From positions 1 through 42,253 of the forward strand of contig CAYHEQ010000004.1 of assembly GCA_964355795.1 (NCBI GenBank): 42,253 nt of DNA, read 5' to 3'. This document shows, piece after piece, positions 1-42,253 of this stretch. Source of the stretch: an uncultured Candidatus Saccharibacteria bacterium. GTDB lineage: Bacteria; Patescibacteriota; JACPGU01. The position numbers and the translations under genes are program-made. How positions within the stretch are numbered: the stretch's first letter is position 1; the number at the start of each line of letters is the position of its first letter. Under the pieces are notes generated by a model. That model was not told the DNA's origin and searched no databases. It saw nothing but the letters and a program-made list of their open reading frames with translations.

Positions 1-701
1 CTTTCCAAGGTCGGTGATCTGAACAAAAGTGTCTGAAGAAATGGGTACTTGCCACCCTGAAAGGCGAACTTGATGCCCAGAGCATCTCTGCCATCAATTT
101 GCTTCTCACCCACTACTTGGTATGTCTTATAAATGTTGGCGGGGAAATATTCTTTGGTAGTGGTCGGGACAGGCAAGGCAAACATGGTTCCTATCTGGGG
201 CAGAACCGCATACAATTTACCCTCTTTCCATACGGCTTTCAGCCCCGATGGAACCGCAATAACATCTTCATTGGGAGTTTTGGGATAGGCGCCGGTGAAT
301 TCTCCGGCAAAGCTCTCTAGAGAACCATCAGACTTTAATTTAATCGCAAATTTGATGGGCACATTTTTGGCGCTACCACTATTGATAATCGCATCGTATT
401 CTATGGTAGTAATACTGCAAGATTTGGCCAAAATCGCCAAAACATCCTTTTCGCTATAGGTTTTTTTCTCTGTCCCCGATGACTCTTTGGCGACATCGCT
501 ACCTGCGTCTTTCTCAAAAGTGAAATTGTCCTTGTAGAAAATGAGAGCGCCGACCACCACTACCGCTACCAAAACCGCGCCGACTGTCCAAATCGCCCAG
601 CCGGATTTCTTTGGAAGGTTGGGGGTGTTTTTTGGCTCCTCTGGTGAAACAACAGGAACGGGAGCGACTGCTGGTGAAACAATGGGATTTTCTTCTGACA
701 T
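1..701 (-). CDS. hypothetical membrane-anchored protein, 3' end runs off the window
   Basis: ATG at 701 (rc of cat 699-701) opens a frame that stays open to base 1. It is absent from the ORF track because no stop is reached. The N-terminus MSEENPIVSPAVAPVPVVSPEEPKNTPNLPKKSGWAIWTVGAVLVAVVVVGALIFYK is a Pro-rich leader plus one hydrophobic helix. Track ORFs 99..320(+) and 514..879(-) overlap it and look spurious. Confidence 0.6.
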   Translation of the reverse strand, partial: MSEENPIVSPAVAPVPVVSPEEPKNTPNLPKKSGWAIWTVGAVLVAVVVVGALIFYKDNFTFEKDAGSDVAKESSGTEKKTYSEKDVLAILAKSCSITTIEYDAIINSGSAKNVPIKFAIKLKSDGSLESFAGEFTGAYPKTPNEDVIAVPSGLKAVWKEGKLYAVLPQIGTMFALPVPTTTKEYFPANIYKTYQVVGEKQIDGRDALGIKFAFQGGKYPFLQTLLFRSPTLE

Positions 702-713
702 AAAATTTTTCTT

Positions 714-1214
714 TTAATAATTTATTTGCTTGATGCCTTCCTTTACGGCGATACGAAATAGATCTTGAAAAATCTCCGGATCCATAATATAAACTACTGC
801 GAATGAAGAGACGAATATCACCACAGCCAGCCATTTCGTGTATATCCCATAAGTTTTTACAAATAAGATAATAGAACAAATAGCCATAATGGTTGGGCCA
901 ATAATCTTGATATCGCCAAGAGGAACCCTGTAGCCAGCGATTAACTCTTCTGATTTACCCAAAAAACCAGCGAGGTCAAAGCTAGTTTTTGTAATAATAA
1001 AAATCATTTCCAAAACAAGCGCTATCAGAATAATCCAAGATGATAATTTGGTTGATTTTCCCTCTGTTCTATAGACTTCATAAATAACCGTAGGAGCAAG
1101 AAACAAAACAGCAATGAAAGGATTTTTGGCCAAGAACCCCATCAAAACACCAGCCAATGTTACCACCGTTAGGATGATGCAAATCAGACCTGCATTTTTT
1201 GTTGGTTTACTCAT
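714..1214 (-). CDS. hypothetical integral membrane protein
   Basis: 166 aa made almost entirely of hydrophobic stretches (LICIILTVVTLAGVLMGF, FIAVLFLAPTVIY, WIILIALVLEMIFII, IIGPTIMAICSIILFV, WLAVVIFVSSFAVVYI). No family recognised. Confidence 0.55.
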   Translation of the reverse strand: MSKPTKNAGLICIILTVVTLAGVLMGFLAKNPFIAVLFLAPTVIYEVYRTEGKSTKLSSWIILIALVLEMIFIITKTSFDLAGFLGKSEELIAGYRVPLGDIKIIGPTIMAICSIILFVKTYGIYTKWLAVVIFVSSFAVVYIMDPEIFQDLFRIAVKEGIKQINY

Positions 1215-1227
1215 TTTTTTCTTTTAA

Positions 1228-2184
1228 TTATCTCACTCCTACTTTTTTTCGCACCTCCATCATTTTTTTCTCTGCAACCTTTCGTGCTTTTTTGGCGCCG
1301 TCAAGCAATACTTTTTCCAAATATTTCGGCTTTTTGAGCAGTTCTTTGCGCTTTTTGCGAAAAGTAGCGAAATGGTCGGCGATACCGGACGCCAGGTCCT
1401 CTTTGAGCTTCAAGTTATTATTCACATATTTTTTCGCCTCAAAACCTTTCACGAAAATCTTGGCCAAACTCCTCAAATTTTCCAAACCTTTTTCATCCGC
1501 CACCGCTTTGCGCAATTTCTCGGCAATCACCTTTGGTGAATCGGCCAAGAAAATACAAGACTTTTCTCCGCCTGATTTACTCATTTTTTTCGTTGGGTCA
1601 GAGAGCGACATCACCTTGGGCATTTCGGTCAATTTCAATTGCGGTTCTTTGAAGATTTTGCCATAACGATTGTTGAAAAATCGAACAATATCGCGAGCCA
1701 ATTCCAAATGTTGGATTTGGTCAGTGCCGACCGGAACAATATCTGTATCGTAAAGCAGAACATCTGAAGCCATCAGAGTCGGGTAGGTGAAGAGTCCGAC
1801 ATTGGCATTTTCCTTTTTTTTGGTAATAGCATCCTTGTACTGCGTCATCCTTTCCAAAAAAGAAACAGGGGTCAAACAATTGAAATACCACATCAGCTCG
1901 GTATGCTCGGGGATGGCCGATTGCTGGAACAAAACACATTTTTTGGGATCTACGCCTGTTGCCAAAATTTCCGCAGTCAAAGTCAAAATTTGCTTATGCT
2001 TTTTCTTCGCATCATAATCGACCGTAAGCGAATGAAGATCGGCCACGAAAAAATAACATTCGTAGCCATCTTTAATATACCCTGGCCAATTGACCAAAGT
2101 CCCGAGGTAATTGCCGATATGCAAATCTTCCGTCGGCTTGATACCAGTAAGAATTCTTTTTTTCATAGACTTAAGTATATCCAA
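1228..2184 (-). CDS. trpS: tryptophan--tRNA ligase
   Basis: Class I signatures: GIKPTEDLHIGNYLG (HIGH-type) and KMSKS. Length of 318 aa is typical of TrpS. The start could be the internal Met at 2166. Confidence 0.92.
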   Translation of the reverse strand: MDILKSMKKRILTGIKPTEDLHIGNYLGTLVNWPGYIKDGYECYFFVADLHSLTVDYDAKKKHKQILTLTAEILATGVDPKKCVLFQQSAIPEHTELMWYFNCLTPVSFLERMTQYKDAITKKKENANVGLFTYPTLMASDVLLYDTDIVPVGTDQIQHLELARDIVRFFNNRYGKIFKEPQLKLTEMPKVMSLSDPTKKMSKSGGEKSCIFLADSPKVIAEKLRKAVADEKGLENLRSLAKIFVKGFEAKKYVNNNLKLKEDLASGIADHFATFRKKRKELLKKPKYLEKVLLDGAKKARKVAEKKMMEVRKKVGVR

Positions 2185-2226
2185 ATCTCAATCCGAATGG
2201 AATATCCAAATTAATCCGAAGAAATT

Positions 2227-2251
2227 CACTTAGTGGCTTAGCCACTAAGTG
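2227..2251 (-). terminator. perfect 12-bp palindrome overlapping the NUDIX stop codon, upstream of trpS
   Basis: cacttagtggc t tagccactaagtg is its own reverse complement around a central t. On the minus strand it is followed by aatttcttc. It could be a terminator or attenuator. Confidence 0.3.
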
Positions 2252-2673
2252 ACTATTTTGTCCATAATAGATAGGAAAAATTCTTTGTCTTTCGGGTGGG
2301 TGAGTAAATCCGCCACTTCTTCTTTCCTGACCCATCTGGCTTCAGGATTTTCTGGATCCACTGGCTTGAGCGCTCCTGTATGTTTGGTTTTGAAAAGGAA
2401 GATAGTGATGTGCTTTAATTCTGGCAGATCGTCTTTGCTTTCCGGAAGCATTTTGTACCTACTGTATGTGCCTAATTTTAAAACCAGTTCCAAACCAGAT
2501 ACCCCCGATTCCTCACAAATCTCCCTCTTGGCCGTTTCCAATTCGTCTTCTCCTTTCTCCATATGTCCTTTCGGCAAAGTCCATGATACGCCCTTTACAT
2601 TAACGACTAGAATCAGCCCCTCTGGATTGATGACTACCCCTCCCGCGCTGTATGTCTCGTGAATATTTGGCAT
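2245..2673 (-). CDS. NUDIX hydrolase
   Basis: Nudix box GHMEKGEDELETAKREICEESGV (GX5EX7REUXEEXGU). Confidence 0.9.
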   Translation of the reverse strand: MPNIHETYSAGGVVINPEGLILVVNVKGVSWTLPKGHMEKGEDELETAKREICEESGVSGLELVLKLGTYSRYKMLPESKDDLPELKHITIFLFKTKHTGALKPVDPENPEARWVRKEEVADLLTHPKDKEFFLSIMDKIVT

Positions 2674-2697
2674 AAAAAATTGTCTCGTTACTAATCG

Positions 2698-3573
2698 TTA
2701 CGGTTTCTCAAACAGCGGTATTACATAATCCCCATACCGCCACGAAAGGGGGTTGTCGGGCAGGGCGAGAGTAATGCTATTATTCTTCAAAGTCGGCGAT
2801 GCTCCTTCTTCAACGAAAATCCCATCGCCGCAATTTTTGATAACATTATTTTCAATTATCGCCGAACCACCGAGAACAACGATAGCGGTATGGCAATTTT
2901 CAATCGTATTGCCACGGATAACCTGCCCCGTCCCCTCATACCCAACATCAAGACCTTCGTGTCCAGCGTCAGCCAAATAATTACCAATAGCGCTAATGCC
3001 GGAATGCGCCGTAGAGATAGCGCCCCAAAGCACATGCTGAACAGTAGTATTTCTGATGACACTATCCGCTTGACGACCGATAGGATTAAGTCCGTTCCTA
3101 TTGTATTCCACAAGCGTATTGTCCACTACACTGCCATTGCCGAAAAAAACAATTGCTTCCCAATCAGCCAGAGTTGGCTTGGCACTAGCGGAAGTGAAGA
3201 CGATTTTTTGCTCTTTCGTCCCGACCGCTATCAGCTTCCGCAAGATAGTCAAACTGGAATGAGTGGTGGAATATGCTAACAATCGTGTCGGATCAGCGTC
3301 GTTGAACCCATCCGCCGGCACTTCGTCGCCACCCCCTCGGTCATCGCCTACGACAAATTTCACTATCGTTCCCGGCGCCACTGCCAAATCGCCAAAGATC
3401 ATCACATCGCCCGTTACTAAAATTTCTCCCGACCATTTTTGATGACCAAAATACCACCCGCTAACGCGGGCATCAGCGATTACGCGAGGAGAAAAATACA
3501 TCCACACCCCCACTACCAAAATGACAGCCAAGACAATACCGACAATAGATAGGCTTTTTTTAGGGTTTTTCAT
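2698..3573 (-). CDS. membrane-anchored right-handed beta-helix repeat protein
   Basis: N-terminal TM helix (LSIVGIVLAVILVVGVWMYF). Repeated N-x-I/V-x-N-C/N-type parallel beta-helix turns (NTIENCHTAIVVLGGSAIIENNVIKNCGDGIFVEEGASPTLKNNSI). Confidence 0.7.
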   Translation of the reverse strand: MKNPKKSLSIVGIVLAVILVVGVWMYFSPRVIADARVSGWYFGHQKWSGEILVTGDVMIFGDLAVAPGTIVKFVVGDDRGGGDEVPADGFNDADPTRLLAYSTTHSSLTILRKLIAVGTKEQKIVFTSASAKPTLADWEAIVFFGNGSVVDNTLVEYNRNGLNPIGRQADSVIRNTTVQHVLWGAISTAHSGISAIGNYLADAGHEGLDVGYEGTGQVIRGNTIENCHTAIVVLGGSAIIENNVIKNCGDGIFVEEGASPTLKNNSITLALPDNPLSWRYGDYVIPLFEKP

Positions 3574-3641
3574 GAATATCTCATATTTTATGTTAAAATA
3601 TACTTGGAATCTCCCTTTTCAGTATAGCCACAAATATCCCT

Positions 3642-4577
3642 ATGCGCAACGAACAAAAACCAGAGGGTCTTCACAGAGCGATAATTTTCACCATCGCTTA
3701 TTTTGACGCTTTCGGACAACCGATGACCTCTCCTGAAATATGGAATTATCTTTTTCGCCACAAAGCGACTCTTGATGAAGTAATGTCGGCGCTTGACGAA
3801 CTAGTAATCAAGGGAAAAATAGAGATGTCTCAAGAATTTTACTTTCTACCCGGTAAAAAAGAGCTAGTAGATCTGCGCGCCAAACGTCTGGCCATCTCCG
3901 AAAGATATTGGAAAAAAGCTATCAAATCCGCGAAAATCCTCTCGTATTGCCCCTTCATCAAAACAATTGTAGCCAACAATTCTCTGGCACTTTTCACTTG
4001 CGACCAAGAAAGTGATGTGGACTTTTTCATTATTACTACCAAAAATCATCTTTGGTTTGCTCGGGGATTTTCGTCGCTCGTCTTACATCTTTTACTGCTC
4101 CGCCGTTACGGCCAGAGAATAGCTGGCCAAACCTGCCTTTCAATGTATATCGCCGAAGACAAAATGGATTTGTCTTACATCGCTCCAAGGGAAAGAGAAT
4201 TTTTCCTCTCCTATTGGATAGCGCAAAACGCGCCTATCTTCAACAAAGAGAAGACCTTTGAAAAATACAAAGCGACTAATGATTGGACAAAAAAAGATTT
4301 GCCCAACGCGAACAACAATATCACTGATTATTATATTAATTTCCGCCTCTCTTGGCCTTCAAAAATAGTTTCGCGAAGTCTTGAGATATTTTTTACTCCT
4401 CGATTTTGGGAGTCTATCGCGCGGTTCGTTCAGAAACCATTGATTAAGCGGACACAAAAAAAGTTCGGCAATCCAACATCGGTAAAATTTGACGACCATA
4501 TATTGAAATTTCATACCCGAGACTGGAAGAGAGTGGCCAACACAGACTGGGATAATTCCCTTGACCTTTCCTCCTGA
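3642..4577 (+). CDS. hypothetical protein, possible winged-helix plus nucleotidyltransferase-like fold
   Basis: 311-aa ORF. SDVDFFIIT resembles the DxD of Pol-beta-type nucleotidyltransferases. This is a weak, motif-only assignment. Confidence 0.45.
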   Translation: MRNEQKPEGLHRAIIFTIAYFDAFGQPMTSPEIWNYLFRHKATLDEVMSALDELVIKGKIEMSQEFYFLPGKKELVDLRAKRLAISERYWKKAIKSAKILSYCPFIKTIVANNSLALFTCDQESDVDFFIITTKNHLWFARGFSSLVLHLLLLRRYGQRIAGQTCLSMYIAEDKMDLSYIAPREREFFLSYWIAQNAPIFNKEKTFEKYKATNDWTKKDLPNANNNITDYYINFRLSWPSKIVSRSLEIFFTPRFWESIARFVQKPLIKRTQKKFGNPTSVKFDDHILKFHTRDWKRVANTDWDNSLDLSS

Positions 4578-4700
4578 TTTTGCTAAAATTATTAGCGCGC
4601 TTAGCTCTTATTTCGTCATGAGGCGAAAGAGCCCTACGAATTACAAGCGCATTTAATTCGTAATTTGTATATTCGGTATTATTCGTAATTTCGTAGTAAC

Positions 4701-4991
4701 ATGAAGATCCAACCCCTACGCGACAAAATATTGGTTCGCCCAGAAAAAGAAGAGCAAGAAACCAAATCAGGCATATTCATTCCTGACACCGCCAACAAGG
4801 AGCGCCCCCAAAGGGGCGAGATTTTGGCTGTTGGACCGGGAAGATTGGACGATGATGGCAAGACGATAAAGATGGCCGTCAAAGTCGGCGATCTCATCCT
4901 TTTTTCCAAATATACTCCCACCGAAATAAAAGTGGATGGAGAGGAGTTACTGATTTTGTCAGAGGGAGATGTGCTTGGGATTTTAAAATAA
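4701..4991 (+). CDS. groES: co-chaperonin GroES
   Basis: MKIQPLRDKILVRPEKEEQETKSGIFIPDTA...GDLILFSKY is a canonical Cpn10 and lies directly upstream of groEL. Confidence 0.96.
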   Translation: MKIQPLRDKILVRPEKEEQETKSGIFIPDTANKERPQRGEILAVGPGRLDDDGKTIKMAVKVGDLILFSKYTPTEIKVDGEELLILSEGDVLGILK

Positions 4992-5013
4992 AGCGATGCT
5001 AATCCGCGAATGA

Positions 5014-6747
<1,734 letters not shown>

Positions 6748-6754
6748 GAAGCGG

Positions 6755-6832
6755 GAGAGACACGATATGTCGTGTCTCTCTAAAATCATGGACAGCAAAA
6801 ATCCCCGGCTATTCGGGGATTTTTGTATTTTT
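6755..6832. terminator. two tandem hairpins after groEL, the second a bidirectional intrinsic terminator
   Basis: gagagacacga-tatg-tcgtgtctctc (6755-6780), then aaaaatcccc-ggctattc-ggggattttt followed by gtattttt (6797-6832). The latter has the same design as the hairpin at 8297-8321. Confidence 0.7.
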
Positions 6833-6870
6833 CTGCGCTATTCCGCGTTAAATTCCGCGTAGTTCCGCGA

Positions 6871-7392
6871 TCAATTCATCACCGGTGAGAAATCAGAAGC
6901 GGTGATTTTTTCTACAACTTTTTCTACATGATCTTTGATAATGATTTTACCCGGCAGAACTCGAACAATACGATCGGCAGACATGATACGAATTTCTCTG
7001 GAAAATTTTCGGCGAATAATGATAGTTGCTACCTTGCGAAAAGTGGTATCAAAGACAAAATCACGCAATTGGCCAAAATATTTTCCGCTCTCGCTAACGA
7101 CTCTACTGCCAAAAAACCTCGTCTCACTGTCCAAAATCTTTTTTACCTTGACAATATCCTCCAGCTCCAAAACATTTTCGCATCCTCTGATCAAAGCGCC
7201 ATCTTTGTACCATTCCACCGTATCGCGACTGGAGACTATCTTTGGTCGCGAGAAAAGTCCTTGGTTCAAAAGAATAGCCAAAATATGCCCCGTTTCGGGG
7301 TCTATGATGACATCGCGAATCTGGCCGGCCACAGACGCGCCAGTCATTTCCACAATGTTTTTGCCAATTAGATTTCTTGCATGAATTAGCAT
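6871..7392 (-). CDS. PRC-barrel domain protein (two tandem barrels)
   Basis: LIGKNIVEMTGASVAGQIRDVIIDPETGHILAILL and FFGSRVVSESGKYFGQLRDFVFDTTFRKVATIII match the PRC-barrel pattern. Confidence 0.6.
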   Translation of the reverse strand: MLIHARNLIGKNIVEMTGASVAGQIRDVIIDPETGHILAILLNQGLFSRPKIVSSRDTVEWYKDGALIRGCENVLELEDIVKVKKILDSETRFFGSRVVSESGKYFGQLRDFVFDTTFRKVATIIIRRKFSREIRIMSADRIVRVLPGKIIIKDHVEKVVEKITASDFSPVMN

Positions 7393-7466
7393 ATTAAGAA
7401 AATAAGAAATTAATAAATTAAGAAATTAGACACTGCTTTCTTCTATTTTCTTAATTTTTTACTTTT

Positions 7467-8252
7467 TTAGCCCCTCGCCCGTAAGCGAAAGAAAAATTCC
7501 TTATTCCCCTTATCTCCCACCAAAGGGGAACGCGCTTCACCCAATATCTCAAAATCATTTTCACCGCACCAGTGACGAAAACTGGCGAGGAGTTTCTCGT
7601 GAATTTTGCCGTCGGTGATCACCCCTCTATATTTATCGGCGATATCTTTGCTCGCTTCAAATTGGGGCTTGAAAAGCGCCACAATGCTTGAGTTGTGAGT
7701 TATGAGTTGTGAGTTATGAACCCCATCTTTGTTGTCATTGACTCTTGACTCATGGCTCATAACTCTCTTCAATGTTGGCAAAACTTTTTTTAACGAGATG
7801 AATGACACATCTATCACAAATATATCAATCGGTTCTGGCAGATTTTCCAAATATCTGGCGTTGGTATTTTCCATAACGACAACCCTCGGATCAGAACGCA
7901 AACCCCAGTCTAGCTGTCCCGTGCCCACATCTATCGCATAAACTTTCTTCGCGCCATTTTGCAAAGCGTAATCAGTGAATCCACCCGTGGAAGACCCAAT
8001 ATCAGCCACAATCTTGCCATGAAAATCTAACGCGAAAGCGAGGGATGCTCCCGCCATTTTCTCCGCTCCGCGACCGACATATTGAGGGACTTTCAAGATC
8101 TCAATATTAGCATCCTCTGGATAACTCATCCCCGGCTTGTCAGCCGTCTTCCCTCCCACCAAAACCAACCCCGCCATAATCATTCTCTGCGCCTTTTCGC
8201 GGGAAGCGACCAGTCCTTTATCAAAAATGAGCGTATCAAGCCGTTTTTTCAT
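7467..8252 (-). CDS. tlyA: TlyA-family rRNA 2'-O-methyltransferase
   Basis: S4-like N-terminus (KKRLDTLIFDKGLVASREKAQRMIMAGLV) and SAM motif DIGSSTGGFTDYALQNGAKKVYAIDVG. The start is moved from the track start (8291) to the Met at 8252. Confidence 0.85.
   Translation of the reverse strand: MKKRLDTLIFDKGLVASREKAQRMIMAGLVLVGGKTADKPGMSYPEDANIEILKVPQYVGRGAEKMAGASLAFALDFHGKIVADIGSSTGGFTDYALQNGAKKVYAIDVGTGQLDWGLRSDPRVVVMENTNARYLENLPEPIDIFVIDVSFISLKKVLPTLKRVMSHESRVNDNKDGVHNSQLITHNSSIVALFKPQFEASKDIADKYRGVITDGKIHEKLLASFRHWCGENDFEILGEARSPLVGDKGNKEFFFRLRARG
7690..7717. repeat. 14-nt x2 tandem repeat inside tlyA
   Basis: gagttgtgagttat gagttgtgagttat, translated in frame as part of ...HNSQLITHNSS..., an insertion-like segment. 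Confidence 0.8.
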
Positions 8253-8296
8253 ATTCCCAGTATAGCACTTCCACCTCCTCTGGTCAAACAAATAAC

Positions 8297-8330
8297 AAAA
8301 ATCCGCTATTCGGCGGATTTTGTATTTTTT
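8297..8330. terminator. bidirectional intrinsic terminator between efp and tlyA
   Basis: aaaatccgc-tattcg-gcggatttt flanked by A- and T-runs. Confidence 0.65.
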
Positions 8331-8374
8331 ATTTCTTCCTGAATCTTAAATCATAAATCTTGAATCTGCCATAA

Positions 8375-8929
8375 TTACGCGCGTTCTGCATACATTCCCG
8401 TATCCGTATTGACCTTAATCTTGTCGCCTATATTGACAAAAGACGGCACTTGAAGCTTGTAGCCCGTATCGGTTGTGGCCTGCTTTTTCACATCCGAAGC
8501 GGTGGCGGATTTGATACCCGGTTCGGTATCGGTGATAGTCATCACGACCTTGGGCGGAATCTCCACGCTAATCGGTATCTCGTTATAAATCACTAGCTCT
8601 ACTGTCATACCTTCGGCCAGATAATATATTTTGTCGCCCAAGATTTTGCCAGACAATTCAAATTGCTCAAAAGTCACCCCGTCCATAAAAAAAGCGTTTT
8701 CGCCTTGACGGTAGAGGAATTGCACTTTCTTTTTGTCTATATTGATACTATTAATGGCATCATTGGCGCGAAAAACCACTTCATAAACATTGCCCGTTAT
8801 CATATTGCGCAAACGAGTGGTCATAAACCCTTTGCTCTGCGAGGAACGAGAAAAAGAGGCTGACACCACTTCGTGTGGCGCGCCTTTGTATTCAATCTTC
8901 ACCCCGGGTTTGAGATCCGTCATCTGCAT
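8375..8929 (-). CDS. efp: elongation factor P
   Basis: 184 aa. DLKPGVKIEYKGAPHEVVSASF...KGFMTTRLRNMITG is typical EF-P domain I-III organisation. Confidence 0.94.
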   Translation of the reverse strand: MQMTDLKPGVKIEYKGAPHEVVSASFSRSSQSKGFMTTRLRNMITGNVYEVVFRANDAINSINIDKKKVQFLYRQGENAFFMDGVTFEQFELSGKILGDKIYYLAEGMTVELVIYNEIPISVEIPPKVVMTITDTEPGIKSATASDVKKQATTDTGYKLQVPSFVNIGDKIKVNTDTGMYAERA

Positions 8930-9038
8930 CGCTAATTTTCTCTAATTTCGTTATTCAATATTCTCTTGTACTCCAAACTATTTCTGACATTCTTGTTTTT
9001 GTATTTAATTCGCGAGAATAAGAGCTAATTCGCGAAAA

Positions 9039-9257
9039 TTAGCTTATAACGAAAGGCAATAGCGCCATATGGCGAGCTCTTTTGATGGCCTGCGCTAGGC
9101 GTCTCTGATGATAGGCACAAGCGCCGGTGCGACGGCGGGTTTCAATTTTTCCAAAACCCGACAAGTATTTCTTCAAATACTCGGCGTGCTTGTAATCAAT
9201 CTCGCCAACATTATTGGAACAAAACGGACAAATCTTTGATTTCATATTTTTATGCAA
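9039..9257 (-). CDS. rpsR: 30S ribosomal protein S18
   Basis: [60 protein letters not shown]. Confidence 0.93.
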
Positions 9258-9338
9258 ATCTTAATGCTAATTTGTATGCGAATCGTTACGAATTATTTTA
9301 TCCGCGTAAATCCGTTTCAAATCCGCGATTATCCGCGA

Positions 9339-9848
9339 TTAAAAAGGGATGTCTTCCAAATTCACCTCTGCCTTCGGCTCACCATCGCTAGAGGAACCTT
9401 CCGTTGACGTTGCTGAAGGGAAAGTCTTGTCTGGAGCAGAATAATCAACGTCTGGTTGAACAACCGACGGATCGGAGGGAGCAGCAGGAGCGCCTCCGCC
9501 AGCACCATCCCAAGATTTCGGCCGATCCAGCACCAACATATTCTCGGCGACAATTTCAGTCTTGTATCTTTTGACCCCATCCTGACCCTCCCAATTCCTC
9601 GTTTGCAATCGGCCTTCAATATAGACTTTGCGACCCTTGGTGAGCAATTGCTTGCAGATTTCCGCCAATTTGCCCCAAGTGACAATGTCGTGGAATTCTA
9701 CTGCTTCCTTCTTCTCGCCGGCTGGATCGTTCCATGCCCGATTGGTCGCTACCGCAAAGGAAGCGACTGCCTGACCACTGGGAGTATAGCGTAACTCTGG
9801 GTCGCGAGTGAGATTGCCGATAATTTGAGCGCGATTGAGGCTTAACAT
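9339..9848 (-). CDS. ssb: single-stranded DNA-binding protein
   Basis: LNRAQIIGNLTRDPELRYTPSGQAVASFAVATNR OB fold and the acidic C-terminal tip DIPF. Confidence 0.93.
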   Translation of the reverse strand: MLSLNRAQIIGNLTRDPELRYTPSGQAVASFAVATNRAWNDPAGEKKEAVEFHDIVTWGKLAEICKQLLTKGRKVYIEGRLQTRNWEGQDGVKRYKTEIVAENMLVLDRPKSWDGAGGGAPAAPSDPSVVQPDVDYSAPDKTFPSATSTEGSSSDGEPKAEVNLEDIPF

Positions 9849-9938
9849 AAGATGTCCTTTCTAAGAACTTACTGCGTAAAAAAATTGGTATGCCCATTCA
9901 TGGGGTTCGTTGATGATCCGCGTAATTCGTGTTGCCGA

Positions 9939-10601
9939 TTACAAATCGGCGCTAATATCTTCTCCCAAGATTTCCGCCAATTTCTTGTCCAGAGTGGCCT
10001 TGCGTTCTTCATCAGAGATAGGCTTGGCGTCGTCATCAATCTTTTCTTTTTCTGGCTCTTTTTTTGGCTCCTCAACCGCTTCCTCGGACTTTTCTGTATC
10101 AACAACCATCTTCTCATCATCCTGTCTGTCCCGAGCGAAATCCTGGGATTCCTCTGTTTTTTCGTCCTTTGACTCTTCTTTCTTTATTTTCCGCGCAGTC
10201 TTCCTCTCCACTGTTTCCTCACCACCAGTTCTTTTCGTCGTCCTAGAAGATGGAGTCTCTTTTTGTTCTCCTTTTTCGGCTTTTTCAGCGGATTCTGCGC
10301 CGGGCAATTCTACTCCTTCCAGATATTCGGTGATAAGATACCGAGAGATTCTCTCATTGAGATTGAGTTCTCTGGTTAATTTCTCCAAAGCTTGCCCTTC
10401 CGCTGTGAAAATCACCATGAAATAATAACCAAAAGAATTATCGGCTATTTTGTAGGCCAATTTCTTCTTGCCCCAATAGATTTCTTTTTCTATCGTGGCG
10501 CCTTCTTTTTTGACTTGCGCGGTAATTTCCTTGGAGATCTCTTGGGCTTTCGGTTCTGTCAATTTCTCGCCCAAAACAAACATCAATTCGTATTTTTTCA
10601 T
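9939..10601 (-). CDS. rpsF: 30S ribosomal protein S6 with a long acidic C-terminal extension
   Basis: MKKYELMFVLGEKL...YWGKKKLAYKI...GYYFMVIF S6 core (~95 aa) followed by ~120 aa of E/K/D-rich low complexity. Part of the rpsF-ssb-rpsR operon. Confidence 0.9.
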   Translation of the reverse strand: MKKYELMFVLGEKLTEPKAQEISKEITAQVKKEGATIEKEIYWGKKKLAYKIADNSFGYYFMVIFTAEGQALEKLTRELNLNERISRYLITEYLEGVELPGAESAEKAEKGEQKETPSSRTTKRTGGEETVERKTARKIKKEESKDEKTEESQDFARDRQDDEKMVVDTEKSEEAVEEPKKEPEKEKIDDDAKPISDEERKATLDKKLAEILGEDISADL

Positions 10602-10609
10602 TGTTCTTG

Positions 10610-10673
10610 CTCCGACCGAAGAAGCGTCGGAGTCCTTTCTGTGGTCTAATGGTCCGACCCTGTGGCGTCGGAC
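10610..10673. repeat. two CCGAC..GTCGG hairpins in the rpsF leader
   Basis: ctccgac-cgaagaagc-gtcggag (10610-10632) and gtccgac-cctgtggc-gtcggac (10652-10673). Confidence 0.7.
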
Positions 10674-10700
10674 AAAAAGGATTATTGATCAGTTTTCTCT

Positions 10701-10713
10701 ATTCTAGCACAAA
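10701..10713 (-). promoter_or_regulatory. extended -10 promoter-like motif upstream of rpsF
   Basis: The minus strand reads tttgtgctagaat. The same TGTGCTAGAAT word recurs at 16414-16424(-) and 20374-20384(+). Confidence 0.4.
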
Positions 10714-10778
10714 TTCTTGCTCCGAGCAAGTCTTTGTATTTTGTTCGTATGTTCGTATTTGTTCGTAAGTGTGTAGTA

Positions 10779-11360
10779 TTATTTCCCCAAATTCCGCAAC
10801 GCCTCTCGTAGTTTTTTCTCCGGGTCCGTGACGCTGGCTGACACCATCTTGAGCGCCGCTCGGGCTTCAATAGCGTTATAGCCTAGACGAAGGAGCGCTT
10901 CATAGACATCAAGACTGGAACCAACATCCAAAGACTTCGTCCCGACAGGCCTGATATCTCCCATTTTTATCTTATTTTTCAGCTCCAAAACAATTCTCTT
11001 AGCCGTTTTGTCGCCAATACCGGATATTTTCGTCAACATTTCGGCGTTGTCCTCGATTACCGCCGCCTTGATCTCGGCCACTGACGCCGCGTTCATGACC
11101 GAAAGACCAACTTTCGGCCCGATACCAGAAATAGAAAGCAAAAGTTCGAAAAATTCCTGCTCTTCTTGCGACAAAAATCCGTACAGAGCCTGACTGCTTT
11201 CCGACATATAGTGGTGAATGTGCAGAAAAGCTTCTGAACCAATCTGAATGGCAGACATTACTGACTCGGGAGAAAAAACCTGATAACCAACACCACCCGT
11301 CTCCACGAGCAACCAGCTATCTTTTTTCGTTTTCACAAATCCACGGAGTGAAGCTATCAT
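10779..11360 (-). CDS. ruvA: Holliday junction DNA helicase RuvA
   Basis: MIASLRGFV...VETGGVGYQV, HhH motifs (ISGIGPKVGL, ISGIGDKTAKRIVLEL) and a C-terminal domain III. Confidence 0.92.
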   Translation of the reverse strand: MIASLRGFVKTKKDSWLLVETGGVGYQVFSPESVMSAIQIGSEAFLHIHHYMSESSQALYGFLSQEEQEFFELLLSISGIGPKVGLSVMNAASVAEIKAAVIEDNAEMLTKISGIGDKTAKRIVLELKNKIKMGDIRPVGTKSLDVGSSLDVYEALLRLGYNAIEARAALKMVSASVTDPEKKLREALRNLGK

Positions 11361-11389
11361 TGGGGGCTAAGAAATTAATTTTCTGATCA

Positions 11390-11430
11390 GAGGTTTGACC
11401 TTGAGAATTGGCTGTTTAAGGTCAAACCTC
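11390..11430. repeat. 13-bp perfect-stem hairpin
   Basis: gaggtttgacctt-gagaattggctgttt-aaggtcaaacctc, between ruvA and rnj. Confidence 0.7.
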
Positions 11431-11550
11431 GGATAGAGGCGATATTTTTTAAATTTCTTAATTTTTTATTTTCTTAACTTCAATATATCATACGAGAAAT
11501 ATTTTTGGGACAAGGAAGATGCCTTTCCCCAAAAAACCTATTTTCCGCGA

Positions 11551-13443
11551 TTATACCTCTATCACCACTGGAATGACCATTGGTCGGCGCTTGGTGCCTT
11601 TGTAGAGATAATCACCGATATCGTCGCGCAAAGTTTCTTTAGTGCCTTTCCATTCGTCTCGGCCTTTGCCGTGACGATTGACGATATTTTTAATCTCCGA
11701 GCGAGCGCCCTGAATCAAAGCTTCCGCCTCTCTCATATAGACAAAGCCACGCGAAATAATGTCTGGTGAAGTCATCATCTTGCCGGATCTCTTGTCCACG
11801 GTCACGATAATAACAAAGAGGCCCTCTTGCGCCATCGCTTGACGATCGCGAAGCACGATATTGCCAATATCGCCCACACCCAAACCATCCACCATCACTG
11901 CTCCCACAGGCACTCTTTTCGGTGATACTTGCACTCCTCGCTCATCAATCTCCACCACATTGCCGTCTTCGGTCATAATAATCTTTTCTTCGGGTAAGCC
12001 GTTCCTCAAGGCCATTTCCTTGTTGGCCACTAAATGATGGTAGTCGCCATGGACTGGCATATAGTATTTTGGCTTGACTCGGCGATACATTTCTTGAATC
12101 TCGTCGTAAAATCCGTGTCCCGAAACATGCACCTCCATTTGTTCGTTGTGAATTACCCGAGGCCCCATGCGGAGCAAATCATCCATCATCCGAAAAATAG
12201 CTTCTTCGTTACCCGGAATAGGGGAAGAAGAAAGAATAATCATATCGGTCGGCTTGATATTGATTTGGGCGTGATCGCCAGTGGACATTCTCACTAGGGC
12301 CGAATACTGTTGACCTTGAGAACCAGTGCTGATAATAATGACACTTTTGTCTGGATATTTGTCTATCTCATAAAGTGGGATTAGCAAATCATCAGGCATT
12401 TTCAAATACCCCAGTTTGCAGGCCACTTCTATATTGTTTTGCATAGAACGACCAGAAATAGCTATCTTTCGGCCTAGCTTTATCGCCGTATTCATCACTT
12501 GTTGGATTCTTGCAATCTGCGAAGCGAAACAGGCCACGATAATTCGCCCCTTGGCTTGACCAAAGGCTTCTACGAAAGCTTCATCCACCACTTTGGCCGA
12601 CAAAGAATGTCCCTTGCGATCTATATTAGTACTATCAGGAGCCAAAATCAAAGCGCCACCGGCTTTTTGACACATGGCTTCCAGCTTTTCAAAATCAGTC
12701 GTCCAGCCATCTACCGGCGTTGGGTCAATGCGAAAATCTCCGGTCTGAATAATCAATCCGTAAGGAGTATGAATGCCGTAGCCCACGCTTTCCGGCACCG
12801 AGTGAGCGACACGAAAAGGTTCAATGCGAAAGACCCCCAGACGCAAAACTTCTTCGGAATCAATCACCTGCACTTTGACGCTAGCCAGATGTTTGTATTC
12901 TGAAAGTTTTCTCTCAATCAATCCGGCCGTAATCCTAGTGCCAAAAATAGGCACTCCGGCTAATTCTGGGATGAGATGAGGGATCGCCCCCATGTGGTCT
13001 TCATGACCGTGGGTAATCAAAATCCCGCGAATTTTGTCTTTGCGATCGCGAAGATACGAAATGTCCGGAATGAGATAATCAATGCCGTGCATATCCGAAT
13101 CGGGAAAAGCGATACCCATATCCACAATTATAATATCGCCCCCGTTCGGCAGGAGGGGATCGTCATATTCATAGACCATCATATTTTTACAAATCTTGCC
13201 CACTCCGCCCAAAGGTATCATTTTGAGGCGAGCCTTTTTGGGCAGATAGGCCCTGTGGTCGCTATTTTGCTGGCCGTTTTGGCCGTTGTTTTGGCCATTT
13301 TTGTGACCATTGCCATTGATGGGACCATTAGTCACCAAATGATGGCGAGAACCTCTCGCCACATTTCTGTTGCGAGAATTGCGAGAAGAATGTTTCTTCC
13401 CGCTGTTTTCATTTTTTCTATTTTCCATATTTTTGTTTAACAC
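11551..13443 (-). CDS. rnj: ribonuclease J
   Basis: Metallo-beta-lactamase motif ITHGHEDHMGAIP, beta-CASP region and C-terminal domain. About 75 aa of N/G/R/H-rich N-terminal extension. Confidence 0.9.
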   Translation of the reverse strand: MLNKNMENRKNENSGKKHSSRNSRNRNVARGSRHHLVTNGPINGNGHKNGQNNGQNGQQNSDHRAYLPKKARLKMIPLGGVGKICKNMMVYEYDDPLLPNGGDIIIVDMGIAFPDSDMHGIDYLIPDISYLRDRKDKIRGILITHGHEDHMGAIPHLIPELAGVPIFGTRITAGLIERKLSEYKHLASVKVQVIDSEEVLRLGVFRIEPFRVAHSVPESVGYGIHTPYGLIIQTGDFRIDPTPVDGWTTDFEKLEAMCQKAGGALILAPDSTNIDRKGHSLSAKVVDEAFVEAFGQAKGRIIVACFASQIARIQQVMNTAIKLGRKIAISGRSMQNNIEVACKLGYLKMPDDLLIPLYEIDKYPDKSVIIISTGSQGQQYSALVRMSTGDHAQINIKPTDMIILSSSPIPGNEEAIFRMMDDLLRMGPRVIHNEQMEVHVSGHGFYDEIQEMYRRVKPKYYMPVHGDYHHLVANKEMALRNGLPEEKIIMTEDGNVVEIDERGVQVSPKRVPVGAVMVDGLGVGDIGNIVLRDRQAMAQEGLFVIIVTVDKRSGKMMTSPDIISRGFVYMREAEALIQGARSEIKNIVNRHGKGRDEWKGTKETLRDDIGDYLYKGTKRRPMVIPVVIEV

Positions 13444-13488
13444 TCACGCCCAAGAGATCAGCGTTTTTCTAATATTTTAGTGATAATT

Positions 13489-13689
13489 TTATGATTCTTC
13501 TAATATTATTTTCTTTTCAAAGCCTCCTTTTTTATTCAATTTTTCTTCCTTAATTTTTTCTATTGCTGATTTTTCAAATCCTTTAGCGACACAAATAGCG
13601 TCAATAACTTCTAGTATATCTGCGATTTCTTCAGCAGATTCATCTCGTAGAAGCTCATTTGTGTGGTAGTCGGAACCTAGTTCCGACAC
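13489..13689 (-). CDS. MazG-like NTP pyrophosphohydrolase fragment, possibly 5'-truncated
   Basis: ESAEEIADILEVIDAICVAKGF...KKGGFEKKIILEE resembles the C-terminal half of ~100-aa MazG-type proteins. The first EExxE helix is missing. The hairpin repeat at 13704-13729 lies immediately upstream. Confidence 0.4.
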   Translation of the reverse strand: MSELGSDYHTNELLRDESAEEIADILEVIDAICVAKGFEKSAIEKIKEEKLNKKGGFEKKIILEES

Positions 13690-13703
13690 TCTTAATTCTT
13701 TTC

Positions 13704-13729
13704 TGTCGGATGTAGCATCCGACTAGCAC
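13704..13729 (+). repeat. TGTCGGATGTAGCATCCGACTAGCAC hairpin element, copy 1
   Basis: Exact 26-nt copy of 39200-39225. The stem is gtcggatg/catccgac. Confidence 0.85.
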
Positions 13730-13771
13730 GATATTTGAGATAATTCGCATCTGGATTCGCATACCCAGCGA

Positions 13772-15862
13772 CTATTTCTCACTCGCCTTTTTCATAGAAA
13801 AATTGAGTCGTCCCATATCGTCAATTTCTTTCAAGAATACTTTCACTTCTTGGCCGACTTTGAGATGATCCTCTACTTTGTTCACTCGCTCGTTGGCGAT
13901 CTCCGAAATATGCACCAAGCCTTCTTGCCCGGACATAATAGCCACAAAGGCGCCGAAGTCCATAATGCGCGTGACCGTACCATTGTAAGTTTTGCCAACT
14001 TCTGGCTCTTCTACCAATCCCTCTATCATCGAGCGAGCCTTGGCTAGACCTTCCAGATTGACGGAAAAGATGAAGACGCTCCCGTCTTGCTCAATATCAA
14101 TTTCGGCGCCAGTTTCAGCGATAATCTTGTTGATAATTTTGCCACCCGGCCCGATAATGTCGCGAATTTTGTCCGGATTGATTTTAATCGTCTCCATTCT
14201 TGGCGCGTGAGGCGACATTTCTTTGCGTGGTTCTGGTAGAACCGCTAACATTTTTTCCAAAATTTCTAGCCGACCCTTTTCGCCTTGAGTAAAGATGTCT
14301 TTGATCATCGGGAGCGTCAAGCCATCATTTTTCACATCCAGCTGAATAGCGGTAATGCCCGCTTTGGTGCCGGCGATTTTGAAATCCATATCGCCATGAT
14401 GATCTTCGGTGCCAGCGATATCGGACAATACTTTGTAATTATCCTTTTCATCTGTTACCAACCCCATAGCAATACCCGAAACTGGCGCCGTGATAGGCAC
14501 CCCCGCGTCCATTAGCGAAAGAGTGGAGGCGCAAGTAGAGCCCATAGAGGTGGAACCATCAGACGATAACGCTTCTGACACCAAACGAATAGTGTAAGGA
14601 AACGATTCTTCGGAGGGCAAAACAGGAATCAAAGCTTTTTCGGCTAAAGCCCCATGACCGATTTCTCTCCTGCCAGCCGAACGCAAAGGCTTGGCCTCGC
14701 CGACTGAATAGGGAGGGAAATTGTAGTGGTGCATATATCTTTTCTTTGTATCTTCTTCCATAGAATCAATAATCTGCGCCATACTCTTGGAGCCAAGAGT
14801 TGTTACATTCAAAATCTGCGTATAGCCTCGATTGAATAGGGCTGAACCATGCACGCGAGGAAGTAGCGAAGTTTCACAAGATATTGGGCGAACCTCATCT
14901 AATTTTCTCCCACCGATTCTTTGCCCTTTTTCCAACACATTAGTTCGCAAAATCTTTTGTGCCACTCTATCAAAATAATCGGCAACTAGTTTCTTCTTTT
15001 CTTCGTCTTCTTTGTATTTTTCTATCAAAGGATCAAGAATATCGGCGAAAGCTTGACTCATATCTACCTTATCGGCTAGCTCATAGGCTTTCTCAATAGC
15101 GGATGAGGTTTCCTTCTCAATTGTCATCAAAAATTGTTCATCCAAGATTACTTCAAAAGGCCTCTTTTTCAAACCATGCTTTTTGATCAATCCTTCTTGG
15201 AATTTGATTAGAGTCTGATTTTCTTTGTGAGCAAAGGTAATCGCTTCCAGCACTTTATCTTGTGGTACTTGATTCCCGGCGCATTCAATCATCACCACCT
15301 TCTTGTTCGTTGAAACAACCACTAGATCGAGCGGTGAAGTTTTTAATTGCGATTCAGTAGGATTCAAAACCAATTTGTCATCAACTATCCCTACGCGCGC
15401 CAAAGCGATCGGTCCATCCCATGGAATATCAGATAGCGACAGGACTAGAGACACCGCCACCATAGCGGGCACTTTGCAGTCGTTTTCCTGATCATAAGAA
15501 AGTGCCGTAGCTATCACTTGCACATCATAGAAATATCCTCTTGGAAAAAGTGGCCTAATGGGTCTATCAATAAGACGAGAGTTGAGAACAGCGTCTTCTG
15601 ATGGTCGGCCTTCTCTTTTGATAAACCGGGAACCAGAAATCTTCCCTGCCGCGTACATCTTCTCTTCATAATCAACAGTCAGGGGCAAGAAGTCCTGATC
15701 TTCATTTCTTTTTTTGTGCGGTGAGACGACAGACGCAAAAATGGTGGTGTCGCCATAACGAACGGTCAGCGCGGCGTCAGCTTGTTTGGCCAATTTGCCA
15801 AATTCAACAATTAATTCGCGACCGGCGAATTCAATAGATTCTTTGAAATATTCCTTCTTCAT
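13772..15862 (-). CDS. pnp: polyribonucleotide nucleotidyltransferase (PNPase)
   Basis: Two RNase PH domains, then KH (GPGGKIINKIIAETGAEIDI) and S1 (GKTYNGTVTRIMDFGAFV) domains. The start is set at ATG 15862, preceded by GGAGG 8 nt upstream, rather than the track start 15937. Confidence 0.95.
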   Translation of the reverse strand: MKKEYFKESIEFAGRELIVEFGKLAKQADAALTVRYGDTTIFASVVSPHKKRNEDQDFLPLTVDYEEKMYAAGKISGSRFIKREGRPSEDAVLNSRLIDRPIRPLFPRGYFYDVQVIATALSYDQENDCKVPAMVAVSLVLSLSDIPWDGPIALARVGIVDDKLVLNPTESQLKTSPLDLVVVSTNKKVVMIECAGNQVPQDKVLEAITFAHKENQTLIKFQEGLIKKHGLKKRPFEVILDEQFLMTIEKETSSAIEKAYELADKVDMSQAFADILDPLIEKYKEDEEKKKLVADYFDRVAQKILRTNVLEKGQRIGGRKLDEVRPISCETSLLPRVHGSALFNRGYTQILNVTTLGSKSMAQIIDSMEEDTKKRYMHHYNFPPYSVGEAKPLRSAGRREIGHGALAEKALIPVLPSEESFPYTIRLVSEALSSDGSTSMGSTCASTLSLMDAGVPITAPVSGIAMGLVTDEKDNYKVLSDIAGTEDHHGDMDFKIAGTKAGITAIQLDVKNDGLTLPMIKDIFTQGEKGRLEILEKMLAVLPEPRKEMSPHAPRMETIKINPDKIRDIIGPGGKIINKIIAETGAEIDIEQDGSVFIFSVNLEGLAKARSMIEGLVEEPEVGKTYNGTVTRIMDFGAFVAIMSGQEGLVHISEIANERVNKVEDHLKVGQEVKVFLKEIDDMGRLNFSMKKASEK

Positions 15863-15870
15863 AATTTTGC

Positions 15871-15890
15871 CTCCGACGCTACGGTCGGAG
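15871..15890. repeat. CCGAC..GTCGG hairpin overlapping the pnp Shine-Dalgarno
   Basis: ctccgac-gctacg-gtcggag. On the minus strand the 3' arm supplies the GGAG of the GGAGG in front of the pnp ATG. Confidence 0.65.
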
Positions 15891-16088
15891 CTCCTTTTTG
15901 AGATCGTCTGCAAGACAGATATAGGGTTGGACGTCAAAATATTTGGCGACTAACTCTACTTCTGTCGAAGCTAACAATCTCCGTTAATAATGTTGCTGTC
16001 CCTATTACTATACACTACGGATTTCTACGGATATACAGATAATTAATCAGTCCGTATATCCGTAATCATCCGTATGTGTCTAGTGATA

Positions 16089-16358
16089 TTATTTCCTTAG
16101 CCCCAATTCTTTCAACGTCTTTTCGTATTTTTTCGGATCGGATTTGGCCAGATATTTCAGCATTTTTCTCCTCTGGCCGACATTGGAAAGCAAGCCTCTC
16201 TTGCTCGAGAAGTCATGGATATTTTTCTGCAAATGAGAATTGAGCTTGTGAATCTTGGCAGTCAGCAGTGTTATCTGCACGGCCGGAGAACCGGTATCGC
16301 TATCGCTACCAGCTAGTCTCGTCATTTCTTTCTTTTTTTCTAATGTAGTCAACGCCAT
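16089..16358 (-). CDS. rpsO: 30S ribosomal protein S15
   Basis: GSPAVQITLLTAKIHKLNSHLQKNIHDFSSKRGLLSNVGQRRKMLKYL. Confidence 0.95.
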   Translation of the reverse strand: MALTTLEKKKEMTRLAGSDSDTGSPAVQITLLTAKIHKLNSHLQKNIHDFSSKRGLLSNVGQRRKMLKYLAKSDPKKYEKTLKELGLRK

Positions 16359-16413
16359 AAAAAACTACCCGTCTAGGGCCTAGAAAATCAAACAGTAATA
16401 CGATATTGAGTTC

Positions 16414-16424
16414 ATTCTAGCACA
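16414..16424 (-). promoter_or_regulatory. extended -10 promoter-like motif upstream of rpsO
   Basis: The minus strand reads tgtgctagaat, about 55 nt upstream of the rpsO ATG. Confidence 0.4.
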
Positions 16425-16458
16425 GATTGAAAAATATGTCAAAACCAGAGATATGGTT

Positions 16459-17052
16459 TCAAGAATCTCTTGGTTTGTCCAAATCACCCAGAGAGAAACC
16501 AAGACCTTCAAATATCAGATTTCTCAAATATATAGCGCCCACAAACAAAGCTCCTTCGATATCCGTACCAGTCTTGAATGCTCCATTCTTCAGCGCGTCG
16601 ACTATATCGGGATAATACTTCGGTAACTCTTTCACAACAGACAGTATAGCCTCTTCGGCGTCATAAGCATTATTTATGTTCTGATCTTTTATAATCTTAA
16701 GTAATTGGTCTTTTTTGTCTTCAATGATTTTTTTAATTCCGCTTTCTTCTAATATAGACCGACCAAGTTCGTTCAGTTGTCTTGGCGAATGCGCCGACGC
16801 GAATCTGTCCTTCCACAAAGTGTCTACTTTATCCTCAACAGCCATGAATCTTTCCCTAACATCTTTCAGGTCAGGTTTTATTTCTTTTAGCGTGTCGCTA
16901 ATGTTGCTAACTGATTTTTTTAGTGTTCCCCATGCGACACCGATACCGATGAGGAAAACGATTGCCCCTATAATCACGTTTATTGTGCTGATTTGCAAAA
17001 CAGAGTTTTCCATGCTTTTTATTATAGATGAAAGTAAGAAAAGGTAAAGCAT
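16459..17052 (-). CDS. hypothetical membrane-anchored protein
   Basis: 197 aa with one TM helix (INVIIGAIVFLIGIGVAWGTL) followed by a helical soluble part. No family recognised. Confidence 0.5.
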   Translation of the reverse strand: MLYLFLLSSIIKSMENSVLQISTINVIIGAIVFLIGIGVAWGTLKKSVSNISDTLKEIKPDLKDVRERFMAVEDKVDTLWKDRFASAHSPRQLNELGRSILEESGIKKIIEDKKDQLLKIIKDQNINNAYDAEEAILSVVKELPKYYPDIVDALKNGAFKTGTDIEGALFVGAIYLRNLIFEGLGFSLGDLDKPRDS

Positions 17053-17092
17053 AATCCTTTGTAATTTTTTAATTTCTCAATTTTTTATTTTA

Positions 17093-18607
17093 TTACTCAA
17101 AGTCTCCATCCTCGTCCCAATCATTGACGACAATACGGGGCTTTTCCCCTTGCTGGGCTTCTTGTTCTAGTTTAGTAAAATTAATCTTTTCTTCGCCCCT
17201 TTTTTCCCGAGATTTGATAATTCGCTCCAAGATTGAACCTTTGACTTCTTCTATCTTGGGCGTATCCGAGTCTATATCGGAAAGACTGGGCGCGTAGAGT
17301 GCGTGGTCATCAATAGCCTTGACCTCTTTGGAAACAACTGGCGCGGGAGAAGCAACTACCGATGCCACTGGTTTTTCAAAAATAACTTTTTCTTCTTTCC
17401 CTTTAGCTAGAATAGGCGCTGACTTGGCCACGCCCAGATATTGGTAAATTTTTTCAAAAGCTAGTTTCTCGGCTTCGGCCAAAGAGGTGTTTTCTAACTT
17501 AAATCCAGAAGCCTGCTTGTGACCACCACCGCCCAAGAGCAGACAAATTTTGTCCGCTTCCAAGGAAGAATCTTCCACGGTCCTAATACTACCGGTCACT
17601 AGCCCTTTTTCTCTTTCCACCAACAACATGAATATTTTGGCCCCGGGAGCGGTGATCATCAAATCGCCCAACACTTGTCCGAAATTAGTATTTTGAAAAC
17701 CGCCCTTCTCCACTTCATGTAAAGAGAGGGTGGACCAGACTATTTTGTTCTCTTTATCTTCTTTGATATTAGCCAGGATAGAACCCCAAGCCTTCAAAGT
17801 ATTAACCGAATGAGTTCTGTAGATATTTTTAATAATCTCGTATCTCTGCGCGCCAGCGGCGATTAATTGCGCAGCGACAGTCAGAGACTTGGGAGTCGTA
17901 TTGCTATTTTGAAATCTATCCGTATCAGTCAAAATACCGGCCAAAAGCAAAGTGGCCACTTCCTTGTCCAGCAAGGTTTTGTCCAAAGCTTCAATCATAG
18001 AAACTAAGATCTCGGCGGTAGCGGTAGCGGTGGAATCAATGAGGTTGATGTCGCCAAAATAATTGTTGGTCACATGATGGTCAATCACTACTAGAGGCAC
18101 GCCTTGAAAAGCTTCTTTATTATCAGAAAAAGCGCCGTTGACGCGGTCTAGACTCCCGACATCCAAGATAATTATCAAATCATAAGGGTTACCAGTATGT
18201 TCAATAGACAAATCTTCTTTACTGATAGTGCCTTCAGCTGGAGAAATCACCAATCGTACTTCATTTTCACTGTCTTTGTGATAGCTGATTTTGCCCACTT
18301 TGCCAGCCGGGCTTTTGATTTTGACCACCACATCGCGATTCAATTGCAAATGTTCGGAAATAATTGTGTGTTGGGGTAAAAATTTGTAGACATCGCTGAC
18401 ACCTTCGGGTACTACCGCGTCCACTTTTTTGCCCAGCTTTTCCAAGATCAGCTTCATGGCGATAGTAGAGGAGATAGCGTCGCAATCCGGACGCACATGA
18501 GTTAACACCAAAATCCTTTGGGACTTTTTGATGAGTTCAATGATTTGTTGCTTGGGGCTAGGGTCTCTGACCATAGAGTCATTTGAGCCTACTTTTAGGG
18601 GATCCAT
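17093..18607 (-). CDS. DHH/DHHA1 phosphoesterase (NrnA-like) with a C-terminal extension
   Basis: Motifs HVRPDCDAISS, IDHH and GGGGHKQASGF. About 130 extra C-terminal residues. Confidence 0.85.
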   Translation of the reverse strand: MDPLKVGSNDSMVRDPSPKQQIIELIKKSQRILVLTHVRPDCDAISSTIAMKLILEKLGKKVDAVVPEGVSDVYKFLPQHTIISEHLQLNRDVVVKIKSPAGKVGKISYHKDSENEVRLVISPAEGTISKEDLSIEHTGNPYDLIIILDVGSLDRVNGAFSDNKEAFQGVPLVVIDHHVTNNYFGDINLIDSTATATAEILVSMIEALDKTLLDKEVATLLLAGILTDTDRFQNSNTTPKSLTVAAQLIAAGAQRYEIIKNIYRTHSVNTLKAWGSILANIKEDKENKIVWSTLSLHEVEKGGFQNTNFGQVLGDLMITAPGAKIFMLLVEREKGLVTGSIRTVEDSSLEADKICLLLGGGGHKQASGFKLENTSLAEAEKLAFEKIYQYLGVAKSAPILAKGKEEKVIFEKPVASVVASPAPVVSKEVKAIDDHALYAPSLSDIDSDTPKIEEVKGSILERIIKSREKRGEEKINFTKLEQEAQQGEKPRIVVNDWDEDGDFE

Positions 18608-18673
18608 ATCCTGAAAGATTAGTATATAAGGAAAAAATCTTCTTCACAAGAGAGATTCTTGCGCTGAAGTTAC

Positions 18674-18702
18674 ATTATATCACAAAATCAGAGTAAAGTC
18701 AA
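18674..18702 (-). promoter_or_regulatory. near-consensus sigma70-type promoter for the DHH phosphoesterase gene
   Basis: The minus strand reads TTGACT-17 nt-TATAAT with TG at the extended -10 position (ttgactttactctgattttgtgatataat). Confidence 0.6.
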
Positions 18703-18890
18703 CTTTTTGAGTAAAAACAGGAGCGAAAATGCCCCCATCACTTCTTTTTTGTTTTCACCCTGTACTCTTCCTTGTATATCCCTCTCAATTCTTTTTGGAT
18801 ATCTTGCGTATTCGCATGCGAACGGCTGGCTGGGTTCGGTTTCTCCTCAAAAAGAACAAGAAGCCCCAAATAGGACCTCTTGATTCCAAG

Positions 18891-19015
18891 AAACTTCGGA
18901 ACGAGCTCGCCAATTAGGATTAGCATTGTGAGGGTTGATTCTATTGACGTTCAACTTGTCATTGATGCCATTCCAGTTCACAATCACGACATTGCCATCG
19001 GCATCGCGCGAGCTA
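18891..19015 (-). repeat. DGR-type template repeat (TR)
   Basis: 125 bp matching 19360-19484. All 15 differences have A on the minus strand here. The implied translation is Asn-rich (NWNGINDKLNVNRINPHNANPNW). Confidence 0.85.
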
Positions 19016-19295
19016 AATTTTGTCTGACTCCCTCCGCATGCCACCGGCTTTCTTTTGCAAGATTCCTGTGTTCTCCCTTCGTCTCAAAGGGCTATGTTTC
19101 CGACCAATATCTTTGAGGAATATATGTCGCGCAGAATCAGACAAGCAGTTTCTCTAAAATGTGGCAAACCGCTATCCCCCACCACTCGCACTTTCTAAAA
19201 GCCAATCACATCATCAGAACAAGAATCGTTTTCTAAAATACACGAGTGGCGGGGGACCGATTGTATTAGCCAAAGATTATTTTAGCAAAACAAAA

Positions 19296-19323
19296 CCCCC
19301 GCGTCAAAACCACAACGCGGGGG
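19296..19323 (-). other. GC-rich hairpin 36 nt downstream of the VR
   Basis: cccccgcg-tcaaaaccacaa-cgcggggg, an 8-bp G/C stem just past the target gene stop. Confidence 0.6.
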
Positions 19324-19357
19324 GAATCCAAAGGATTCAAGATTAAGGTTTCAAGGA

Positions 19358-20188
19358 TTAAACTGCGGAACGAGCCCGCCAATCAGGATAAGCATTGCGA
19401 GGGCTGAAACTATTGACGCGCAACCTGTCATCGATGCCACCCCAGTGCACAATCACGACATTGCCATCGGCATCGCGCGAGCTAGTAATTGTGACGGTCT
19501 TGAGGTCGAGATGTTGGCCGGTATTCCAGTGATACCAGAGCTCGAGAAGAAGGCGTTCCTCAAGAGTAATAATGTCCATGCCTTCTCCTCGACAGGCATC
19601 AGCGGATTTGTTTTTGTTCTCCTCGTCCGCTTCTTGACCACCACGGAACCATTTGAAGTAGGTTTGGCTGGTGTTGCGCGGAGCCTCAACTATTTGTGTG
19701 TTGAGATCATCGTAGAGCTTCCACGCCTTGCTACTAAAGCGATTCTTGCACTTGCCAAAAAGTTCTTCGCGAGTAAGCCCCTCCAAAACAGCCATTAGCC
19801 ACTGAGAGTCCTTGGGCTTTTCGTGGATGAAAGCACTGGAAAGATCCACTTCTTTTTTGAAGACATCGGAATAAAAACGCTGAAGTCCCTCGATCTGCGC
19901 GCTATAATCTCCGATGGATTCAGAGGTAATCTTGCCAGAGGAGAATGCCTCAAAAAGTTTTATGGCAGTGGCTGGGGAGATGCCTACGGGAAGCTTCACC
20001 CAGATTGCTTTTGCAACATCCTTTGTTTGTCGCAAAAGTTCCGATATCTTCTTCGCCAGTAGGGTCTTCTTCCCAATCCAATACTGCGCGTCTAGAGCCA
20101 ACAAGTCGGTAGGGATCGATTGTACGACAGCGCTTATCAGCTCCCTAAGCTGTTTGGCGCTAAGGACAGTTCTATCATCTTTCTTCAT
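19358..20188 (-). CDS. DGR target protein (hypothetical, C-terminal variable region)
   Basis: 276 aa, with AAAGGAGGA 7 nt upstream of the ATG. The last 41 codons coincide with the VR. No recognisable family otherwise. Confidence 0.8.
   Translation of the reverse strand: MKKDDRTVLSAKQLRELISAVVQSIPTDLLALDAQYWIGKKTLLAKKISELLRQTKDVAKAIWVKLPVGISPATAIKLFEAFSSGKITSESIGDYSAQIEGLQRFYSDVFKKEVDLSSAFIHEKPKDSQWLMAVLEGLTREELFGKCKNRFSSKAWKLYDDLNTQIVEAPRNTSQTYFKWFRGGQEADEENKNKSADACRGEGMDIITLEERLLLELWYHWNTGQHLDLKTVTITSSRDADGNVVIVHWGGIDDRLRVNSFSPRNAYPDWRARSAV
19360..19484 (-). repeat. DGR-type variable repeat (VR)
   Basis: Partner of 18891-19015 at an offset of 469. Carries G/C/A (plus strand) at the 15 positions where the TR has T. 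Confidence 0.85.
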
Positions 20189-20373
20189 GATAGACAGTTC
20201 CTCCTTTCGCGTTTTATGCCCGCCGGCGGTTTGCCTGTCGCCCTACGGGCGATCAGGGTATAGATTTTGAAGGTTCGTAGCTTCCGAACCCGACTACTGC
20301 CATTTTACTCCTTTTTGGCTCTGCTGTCAAATAAATCTAGTTGACTATCTCCACAGACCCCTCCGGCCAGTTT

Positions 20374-20384
20374 TGTGCTAGAAT
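20374..20384 (+). promoter_or_regulatory. extended -10 promoter-like motif upstream of the SpoIID gene
   Basis: tgtgctagaat on the plus strand. Confidence 0.35.
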
Positions 20385-20451
20385 GAGCGTGATGAAAAAC
20401 TTTTCCAAAACAAGAGAGCTTATGACTTTCGCATTTAACCTTCTCCGCAAA

Positions 20452-20489
20452 GATGTCCGACATCAAAGGATGCCCAGATGTCGGACATC
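20452..20489. repeat. 13-bp hairpin with loop AAAGGATGCCCA, copy 1
   Basis: gatgtccgacatc-aaaggatgccca-gatgtcggacatc, in the leader of the SpoIID gene. Confidence 0.85.
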
Positions 20490-20541
20490 AAAATACGCAC
20501 CGACCAATAGAAGCCACCTGTTGTCATACGGCAGACTAACG

Positions 20542-22305
20542 ATGAGAACAAAAGCGAAAGTCCTGATGGTGTTAATTTTTGTGACTCTGATGTCTCTGCT
20601 TTTGAATACGCCAAGTATTTCCCTAGCGGAAAACAAAACCAAGGATGAACTCCTGCAGGAACTAGAAAATATCAAGAATAGCCAAGACGATTTCATGGGA
20701 GCTGTTACCAACTATCAGGGCAAAAGTAAAAATGCTCTCACCAGTCTGGCTGAAACTCGGGAGCAAGTATTGAAAAACAAAGCCGAGATAGAAAATCTGG
20801 CAGAAAGTATCGAGCAAGCCGAGGAAGAATTGGCCAAAAATAAAAAGGCGCGGATGAGCTTGCTACGCAATTTCTATATCGCTACGACTGGCAAATGGCC
20901 TTTTTTGGAGCTTTTGCAGGCCGAAAGTTTCGGCGACCTCATTCGCCGACAGATCTATATGAAAAACGCTCAAGAAAAAATGGTGGCCGAGATCAAGAAA
21001 TCGGTGGCGGAAGCGCGCTTGCTGGAAGAGGGGAAGCAAGTGGCGACCGTCAAAAGAGAAATAATGCTCTCGCAAATAGACATTTTACATAATCAATTGG
21101 CGTCTTTCAAAAAATCCATCCGAGAAAATGAGGCGAAAATCCGCGATTTGGAAAAAAATAAAAAAGAAGTGGAACAGCAAATCTTGGCGCTAGATCCGCC
21201 GAAAGTCCCACTCAATACCGACGGCAATTCGGCTCTGATTTTGCGATTAAACGAAGTGGATTTCGCCAAACAAAATTATTTAACTATTGAAGGCGCCGGC
21301 ACGCCCCACGGCATAGGAATGAGTCAGTACGGCGCCAAAGCGATGGCCGAGGCCGGCAATGATTTCGAGAAAATCCTGACCCATTATTATCAAGGAACGA
21401 AAATCGGCCAGATCAATACTGATGCTATCAAAATGCGCGTGAAACTCTCCGCTTCCGCTTCTGGTGGCGCTATTATTGTCTCTGGCGGAAAGGCTTTGGG
21501 ACATGAAGGTATCATAGAATCTGGGAGCGCGATCTCCGCTCGTTCGGGGTTACATCTAGAAGCTATTGATGTCTCCACTCGCTTCATCGTTACTTACAAA
21601 TTTAATAAATTTAATTCCTTCCGCGGAGCGATAGATATCGTGGGCTCGGCCGGCAATTTCACGACCGTTAATACCTTGCCGATAGAAGATTATCTGCGCG
21701 GAGTAATCTCCGGGGAGATGTCGTCTTCCTGGCCCAAGGAGGCTCTGAAAGCGCAAGCGGTGGCGGCCAGAAATTACGCGTATAAAAATCTGAAGCCCAA
21801 TGCCTCTTACGACATCTGCGACACGCCGACCTGCCAAGTCTATCACGGCGCTTCTTACGAATTCGTCTCAACAGACCTAGCCATTCGAGAAACCGCGGGA
21901 AAAATGCTCTACTACGGGAGCGAGATTATCACTGCCTACTATTTTTCCACTTCCGGAGGTTGGACGGAAAATAACGAAAATGTTTGGGGCGGCGCGCCTC
22001 GCCCCTACTTGCGCGGCGTGGCTTCTCCCGGAGAAAATTCGCCGTACAATCATTGGACGGTGAAGACTCTGGACAAGACTACGGTGGAGAGATATTTGAA
22101 CGCTGATTCGGATACCGCTATCGGCGATTTACAAAAAATCGAGATCATCAAAAGAGGCGTTTCGGGGCTGGTGATGGCAGTGAAAATCACCGGATCAGCC
22201 GGGGTGAAATTGGTTACCGGCCAAAATTTCAAATATGTTATCAATATCAATCTACCCGACAATGAACCCAGCTACATCAAAAGCGGGCTTTTTGGTGTAC
22301 GCTAA
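20542..22305 (+). CDS. SpoIID/LytB-domain protein with signal anchor and coiled coil
   Basis: The start is moved to ATG 20542 (MRTKAKVLMVLIFVTLMSLLL). Coiled-coil N-terminal half. SpoIID motifs YLRGVISGEM...ALKAQAVAARNYA...CDTPTCQVYHG...YYFSTSGGWTENNENVW. Confidence 0.85.
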   Translation: MRTKAKVLMVLIFVTLMSLLLNTPSISLAENKTKDELLQELENIKNSQDDFMGAVTNYQGKSKNALTSLAETREQVLKNKAEIENLAESIEQAEEELAKNKKARMSLLRNFYIATTGKWPFLELLQAESFGDLIRRQIYMKNAQEKMVAEIKKSVAEARLLEEGKQVATVKREIMLSQIDILHNQLASFKKSIRENEAKIRDLEKNKKEVEQQILALDPPKVPLNTDGNSALILRLNEVDFAKQNYLTIEGAGTPHGIGMSQYGAKAMAEAGNDFEKILTHYYQGTKIGQINTDAIKMRVKLSASASGGAIIVSGGKALGHEGIIESGSAISARSGLHLEAIDVSTRFIVTYKFNKFNSFRGAIDIVGSAGNFTTVNTLPIEDYLRGVISGEMSSSWPKEALKAQAVAARNYAYKNLKPNASYDICDTPTCQVYHGASYEFVSTDLAIRETAGKMLYYGSEIITAYYFSTSGGWTENNENVWGGAPRPYLRGVASPGENSPYNHWTVKTLDKTTVERYLNADSDTAIGDLQKIEIIKRGVSGLVMAVKITGSAGVKLVTGQNFKYVININLPDNEPSYIKSGLFGVR

Positions 22306-22436
22306 TTTCGCTAATTAACTCAAATTACTTGAATAAACAAAATTGTAACTTTCATTTGATTTTTTGCTTAATTTTTGATAGTATTTGTATTCAATAGCCA
22401 ATCCGAATGTTCGGAATGTTTTATCTTTGGCGATTT

Positions 22437-22633
22437 GCGCCCATAGCTCAGTTGGTTAGAGCGCCACTCTTACCCGCCCGCCTGGACTTCGTTTGTGCGC
22501 CTATAGCTCAGTTGGTTAGAGCGCCACTCTTATAAGGTGGATGTCGCTGGTTCAAGTCCAGCTAGGCGCATTCGTCAAGGCGAAGTCGGGCGCGGTAAGG
22601 TGGAAGTCCCTGGTTTCAGCCCCAAGCTGACCT
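22437..22633 (+). pseudogene. disrupted outer tRNA-Ile-like copy split in its anticodon by a 123-nt insert
   Basis: 22437-22472 matches the first 36 nt of the intact tRNA with 1 mismatch. 22596-22633 is a degenerate copy of its 3' half that cannot form a T arm or acceptor stem. Confidence 0.6.
22497..22570 (+). tRNA. tRNA-Ile (anticodon TAT)
   Basis: Manual cloverleaf: acceptor gcgccta/taggcgc, D arm gctc-agttggtta-gagc, anticodon arm ccact-cTTATAa-ggtgg, T arm gctgg-ttcaagt-ccagc. No encoded CCA. Confidence 0.85.
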
Positions 22634-22641
22634 ACCGTAGC

Positions 22642-22730
22642 GCAATCTATTTGGCGAAGAGGAATAATCACCCCCGTCTGCAATGCTTTGCATAGCAATG
22701 CGGGCAGGTATTTCGCCAAGAGATTAAGCG
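22642..22730 (+). repeat. 89-nt structured repeat, copy A
   Basis: Shares a 58-nt core (1 difference) with 23418-23506. The closing helix is ttggcgaa/ttcgccaa. Confidence 0.7.
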
Positions 22731-22797
22731 CAGGGCAGGCAAGTCCATCCACGCGCATTTCGTAAGTGGTAAGCCAAGCCTTTTGTAAAATAAAAAT

Positions 22798-23202
22798 ATG
22801 ATAAAAGATATTATCAGACTTTTTGAAAAACAGAGTAAATTCTCAAAGACCATGATGGCCTTGATTGTCGTGGGAACATTGATGCTGTATTCATCTCTGA
22901 ATATTGTTTATAGGAATTACCAAATCAATAGACAAATAAAGGGTCTGGAGCAAGAAATCGCTTATTTACAAGAAAATAACATTGAACAAAGGAACAGAAT
23001 CCTGTATTATAGTACGGACGCCTTCGCTGAAAAGATTTTGCGACAAAAACTCAATCATCAGAAGGAGGGCGAGAGGGTCTACGCCTTGGCGCGCAAAGAT
23101 CCTGAAAGAGAGAAGTTAGTCAGAGAGCAACAGAAGTATCAAGAAAGGGAGGAGAAAAAAGCGAATATTTTGAAATGGTGGGATTTCTTCTTTAAGCACT
23201 AA
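22798..23202 (+). CDS. FtsB/DivIC-like septum formation initiator
   Basis: Single TM helix (MMALIVVGTLMLYSSL), a coiled coil (QINRQIKGLEQEIAYLQENNIEQRNRI), then DAFAEKILRQKLNHQKEGERVY. Confidence 0.6.
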   Translation: MIKDIIRLFEKQSKFSKTMMALIVVGTLMLYSSLNIVYRNYQINRQIKGLEQEIAYLQENNIEQRNRILYYSTDAFAEKILRQKLNHQKEGERVYALARKDPEREKLVREQQKYQEREEKKANILKWWDFFFKH

Positions 23203-23290
23203 TTGCGCGAATATTTGACTAATTGCGCGAATGAATGATCTCCGAAATGATTAGTGAAATTCGTTAAAAATTCGCGTAATTAGTGTATGT

Positions 23291-23362
23291 CGCGGGGTAG
23301 AGCAGTGGTAGCTCGCAAGGCTCATAACCTTGAGGTCGTGGGTTCAATTCCCACCCCCGCAA
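23291..23362 (+). tRNA. tRNA-Met (CAT), initiator-like
   Basis: Acceptor cgcgggg/ccccgca gives the C1:A72 mismatch typical of bacterial initiator tRNA. Anticodon arm caagg-ctCATaa-ccttg, T arm gtggg-ttcaatt-cccac. Confidence 0.85.
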
Positions 23363-23417
23363 TTTGAAATGTGTTACAGCAAGGATATAGATAGAAAAAC
23401 ATCTCACCCTCCGAAGA

Positions 23418-23506
23418 GCAATCTATGCCGAGAAGAGGAATAATCACCCCCGCCTGCAATGCTTTGCATAGCAATGCGGGCAGGTATTTCGAGGCGAGAT
23501 TAAGCG
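23418..23506 (+). repeat. 89-nt structured repeat, copy B
   Basis: Same core as copy A. The closing helix is gccgagaa/ttcgaggc, with three compensatory pair changes relative to A. Confidence 0.7.
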
Positions 23507-23535
23507 AAGGAGGGGTGTGGTTTTAGAAATAATTA

Positions 23536-23609
23536 GCCAGGGTAGCTCAGTTGGTTAGAGCGTAGGACTCATAAGCCTAAGGTCGAGAGTTCAATCCTCT
23601 CCCCTGGCA
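23536..23609 (+). tRNA. tRNA-Met (CAT), elongator; lysidine-type Ile2 not excluded
   Basis: Acceptor gccaggg/ccctggc, D arm gctc-agttggtta-gagc, anticodon loop ctCATaa, T arm gagag-ttcaatc-ctctc. Confidence 0.85.
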
Positions 23610-23612
23610 TTT

Positions 23613-23903
23613 ATGTTCTATGTATATATACTGCGAAGCACCAAATGCCAAAATTACTATATTGGCGTAAGTAATGATGTAAAAAGAAGATTAAAAGAGC
23701 ATAATAGTGGAATGTCGAAATCTACTAGTCCTTTCCGACCGTTTCTGCTCAAAAGGGTGGAGAGATACTTAACCATCAATGAGGCATACCGAAGGGAAAG
23801 ATTTTTGAAGTCAAAAAAAAGTAAAAAGATTATAGACCTAGTAGTAAAGAGTAGTCCCGACGTTCTTGCGGAGCAAGAAGTCGGGATCCCGATTTTGCGG
23901 TAG
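23613..23903 (+). CDS. GIY-YIG nuclease family protein
   Basis: FYVYILRS...NYYIGVSNDVKRRLKEHN...ERFLK has the GIY/YIG, R, H and E positions. The ATG starts 3 nt after the tRNA 3' end. Confidence 0.85.
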   Translation: MFYVYILRSTKCQNYYIGVSNDVKRRLKEHNSGMSKSTSPFRPFLLKRVERYLTINEAYRRERFLKSKKSKKIIDLVVKSSPDVLAEQEVGIPILR

Positions 23904-23905
23904 CA

Positions 23906-23979
23906 AACATCGGGACTCAGTTGGTTAGAGCACAGCACTCATAACGCTGAGGTCGTGGGTTCGATCCCCGCCCCTGGTA
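23906..23979 (+). pseudogene. tRNA-Met(CAT)-like copy with a damaged 5' acceptor/D region
   Basis: From the D loop onward it is a good tRNA (agttggtta-gagc, ctCATaa, gtggg-ttcgatc-cccgc, 3' acceptor ccctggt). The 5' 12 nt (aacatcgggactc) pair with it at only 4 of 7 acceptor positions. Confidence 0.45.
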
Positions 23980-23988
23980 TTTAGCATT

Positions 23989-24024
23989 CAAAAGCCCCTT
24001 CTTTCATGAGAGACGGGGCTTTTG
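23989..24024. terminator. bidirectional intrinsic terminator
   Basis: caaaagcccc-16 nt-ggggcttttg between the tRNA cluster (+) and doc (-). Confidence 0.6.
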
Positions 24025-24039
24025 CATTATTGAAAAAAT

Positions 24040-24402
24040 TTAAGCGCAATTTTTAGCCAGCCATTCGGAGAGGTCTTTGACGGAGGCGGTAAAAAGATTA
24101 TTTTTGAAAAAATCAAAAGTGGCGGGACTGGAAGCGTCAAATTCTTTTTTATTAATCTTAAGAAAGACAGCCATAGCAGTCAAGGCTGTCGGCAGATTAC
24201 CGGACGCGAAAGGCTTCTTTTTCGCGATAGCGAAAATCAGCGCGCCAGCTTTGTCAAAAAGCGTGGGGAAAACTTCGTTGTTTTTGATGTAGCTGACTGT
24301 TCTTTTCAAAATCTTGGTGTCGCCAATGCCGTCGCGACCTCCTATTTCGGAGGTTACGCGACTATGGATGTATAGTATTTCGGAAGGAGATAAATAATTC
24401 AT
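24040..24402 (-). CDS. Fic/Doc-family toxin-like protein with a degenerate active-site motif
   Basis: Size (120 aa) and pattern (ILYIHSRV...GGRDGI...GALIFAIAKKKPFASGNLPTALTAMAVFL) fit Doc. KPFASGNLPT replaces the HxFx(D/N)(A/G)NKR motif. Confidence 0.65.
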   Translation of the reverse strand: MNYLSPSEILYIHSRVTSEIGGRDGIGDTKILKRTVSYIKNNEVFPTLFDKAGALIFAIAKKKPFASGNLPTALTAMAVFLKINKKEFDASSPATFDFFKNNLFTASVKDLSEWLAKNCA

Positions 24403-24506
24403 TCTGACAATTTTTCTAGGTCTTTCTTGTATTTCTTGATGAATTCTTCAATATGCCGAGCCTTTTCGTCTTCCAGTTGGAAATTGACGAGTGGTTCAAT
24501 ACGAAT
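24399..24506 (-). pseudogene. 3' fragment of an AbrB/MazE-type antitoxin gene, still stop/start coupled to doc
   Basis: Encodes ...EPLVNFQLEDEKARHIEEFIKKYKKDLEKLSE*, a diverged copy of the C-terminal ~35 codons of 24665..24898. Its TGA overlaps the doc ATG (ATGA). Confidence 0.7.
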
Positions 24507-24551
24507 GGCTGGATGATGGTTTGACTTGCAGGAAACCCTTCTTCCTGATCC

Positions 24552-24589
24552 AAGGTTCGACCTTAAAGGATGCCCAAAGGTCGAACCTT
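24552..24589. repeat. 13-bp hairpin with loop AAAGGATGCCCA, copy 2
   Basis: aaggttcgacctt-aaaggatgccca-aaggtcgaacctt. The loop is identical to 20465-20476 and the stem is unrelated. Confidence 0.85.
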
Positions 24590-24664
24590 TTAATTCTTAC
24601 AAATAAGAGAGTAATTAATATACAAATGAAACGATTTGAATTTGTATATTTGTAATGTCTAGAA

Positions 24665-24898
24665 CTACTCTGATAGTTTTTCCAAATCTTTCTTGTATTT
24701 CTTAATAAATTCTTCAATGTGCTGGGCTTTTTCATCTTCCAGCTGGAAATTGACCAGTGGTTCAATAATAATGCGACGATTCTTGCCGTCCACATTGACG
24801 AAAACTTTGTCGCCAATTGCTATCGCCAAATTACCCAAAACTTTTTTGGGGATAGTTACCGCCGCCGAAGAGCCGATTTTGATGATTTTGTTGGCCAC
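24665..24898 (-). CDS. AbrB/MazE/SpoVT-family antitoxin
   Basis: IIKIGSSAAVTIPKKVLGNLAIAIGDKVFVNVDG looped-hinge-helix pattern, 77 aa. Confidence 0.75.
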   Translation of the reverse strand: MANKIIKIGSSAAVTIPKKVLGNLAIAIGDKVFVNVDGKNRRIIIEPLVNFQLEDEKAQHIEEFIKKYKKDLEKLSE

Positions 24899-25128
24899 AA
24901 AAATAGTTTTTAGTTATTAGGGACTAGGGACTAGTTTTCAAATTTTAGACGATAACAAAATTGAGTTTTTACTAAAACCTAGTCCCTAATCACTATCAAC
25001 CATTCTATTATAATATCATTATAACAGTCTGCAAATAGTCTTTTTTCGGACATGGAAAAGCCCCGACATTAAGTCGAGGCTTGTTTCCCTCCCCCGTGTG
25101 CGGAGGGTGAAAATTTCGAAAAGGCACT

Positions 25129-25836
25129 TTAGCCCTTTCTCTTTTTTGGGTTCCAATCGTAGGCGTTGGTAAATTGCCCGATGTGATTGTACCCATAGAA
25201 AGTTGTCCGGAGCTTGCCTCGCCTTTTGGCATTATGCCAAACCTTGGCGCAATACTCCAGTTGCCGGTTCCAGTATTTGAAACTGGGGCTGGCGATAAAC
25301 CCCCCATGATACGCGGAGTTCAACTGGCACAGACCATGATCGGTCGTGCCATTATTGTTTTTTCCGACCGCCCAGATGCCCCATTCGGGATTTTCGGCGG
25401 TCAGGGTAAGGACGAAGTCGTTGCCACCCAGCCGGTGCGCGTAGCGCACCATGGTCTGCTTCCAGCCGGGCCAATCTTTACGATGTGGCGCGACATGGCC
25501 GGATCTAACCGGCCGAAAAATATCCGTCGCCCCTCTTTGAGAGCCGGTGGCGGGAGCGCTCTCCTCATCGATCCCGTAAATATGCTCGGGAAATTGAGGG
25601 TTGTACTCCCCCTTACAGTCATCAGGATCTTTCTCCCAAAATTTGCCCTGTGGGCAATCGGGGGCTTCCGCCCGCGGAAGTTGGAGGTCGTCCATCCTTT
25701 CCTCCATCTTCCTTTCGCGCCCGTGAAGACGATCTTCCTGCTGGCGCTGGTCAGCTCCGACCAGGAAAGCGCCTACCGTCACCCCAATCAAACAAAAAAC
25801 AAAAAAACCAAAGCTCTTTCGGCTTTCAAATTCCAT
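25129..25836 (-). CDS. membrane-anchored lysozyme-like / lytic transglycosylase-like protein
   Basis: The start is moved to the Met at 25836 (MEFESRKSFGFFVFCLIGVTVGAFLVG). LTAENPEW...NNNGTTDHGLCQLN resembles the SLT pattern E-S...G-x-D-x-GLMQIN. Hairpins at ~25060-25125 could terminate it. Confidence 0.5.
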   Translation of the reverse strand: MEFESRKSFGFFVFCLIGVTVGAFLVGADQRQQEDRLHGRERKMEERMDDLQLPRAEAPDCPQGKFWEKDPDDCKGEYNPQFPEHIYGIDEESAPATGSQRGATDIFRPVRSGHVAPHRKDWPGWKQTMVRYAHRLGGNDFVLTLTAENPEWGIWAVGKNNNGTTDHGLCQLNSAYHGGFIASPSFKYWNRQLEYCAKVWHNAKRRGKLRTTFYGYNHIGQFTNAYDWNPKKRKG

Positions 25837-26003
25837 TTTTTCTTCTTTTCCCCTTGGATGTAAAGGTCCGAAACCACCGGATCCTTGCCTTTGGCTAAGA
25901 CCCATATTACCACAAAAATAAGGCTTAGTCAAGAGTATATTTTAGGGCTTTGCCCCAGCTTGAAAATTCCCAAAAACCTTGACTTTAAGCCTAATTTTAT
26001 GCC

Positions 26004-26078
26004 CTATCCCACCCATTCCTCTACCATCAAAAATTCTTTCTTGTTGGCGAGAGGGAGGGTTTGGTAGATTTCTTCGGT
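26004..26078 (-). pseudogene. displaced remnant of the valS 3' end
   Basis: Encodes TEEIYQTLPLANKKEFLMVEEWVG*, compared with the functional ValRS C-terminus TEEIYQILPLAGKKEFLMVEEWPSS. About 75 bp of DNA similarity to 26905-26980. Confidence 0.75.
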
Positions 26079-26089
26079 GGTTATTTATT

Positions 26090-26662
26090 TTACACTAATG
26101 TCTTGTGTTCAAAAATATCAATATCCTCTTTTGATAATAATTTCGATAAAGAAGCGTGTCTTTGAAGGGCGAAGCTGGGCTGATTGGAAAAGCCGATATA
26201 CTCCACTTTTTTACCCAATTCTTTGGCCTTCTTGATGGCTGGAATCAAATCAGTATCGGAAGAAATTAGAATGGCTGAATCGTAGAGATTTTCGTATGCC
26301 CCAACCAACAGATCAACCGCCAATTCAACATCAACGCCCTTCTCATGATACGCTCCGTTATTTTGCATGATATATCCTCTTTTTATCGTAAAACCCTGAA
26401 CCTTTGATTCTATATGAGCAAAAAGGCGTTGCTGTTCTCTCCTCAATTCCTCGCCCTTTTTGTTCCCTTTTTCCACTCGCACCACCCCCACATAATATCC
26501 TTGATAAACTACTTTTCTTTCCCGAGCCAAAAATTCCGATAATCCTTTGTAATTAAATTTATTCAGGTTTTTGAAACCTAATTCTTTTGATCGTAATTTA
26601 TAATAAAGGTTACTCCCATCTATAAAGACAGCGATCCTTTCTTCTTTTCTTTCTTTGCTCAT
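26090..26662 (-). CDS. NYN-domain (LabA/DUF88-like) protein
   Basis: IAVFIDGSNLYY...GVDVELAVDLL...AILISSDTDLIPAIKKAKELGKKVEYIGF. AAGGAGGG lies 4 nt upstream of the ATG. Confidence 0.85.
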   Translation of the reverse strand: MSKERKEERIAVFIDGSNLYYKLRSKELGFKNLNKFNYKGLSEFLARERKVVYQGYYVGVVRVEKGNKKGEELRREQQRLFAHIESKVQGFTIKRGYIMQNNGAYHEKGVDVELAVDLLVGAYENLYDSAILISSDTDLIPAIKKAKELGKKVEYIGFSNQPSFALQRHASLSKLLSKEDIDIFEHKTLV

Positions 26663-26676
26663 ATCCCTCCTTAAAG

Positions 26677-26724
26677 AAAAACCCCACCGTGTGCTCTTGC
26701 GAGCCCAGAGTGGGTGGTTTTAGC
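26677..26724 (-). terminator. imperfect hairpin with GCAA loop and T-run downstream of valS
   Basis: The minus strand reads aaaaccacccactctgggctc-gcaa-gagcacacggtggggtttttc. Confidence 0.45.
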
Positions 26725-26880
26725 TAATCCAATAGTAGCAAAACGCTTTGATAAAGTCAACGATATTTTTGTCATAGTTTTTTTCATACGTTTTTGGCTA
26801 CTTTTTGGACTTTTATCCGACCCACCCAGTAGTGAAAATCCGAAAATTGTCCCTACGGGACCCTTTTGGGACTAACTCAA

Positions 26881-29193
26881 TTAAGATTGCGCTCTCGGAT
26901 TTCTACTACTAGGCCATTCCTCTACCATCAAAAATTCTTTTTTGCCAGCAAGGGGCAAGATCTGGTAGATTTCTTCGGTGATGAAAGGGATCATCGGGTG
27001 CAGGAGAATGAGAGAATTTTTCAAAATGAAAAGGAGGTTGTCTTTAGTTTCTTTTTCAATTCTTAATTGCTCTGCGTTTTTATTATTTGGATTTTGAGTA
27101 TTGGGTATTGTTTGTGATTTGTGATTTGTGATTTGTGATTTTGTTTCCTCTATATACTTATCGCAAAATTCGTGCCAGAAAAAATGATAGATCTCTTCTG
27201 CCGCTTGACCGAAACGGAATTTTCCCAGATTGTCATGGTAGGATTTTTTTAATTCTGCAAATTTTAATTTAATCTCTCGATCAGCCTCGGTATTTTCGGT
27301 AAAATCAAGCTCGCCTCGCTGTTCATAGCCATCCAGCTTCATCAAAACAAAGCGCGTGGCGTTCCAGATCTTGTTCATAAAGGTCTTGGCCATTTGCAAA
27401 ACATCCTCGGAAAATTTGATATCCGGTGTGCCGGTGGTTTGGTAAATCAAGCCAAATCGTGTCGCGTCAGCGCCATATTTCTCCACCATAAGCAGAGGGT
27501 CGATGCCAGTGCCGAGCGACTTGCTCATCCTTTTCCCTTCTTTGTTAAAGACGGTTGGGTTGATATAGATAGTGTGAAAAGGCGCTTCGCCCATAAATTC
27601 AATCCCTGAAAAAAGCATGCGCACCTCCCAGAGATTGATAATCCCGCGGTCGGTGACATTGATGGAATTCGGATAGTATTTTTCCAAATCTGTTTTCTTG
27701 TTTTCTTGACTTCTTGACTTCTTGACTTCTTGACCATCGGGCCAACCGAGAGTCGCAAATGGCCACAGCGCCGATGAAAACCAAGTATCCAGAACATCTT
27801 CCGATTGAACCATATCGCAATCACTGCAGAAAGGGCATTTTTCTGGCCTATTGGCTGAAACAATGCATTGGTTTTGAATTTTAGATTTTGGATTTAAGGT
27901 TTGTTTGGGATTTGAGATTTGGGATTTGAGATTTTCTGCCGTTTGGTTTTTACAAAACCAAACAGGCAGTTGGTGTCCCCACCAGATCTGACGGCTGATA
28001 CACCAATCGCGGATATTTTCCAGCCAATGCATCGCTGTCCCCTCGTATTGTTCGGGGATGATTTTCACCTTACCTGATTTTAACGCTTCAATCGCGGGCT
28101 TGATTAATTCCGCCATTTTCACGAACCATTGCTTTGACGGGATTGGTTCGATAACGGTGTGGCAACGGTAACATTGCGCGCTATTGTGAATATAGTTGTC
28201 GTCAATGCGATCAATCAGCCCCATTTTTTCCATATCAGCCACGATGACTTTTCGCGCCTCCAGTGTCGTCAAACCTGCATATTTGCCACAATTGGCCATC
28301 ATCTTGCCATCTTCGTCTATTATTTGCTTTAATGGCAAATGATGGCGAAGCGAGATATCGTAATCCACAGAGTCATGGGCGGGAGTGACCTTGATAGCTC
28401 CCGAACCAAAGGCGGGATCTACCATCTCGTCAGCGACCACGGTGATCTCAAATTCGCCCAAGACCCCGGGAATCATATATTTCTTACCCACCATCTCGCG
28501 GTATCTTTCGTCAGACGGATGAACCGCCACCGCGGTATCGCCGAGTTTCGTCTCCGGACGAGTGGTTGCTAAAACAAAGGGGCCATATTTGATCCAATAC
28601 AATTTCGTTTTTTCTTCCTCGTGTTCTATCTCCAAATCAGACAAAGAGGTCTTGCATCTCGGACACCAATTGACCACTCTCTCGCCTTGATAAATATAGC
28701 CCTTGTCCCAATAGTGCTTGAAGGCGACGAGAACTGCGCGAGAATAACCTTCATCCATCGTGAAACGAGTGCGAGACCAGTCGCAGGAGACACCAAGTTT
28801 TTTCAGCTGTCCCAAAATAGTTGCCTCGTATTGATCCTTCCATTCCCAAACTTTTTCGACGAATTTTTCCCGCCCCAAATCAAAGCGATTCACCCCTTCT
28901 TTTTGTAATTTTTGTTCTACTTTGTACTGCGTGGCAATCCCCGCGTGATCGGTGCCGGGGATCCAAAGCGTTGGTCGTCCCTCCATTCTTTTTTGTCGAA
29001 TCAAAACGTCTTGCAAGGTATTGTTGAGCGTGTGCCCCATATGCAATTCGCCCGTCACATTGGGTGGGGGGATGGCAATGACAAAAGGTTCTCCTTTGGC
29101 TTTTTCGGAGGGCGAGAAATATCCCGACTTTTCCCAAAGCGGGTAGATTTTCCCTTCCACTTCGGCTGGATTGTAGGTTTTGGAGAGTTCCAT
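26881..29193 (-). CDS. valS: valine--tRNA ligase (with in-frame low-complexity insertions)
   Basis: PPPNVTGELHMGH (HIGH), RMSKSLGTG (KMSKS), editing-domain block TTRPETKLGDTAVAVHP, and EDVLDTWFSS. Confidence 0.95.
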   Translation of the reverse strand: MELSKTYNPAEVEGKIYPLWEKSGYFSPSEKAKGEPFVIAIPPPNVTGELHMGHTLNNTLQDVLIRQKRMEGRPTLWIPGTDHAGIATQYKVEQKLQKEGVNRFDLGREKFVEKVWEWKDQYEATILGQLKKLGVSCDWSRTRFTMDEGYSRAVLVAFKHYWDKGYIYQGERVVNWCPRCKTSLSDLEIEHEEEKTKLYWIKYGPFVLATTRPETKLGDTAVAVHPSDERYREMVGKKYMIPGVLGEFEITVVADEMVDPAFGSGAIKVTPAHDSVDYDISLRHHLPLKQIIDEDGKMMANCGKYAGLTTLEARKVIVADMEKMGLIDRIDDNYIHNSAQCYRCHTVIEPIPSKQWFVKMAELIKPAIEALKSGKVKIIPEQYEGTAMHWLENIRDWCISRQIWWGHQLPVWFCKNQTAENLKSQISNPKQTLNPKSKIQNQCIVSANRPEKCPFCSDCDMVQSEDVLDTWFSSALWPFATLGWPDGQEVKKSRSQENKKTDLEKYYPNSINVTDRGIINLWEVRMLFSGIEFMGEAPFHTIYINPTVFNKEGKRMSKSLGTGIDPLLMVEKYGADATRFGLIYQTTGTPDIKFSEDVLQMAKTFMNKIWNATRFVLMKLDGYEQRGELDFTENTEADREIKLKFAELKKSYHDNLGKFRFGQAAEEIYHFFWHEFCDKYIEETKSQITNHKSQTIPNTQNPNNKNAEQLRIEKETKDNLLFILKNSLILLHPMIPFITEEIYQILPLAGKKEFLMVEEWPSSRNPRAQS
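27113..27140. repeat. 7-nt x4 tandem repeat inside valS
   Basis: tgtgatt x4, part of the in-frame segment ...QITNHKSQTIPNTQNPNNKN.... Confidence 0.85.
27705..27735. repeat. 8-nt x~4 tandem repeat inside valS
   Basis: cttgactt x3 plus cttgacc, encoding ...GQEVKKSRSQE.... Confidence 0.85.
27870..27934. repeat. T/G-rich stuttered repeat inside valS
   Basis: ggttttgaattttagattttggatttaaggtttgtttgggatttgagatttgggatttgagatttt encodes ...ENLKSQISNPKQTLNPKSKIQNQ... between the WFCKNQ and CPFCSDC blocks. Confidence 0.8.
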
Positions 29194-29235
29194 TATATGC
29201 TTGATATGAAATAGTATATTGTGAGAATGACCCTA

Positions 29236-30360
29236 CTAGCAAACAAAGTCAAGATAATTATCTCTGTTAATGACGGTGACTTGAGCGTCTGGATAAGAAC
29301 CCGCAAAATCTTTCGGAATGGAAAAATCATCTTTTTTCCATTTTATTTCGTAACCGAATATCTGACCATCTCCTTCTTCTATCCAGTCAATCTCTTTTTG
29401 ATCATAATTCCTCCAAAAATAATGATTGAAATAATTCCCCTTATAGCTGTTTCTTTTTATCCTTTCCATGATAACAAAATTTTCCCATATCTCCCCGATG
29501 TCATTTCTACTCTCCGTGTCGTTGAATTGTCCGATAACCGCGTTACGAATACCGTTGTCGTAAAAATAATATTTGTTCTTTTTGGATATTTCTTTTCTCA
29601 AGTTTTTATTAAAACCACTCACCGCTTTGACAACAAAGGTTTTTTCCAAAAGATCCAAATACTTCTCTACTGTTCTGGAGTTAAGCCCCAGCTGGGTGGC
29701 CAATTCATTGACGGAAACAGGCTTGCCTATTTGGAAGGCAAGTAATTTCAATAGCTTAATCAAGGCGGTGGGATTTTTGATATTTTCTAGAGCTAAAATG
29801 TCTTTGAATAGATAGGACGCTACCGTCTCGTTGAGAATTTTTATTTTTTCTTCTTTACTCTTCGCTAAAACAACTTCGGGGTATGAGCCAAAAAGCAGAA
29901 AATCGTCTAGTTTCTCTTTGAGCTCAAATTTGTTATACATATTCAAAAGTTCCATTTGCGCGATGGGGTAAAGCGTCAAAGTCGTTTTTCTTCCGGTCAA
30001 AGGCTCACCGATTTTGTTCGCCAAATCAAAAGACGAAGAGCCGGTGGCAATAACCAGTATCCCCGGGATTTGATCGATAATTATCTTCAGTCCCATACCG
30101 ATATCGGGGATCTGCTGGGCTTCGTCAATGGCGATTAGCTCGTACCCCGAGACATATTCCGATATATTGGAAAAATTTTGCGACCCCAAAATCTGTCGGG
30201 TCAAAATATTGTCCCCCGAATCTAATTTATATTTTTTATCAACAGCGGACAGGTATTGTTTGAGGAGGGTGGTCTTACCTACTCTCCTTGGGCCATAGAT
30301 AACCAGAACCTTGCCAATCCCTAGGTATTGTCCTATGTTGTTGTAATATCTTGGAATCAT
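29236..30360 (-). CDS. AAA+ ATPase (COG1373-like, DUF4143-type C-terminus)
   Basis: Walker A VIYGPRRVGKTTLL and Walker B ELIAIDEAQ. The first ATG is at 30360. The track start at 30384 is a TTG. Confidence 0.85.
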   Translation of the reverse strand: MIPRYYNNIGQYLGIGKVLVIYGPRRVGKTTLLKQYLSAVDKKYKLDSGDNILTRQILGSQNFSNISEYVSGYELIAIDEAQQIPDIGMGLKIIIDQIPGILVIATGSSSFDLANKIGEPLTGRKTTLTLYPIAQMELLNMYNKFELKEKLDDFLLFGSYPEVVLAKSKEEKIKILNETVASYLFKDILALENIKNPTALIKLLKLLAFQIGKPVSVNELATQLGLNSRTVEKYLDLLEKTFVVKAVSGFNKNLRKEISKKNKYYFYDNGIRNAVIGQFNDTESRNDIGEIWENFVIMERIKRNSYKGNYFNHYFWRNYDQKEIDWIEEGDGQIFGYEIKWKKDDFSIPKDFAGSYPDAQVTVINRDNYLDFVC

Positions 30361-30477
30361 ACCGCCATCATACTCCCAATACAAAAATTTGTCAATATCT
30401 TTGTAGTATCAACACAAATATTTAGTATATTTTGTGTATTTATGGCTATTTTAGCCCCCATATCTATGCTTTGAGAC

Positions 30478-30514
30478 AAAAAATAAAAGGAGCAAATGTT
30501 TTCACATTTGCTCC
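30478..30514 (-). terminator. intrinsic terminator after the 339-aa ORF
   Basis: The minus strand reads ggagcaaatg-tgaaaa-catttgctcc followed by ttttatttttt. Confidence 0.7.
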
Positions 30515-30539
30515 CCCAGAGGGAAAGATCAAAGAGAGT

Positions 30540-31559
30540 TCAAGCGTGAAGCTCCAATGGGACTCCCTGGACGGACACACCAATCCTGTCATTGGCAAGC
30601 CTGCAATACCAATCGTCGTTGACATTGACACCATCGTCGCTACCGTAGATGCACAGAGGGTCGTCGGGATCAGGAGTGTTCGTCCGAGACCACGTGGTCA
30701 TGCGCAATTTGGCGTCAAGCGCTCTGACCAGATTGAGCATTAGGGTATCGCTGGATACTGTGGCGATATCCATCTTCTTCTTGGCGACTACCGCTTGTTG
30801 CACATCCCAATCTCTCATGGCGGTCCACAGAGGGTGTTCGTAGCCGATCCGCCAGCACCATTTGGTGGAGGCGGGCTCTTGCGCCCACTGATGGTTTGGC
30901 CCCAAGAACCAATTGGAATAGAAAACATTGTTCCTGATCGTCCCTGGTCCGAGGTTGTCGTGAGCCACTCTCCACCACAAGGATTGGTTAATGAGGTGGG
31001 TGGGCAGGTTGCCCTCTTTGGCAGGGACAGAGGGTGGACAGAGGTAGAGAATGAAGAGGGTTTTCCACTCTTTGGTTTTGCAGAGTTCAGAGAGCCCCCG
31101 TATGAGATCGGGAGTAATCTCAATCTCTCTGCCGTCTGGGGTAATGATGACCATGGGAATGTCTCTGGGCGCCCATCTTTCAGGTAGACCCAGAGGGTTC
31201 TCTCCTTCGGAACCAAGGAAGGCCTTTTCCACCTCGTCAGGACCGATGAAGATGCCGTTGTCAAACCGGCGGTAGGGGGAGAAGGGATCGAGAATCTCTT
31301 GGGGGATCTCGCCCTTTTGAAGAAGGGTGAGAAGCCGAAGAGCGGATTTTGGATCTATGCCAGGGGGGAGGGCTATCTGATTACCTCCTTCATAAAAAAC
31401 GGGCTCCCCCTTCAATACCGCTTTCAGCATACCTTCCACCACCGTCTTATCGCGTAAAGCTTGTTGCGCCTGCGCATGAGTGAGCTTACATGACTTCAGG
31501 GTTTTGATGATAAAAATCGTCATATCGAAAGCCTGATCGCCACTTGTCGGTTTGCTCAT
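30540..31559 (-). CDS. hypothetical Trp-rich protein
   Basis: The start is set at ATG 31559 (AAGGAGGTG 5 nt upstream). 339 aa with no family recognised. By eye it is more G+C-rich than its neighbours. Confidence 0.6.
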   Translation of the reverse strand: MSKPTSGDQAFDMTIFIIKTLKSCKLTHAQAQQALRDKTVVEGMLKAVLKGEPVFYEGGNQIALPPGIDPKSALRLLTLLQKGEIPQEILDPFSPYRRFDNGIFIGPDEVEKAFLGSEGENPLGLPERWAPRDIPMVIITPDGREIEITPDLIRGLSELCKTKEWKTLFILYLCPPSVPAKEGNLPTHLINQSLWWRVAHDNLGPGTIRNNVFYSNWFLGPNHQWAQEPASTKWCWRIGYEHPLWTAMRDWDVQQAVVAKKKMDIATVSSDTLMLNLVRALDAKLRMTTWSRTNTPDPDDPLCIYGSDDGVNVNDDWYCRLANDRIGVSVQGVPLELHA

Positions 31560-31737
31560 AACGCACCTCCTTCGTTTTTGCCCCAATCGGTCTGAAAGGG
31601 GCGAGCGCCTTAATTCTTAAGGTTCGCTTTACTGCGTGGATACATTATACCACCACAGGGCTTCTTGTCAACCTTTTTGGCTTGATTGAGCGAATATGGT
31701 GGAATTACTTCGGGGCTCAACTTATAAGCAACCTTTC

Positions 31738-31765
31738 TTGACACTACTAATCCATAGTATATACT
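31738..31765 (+). promoter_or_regulatory. sigma70-like promoter for the RelB/RelE-type operon
   Basis: TTGACA-16 nt-TATACT, ending 8 nt before the ATG at 31773. Confidence 0.5.
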
Positions 31766-31772
31766 TTGGTTA

Positions 31773-32048
31773 ATGAAAACTGTCATCAATATCAAGACCG
31801 ACAAAGTGGTGAAAGAAAACGCGCAAGAGATCGCGCGCGATTTGGGTCTGTCTTTGAGCGACATTGTCAATGCTTCGCTCCGTAATTTCATTAAAACACG
31901 GGAGATATATATTTCCGCCGTACCGCAAATGACCCCGGAATTGGAACGGCTTTTAGGCCCTATTGAAAAAGATATCGTTTTCGGCAAAAAGCTTTCTCCT
32001 GCTTTTTCTTCCGCCGATGAAGCTCTCGGCTATCTCGACACGCTATGA
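31773..32048 (+). CDS. RelB/DinJ-family antitoxin
   Basis: MKTVINIKTDKVVKENAQEIARDLGLSLSDIVNASLRNFI ribbon-helix-helix pattern. ATGA overlap with the downstream toxin gene. Confidence 0.8.
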   Translation: MKTVINIKTDKVVKENAQEIARDLGLSLSDIVNASLRNFIKTREIYISAVPQMTPELERLLGPIEKDIVFGKKLSPAFSSADEALGYLDTL

Positions 32049-32305
32049 TCGTTCTCTACCACAAAAACTTTGAAAAGGATTTCAAAAAGCTCTCCGCCAA
32101 ACAAAAAGAAAAGTGCAAAGAACGCCTCACGCTCTTTTTTCAAGACGAATTCGGGCTTATCTTAGGGAATCATCCTTTGAGGGGAAAATATCAGGGCTAT
32201 CGCAGTATCAATATCGGTGGCGACCTCCGCGCGCTTTACAAAAAAACCGCGAGAAATGCGGTTATTTTCGTAGCCGTCAATACGCATAACAAGCTGTACA
32301 AATAA
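32045..32305 (+). CDS. RelE/YafQ-family toxin
   Basis: KNFEKDFKKL...HPLRGKYQGYRSINIGGDLRALYK...VIFVAVNTHNKLYK. Confidence 0.8.
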   Translation: MIVLYHKNFEKDFKKLSAKQKEKCKERLTLFFQDEFGLILGNHPLRGKYQGYRSINIGGDLRALYKKTARNAVIFVAVNTHNKLYK

Positions 32306-32308
32306 TGC

Positions 32309-33604
32309 TCACAGGTTTTTGCTCGACGCGACCTCAAAATTCATTTTGCTTAATTGCTTAATTGGTTTTTTGGTTAATTGGAACAAAGCGCAGGTCGCGA
32401 CCATTGTCGCGTTGTCGCCACAGTATTTGAGAGGGGGTAGAACGAGATTTGGATGTCCGACATCGAACCCGCTAGATGACGGACATCTCAGCTCACCTAG
32501 AGTAATCGCCATTTTTTCGCGCAAACGTTTGTTGGCGGCGACGCCTCCGGCGATAGAGATGGTCTTGGCTTTGTATTTTTGCGCGGCGCGGATAGTTTTC
32601 GCCACCAAAACATCAGTGGCGGCTTCTTCAAATTCGTAGGCGAACGATCCTTTTCGCGCTTCAGCCGAGGTCGCACCTCCGTCCGCTACGCTCTCCGAGG
32701 AACGACCCCCACTTTCGCGTTGCCAAGCATACAAAACGGCAGTTTTGAGACCGGAAAAGGAAAAATTGAGGTCCTTGCTGTCTAGCATAGGACGAGGGAA
32801 GGTTAGGCCAGTGTTGAGTGTTGAGTGTTGAGTGTTGAGTTTAGGATTTTGAATTTGAGATTTGTTTGTGTTTTGTGAAGTTTGTGTTTTGTGAAGTTTT
32901 TTTCGGTATTCATCCGCATATCGCGAGACGCTCGGTCCTCCGGGGTATCCCAACCCCAAAATCCTCGCCACTTTATCAAAGGCCTCCCCCGCCGCGTCAT
33001 CCAAGGTCTCGCCCAGCGTCTGATATTGACCATGGTCTTTCATTAAAATAAGCGAGGTATGCCCACCAGAGACCAGCAATATGATTGCTGGAAATTCGAA
33101 GGGGGTTGCGTTTAGGTTGAAATTTTGGATTTGTAATTTGTTTGTGTTTTGTGTTTTGTAATTTGTGTTTTCGCGAATTTTATCGGAGATAAAATTCGCG
33201 TAGATGTGTCCCTCCAAATGATTCACCGGTATCAAGGGCTTCCCCCACGCCAGCGCCAATGATTTGGCGGTATTAACGCCTACCAGAAGCGAGCCAATCA
33301 GCCCTGGATAGGCGGTAACGGCGATAGCGTCTATCTGTCGAGGTGTCACCTCGGCATCTTTGAACGCCTTATCAATGACAGAGATGATCTGCTCCACATG
33401 AGCGCGAGAAGCCACTTCTGGCACCACCCCGCCGGTTAAAGCGTGGATATCCACTTGAGAGGCAATAACAGATGACAAAACGTGTGCTCCTTTTTGAAGT
33501 CGCACTTCGTCTGGTGCCGAAGAACGACTTCTTTGAGGAGCGCGCAACTCCACCACCGAAGCGGCCGTCTCATCACAACTTGTTTCAATGCCTAGAATAA
33601 TCAT
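32309..33604 (-). CDS. tsaD: tRNA N6-adenosine threonylcarbamoyltransferase TsaD (insertion-rich)
   Basis: MIILGIETSCDETAASVV, NHLEGHIYANF, VSGGHTSL, GGVAANKRLRE. At 431 aa it is clearly longer than the family norm because of several inserts. Confidence 0.9.
   Translation of the reverse strand: MIILGIETSCDETAASVVELRAPQRSRSSAPDEVRLQKGAHVLSSVIASQVDIHALTGGVVPEVASRAHVEQIISVIDKAFKDAEVTPRQIDAIAVTAYPGLIGSLLVGVNTAKSLALAWGKPLIPVNHLEGHIYANFISDKIRENTNYKTQNTNKLQIQNFNLNATPFEFPAIILLVSGGHTSLILMKDHGQYQTLGETLDDAAGEAFDKVARILGLGYPGGPSVSRYADEYRKKLHKTQTSQNTNKSQIQNPKLNTQHSTLNTGLTFPRPMLDSKDLNFSFSGLKTAVLYAWQRESGGRSSESVADGGATSAEARKGSFAYEFEEAATDVLVAKTIRAAQKYKAKTISIAGGVAANKRLREKMAITLGELRCPSSSGFDVGHPNLVLPPLKYCGDNATMVATCALFQLTKKPIKQLSKMNFEVASSKNL
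32810..32898. repeat. tandem repeats inside tsaD
   Basis: gtgttga x4 (32810-32837) and ttgtgttttgtgaagt x2 (32865-32896), encoding ...KKLHKTQTSQNTNKSQIQNPKLNTQHSTLNT.... Confidence 0.85.
33108..33172. repeat. T/G-rich stuttered repeat inside tsaD
   Basis: gcgtttaggttgaaattttggatttgtaatttgtttgtgttttgtgttttgtaatttgtgtttt encodes ...RENTNYKTQNTNKLQIQNFNLNA.... Confidence 0.8.
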
Positions 33605-33678
33605 ATCCGAATCTTAATTCTAATTATTATCCTAATATACGCTAATATTTGAATATTATAGCCCTTTTCCGTCCAAAA

Positions 33679-33687
33679 TGCTATAAT
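33679..33687 (+). promoter_or_regulatory. extended -10 (TGCTATAAT) upstream of the FemAB-family gene
   Basis: tgctataatct. The same word occurs at 39160-39170. Confidence 0.4.
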
Positions 33688-33768
33688 CTGAATGAGATTA
33701 TTTTCCGCGTTAATCCGCGCCTGCCTGCCGGCAAAGGCAGGTAAACATCTGCGTAATTCCGCGACATT

Positions 33769-34659
33769 ATGGATAATTTGCTACAATCCAAACACTGGGG
33801 GGAGTTCCAAAAAGCTCTTGGGAAAGAGGTCTTTTGGATTGAAAACGCGCTTTTGATCAAAAATCCTCTGCCGAAGGGCAAATGCTATCTTTCCTGCCCT
33901 TGGGGGCCGGAAGAACTAACGGGAGATTTTTTGTTCAAAGCCAAGATGTTGGCGCGGAAAGAAATGGCCATCTTCGTAAGAGTTGAGCCGAGAAACAGAT
34001 TTAAGATTCAGGATTCAAGATTCAAGATTAAAAAAACGAGGGATACCAACCCGAAGAATACTCTCGTTCTGGATCTATCCGCCAGCGAAGAGGAATTGTT
34101 GAAAAATCTCAAGCAGAAAACGCGATACAACATCAATCTTGCGACTAAAAAAGGCGTGAAGATTGAAACTACCACGAACCCAGAGAATATCAAAGTATTT
34201 TATGACATCATCAAAGAAACAAGCAAGAGAGACCGCATCAGAAATCATAGCAAAGAGTATTTCAAAAAAATGCTGGAAACCCTGGGGCGCGCAGGCGTAA
34301 TGAAGCTCTATCTGGCCAGATACGAGAACAAATACATCGCCGGTAATCTCGTAGCAAAATTTGGCAACACCACCACCTATCTCCACGGCGCGTCATCAGA
34401 CGAGGAACGCAATGTCATGGCGCCCTATCTCATGCAATGGGAAGCGATTCGCGACGGGAAGAAAGAAGGGTCAAAATATTACGACTTCTTTGGCATCGCT
34501 CCAGACGACAATCCGCGCCGAAAATGGGCGGGCATTACCCGCTTCAAAAAAGGTTTTGGCGGAAAGCAGATAGATCGCCCGGGGACTTATGATGTGGTGC
34601 TGTCGAGGGGGTGGTATTTGGTGTATAGAGTGTTTAGGATTTTGAATAAATTACGATAG
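33769..34659 (+). CDS. FemAB-family peptidoglycan peptide-bridge transferase
   Basis: LQSKHWGEFQ..., NLKQKTRYNINLATKKGV, YLHGASSDEERNVMAPYLMQWEAIRDGKKEGSKYYDFFGI, FKKGFGG. Confidence 0.8.
   Translation: MDNLLQSKHWGEFQKALGKEVFWIENALLIKNPLPKGKCYLSCPWGPEELTGDFLFKAKMLARKEMAIFVRVEPRNRFKIQDSRFKIKKTRDTNPKNTLVLDLSASEEELLKNLKQKTRYNINLATKKGVKIETTTNPENIKVFYDIIKETSKRDRIRNHSKEYFKKMLETLGRAGVMKLYLARYENKYIAGNLVAKFGNTTTYLHGASSDEERNVMAPYLMQWEAIRDGKKEGSKYYDFFGIAPDDNPRRKWAGITRFKKGFGGKQIDRPGTYDVVLSRGWYLVYRVFRILNKLR
33997..34035. repeat. stuttered repeat inside the FemAB-family gene
   Basis: agatttaagattcaggattcaagattcaagattaaaaaaa encodes RFKIQDSRFKIKK. Confidence 0.8.
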
Positions 34660-34664
34660 ACCCT

Positions 34665-35627
34665 ATGGGACACATGCGACCTATGCTCTACCTTTTTCAC
34701 GGTGAGGATGATTTCCTCTCTTCGCAAAAATTATCGGAATGGAAAAATATCTTCGTGAGCAAACACGGAGATTTTAATCTGTCCTATTTTGATGAGAGCA
34801 ACTTTGATTTTGGCGAAATGATCAATAGCATCAAAGCTTCTCCCTTCCTCGGAGAAAAAAGATTGATTGTTTTGGACGGACTTTTGGGAGCTTGGAAGAA
34901 AGAAGACAAAGAAAAATTTGAAAAAGTAATCGGAGAAATCCCCGAAACAACCATCGTCCTCTTCTACGAAAACGAGAAGCTGGATAGCCGAAATTCTCTG
35001 CTTAAACATTTCAGAAAAGAAAACATTAAAAATCATCAGGCTATGGACGAACTCAAATTGAATGCCTGGATGGCGGTAAAATTCCAAGAAACCGGCTATA
35101 TTGTTGAGCCACAAGCTCTGAAAGCGCTAACCACCATGACGGGGAGCAACACTCGGCAAATCTATAACGAAATCGGCAAATTGATGGCCTATCGTTTTGA
35201 GGAGAAAAAAATCACAGCAGATGATGTCCGAGAGCTGACAATTGCGCACGAGAATACCAATATCTTTGATTTCACGGGCGCGCTAGCGAGAAAAGATCTC
35301 AAAACCGCGCAAAAAATTTTGAAAAACATTTTTGATTCCGGCAAAGAAACCTATATTATTCTCTCTCTTATCGCGGGTCAATTTCGCAACCTCTTGGCGC
35401 TTAAAATCGCGCGAGAAGAAAAAATCTCTTCTGACGAAGTGGCCGAGAAATTGAAAATACATCCTTATCCACTGAAGCTTGCCGGCCAACAGCTTCACCA
35501 TTTCACCATGGAAAGATTGAAGGAAATCTACTCTCTGATTGCCGCCACCGATCTGGCTATCAAAACAGGCGAGATGGAGGAGAGACTGGCGCTGGATTTA
35601 CTGGTGGTGAAGATATGTGGGCACTAA
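34665..35627 (+). CDS. holA: DNA polymerase III delta subunit
   Basis: LYLFHGEDDFLSSQKL, PFLGEKRLIVL and a C-terminal helical domain. The start may be the Met at 34683. Confidence 0.8.
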   Translation: MGHMRPMLYLFHGEDDFLSSQKLSEWKNIFVSKHGDFNLSYFDESNFDFGEMINSIKASPFLGEKRLIVLDGLLGAWKKEDKEKFEKVIGEIPETTIVLFYENEKLDSRNSLLKHFRKENIKNHQAMDELKLNAWMAVKFQETGYIVEPQALKALTTMTGSNTRQIYNEIGKLMAYRFEEKKITADDVRELTIAHENTNIFDFTGALARKDLKTAQKILKNIFDSGKETYIILSLIAGQFRNLLALKIAREEKISSDEVAEKLKIHPYPLKLAGQQLHHFTMERLKEIYSLIAATDLAIKTGEMEERLALDLLVVKICGH

Positions 35628-35671
35628 TTTTGGTCACTAATTTTCGCTAATTAATTCGAATTATCGCGAAT

Positions 35672-35698
35672 AAAAAAACGGGGGTTGACCCGTTTTTT
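35672..35698 (+). terminator. intrinsic terminator after holA
   Basis: aaaaaaacggg-ggttga-cccgtttttt. Confidence 0.75.
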
Positions 35699-35746
35699 AG
35701 AAAAGCCGATTTTCGGCCCATTAAACTCTTGGCCCTGTTGGGCTGG

Positions 35747-36043
35747 TTAAACAAGAGCTTTTTCCGTCAGCGGTTGAATAAAGATTGGCTTCCCGCAAGA
35801 ATAACAACTGGATTCCTCGCCAATCATCCCCAGTCCTTTATTGCCACAAGGGCACATCCATTGGCCATCAAAAATCCCCGAGAACGAAGACCCCCCTTCT
35901 TCTACAGCTGGTTTGATAGCCACTACTACGTTATCGCACTTTTCGGTGGGACAATGTGTCGCCGTGCCAATCCAACCCTCGCCACTCTGCCGACAAAAAG
36001 GGCAATACCAATGTCCTCTTCCTTTTTGAAGATTATTCGGCAC
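35747..36043 (-). CDS. hypothetical Cys-rich (double zinc-ribbon-like) small protein
   Basis: Cys pairs: CPFC...CPTEKC and CPC...CYSC. GTG at 36043 lies 7 nt after GGAGG. The track start at 36052 abuts the SD. Confidence 0.5.
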   Translation of the reverse strand: MPNNLQKGRGHWYCPFCRQSGEGWIGTATHCPTEKCDNVVVAIKPAVEEGGSSFSGIFDGQWMCPCGNKGLGMIGEESSCYSCGKPIFIQPLTEKALV

Positions 36044-36169
36044 CAGTAACACCTCCTCTTTACTCGTTTAGTTGAATTCTTAAGTTGCGTCTGAATCCTT
36101 CTTCTTCCCGCCATCGCAATTGTAATTTCTTAATTTCTTAATTTCTTATTTTTTTAATTTCTTATACCT

Positions 36170-38953
36170 CTACTTCGCCTCTTGCCAATTTTTGCCCATC
36201 CCGCTATCAACAATTATCGGACATTTGAGCTGGAAAACATTTTCCATGATTTTCTTAATTTTTTCAGACAGAGCGCGCTCTGTCTCTACGGGGATTTCGA
36301 AAACCAGTTCGTCATGCACTTGCAGAATCATTTTCACTTCGGGATTTTTGGACAAAATCTGCCGGTCAATTTCTATCATCGCCAGTTTGATAATGTCCGC
36401 GGCGGTGCCTTGAATCGGCATATTGATAGCCATTCGCTCGGCCGATTTGCGGATTTGCATATTGGGCGAATTGATATCGGGAGTGGGACGACGCCGTCCC
36501 AGCAAGGTCTGGACATAGCCGTGTTCTTTGGCAAATTCAATCGTCTCGCTAAGATAATCTCTGACGCCAGAAAAATTTTCAAAGTATTGATCAATGAATT
36601 CTTTGGCCTCCTTTGGATCGACATCAATGGATTGAGCCAACCCATAGGCGCTCATGCCGTAGAGGATGCCGAAATTGACCACTTTGGCCATCCGTCTCTG
36701 GTCTTTTGTCACCTTGTCTGCCTCAACATGAAAGACGGCCATGGCGGTCTCGGTATGAATATCGCGCCCGTCTTTGAACGCTTGCAACATTTTCCTATCC
36801 CCCGATAAATGCGCGGCAACCCGTAGCTCGATTTGCGAATAGTCAAAAACCATCAGCGTTTGCCCTTTTTCGGCGACAAAAGCCCCACGGATTTGTTGCC
36901 CCCATTCGGCGGAGGCCGGAATATTTTGTAGGTTGGGGTCGGTAGAAGACAGCCGTCCCGTCGCTGCGATGGTCTGACTGAAATTAGTATGAATCCGCCC
37001 ATCCATGGGATTGACTGCTTTGGGTAGCGCCTCCAGATAAGTATTTTGTAATTTGGAAAGCTCCCGATATGCCAAAATAGGCTCAATGATAGGGTGGGCG
37101 CCTTTTAATTTTTCCAGCTCTCCGGCGGCGGTAGAAAGACCGGTTTTATTTTTTTTAATCAATTCTGACGAGATTTTTAATTTTTGGAACAAAACTTCCG
37201 CCATCTGCGAGGGAGAAGCGATATTGAAATCCGACCCCGCGAGTTTATGAATCTTTTTTTCCAGCTCTTTGATTTTCTCCGCAACTATCCGCGATATCTT
37301 GTGAAGTTTTTCCGCGTCAATCCGCACCCCGTGCCACTCCATATCAGACAGGACTCGCAAGAGAGGCATTTCCACATCATAAAAGACATCGCTGATTTTT
37401 CCCGTCAATCTCTTCTTCAACAATTCGTACAGTCGCCAAGTAAAATCCGCGTCCTCGGTGGCGTATTGGGTCGCCTCATTGATATCGGTGTCGGCAAAAG
37501 ATTTTTGTTTGGCGCCTGTGCCAATCAATTGTGAAATCGGAATCATCTGGTGCCCGAATTCTATGAAAGCCAGATTGTCCAAAGAATGACCTCGACGAAC
37601 AGGGTCAAGACAATATGATGCCAACATCGTGTCAAAATAGATACCTGCCATTTTTACACCCGCTTTGCGGATAGCCAATAGATCATATTTTATATTTTGG
37701 CCAATCTTCCTTATCTTTTCGTCTTCAAGAATGAGTCGGAGCGTTTCCATGACCAATTTCTTCGGCAACTGTTGGCCCACCGTATGCCCCACCGGGATAT
37801 AATACCCCTCGCCCAACTTCCAAGAAAACGACAGCCCCACCAACTCCGAATTGAGTGCCCCCAAGTCCGAGGTCTCGGTATCAATGGCGAACTCCTTTTG
37901 CTTTTTCAATTCTTTCAGAAACTCGCCGAAAGATTTCTGGTCATTAACGAGTTTGTATTTGTGGTTTCGTAGAGGCAGGTGATTACCTGCCTTCTTTCTG
38001 GGCAGATTATTATCTGCCCCTACGGAATCAAACAATGTCTGCTCACCCTCTACTGGCTTCTTGCCCATCAGCTTCAACAACCTCGGCATCAGCGAGCGGA
38101 ATTCGTATTTTTGGAAAATAGCGGTGGCGTTTTTGAAATCCACATCATGCAAGACACAGGCTGGCAGGTCCAATTTGATCGGCGCGTTGAGATTGATGGT
38201 CGCCAATTTCTGCGATAGGTAAGCGTTGCCTTTGTCTATCGCTAATTTGTCGCGAATACTATCAGACATCGCGAATTTTCCCGAATCAATCGCAGAGTAG
38301 ACCCCATCCAGCGTCTTATATTTCTGCAACAAATCGGTAGCGGTCTTCTCGCCAATGCCCTTCACACCAGGAATATTATCCGACGCGTCGCCTCGCAGGG
38401 CTTTGTAGTCCACGACTTGCGAAGGCGTTAGCCCCATTTTTTCTACCACTCCTTTTTCATCATAAATAATGGTGTCCTTGATGCCTTTTTTCAAAGTATA
38501 GACAAAAGTATTTTTGTCCACCAGTTGCAAGGTGTCCATATCGCCAGTAACGATATAAGTATCCACACCAAGATTTTTACCATCTATTTTGTGACAGAGC
38601 GTCCCAATGAGGTCATCAGCCTCGTATCCTTGCAATTCAAATATCGGCACATTAAGCGAGGTCAGCACCTCTTTGGTCATCGGGATCTGCTCGTAAAGTT
38701 CATCTGGCGCTTTGACCCGCGTCGCCTTGTATTCTTTGTACTCTTCGTGCCGAAAAGTCGGTCCCGCCATATCAAAAGTCGCCGTGATATAATCCGGCCC
38801 GACATCTTCAATGGCCTTCAGCAAAGTGGCCGTGAACCCGTATACCGCCCCTATTGATTTCCCGTCCTTCGTCCGCAAATTAGGGATAGCGTGATACGAG
38901 CGATGGACAAGAGCGTTGGAGTCAATTAAAAGGAATTTTTTTTTCTTGGTCAT
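36170..38953 (-). CDS. polA: DNA polymerase I
   Basis: 5' nuclease (LLIDSNALVHRSYHA, GDASDNIPGVKGIGEKTA), 3'-5' exonuclease (FAIDTETS) and polymerase motifs A/B/C (DYSQIELR, RRMAKVVNFGILYG, QVHDE). Confidence 0.97.
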   Translation of the reverse strand: MTKKKKFLLIDSNALVHRSYHAIPNLRTKDGKSIGAVYGFTATLLKAIEDVGPDYITATFDMAGPTFRHEEYKEYKATRVKAPDELYEQIPMTKEVLTSLNVPIFELQGYEADDLIGTLCHKIDGKNLGVDTYIVTGDMDTLQLVDKNTFVYTLKKGIKDTIIYDEKGVVEKMGLTPSQVVDYKALRGDASDNIPGVKGIGEKTATDLLQKYKTLDGVYSAIDSGKFAMSDSIRDKLAIDKGNAYLSQKLATINLNAPIKLDLPACVLHDVDFKNATAIFQKYEFRSLMPRLLKLMGKKPVEGEQTLFDSVGADNNLPRKKAGNHLPLRNHKYKLVNDQKSFGEFLKELKKQKEFAIDTETSDLGALNSELVGLSFSWKLGEGYYIPVGHTVGQQLPKKLVMETLRLILEDEKIRKIGQNIKYDLLAIRKAGVKMAGIYFDTMLASYCLDPVRRGHSLDNLAFIEFGHQMIPISQLIGTGAKQKSFADTDINEATQYATEDADFTWRLYELLKKRLTGKISDVFYDVEMPLLRVLSDMEWHGVRIDAEKLHKISRIVAEKIKELEKKIHKLAGSDFNIASPSQMAEVLFQKLKISSELIKKNKTGLSTAAGELEKLKGAHPIIEPILAYRELSKLQNTYLEALPKAVNPMDGRIHTNFSQTIAATGRLSSTDPNLQNIPASAEWGQQIRGAFVAEKGQTLMVFDYSQIELRVAAHLSGDRKMLQAFKDGRDIHTETAMAVFHVEADKVTKDQRRMAKVVNFGILYGMSAYGLAQSIDVDPKEAKEFIDQYFENFSGVRDYLSETIEFAKEHGYVQTLLGRRRPTPDINSPNMQIRKSAERMAINMPIQGTAADIIKLAMIEIDRQILSKNPEVKMILQVHDELVFEIPVETERALSEKIKKIMENVFQLKCPIIVDSGMGKNWQEAK

Positions 38954-39008
38954 GAAGCTCCTCGAGTGTAATCACGAGAGGTTTCGTAGGAAATCGCGAC
39001 CTTGCCTG

Positions 39009-39028
39009 TTCCGACCGTAGCGTCGGAA
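39009..39028. repeat. CCGAC..GTCGG hairpin in the polA leader
   Basis: ttccgac-cgtagc-gtcggaa. The loop is the reverse complement of the loop at 15878-15883. Confidence 0.65.
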
Positions 39029-39141
39029 GGGAGCGAAGCGGAATCCCCCGAAGCAGATTTCGAGACCAACACTGGGTTATTTCTAAATATTTTTCTCAAC
39101 ACATGCCTCGCTTAAACACAAATCTATATTGCGAAGGGTGG

Positions 39142-39279
39142 ATAGATTATGGCATTAGTTGCTATAATCTATTATACTAGATTGTGAAGAATATCAAAAT
39201 GTCGGATGTAGCATCCGACTAGCACAAAAACACTCAACACATAATCTTTATGCGAGATATCTTCACATAAAGACGAGTT
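39142..39279 (+). repeat. conserved left block, copy 1 (bidirectional promoter-like region plus hairpins)
   Basis: 39142-39203 aligns to 41353-41414 and 39244-39279 aligns to 41470-41505. Contains tgctataat (+), TTGATA-15-TATAAT on the minus strand facing polA, and the hairpin ctttatgcgag...cacataaag. Confidence 0.8.
39200..39225 (+). repeat. TGTCGGATGTAGCATCCGACTAGCAC hairpin element, copy 2
   Basis: Identical to 13704-13729. It occupies the slot where the 41.4-kb copy of the block has a different hairpin. Confidence 0.85.
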
Positions 39280-39300
39280 CTGCAAAATCGAGTTTGAATT
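39277..39300. repeat. cassette-1 left inverted repeat
   Basis: The rc of gttctgcaaaatcgagtttgaatt matches 40017-40029 (13 bp) and 40047-40053 (7 bp). Confidence 0.8.
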
Positions 39301-39331
39301 ATATCTATATAAACGCAATTATTTTTTACTT

Positions 39332-40018
39332 ATGGCAACAAAACAATCAATGGAGTTTTTCGGTGAAGCCCTTTTATCATATTTTTTGGGTGGCCGAGAA
39401 AAATTTTATTTTAAAATGCCTTCCGGCGAAATATACGAACACCACCTAAAAAGATATTTTAGAAAGGCCACCCAAATAGCAAAATCAGAAAGAAAATTAA
39501 TTTCTTTGTCTTATGGCGACATTTTGGACGTTGGCTGTGCTACGAGCAATTATACTGCTCTGCTATCTAAGCGTGGAAAAGTTCTTGGTATTGATATATC
39601 CAAAAATGTCACCGATGTGGCTAAAATGGCTGGCCGAAAAGATTGTATTGTTGCGGATATTTTTACTTTTAAACCAAAGAAAAAATACGATACTATTACT
39701 TTTCTCGAGAACAATCTCGGCCTTGGCGGTTCTGTAGATAAGACAAAGAAATTATTGAAAAAAGTTTCATCTATATTGAAAGATGATGGTCAAATTCTGG
39801 CCGTATCAAAACAGTTAAACAACCAAAAATACTTTGTCAGAAAACTAACACCTATATGGAAGAAAAAAGTTGGGCCAGAATTTGCCTGGATCAACTTCAA
39901 TATAGATTTTCTTTCTGATTTATGCAAAAAGGAGGGGCTTCACCTTGAGCTTTTACAGGCAAATCGGTATACTTATCTAATAAGAATCGTAAAAAATAAA
40001 TTGCTTAAAAGGAAATAA
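39332..40018 (+). CDS. class I SAM-dependent methyltransferase
   Basis: Motif I ILDVGCATSNYTALL, then VLGIDIS and DTITFLENNLG. Confidence 0.8.
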   Translation: MATKQSMEFFGEALLSYFLGGREKFYFKMPSGEIYEHHLKRYFRKATQIAKSERKLISLSYGDILDVGCATSNYTALLSKRGKVLGIDISKNVTDVAKMAGRKDCIVADIFTFKPKKKYDTITFLENNLGLGGSVDKTKKLLKKVSSILKDDGQILAVSKQLNNQKYFVRKLTPIWKKKVGPEFAWINFNIDFLSDLCKKEGLHLELLQANRYTYLIRIVKNKLLKRK

Positions 40019-40053
40019 TTCAAACTCGACTCAAGCCCTTCGGGTCGCAGAAC
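40017..40053. repeat. cassette-1 right inverted repeat with a 16-nt insert
   Basis: aattcaaactcga[ctcaagcccttcgggt]cgcagaac. Confidence 0.8.
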
Positions 40054-40186
40054 ACGGTATATCTGGCTCAGAAATATGACGTATTTAATATTTATTGTTT
40101 GTCATATTTCTTCGACCCATATTTCAGGCTCTTTTCTACATTTAATATTGAATCGAGCCAGAAACATCAGATATACCGAAACATTA
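40051..40186 (+). repeat. conserved right element, copy 1 (11-bp terminal inverted repeats)
   Basis: aacaCGGTATATCTGgct...agaaatatgac/gtcatatttct inner hairpin...gagccagaaacatCAGATATACCGaaacatta. Confidence 0.8.
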
Positions 40187-40229
40187 TACGAAAGAGCAAA
40201 TTTTTTTTCTATCAATTAAGCAAATCAAT

Positions 40230-40475
40230 ATGAAACAAGTTTGGAAATTATTTTGGGATATATCTGCCGTAGTTATTGGTCTGTATTTTGGGTATAAAGT
40301 GTTCATTTATTCAGGTGAACATATTCCGGCTTTTGGATATTTCCCAATAGGATTAATATTTGGACTTTTCGTTTTGGGTATTGTTGCTTATTCCGTTCAC
40401 GGATTAGAGTTGCTTTTTAGTTGGGTTCTTTTCAAATTGTTTAGAATTAGAACGGAAGATGATTTGCCATTTTAA
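40230..40475 (+). CDS. hypothetical small membrane protein
   Basis: 81 aa with two or three hydrophobic helices. Confidence 0.5.
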   Translation: MKQVWKLFWDISAVVIGLYFGYKVFIYSGEHIPAFGYFPIGLIFGLFVLGIVAYSVHGLELLFSWVLFKLFRIRTEDDLPF

Positions 40476-40508
40476 TAATAGTTAAAAAATTTGCTCCATC
40501 GTATTCTA

Positions 40509-40551
40509 TGCTAGTCGGATGCCTGCCTGCGCAGGCAGGCTACATCTGACA
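40509..40551 (-). repeat. TGTCGGATG..CATCCGACTAGCA element, copy 3, with an 18-nt palindrome inserted in the loop
   Basis: tgctagtcggatg[cctgcctgcgcaggcagg]ctacatctgaca is the rc of the 39200 element, with 1 mismatch plus a perfect palindromic insert. Confidence 0.8.
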
Positions 40552-40658
40552 GGCAAAGGATGTCTCTTGACGCGTATATGCATTGCATATACAATGTATA
40601 TATATGACAAAATCCAAATGCCAAAGCTCAAATGTCAAATAATACTAATTCCAAGACT

Positions 40659-40973
40659 ATGAATGCCGTCATTAATTTCAAGACCGACAAAAAGATCAAG
40701 ACAGAGGCGCAGAAGATCGCGGGACAAATGGGGCTCACCCTCTCTGATGTGATGAATCTTTATTTGAGAGAGTTTATCGTGAAAAAGGAGTTGCTTGTTA
40801 CTGCCCACCAAGATGAATCGCGACCCTCAAAGATGCTCCTTGGCGCGATAAAAGAATCCAGAAGAAACCTCCGAGATGGTGATATTTCTCCCGCTTTTTC
40901 CAACGCCAAAAACGCTATTTCTTGGCTCAATAGCAAAAACAAAAAGTTCCAAAACGGCAAAATATGCCGCTAA
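40659..40973 (+). CDS. RelB/DinJ-family antitoxin (second copy)
   Basis: MNAVINFKTDKKIKTEAQKIAGQMGLTLSDVMNLYLREFI parallels the 31773 protein from its first residue. The track start at 40632 adds 9 residues. Confidence 0.8.
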   Translation: MNAVINFKTDKKIKTEAQKIAGQMGLTLSDVMNLYLREFIVKKELLVTAHQDESRPSKMLLGAIKESRRNLRDGDISPAFSNAKNAISWLNSKNKKFQNGKICR

Positions 40974-41230
40974 TCAGATTTGATAAGAAGTTTGTCAAAC
41001 AATACGATAAAGCAGATCCACAAATCCGCTGGTCTTTTGATAGAAGATTAGAGTTATTAATGACCAACAAAAACAGTCCTCTACTGGGACTGCACAAGCT
41101 CCATGGTCAATATTCGGGTTGTTGGAGCATAAATATTACTGGTGACTGGAGGGCTATTTTTCAAGAGATAAATGAGCAACAAACTATTTTTTTCATCGCC
41201 ATCGGCACTCACAGCCAGCTATATAAATAA
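40964..41230 (+). CDS. RelE/YafQ-family toxin (second copy)
   Basis: FDKKFVKQYDK...HKLHGQYSGCWSINITGDWRAIFQ...IFFIAIGTHSQLYK. Overlaps the antitoxin by 10 nt. Confidence 0.8.
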   Translation: MPLIRFDKKFVKQYDKADPQIRWSFDRRLELLMTNKNSPLLGLHKLHGQYSGCWSINITGDWRAIFQEINEQQTIFFIAIGTHSQLYK

Positions 41231-41252
41231 ATCTGCCCCGATTAAAATTCGC

Positions 41253-41354
41253 CTAAAATTGACCATCTCTAGTGCGCAGATTGGGTATCGCGTGATACGC
41301 CCGATGGACAAGGGCGTTGGAATCAATTAAGAGAAATCTTTTCTTCTTGGGCAT
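41253..41354 (-). pseudogene. displaced remnant of the polA 5' end
   Basis: Encodes MPKKKRFLLIDSNALVHRAYHAIPNLRTRDGQF*, compared with PolA MTKKKKFLLIDSNALVHRSYHAIPNLRTKDGKS. Confidence 0.8.
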
Positions 41355-41505
41355 AGATTATAGCTTTACTGGCTAGAATCTATTATACTAGATTGTGGGT
41401 AATATCAAAATGTCAGGACAGAGTCCCTGCTCGCATGGGATGACGATTACCTATAATACCCGACATACCATCTTTATGCGAAATATCTTCGCATAAAGAC
41501 GAGTT
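41353..41505 (+). repeat. conserved left block, copy 2
   Basis: Aligns to 39142-39279, with a different central hairpin and the perfect hairpin ctttatgcgaa-atatc-ttcgcataaag (41472-41498). Confidence 0.8.
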
Positions 41506-41543
41506 ATCGGATATATTGCTCTTTTAAAACGAATACTTTTGGG
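41503..41543. repeat. cassette-2 left inverted repeat
   Basis: The rc of gttatcggatatattgctcttttaaaacgaatacttttggg matches 41919-41936, 41967-41976 and 41980-41989. Confidence 0.8.
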
Positions 41544-41579
41544 AAGCTCTACAACACCAAATATAAGGAGGGTTCTAAA

Positions 41580-41870
41580 GTGTCGATTGAAAAACAGAAT
41601 GAAGTTTATGTCAGTGATGGAAAGGGCGGAAAAATCGTGGTTCGCCCCGGAGACAAAGTAACACTTTTGCCTCCAAAGGAAGGTGACGAAGAGGAAGGAT
41701 ACTTGTCGAAAAAACACCACGATTTTCTTCAGCGGTTTCTTGATGGACCAGGCCATTACGAAATATCATGGATAGGCCTGTGGCCATGTGGGAGAGCAAT
41801 GCTTTACCTGAAACTGACACACGGACGAGAACCCGGAGCTCACGTTTCCAAGTTCCAGTGCGCCGCATGA
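41580..41870 (+). CDS. hypothetical protein
   Basis: GTG start, with AAGGAGGG 7 nt upstream. 96 aa. No family recognised. Confidence 0.55.
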   Translation: MSIEKQNEVYVSDGKGGKIVVRPGDKVTLLPPKEGDEEEGYLSKKHHDFLQRFLDGPGHYEISWIGLWPCGRAMLYLKLTHGREPGAHVSKFQCAA

Positions 41871-41918
41871 AAAGCAATCGTTTCAAACTAGGGGGAGACC
41901 GCTTCCGTCTCCCCGCTT

Positions 41919-41989
41919 CCCAAAAGTATTCGTTTTGCTGGCTAAGTCGCCAGCAGGCTAACGCCTAAAAGAGCAAGACATCCGATAAC
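41919..41989. repeat. cassette-2 right inverted repeat with a 30-nt two-hairpin insert
   Basis: cccaaaagtattcgtttt[gctggctaagtcgccagc aggctaacgcct]aaaagagcaa gac atccgataac. Confidence 0.8.
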
Positions 41990-42102
41990 ACGGTATATCT
42001 GGCTACGGTTTGCTAAGTCGCAAACCTGCGCCCATATCTATGCTCTTCCTATATCAACTTAATTTTGTAGCGAGCCTAGACATCAGATATACCGAAACAT
42101 TA
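41987..42102 (+). repeat. conserved right element, copy 2
   Basis: aacaCGGTATATCTGgct...ggtttgc-taagtc-gcaaacc inner hairpin...cgagcctagacatCAGATATACCGaaacatta. Confidence 0.8.
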
Positions 42103-42253
42103 TCTGGAAATCGCGCCCTCGCCTCGTCCTTCGCTCTCGCTACGGACACGGCTTCAGTCGCTCTGATTTCCAGATAACGGCTTCGGAAATAATTCCGTGT
42201 TCTCTTCGTCGCTCCTTCGCCTTCGGCTCCGGTCGCGACATCAGATAACACGG

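Follow-up and report, generated by a model that had tools for sequence, protein, structure and literature searches.

A probable integron-like array of gene cassettes beside polA in a member of the Patescibacteria

The closest described counterparts of the locus presented here are integrons, in the form of sedentary chromosomal integrons and CALINs, and the Xer/dif systems with the elements that exploit them. CTX phage is integrated by XerCD as a hairpin, a folded single strand mimicking the duplex site, and in streptococci difSL adjoins the recombinase gene xerS. Acinetobacter plasmids carry pdif modules, in which inverted XerC/XerD sites enclose a single gene or a toxin-antitoxin pair; these sites are conserved 28-bp sequences, the same in all modules and alternating in orientation. 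REP elements, finally, are linked to HUH transposases instead of a tyrosine recombinase.

Here we describe genes framed by a left block (L) and a right element (R) in a window of 42,253 nucleotides from an ultra-small groundwater bacterium of the Patescibacteria/CPR. Most probably, these are gene cassettes in a chromosomal array of an integron-like gene-capture system, and site-specific recombination of an integron-like kind, widespread in Patescibacteria, is in all likelihood the best explanation of the locus as a whole. Within the literature that could be searched, no prior account of this integron-like system was found.

The array beside polA

The array is bounded by the housekeeping gene polA (927 aa; 36170 to 38953, minus strand), which is transcribed away from it. 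Homologues of this gene are DNA polymerase I of Microgenomates/Patescibacteria (81% and 63% identical), and its synteny with holA, FemAB and TsaD agrees with relatives. Between the polA ATG and the first left block lies a GC-rich insertion of 188 nt (38954 to 39141), which shares a 24-nt motif with 42106 to 42129 and is missing at the second left block and in the relative L092, where L adjoins the ATG directly.

Two left blocks had been proposed from sequence alone, and both were confirmed: L1 (39142 to 39279) and L2 (41353 to 41505), both on the plus strand, with sub-blocks that are 84 to 87% identical. L1 contains a hairpin (39142 to 39172), the TATAAT of the polA promoter on the minus strand, a terminator-like hairpin (39201 to 39219, minus strand) and an inverted pair of recombinase-box-like 11-mers, TCTTTATGCGA-GATATC-TTCACATAAAGA (39245 to 39273), followed by the cassette junction CGAG|TT between 39277 and 39278. 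L2 reads TCTTTATGCGAA-ATATC-TTCGCATAAAGACGAG|TT, with its junction between 41503 and 41504. L is a chromosomal insertion site (attI) fused to the polA promoter region, and it is polA-adjacent in the lineage of the window. We call it attI because the L1 junction TTCACATAAAGACGA|GTT fits the consensus TTCG(N)ATAA(A/G)ACGA|GTT found 100 to 150 nt upstream of recombinase genes in L012, L017, L018, L020 and L029, because its layout (box2, 5 nt, box3, ACGA|GTT) is that of these recombinase-adjacent sites, with AAAACACTCAACA(C/T)ATAA common to L1 and the attI of L012, and because three versions of L (L1, L2 and L092) precede three unrelated first cassettes, documenting cassette turnover at L.

Cassette 1 (39278 to 40053, plus strand) carries a SAM-dependent methyltransferase gene (ORF 39332 to 40018) between its own complementary arms (left, 39277 to 39302; right, 40015 to 40029 and 40047 to 40053). 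Cassette 2 (41504 to 41989, plus strand) carries a 96-aa ORF without assigned function (41580 to 41870) between 45-nt arms (left, 41503 to 41547; right, 41915 to 41936 and 41966 to 41989); in L022, arms homologous to these, with compensatory changes, surround an unrelated ORF. The cassette-specific repeats (39277-39302/40015-40053 and 41503-41547/41915-41989) lie within a few bases of where the sequence-only reading had placed them, and both right arms are, as it held, interrupted by a hairpin, GC-rich and of the UUCG type in cassette 1 (40030 to 40046) and at 41937 to 41965 in cassette 2. GC-rich MITE-like inserts occur in the right arms as well as at 38954 to 39141.

R1 (40051 to 40185, plus strand) starts with AAC (40051 to 40053) and continues with an 11-nt 5' arm (40055 to 40065), hairpin A, CCCATAT, hairpin B, ACATC, an 11-nt 3' arm (40168 to 40178), the tail AAAC (40179 to 40182) and A|TT (40183 to 40185). 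R2 (41987 to 42101, plus strand) has AAC at 41987 to 41989, arms at 41991 to 42001 and 42084 to 42094, AAAC at 42095 to 42098 and A|TT at 42099 to 42101. The right elements proposed earlier (40051 to 40187 and 41987 to 42103) were likewise confirmed: their ends are 100% identical over 18 nt and 24 nt (0 matches in 100 shuffles), and the interiors differ; the junctions GACGAG|TT and AAC|ACGG are likewise the same in both units.

R is absent from the two units that follow R1, which counts against the integron-like reading. Cassette 3 (40184 to 40504, plus strand) encodes an 81-aa predicted membrane protein (40230 to 40475) within a 34-nt inverted repeat that begins immediately after R1 (arms 40186 to 40219 and 40471 to 40504). 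Because it lacks an attC-like site of its own, ending in ...CCATCGTAT|TCT and not in ...AAC|ACGG, it is fused to the next unit, a relB/yafQ toxin-antitoxin pair (40505 to 41257, plus strand) with its own promoter (TTGACG-17-TACAAT, 40567 to 40595). Upstream of relB/yafQ lies an inverted copy of the L1 hairpin with a 17-nt GC palindrome (40509 to 40550), and its 3' tail (41225 to 41259) matches a cassette end in L009. The cargo, with a toxin-antitoxin pair, a methyltransferase and small ORFs without assigned function, is typical of chromosomal integrons.

The last segment (42100 to 42253, plus strand) is GC-rich and ORF-less, with complementary ends (TTATCTGG... and ...CAGATAAC, the latter ending at 42249), an inner perfect inverted repeat (42100 to 42112 and 42165 to 42177) and a minimal inverted site (42172 to 42203, bottom strand). 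The start of a further unit had been suspected at the window end; what stands at 42237 to 42253 is not an identical unit but the R''-type end CAGATAAC of this segment, followed by a third right element. R3 starts with AAC at 42247 to 42249 (plus strand), runs 79 nt past the window, as seen on L001, the same contig in another assembly, and differs from R1 and R2 in its stem in a compensated manner (CGGAATAAG/CTTATTCCG).

A 97-nt remnant, polA' (41258 to 41354, minus strand), comprising the first ~32 codons of the polA of a related lineage and 79% identical to the 5' end of the window polA, directly abuts L2, as L abuts polA in L092. Together, polA' and L2 are colinear with L092 over 243 nt at 84% identity, compared to 72-74% for the window polA and L1. 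L is probably present twice because DNA from a related lineage recombined at the locus and left a remnant consisting of polA', L2, cassette 2 and R2. L, gene and R do not form one repeated unit, as had been assumed; L is the insertion site, duplicated by the scar along with the polA 5' end.

The right element and the cassette rule

R is the equivalent of attC and is conserved in structure, not in sequence. The sites, about 86-135 nt long, read ...NNNNAAC|A-(11-bp stem)...(11-bp stem)-AAAC|GTT-NNNN-GAAAT and consist of an R box (...NNNNAAC paired with GTTNNNN...), a short, asymmetric centre in which a single A faces AAAC, an L box, which is an 11-bp stem of highly variable sequence in every site, and a variable three-way junction. 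When 19 sites were 'circularised', 95.5% of cells were paired, with double changes in 11 of 20 pairs and 0 of 500 shuffles as good, although the search patterns demanded the L-box stem, making its covariation partly circular, and many sites share descent, so that the statistics overcount independent events. The R-box helix, which was unused for site finding, was 91% paired and compensatory in 5/9 pairs.

An exact-pattern scan matched nine species-level genomes, with conservation extending well past the pattern. Close counterparts are a site in L011 for the 3' half of R1 (97% identity) and one in L009 for R2 (94% over 129 nt). Many Patescibacteria genomes, phylogenetically distant from one another, contain R in co-oriented arrays with one site per gene, several copies per locus and spacings of 300-1400 nt (33 sites tabulated), and ORF-less units have the same anatomy as ORF-bearing ones. 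A single segmental duplication, or REP/MITE-like intergenic repeats without cassette function, could be argued from L having been duplicated with a polA fragment and from the GC-rich inserts mentioned above. R is no one-off local duplicate, however; it obeys cassette-specific complementarity in distant genomes, and neither this nor exact unit boundaries nor oriented arrays beginning at a recombinase gene would be expected of either process. Scarcely credible for the locus, this explanation is refuted by the R-family results as a full account and survives solely for the second L copy.

The bracketing repeats follow a rule. Within a cassette, the six variable nucleotides after GTT are complementary to the six before AAC at a mean of 5.1/6, compared to 3.06/6 for non-own pairs (n = 552), and the base before TT (G or A) travels with the upstream site. 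In L007, a 191-nt unit is present in 100% identical copies at array positions 1 (after attI) and 7 (after R), the identity starting at GTT and stopping at the next GTT. Each cassette has a site of its own, cut in two at the crossover point (G/A|TT), and these halves form the cassette-specific inverted repeats. It had also been suggested that the cassettes are invertible; in this view, a recombinase would turn each gene round between its repeats, and its expression would depend on its orientation to the promoter in L. Each gene does lie between inverted repeats of 26-45 nt, and a promoter-like TGCTATAAT in L1 is directed into the cassette, but this motif is confined to L1, its counterpart in L2 being TGGCTAGAAT, and a good -10 is absent from L2 and L092. 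Moreover, 33/33 sites and nearly all flanking ORFs (10 loci) are co-directional, the orientation is the same in two independent assemblies of the locus, and the repeats always start with GTT and end with AAC beside R, as a split attC-type site predicts. We therefore regard inversion as highly improbable.

Pairing of the untranslated regions had been read as creating processing stems in the RNA; in this view, the pairing and R would serve in the mRNA as processing or stabilising stems or as terminator/promoter modules, and the repeats would have spread passively. The UUCG-type loops of the inserted hairpins, the precise bracketing of ORFs, the strong folding of R as RNA (z = -6 to -8) and the resemblance of some hairpin-B sequences to extended -10 promoters are in line with this. 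On the other hand, no Rfam family matched, ORF-less units are built alike, and the bottom, non-coding strand is the better folder in 29/33 sites (p = 1.5e-6). The invariant AAC/GTT, the base before TT following the upstream site, the exact GTT-to-GTT duplication and the recombinase and attI link would be left unexplained, and the boundaries coincide with a DNA crossover point, making a primary function in RNA very unlikely. The interpretation that has stood is the remaining one of the earlier three, a cassette-exchange site of a recombination system, which was essentially right.

In the integron-like reading, crossover at the (G/A)|TT of two successive sites would excise a cassette as a circle. 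There, the bracketing arms would come to lie on both sides of R and, by pairing, form a single long hairpin, of 214-229 nt in cassettes 1 and 2. When inserted into the attI-type 3' end of L (...ACGAG|TT), the circle would be linearised at the crossover point, and the gene would therefore come to stand between the halves of its own inverted repeat, L to its left and R to its right. The folding bias suggests that the substrate is the folded, single bottom strand. Neither an excised circle nor an empty site nor polymorphism among reads was observed, which counts against this reading.

The candidate recombinase

In related genomes, R arrays are associated with an attI-type site and a tyrosine recombinase. 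A gap of about 100-150 nt separates the array start in related loci from a divergent tyrosine recombinase of 270 aa, and such a gene (270-276 aa) stands at the array start in 4/9 genome loci. Where metagenome loci had recombinases of 50% identity or more, 15 R matches lay upstream on the opposite strand, two upstream on the same strand and none downstream (56.6 kb), with only background levels of R near more distant recombinases. This XerA/IntI-like enzyme is the presumed catalyst. In agreement with the earlier reading, no recombinase was found in the window (tblastn with the family's recombinases; Pfam on 29 ORFs), nor did one occur in the 1.4 kb by which the contig was extended or, in the closest relative, in the 10 kb to each side of polA; this counts against the integron-like reading. 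In the genome of the window, the enzyme would have to act in trans or have been lost; recombination may still be active there.

An alternative that we consider unlikely holds that the enzyme is the housekeeping Xer ('Cand' subgroup), that the L/attI palindrome (11-6-11) is a dif-like site and that the cassettes are tiny IMEX-like elements exploiting Xer as folded single strands, as CTX phage does, so that the integron would be primordial and not dedicated. For this, xerS/difSL adjacency and CTX hairpin integration are precedents. Archaeal XerA can be aligned with the recombinase over its full length. The recombinase has no IntI-specific insertion, a part that classical IntI requires to recombine attC and whose absence counts against the integron reading; the family of the recombinase is very large in Patescibacteria, is often annotated as XerD and may be the housekeeping Xer, in which case the recombinase-array adjacency would need another reading. 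CPR recombinases have also been treated as Xer-related (Smyshlyaev et al., 2021), and the dif-like 28-bp palindrome adjoins the insertion point. Against it, the junction of the cassette falls 4 nt beyond the palindrome and not in its central region, the arrays of the window and L009 are far from any recombinase gene, and the window contains two such palindromes.

Comparison with known systems

The integron-like system resembles integrons in having, in related loci, a divergent tyrosine recombinase adjoining an attI-type site, co-oriented arrays with one ORF and one structured site per cassette, sites kept in structure and variable in sequence, invariant AAC...GTT triplets with a G|TT crossover, cassette starts complementary to the inverse core of their own site, duplicated cassettes at attI, toxin-antitoxin pairs and ORFs without assigned function as cargo, a better-folding bottom strand, and sites that resemble each other within an array, as VCRs do in Vibrio. 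The split-site logic is shared, with arms that are unusually long here (26-45 nt). The folded sites and the short Xer-like recombinase nevertheless set the system apart from classical integrons. The recombinase has no IntI-specific insertion, so that some 45 aa of VchIntIA have no counterpart in it, and scores under the TIGR02249 cut-off, and the window attI adjoins polA and no integrase. In the sites, the 11-bp stem of the L box is perfect, without evident extrahelical bases. In the central region 1 nt faces 4 nt, where classical sites have roughly 5-6 on each side. The R box extends to 9 bp, beyond which come an invariable mismatch of 2 nt (or an insert rich in GC) and up to 35 more bp, and CCCATAT and ACATC are conserved in the variable part, a three-way junction.

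With Xer/dif and its exploiters (IMEX, CTX phage, XerA, XerH, XerS/difSL) the system shares a short Xer-type recombinase, 11-bp arms, the dif-like palindrome in L, a site adjoining the recombinase gene, as with xerS/difSL, and a presumed folded single strand, for which CTX phage is a precedent, but it forms arrays of many single-gene cassettes instead of a few phage- or island-sized elements, places the crossover outside the palindrome and has a structured site of roughly 100 nt per cassette with integron-type AAC/GTT logic. The pdif modules likewise hold single genes or toxin-antitoxin pairs between inverted repeats attributed to Xer-type recombination, whereas here the inverted repeats are cassette-specific and the conserved sites (R) are all direct. 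RAYT-mobilised REP/BIME elements and MITEs are also structured, repeated and intergenic between co-oriented genes, but are without the cassette-specific complementarity, invariant crossover triplets, attI and linked tyrosine recombinase that characterise the arrays described here.

Layout and history of the polA-linked locus

The sequence-only reading had placed two unrelated genes between copies of a common left block (L) and right element (R), with each gene enclosed by an inverted repeat of its own, and this arrangement was recovered in full; L is present at 39142-39279 (L1) and 41353-41505 (L2) and R at 40051-40187 (R1) and 41987-42103 (R2), the two R copies having identical ends (18 nt and 24 nt) and different interiors. 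Each gene-specific inverted repeat spans from the GTT directly after L to the AAC directly before R, and a hairpin insert in the right arm is found in both units, which carry a methyltransferase gene (cassette 1, c1) and a 96-aa ORF (cassette 2, c2). The 81-aa gene after R1, which encodes a predicted membrane protein (cassette 3, c3), is likewise bracketed, by a 34-nt inverted repeat. Unit 1 has a 188-nt GC-rich insertion between polA and L1, and L2 is abutted by polA', a divergent copy of the 97 nt at the 5' end of polA. No additional copy of the conserved L and R blocks occurs within the 42-kb window, and none would be expected by chance.

The window represents ordinary chromosomal DNA from a Patescibacteria/Microgenomates-type bacterium of Hainich groundwater, with genes for aminoacyl-tRNA synthetases, GroEL, EF-P, RuvA, RNase J, PNPase, TsaD, holA and polA, and it encodes no recombinase, as had been noted. 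Rfam returned only tRNAs from the whole window at the gathering threshold and no relevant match from 38900-42253 in a permissive search (E <= 10), and a tRNA/tmRNA scan of the region found nothing. A weak fourth tRNA-like Rfam match (23912-23975, 33.8 bits) lies beside the tRNA-Ile/Met/Met cluster and has no ARAGORN call.

The end of the window had been taken for the start of a further unit; a third R (R3) does begin there, but it is preceded by the R''-type end of an ORF-less segment. Past 42253, an assembly of the same contig that is 1464 nt longer (L001) shows this third R with a different compensated stem. Nested within the ORF-less segment ahead of R3 is a minimal site in inverted orientation (42172-42203, bottom strand), AAC-A-CGGAA-TTAT-TTCCG-AAGCC-GTT. 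A further irregularity is seen at c3 (40471-40510), which has a proper right arm at its end (...GCTCCATCGTAT), followed by TCT instead of AAC|ACGG and by no R; the c3 site has apparently been deleted, fusing c3 to the relB/yafQ toxin-antitoxin unit that lies between c3 and polA'. Just upstream of the relB/yafQ promoter, the L1 hairpin occurs again as an inverted copy (TGCTAGTCGGATGC...CTACATCTGACA, 40509-40550) that is interrupted by a 17-nt GC palindrome, CTGCCTGCGCAGGCAGG, and this palindrome recurs in another comparison locus (L031, 835-853).

The duplication of L was addressed through the closest PolA relative (81% identical; Microgenomates GCA_016188915.1, here L092), which was the sole route by which L was found outside the window. 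There, polA directly abuts an L block, followed by ...CATAAAAACGA|GTT, a single cassette, whose 95-aa ORF is unrelated, and an R in which the 3' arm has decayed; no array is present at polA of a more distant PolA relative (63% identical). BLAST of L1, L2 and the GC-rich inserts against 89 collected loci gave no L-like block outside the polA lineage. Since polA' and L2 are colinear with L092 at 84% identity, compared to only 72-74% for polA and L1, the segment polA'-L2-c2-R2 is a remnant left by a related lineage. DNA that entered with a whole polA, L1, c1, R1, c3 and relB/yafQ would have undergone illegitimate joining within the resident polA, or the reverse took place. The 35-nt tail before polA' matches the end of a cassette in locus L009; that cassette is followed directly by an R with 94% identity to R2. 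L2 is a scar, and it does not belong to a mobile unit. Across the three versions of the L|GTT junction there are three unrelated first cassettes, as expected of an insertion site.

Two further observations concern this region. In L002, the same locus from another replicate of the same well, 17 differences from the window were found, of which 14 are clustered in L2 (41399-41485) and are all transitions; the cluster could reflect variation between strains, an assembly chimera or gene conversion between the two L blocks. On the far side of polA, the PolA relatives L092 (1-6237) and L094 (836-7499) carry a Mur ligase and type IV secretion-like genes (TrbL_3, PrgI, TraC-like and TraG P-loop), where the window has the array and the contig end instead.

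The R family and the arms of each cassette

The sequence-only reading had also pointed to other genomes as a place to look for R. A scan for both R arms, with one genome per species, identified R at nine loci, all in different Patescibacteria-type genomes, with conservation reaching far past the search pattern (xxxTAAC|ACGGTATATCTGG..hairpin A..CCCATAT..hairpin B..ACATCAGATATACCGAAAC|(G/A)TTAxxxxAAAT). Looser scans revealed several R copies per locus, all on one strand and spaced 300-1400 nt apart, with same-strand ORFs between them. Regular-expression and stem scans, internally controlled by strand and side, were used to find the sites, of which 33 were tabulated. In every site the closing stem is exactly 11 bp, followed by a conserved G.T, while its sequence varies freely (CGGTATATCTG, CTGCGTATGCG, GCGAGTATACG, CCGAGTATCTG, CGGAATAAGCG and others); after it comes a constant tail, (A/G)AAC|GTT, in which AAC and TT are invariant across the R sites. 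No Rfam family matches R, and the exact R pattern had no match in a viral contig collection. Two of the nine genomes (L003 and L011) are labelled as 'uncultured Gammaproteobacteria' MAGs although their sites are of the Patescibacteria type, as is the L011 recombinase, the exact protein being annotated elsewhere as from a 'Patescibacteria group bacterium'; these two are likely mis-binned or mislabelled.

Other explanations of R were considered, namely a group I or II intron whose peripheral loop contains the ORF, a housekeeping ncRNA interrupted by an insertion, and a leader or riboswitch of the downstream gene, the last having been suggested by the single exact match per genome in the first genome scan. 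All three were dropped in view of the diverged copies within each locus, the arrays and the linkage to a recombinase.

When whole R elements were aligned with MAFFT, RNAalifold recovered the closing stem alone because the interior of R aligns poorly, and we therefore analyzed mini-alignments in fixed register. The start of a cassette after GTT proved complementary to the bases before the AAC of the next site, that is, to the same cassette's end; over six variable positions the match to the cassette's own end was 5.1/6, compared to 3.06/6 for 552 non-own combinations. When 19 sites were aligned as they would be written in the circular cassette, 95.5% of cells were paired and 11 of 20 pairs had changed on both sides; none of 500 shuffles matched this pairing, and slid controls were 15-40% paired. 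The R-box helix, which had played no part in site finding, was 91% paired with compensatory change in five of nine pairs. The repeats that bracket each gene are thus the split halves of that cassette's own site.

The arms reach well past the 9-bp core and fall into two classes. In class A, seen in c2 and in cassettes of L011, L010, L007 and L009, a fixed 2-nt mismatch (GAAAT opposite ACATC) is followed by 15-35 nt more of pairing, whereas in class B, seen in c1 and one L006 cassette, a GC-rich insert (...CGCTCGGGTC) occupies the mismatch position and pairing picks up beyond it. Since both classes occur across loci, long arms are general in the family and not specific to the window. The base preceding TT is A downstream of R1, R2 and all L009 sites but G downstream of L and of most sites; it varies with the preceding element and is therefore part of it, which puts the crossover either at (G/A)|TT or inside the invariant TT.

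Two kinds of recurring sequence were observed within these elements. The same TAAGTC loop is carried on two different stems, GCTGGC-TAAGTC-GCCAGC in the right-arm insert of c2 (41937-41954) and GGTTTGC-TAAGTC-GCAAACC in hairpin A of R2 (42007-42026), and is kept in the L009 homologue (site at 2988); it may be protein-binding. GC-rich modules full of CTTCG/CGCT occur in the window (38954-39141, 42106-42240 and 40030-40046) and in the right arms of many L003-L008 sites, at fixed positions (9 nt from AAC in class B right arms, and between the polA ATG and L1) and with common motifs such as GGAAATCGCG(A/C)CCT(T/C)GCCT. They look like small insertion modules or MITEs.

The array-linked recombinase and the movement of units

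Where the array begins, four of the nine genome loci encode, on the opposite strand, a tyrosine recombinase of 270-276 aa, and these four proteins are 43-52% identical to each other. A metagenome scan with their alignment returned 80 loci, to which a strict site scan was applied. For recombinases at least 50% identical to the query, 15 sites were upstream of the recombinase on the opposite strand (43.8 kb), two were upstream on the same strand, and no sites were found in the 56.6 kb downstream; around more distant recombinases sites occurred at background level only and with no orientation bias.

A conserved junction, TTCG(N)ATAA(A)AACGA|GTTNNNNGAAAT, precedes the recombinase ATG by 100-150 nt (L006, L007, L010, L011, L012-L023, L028 and L029), often with an inverted copy of the junction box 5 nt ahead of it. 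The 3' end of L in the window has the identical layout (TCTTTATGCGAA-ATATC-TTCGCATAAAGACGA|GTT), and L1 and the L012 attI have AAAACACTCAACA(C/T)ATAA in common. We therefore class L as an attI-type site, in this locus adjoining polA and not a recombinase gene. L1 has a promoter-like TGGATA-18-TATAAT with a TG motif aimed into the array, and L2 and L092 have a weaker TAGAAT, promoter-like sites being no more numerous in the region than in shuffles. Both L blocks also carry terminator-like hairpins on the minus strand (39201-39219 and 41414-41429) with differing stems, each followed by ATTTTGAT, just upstream of a minus-strand TATAAT facing polA; these hairpins probably shield polA from antisense transcription leaving the array.

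Evidence that units move came from several loci. In L007, a 191-nt unit in which a mini-cassette without an ORF is joined to its site occurs with 100% identity at array positions 1 and 7, preceded by ...CACTA|GTT beside the recombinase gene at position 1 and by ...GGAAC|GTT at position 7, the identity opening at GTT and closing at the next GTT. In L022, the first cassette beside attI has 45-nt arms homologous to those of c2, with three compensated differences, around an unrelated ORF. Moreover, the tag of c1, GTTCTGCAAAAT...GCAGAAC, is found again in L092 on a different gene.

By analogy with integrons, two successive sites would recombine at (G/A)|TT, excising a circle in which the arms would flank R to form an extended R box and ...CCGAAACA would be joined to the cassette's own start, TT...; the circle would then recombine with attI. 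The circularised sites of c1 and c2 fold into hairpins of 214 nt and 229 nt. The bottom strand was more stable than the top strand in 29 of the 33 sites (mean difference 2.3 kcal/mol, p = 1.5e-6), and likewise in the circularised c1 and c2 sites; this suggests that, as with integrons, recombination acts on the folded bottom strand. We infer that the array-linked recombinase catalyses the reaction, that the substrate is single-stranded and that the system is active in this genome today.

These results bear on the three readings first offered for the repeats. The suggestion that they are RNA stems formed by pairing of the 5' and 3' UTRs is rejected as the primary explanation, since better folding of the bottom strand argues against a structure selected in mRNA. 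Inversion of the cassettes is rejected in the same sense, given the single orientation in two independent assemblies and the co-oriented sites and ORFs in all loci. Cassette exchange, by contrast, is supported and can be made precise; we consider it likely that the locus is integron-like.

Implications and relation to known systems

Our limited search of the available literature gave no description of integron-like arrays in CPR/Patescibacteria, and the IntegronFinder 2.0 census makes no mention of these phyla. Because integron finders require the IntI-specific domain, the system has probably been missed by the standard tools.

More tentatively, and with somewhat less than even confidence, we propose that Patescibacteria harbor a widespread gene-capture platform, older than or independent of classical integrons, in which an unmodified Xer-type recombinase ('Cand', which may be the enzyme that the cell itself uses for dimer resolution) takes up single-gene circles via large folded attC-like hairpins at a dif-like attI. 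If true, this would be a living example of the transition from Xer to IntI or a convergent reinvention of the integron, and a major route by which genes flow in ultra-small symbiotic bacteria. Many Candidate Phyla Radiation lineages appear to carry the platform, and as one with other site geometry and no IntI insertion it bears on the origin of integrons from Xer recombinases. It would also give a function to the very large CPR family annotated "XerD / integron integrase / tyrosine recombinase", and reveal how genes are turned over in organisms with genomes of about 1 Mb, which are thought to be evolutionarily streamlined. In practice, the conserved R ends (AACACGGTATATCTGG ... ACATCAGATATACCGAAAC) could serve as primers or probes for harvesting CPR cassettes from metagenomes.

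Integrons are the classic gene-capture device of bacteria, and an insertion in their integrase reads the extrahelical bases of the folded attC. The present system matches them in cassette logic, with units of ORF plus site, co-oriented arrays, own-end complementarity and an exact GTT-to-GTT duplicate at attI, and, in the related loci, in having attI beside a divergent integrase gene with insertion at G|TT. The sites themselves have invariant AAC and TT, compensatory change in both helices and a stem fixed at 11 bp, but they differ from canonical attC in having no evident extrahelical bases and another box spacing; the L box is a perfect 11 bp, the central region has 1 nt opposite 4 nt, the R box is extended, with a fixed mismatch or GC-rich insert, and the variable part is a three-way junction with conserved CCCATAT and ACATC.

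Another difference from integrons lies in the recombinase, as the array-linked proteins lack the additional IntI-specific domain. Against TIGR02249 (integron integrase), the recombinases of L006, L007, L010 and L011 scored 206-211 bits in two stretches, below the cut-off of 265, and the array-linked recombinases match NF040815 (XerA / "integron integrase") at about its cut-off. In an alignment to VchIntIA (2a3v), residues 9-177 correspond to 9-181 and residues 199-270 to 246-317, confined to either side of the IntI-specific insertion, so that about 45 insertion residues are missing. The array-linked recombinases align over their full length with archaeal XerA of solved structure, and have the C-terminal ...SPL in common with IntI. 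Their family is very large in Patescibacteria, where members are annotated as XerD, tyrosine recombinase or "integron integrase". CPR recombinases have been placed in a Xer-related "Cand" subgroup, in the same study that stated the IntI insertion to be essential to integron function (Smyshlyaev et al., 2021, PMC8138268). The system works like an integron yet lacks the defining feature of the integrase.

Among the other known systems, neither pdif modules, given that the inverted repeats here differ for every cassette and the conserved R sites are all direct, nor invertons and shufflons, given the uniform orientation of sites and ORFs, provide a match. The system also resembles the exploitation of Xer/dif by folded single strands. 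The recombinase is of the Xer family without accessory domains, and L has a dif-like 11-6-11 palindrome (39245-39273), but the cassette junction is 4 nt outside it.
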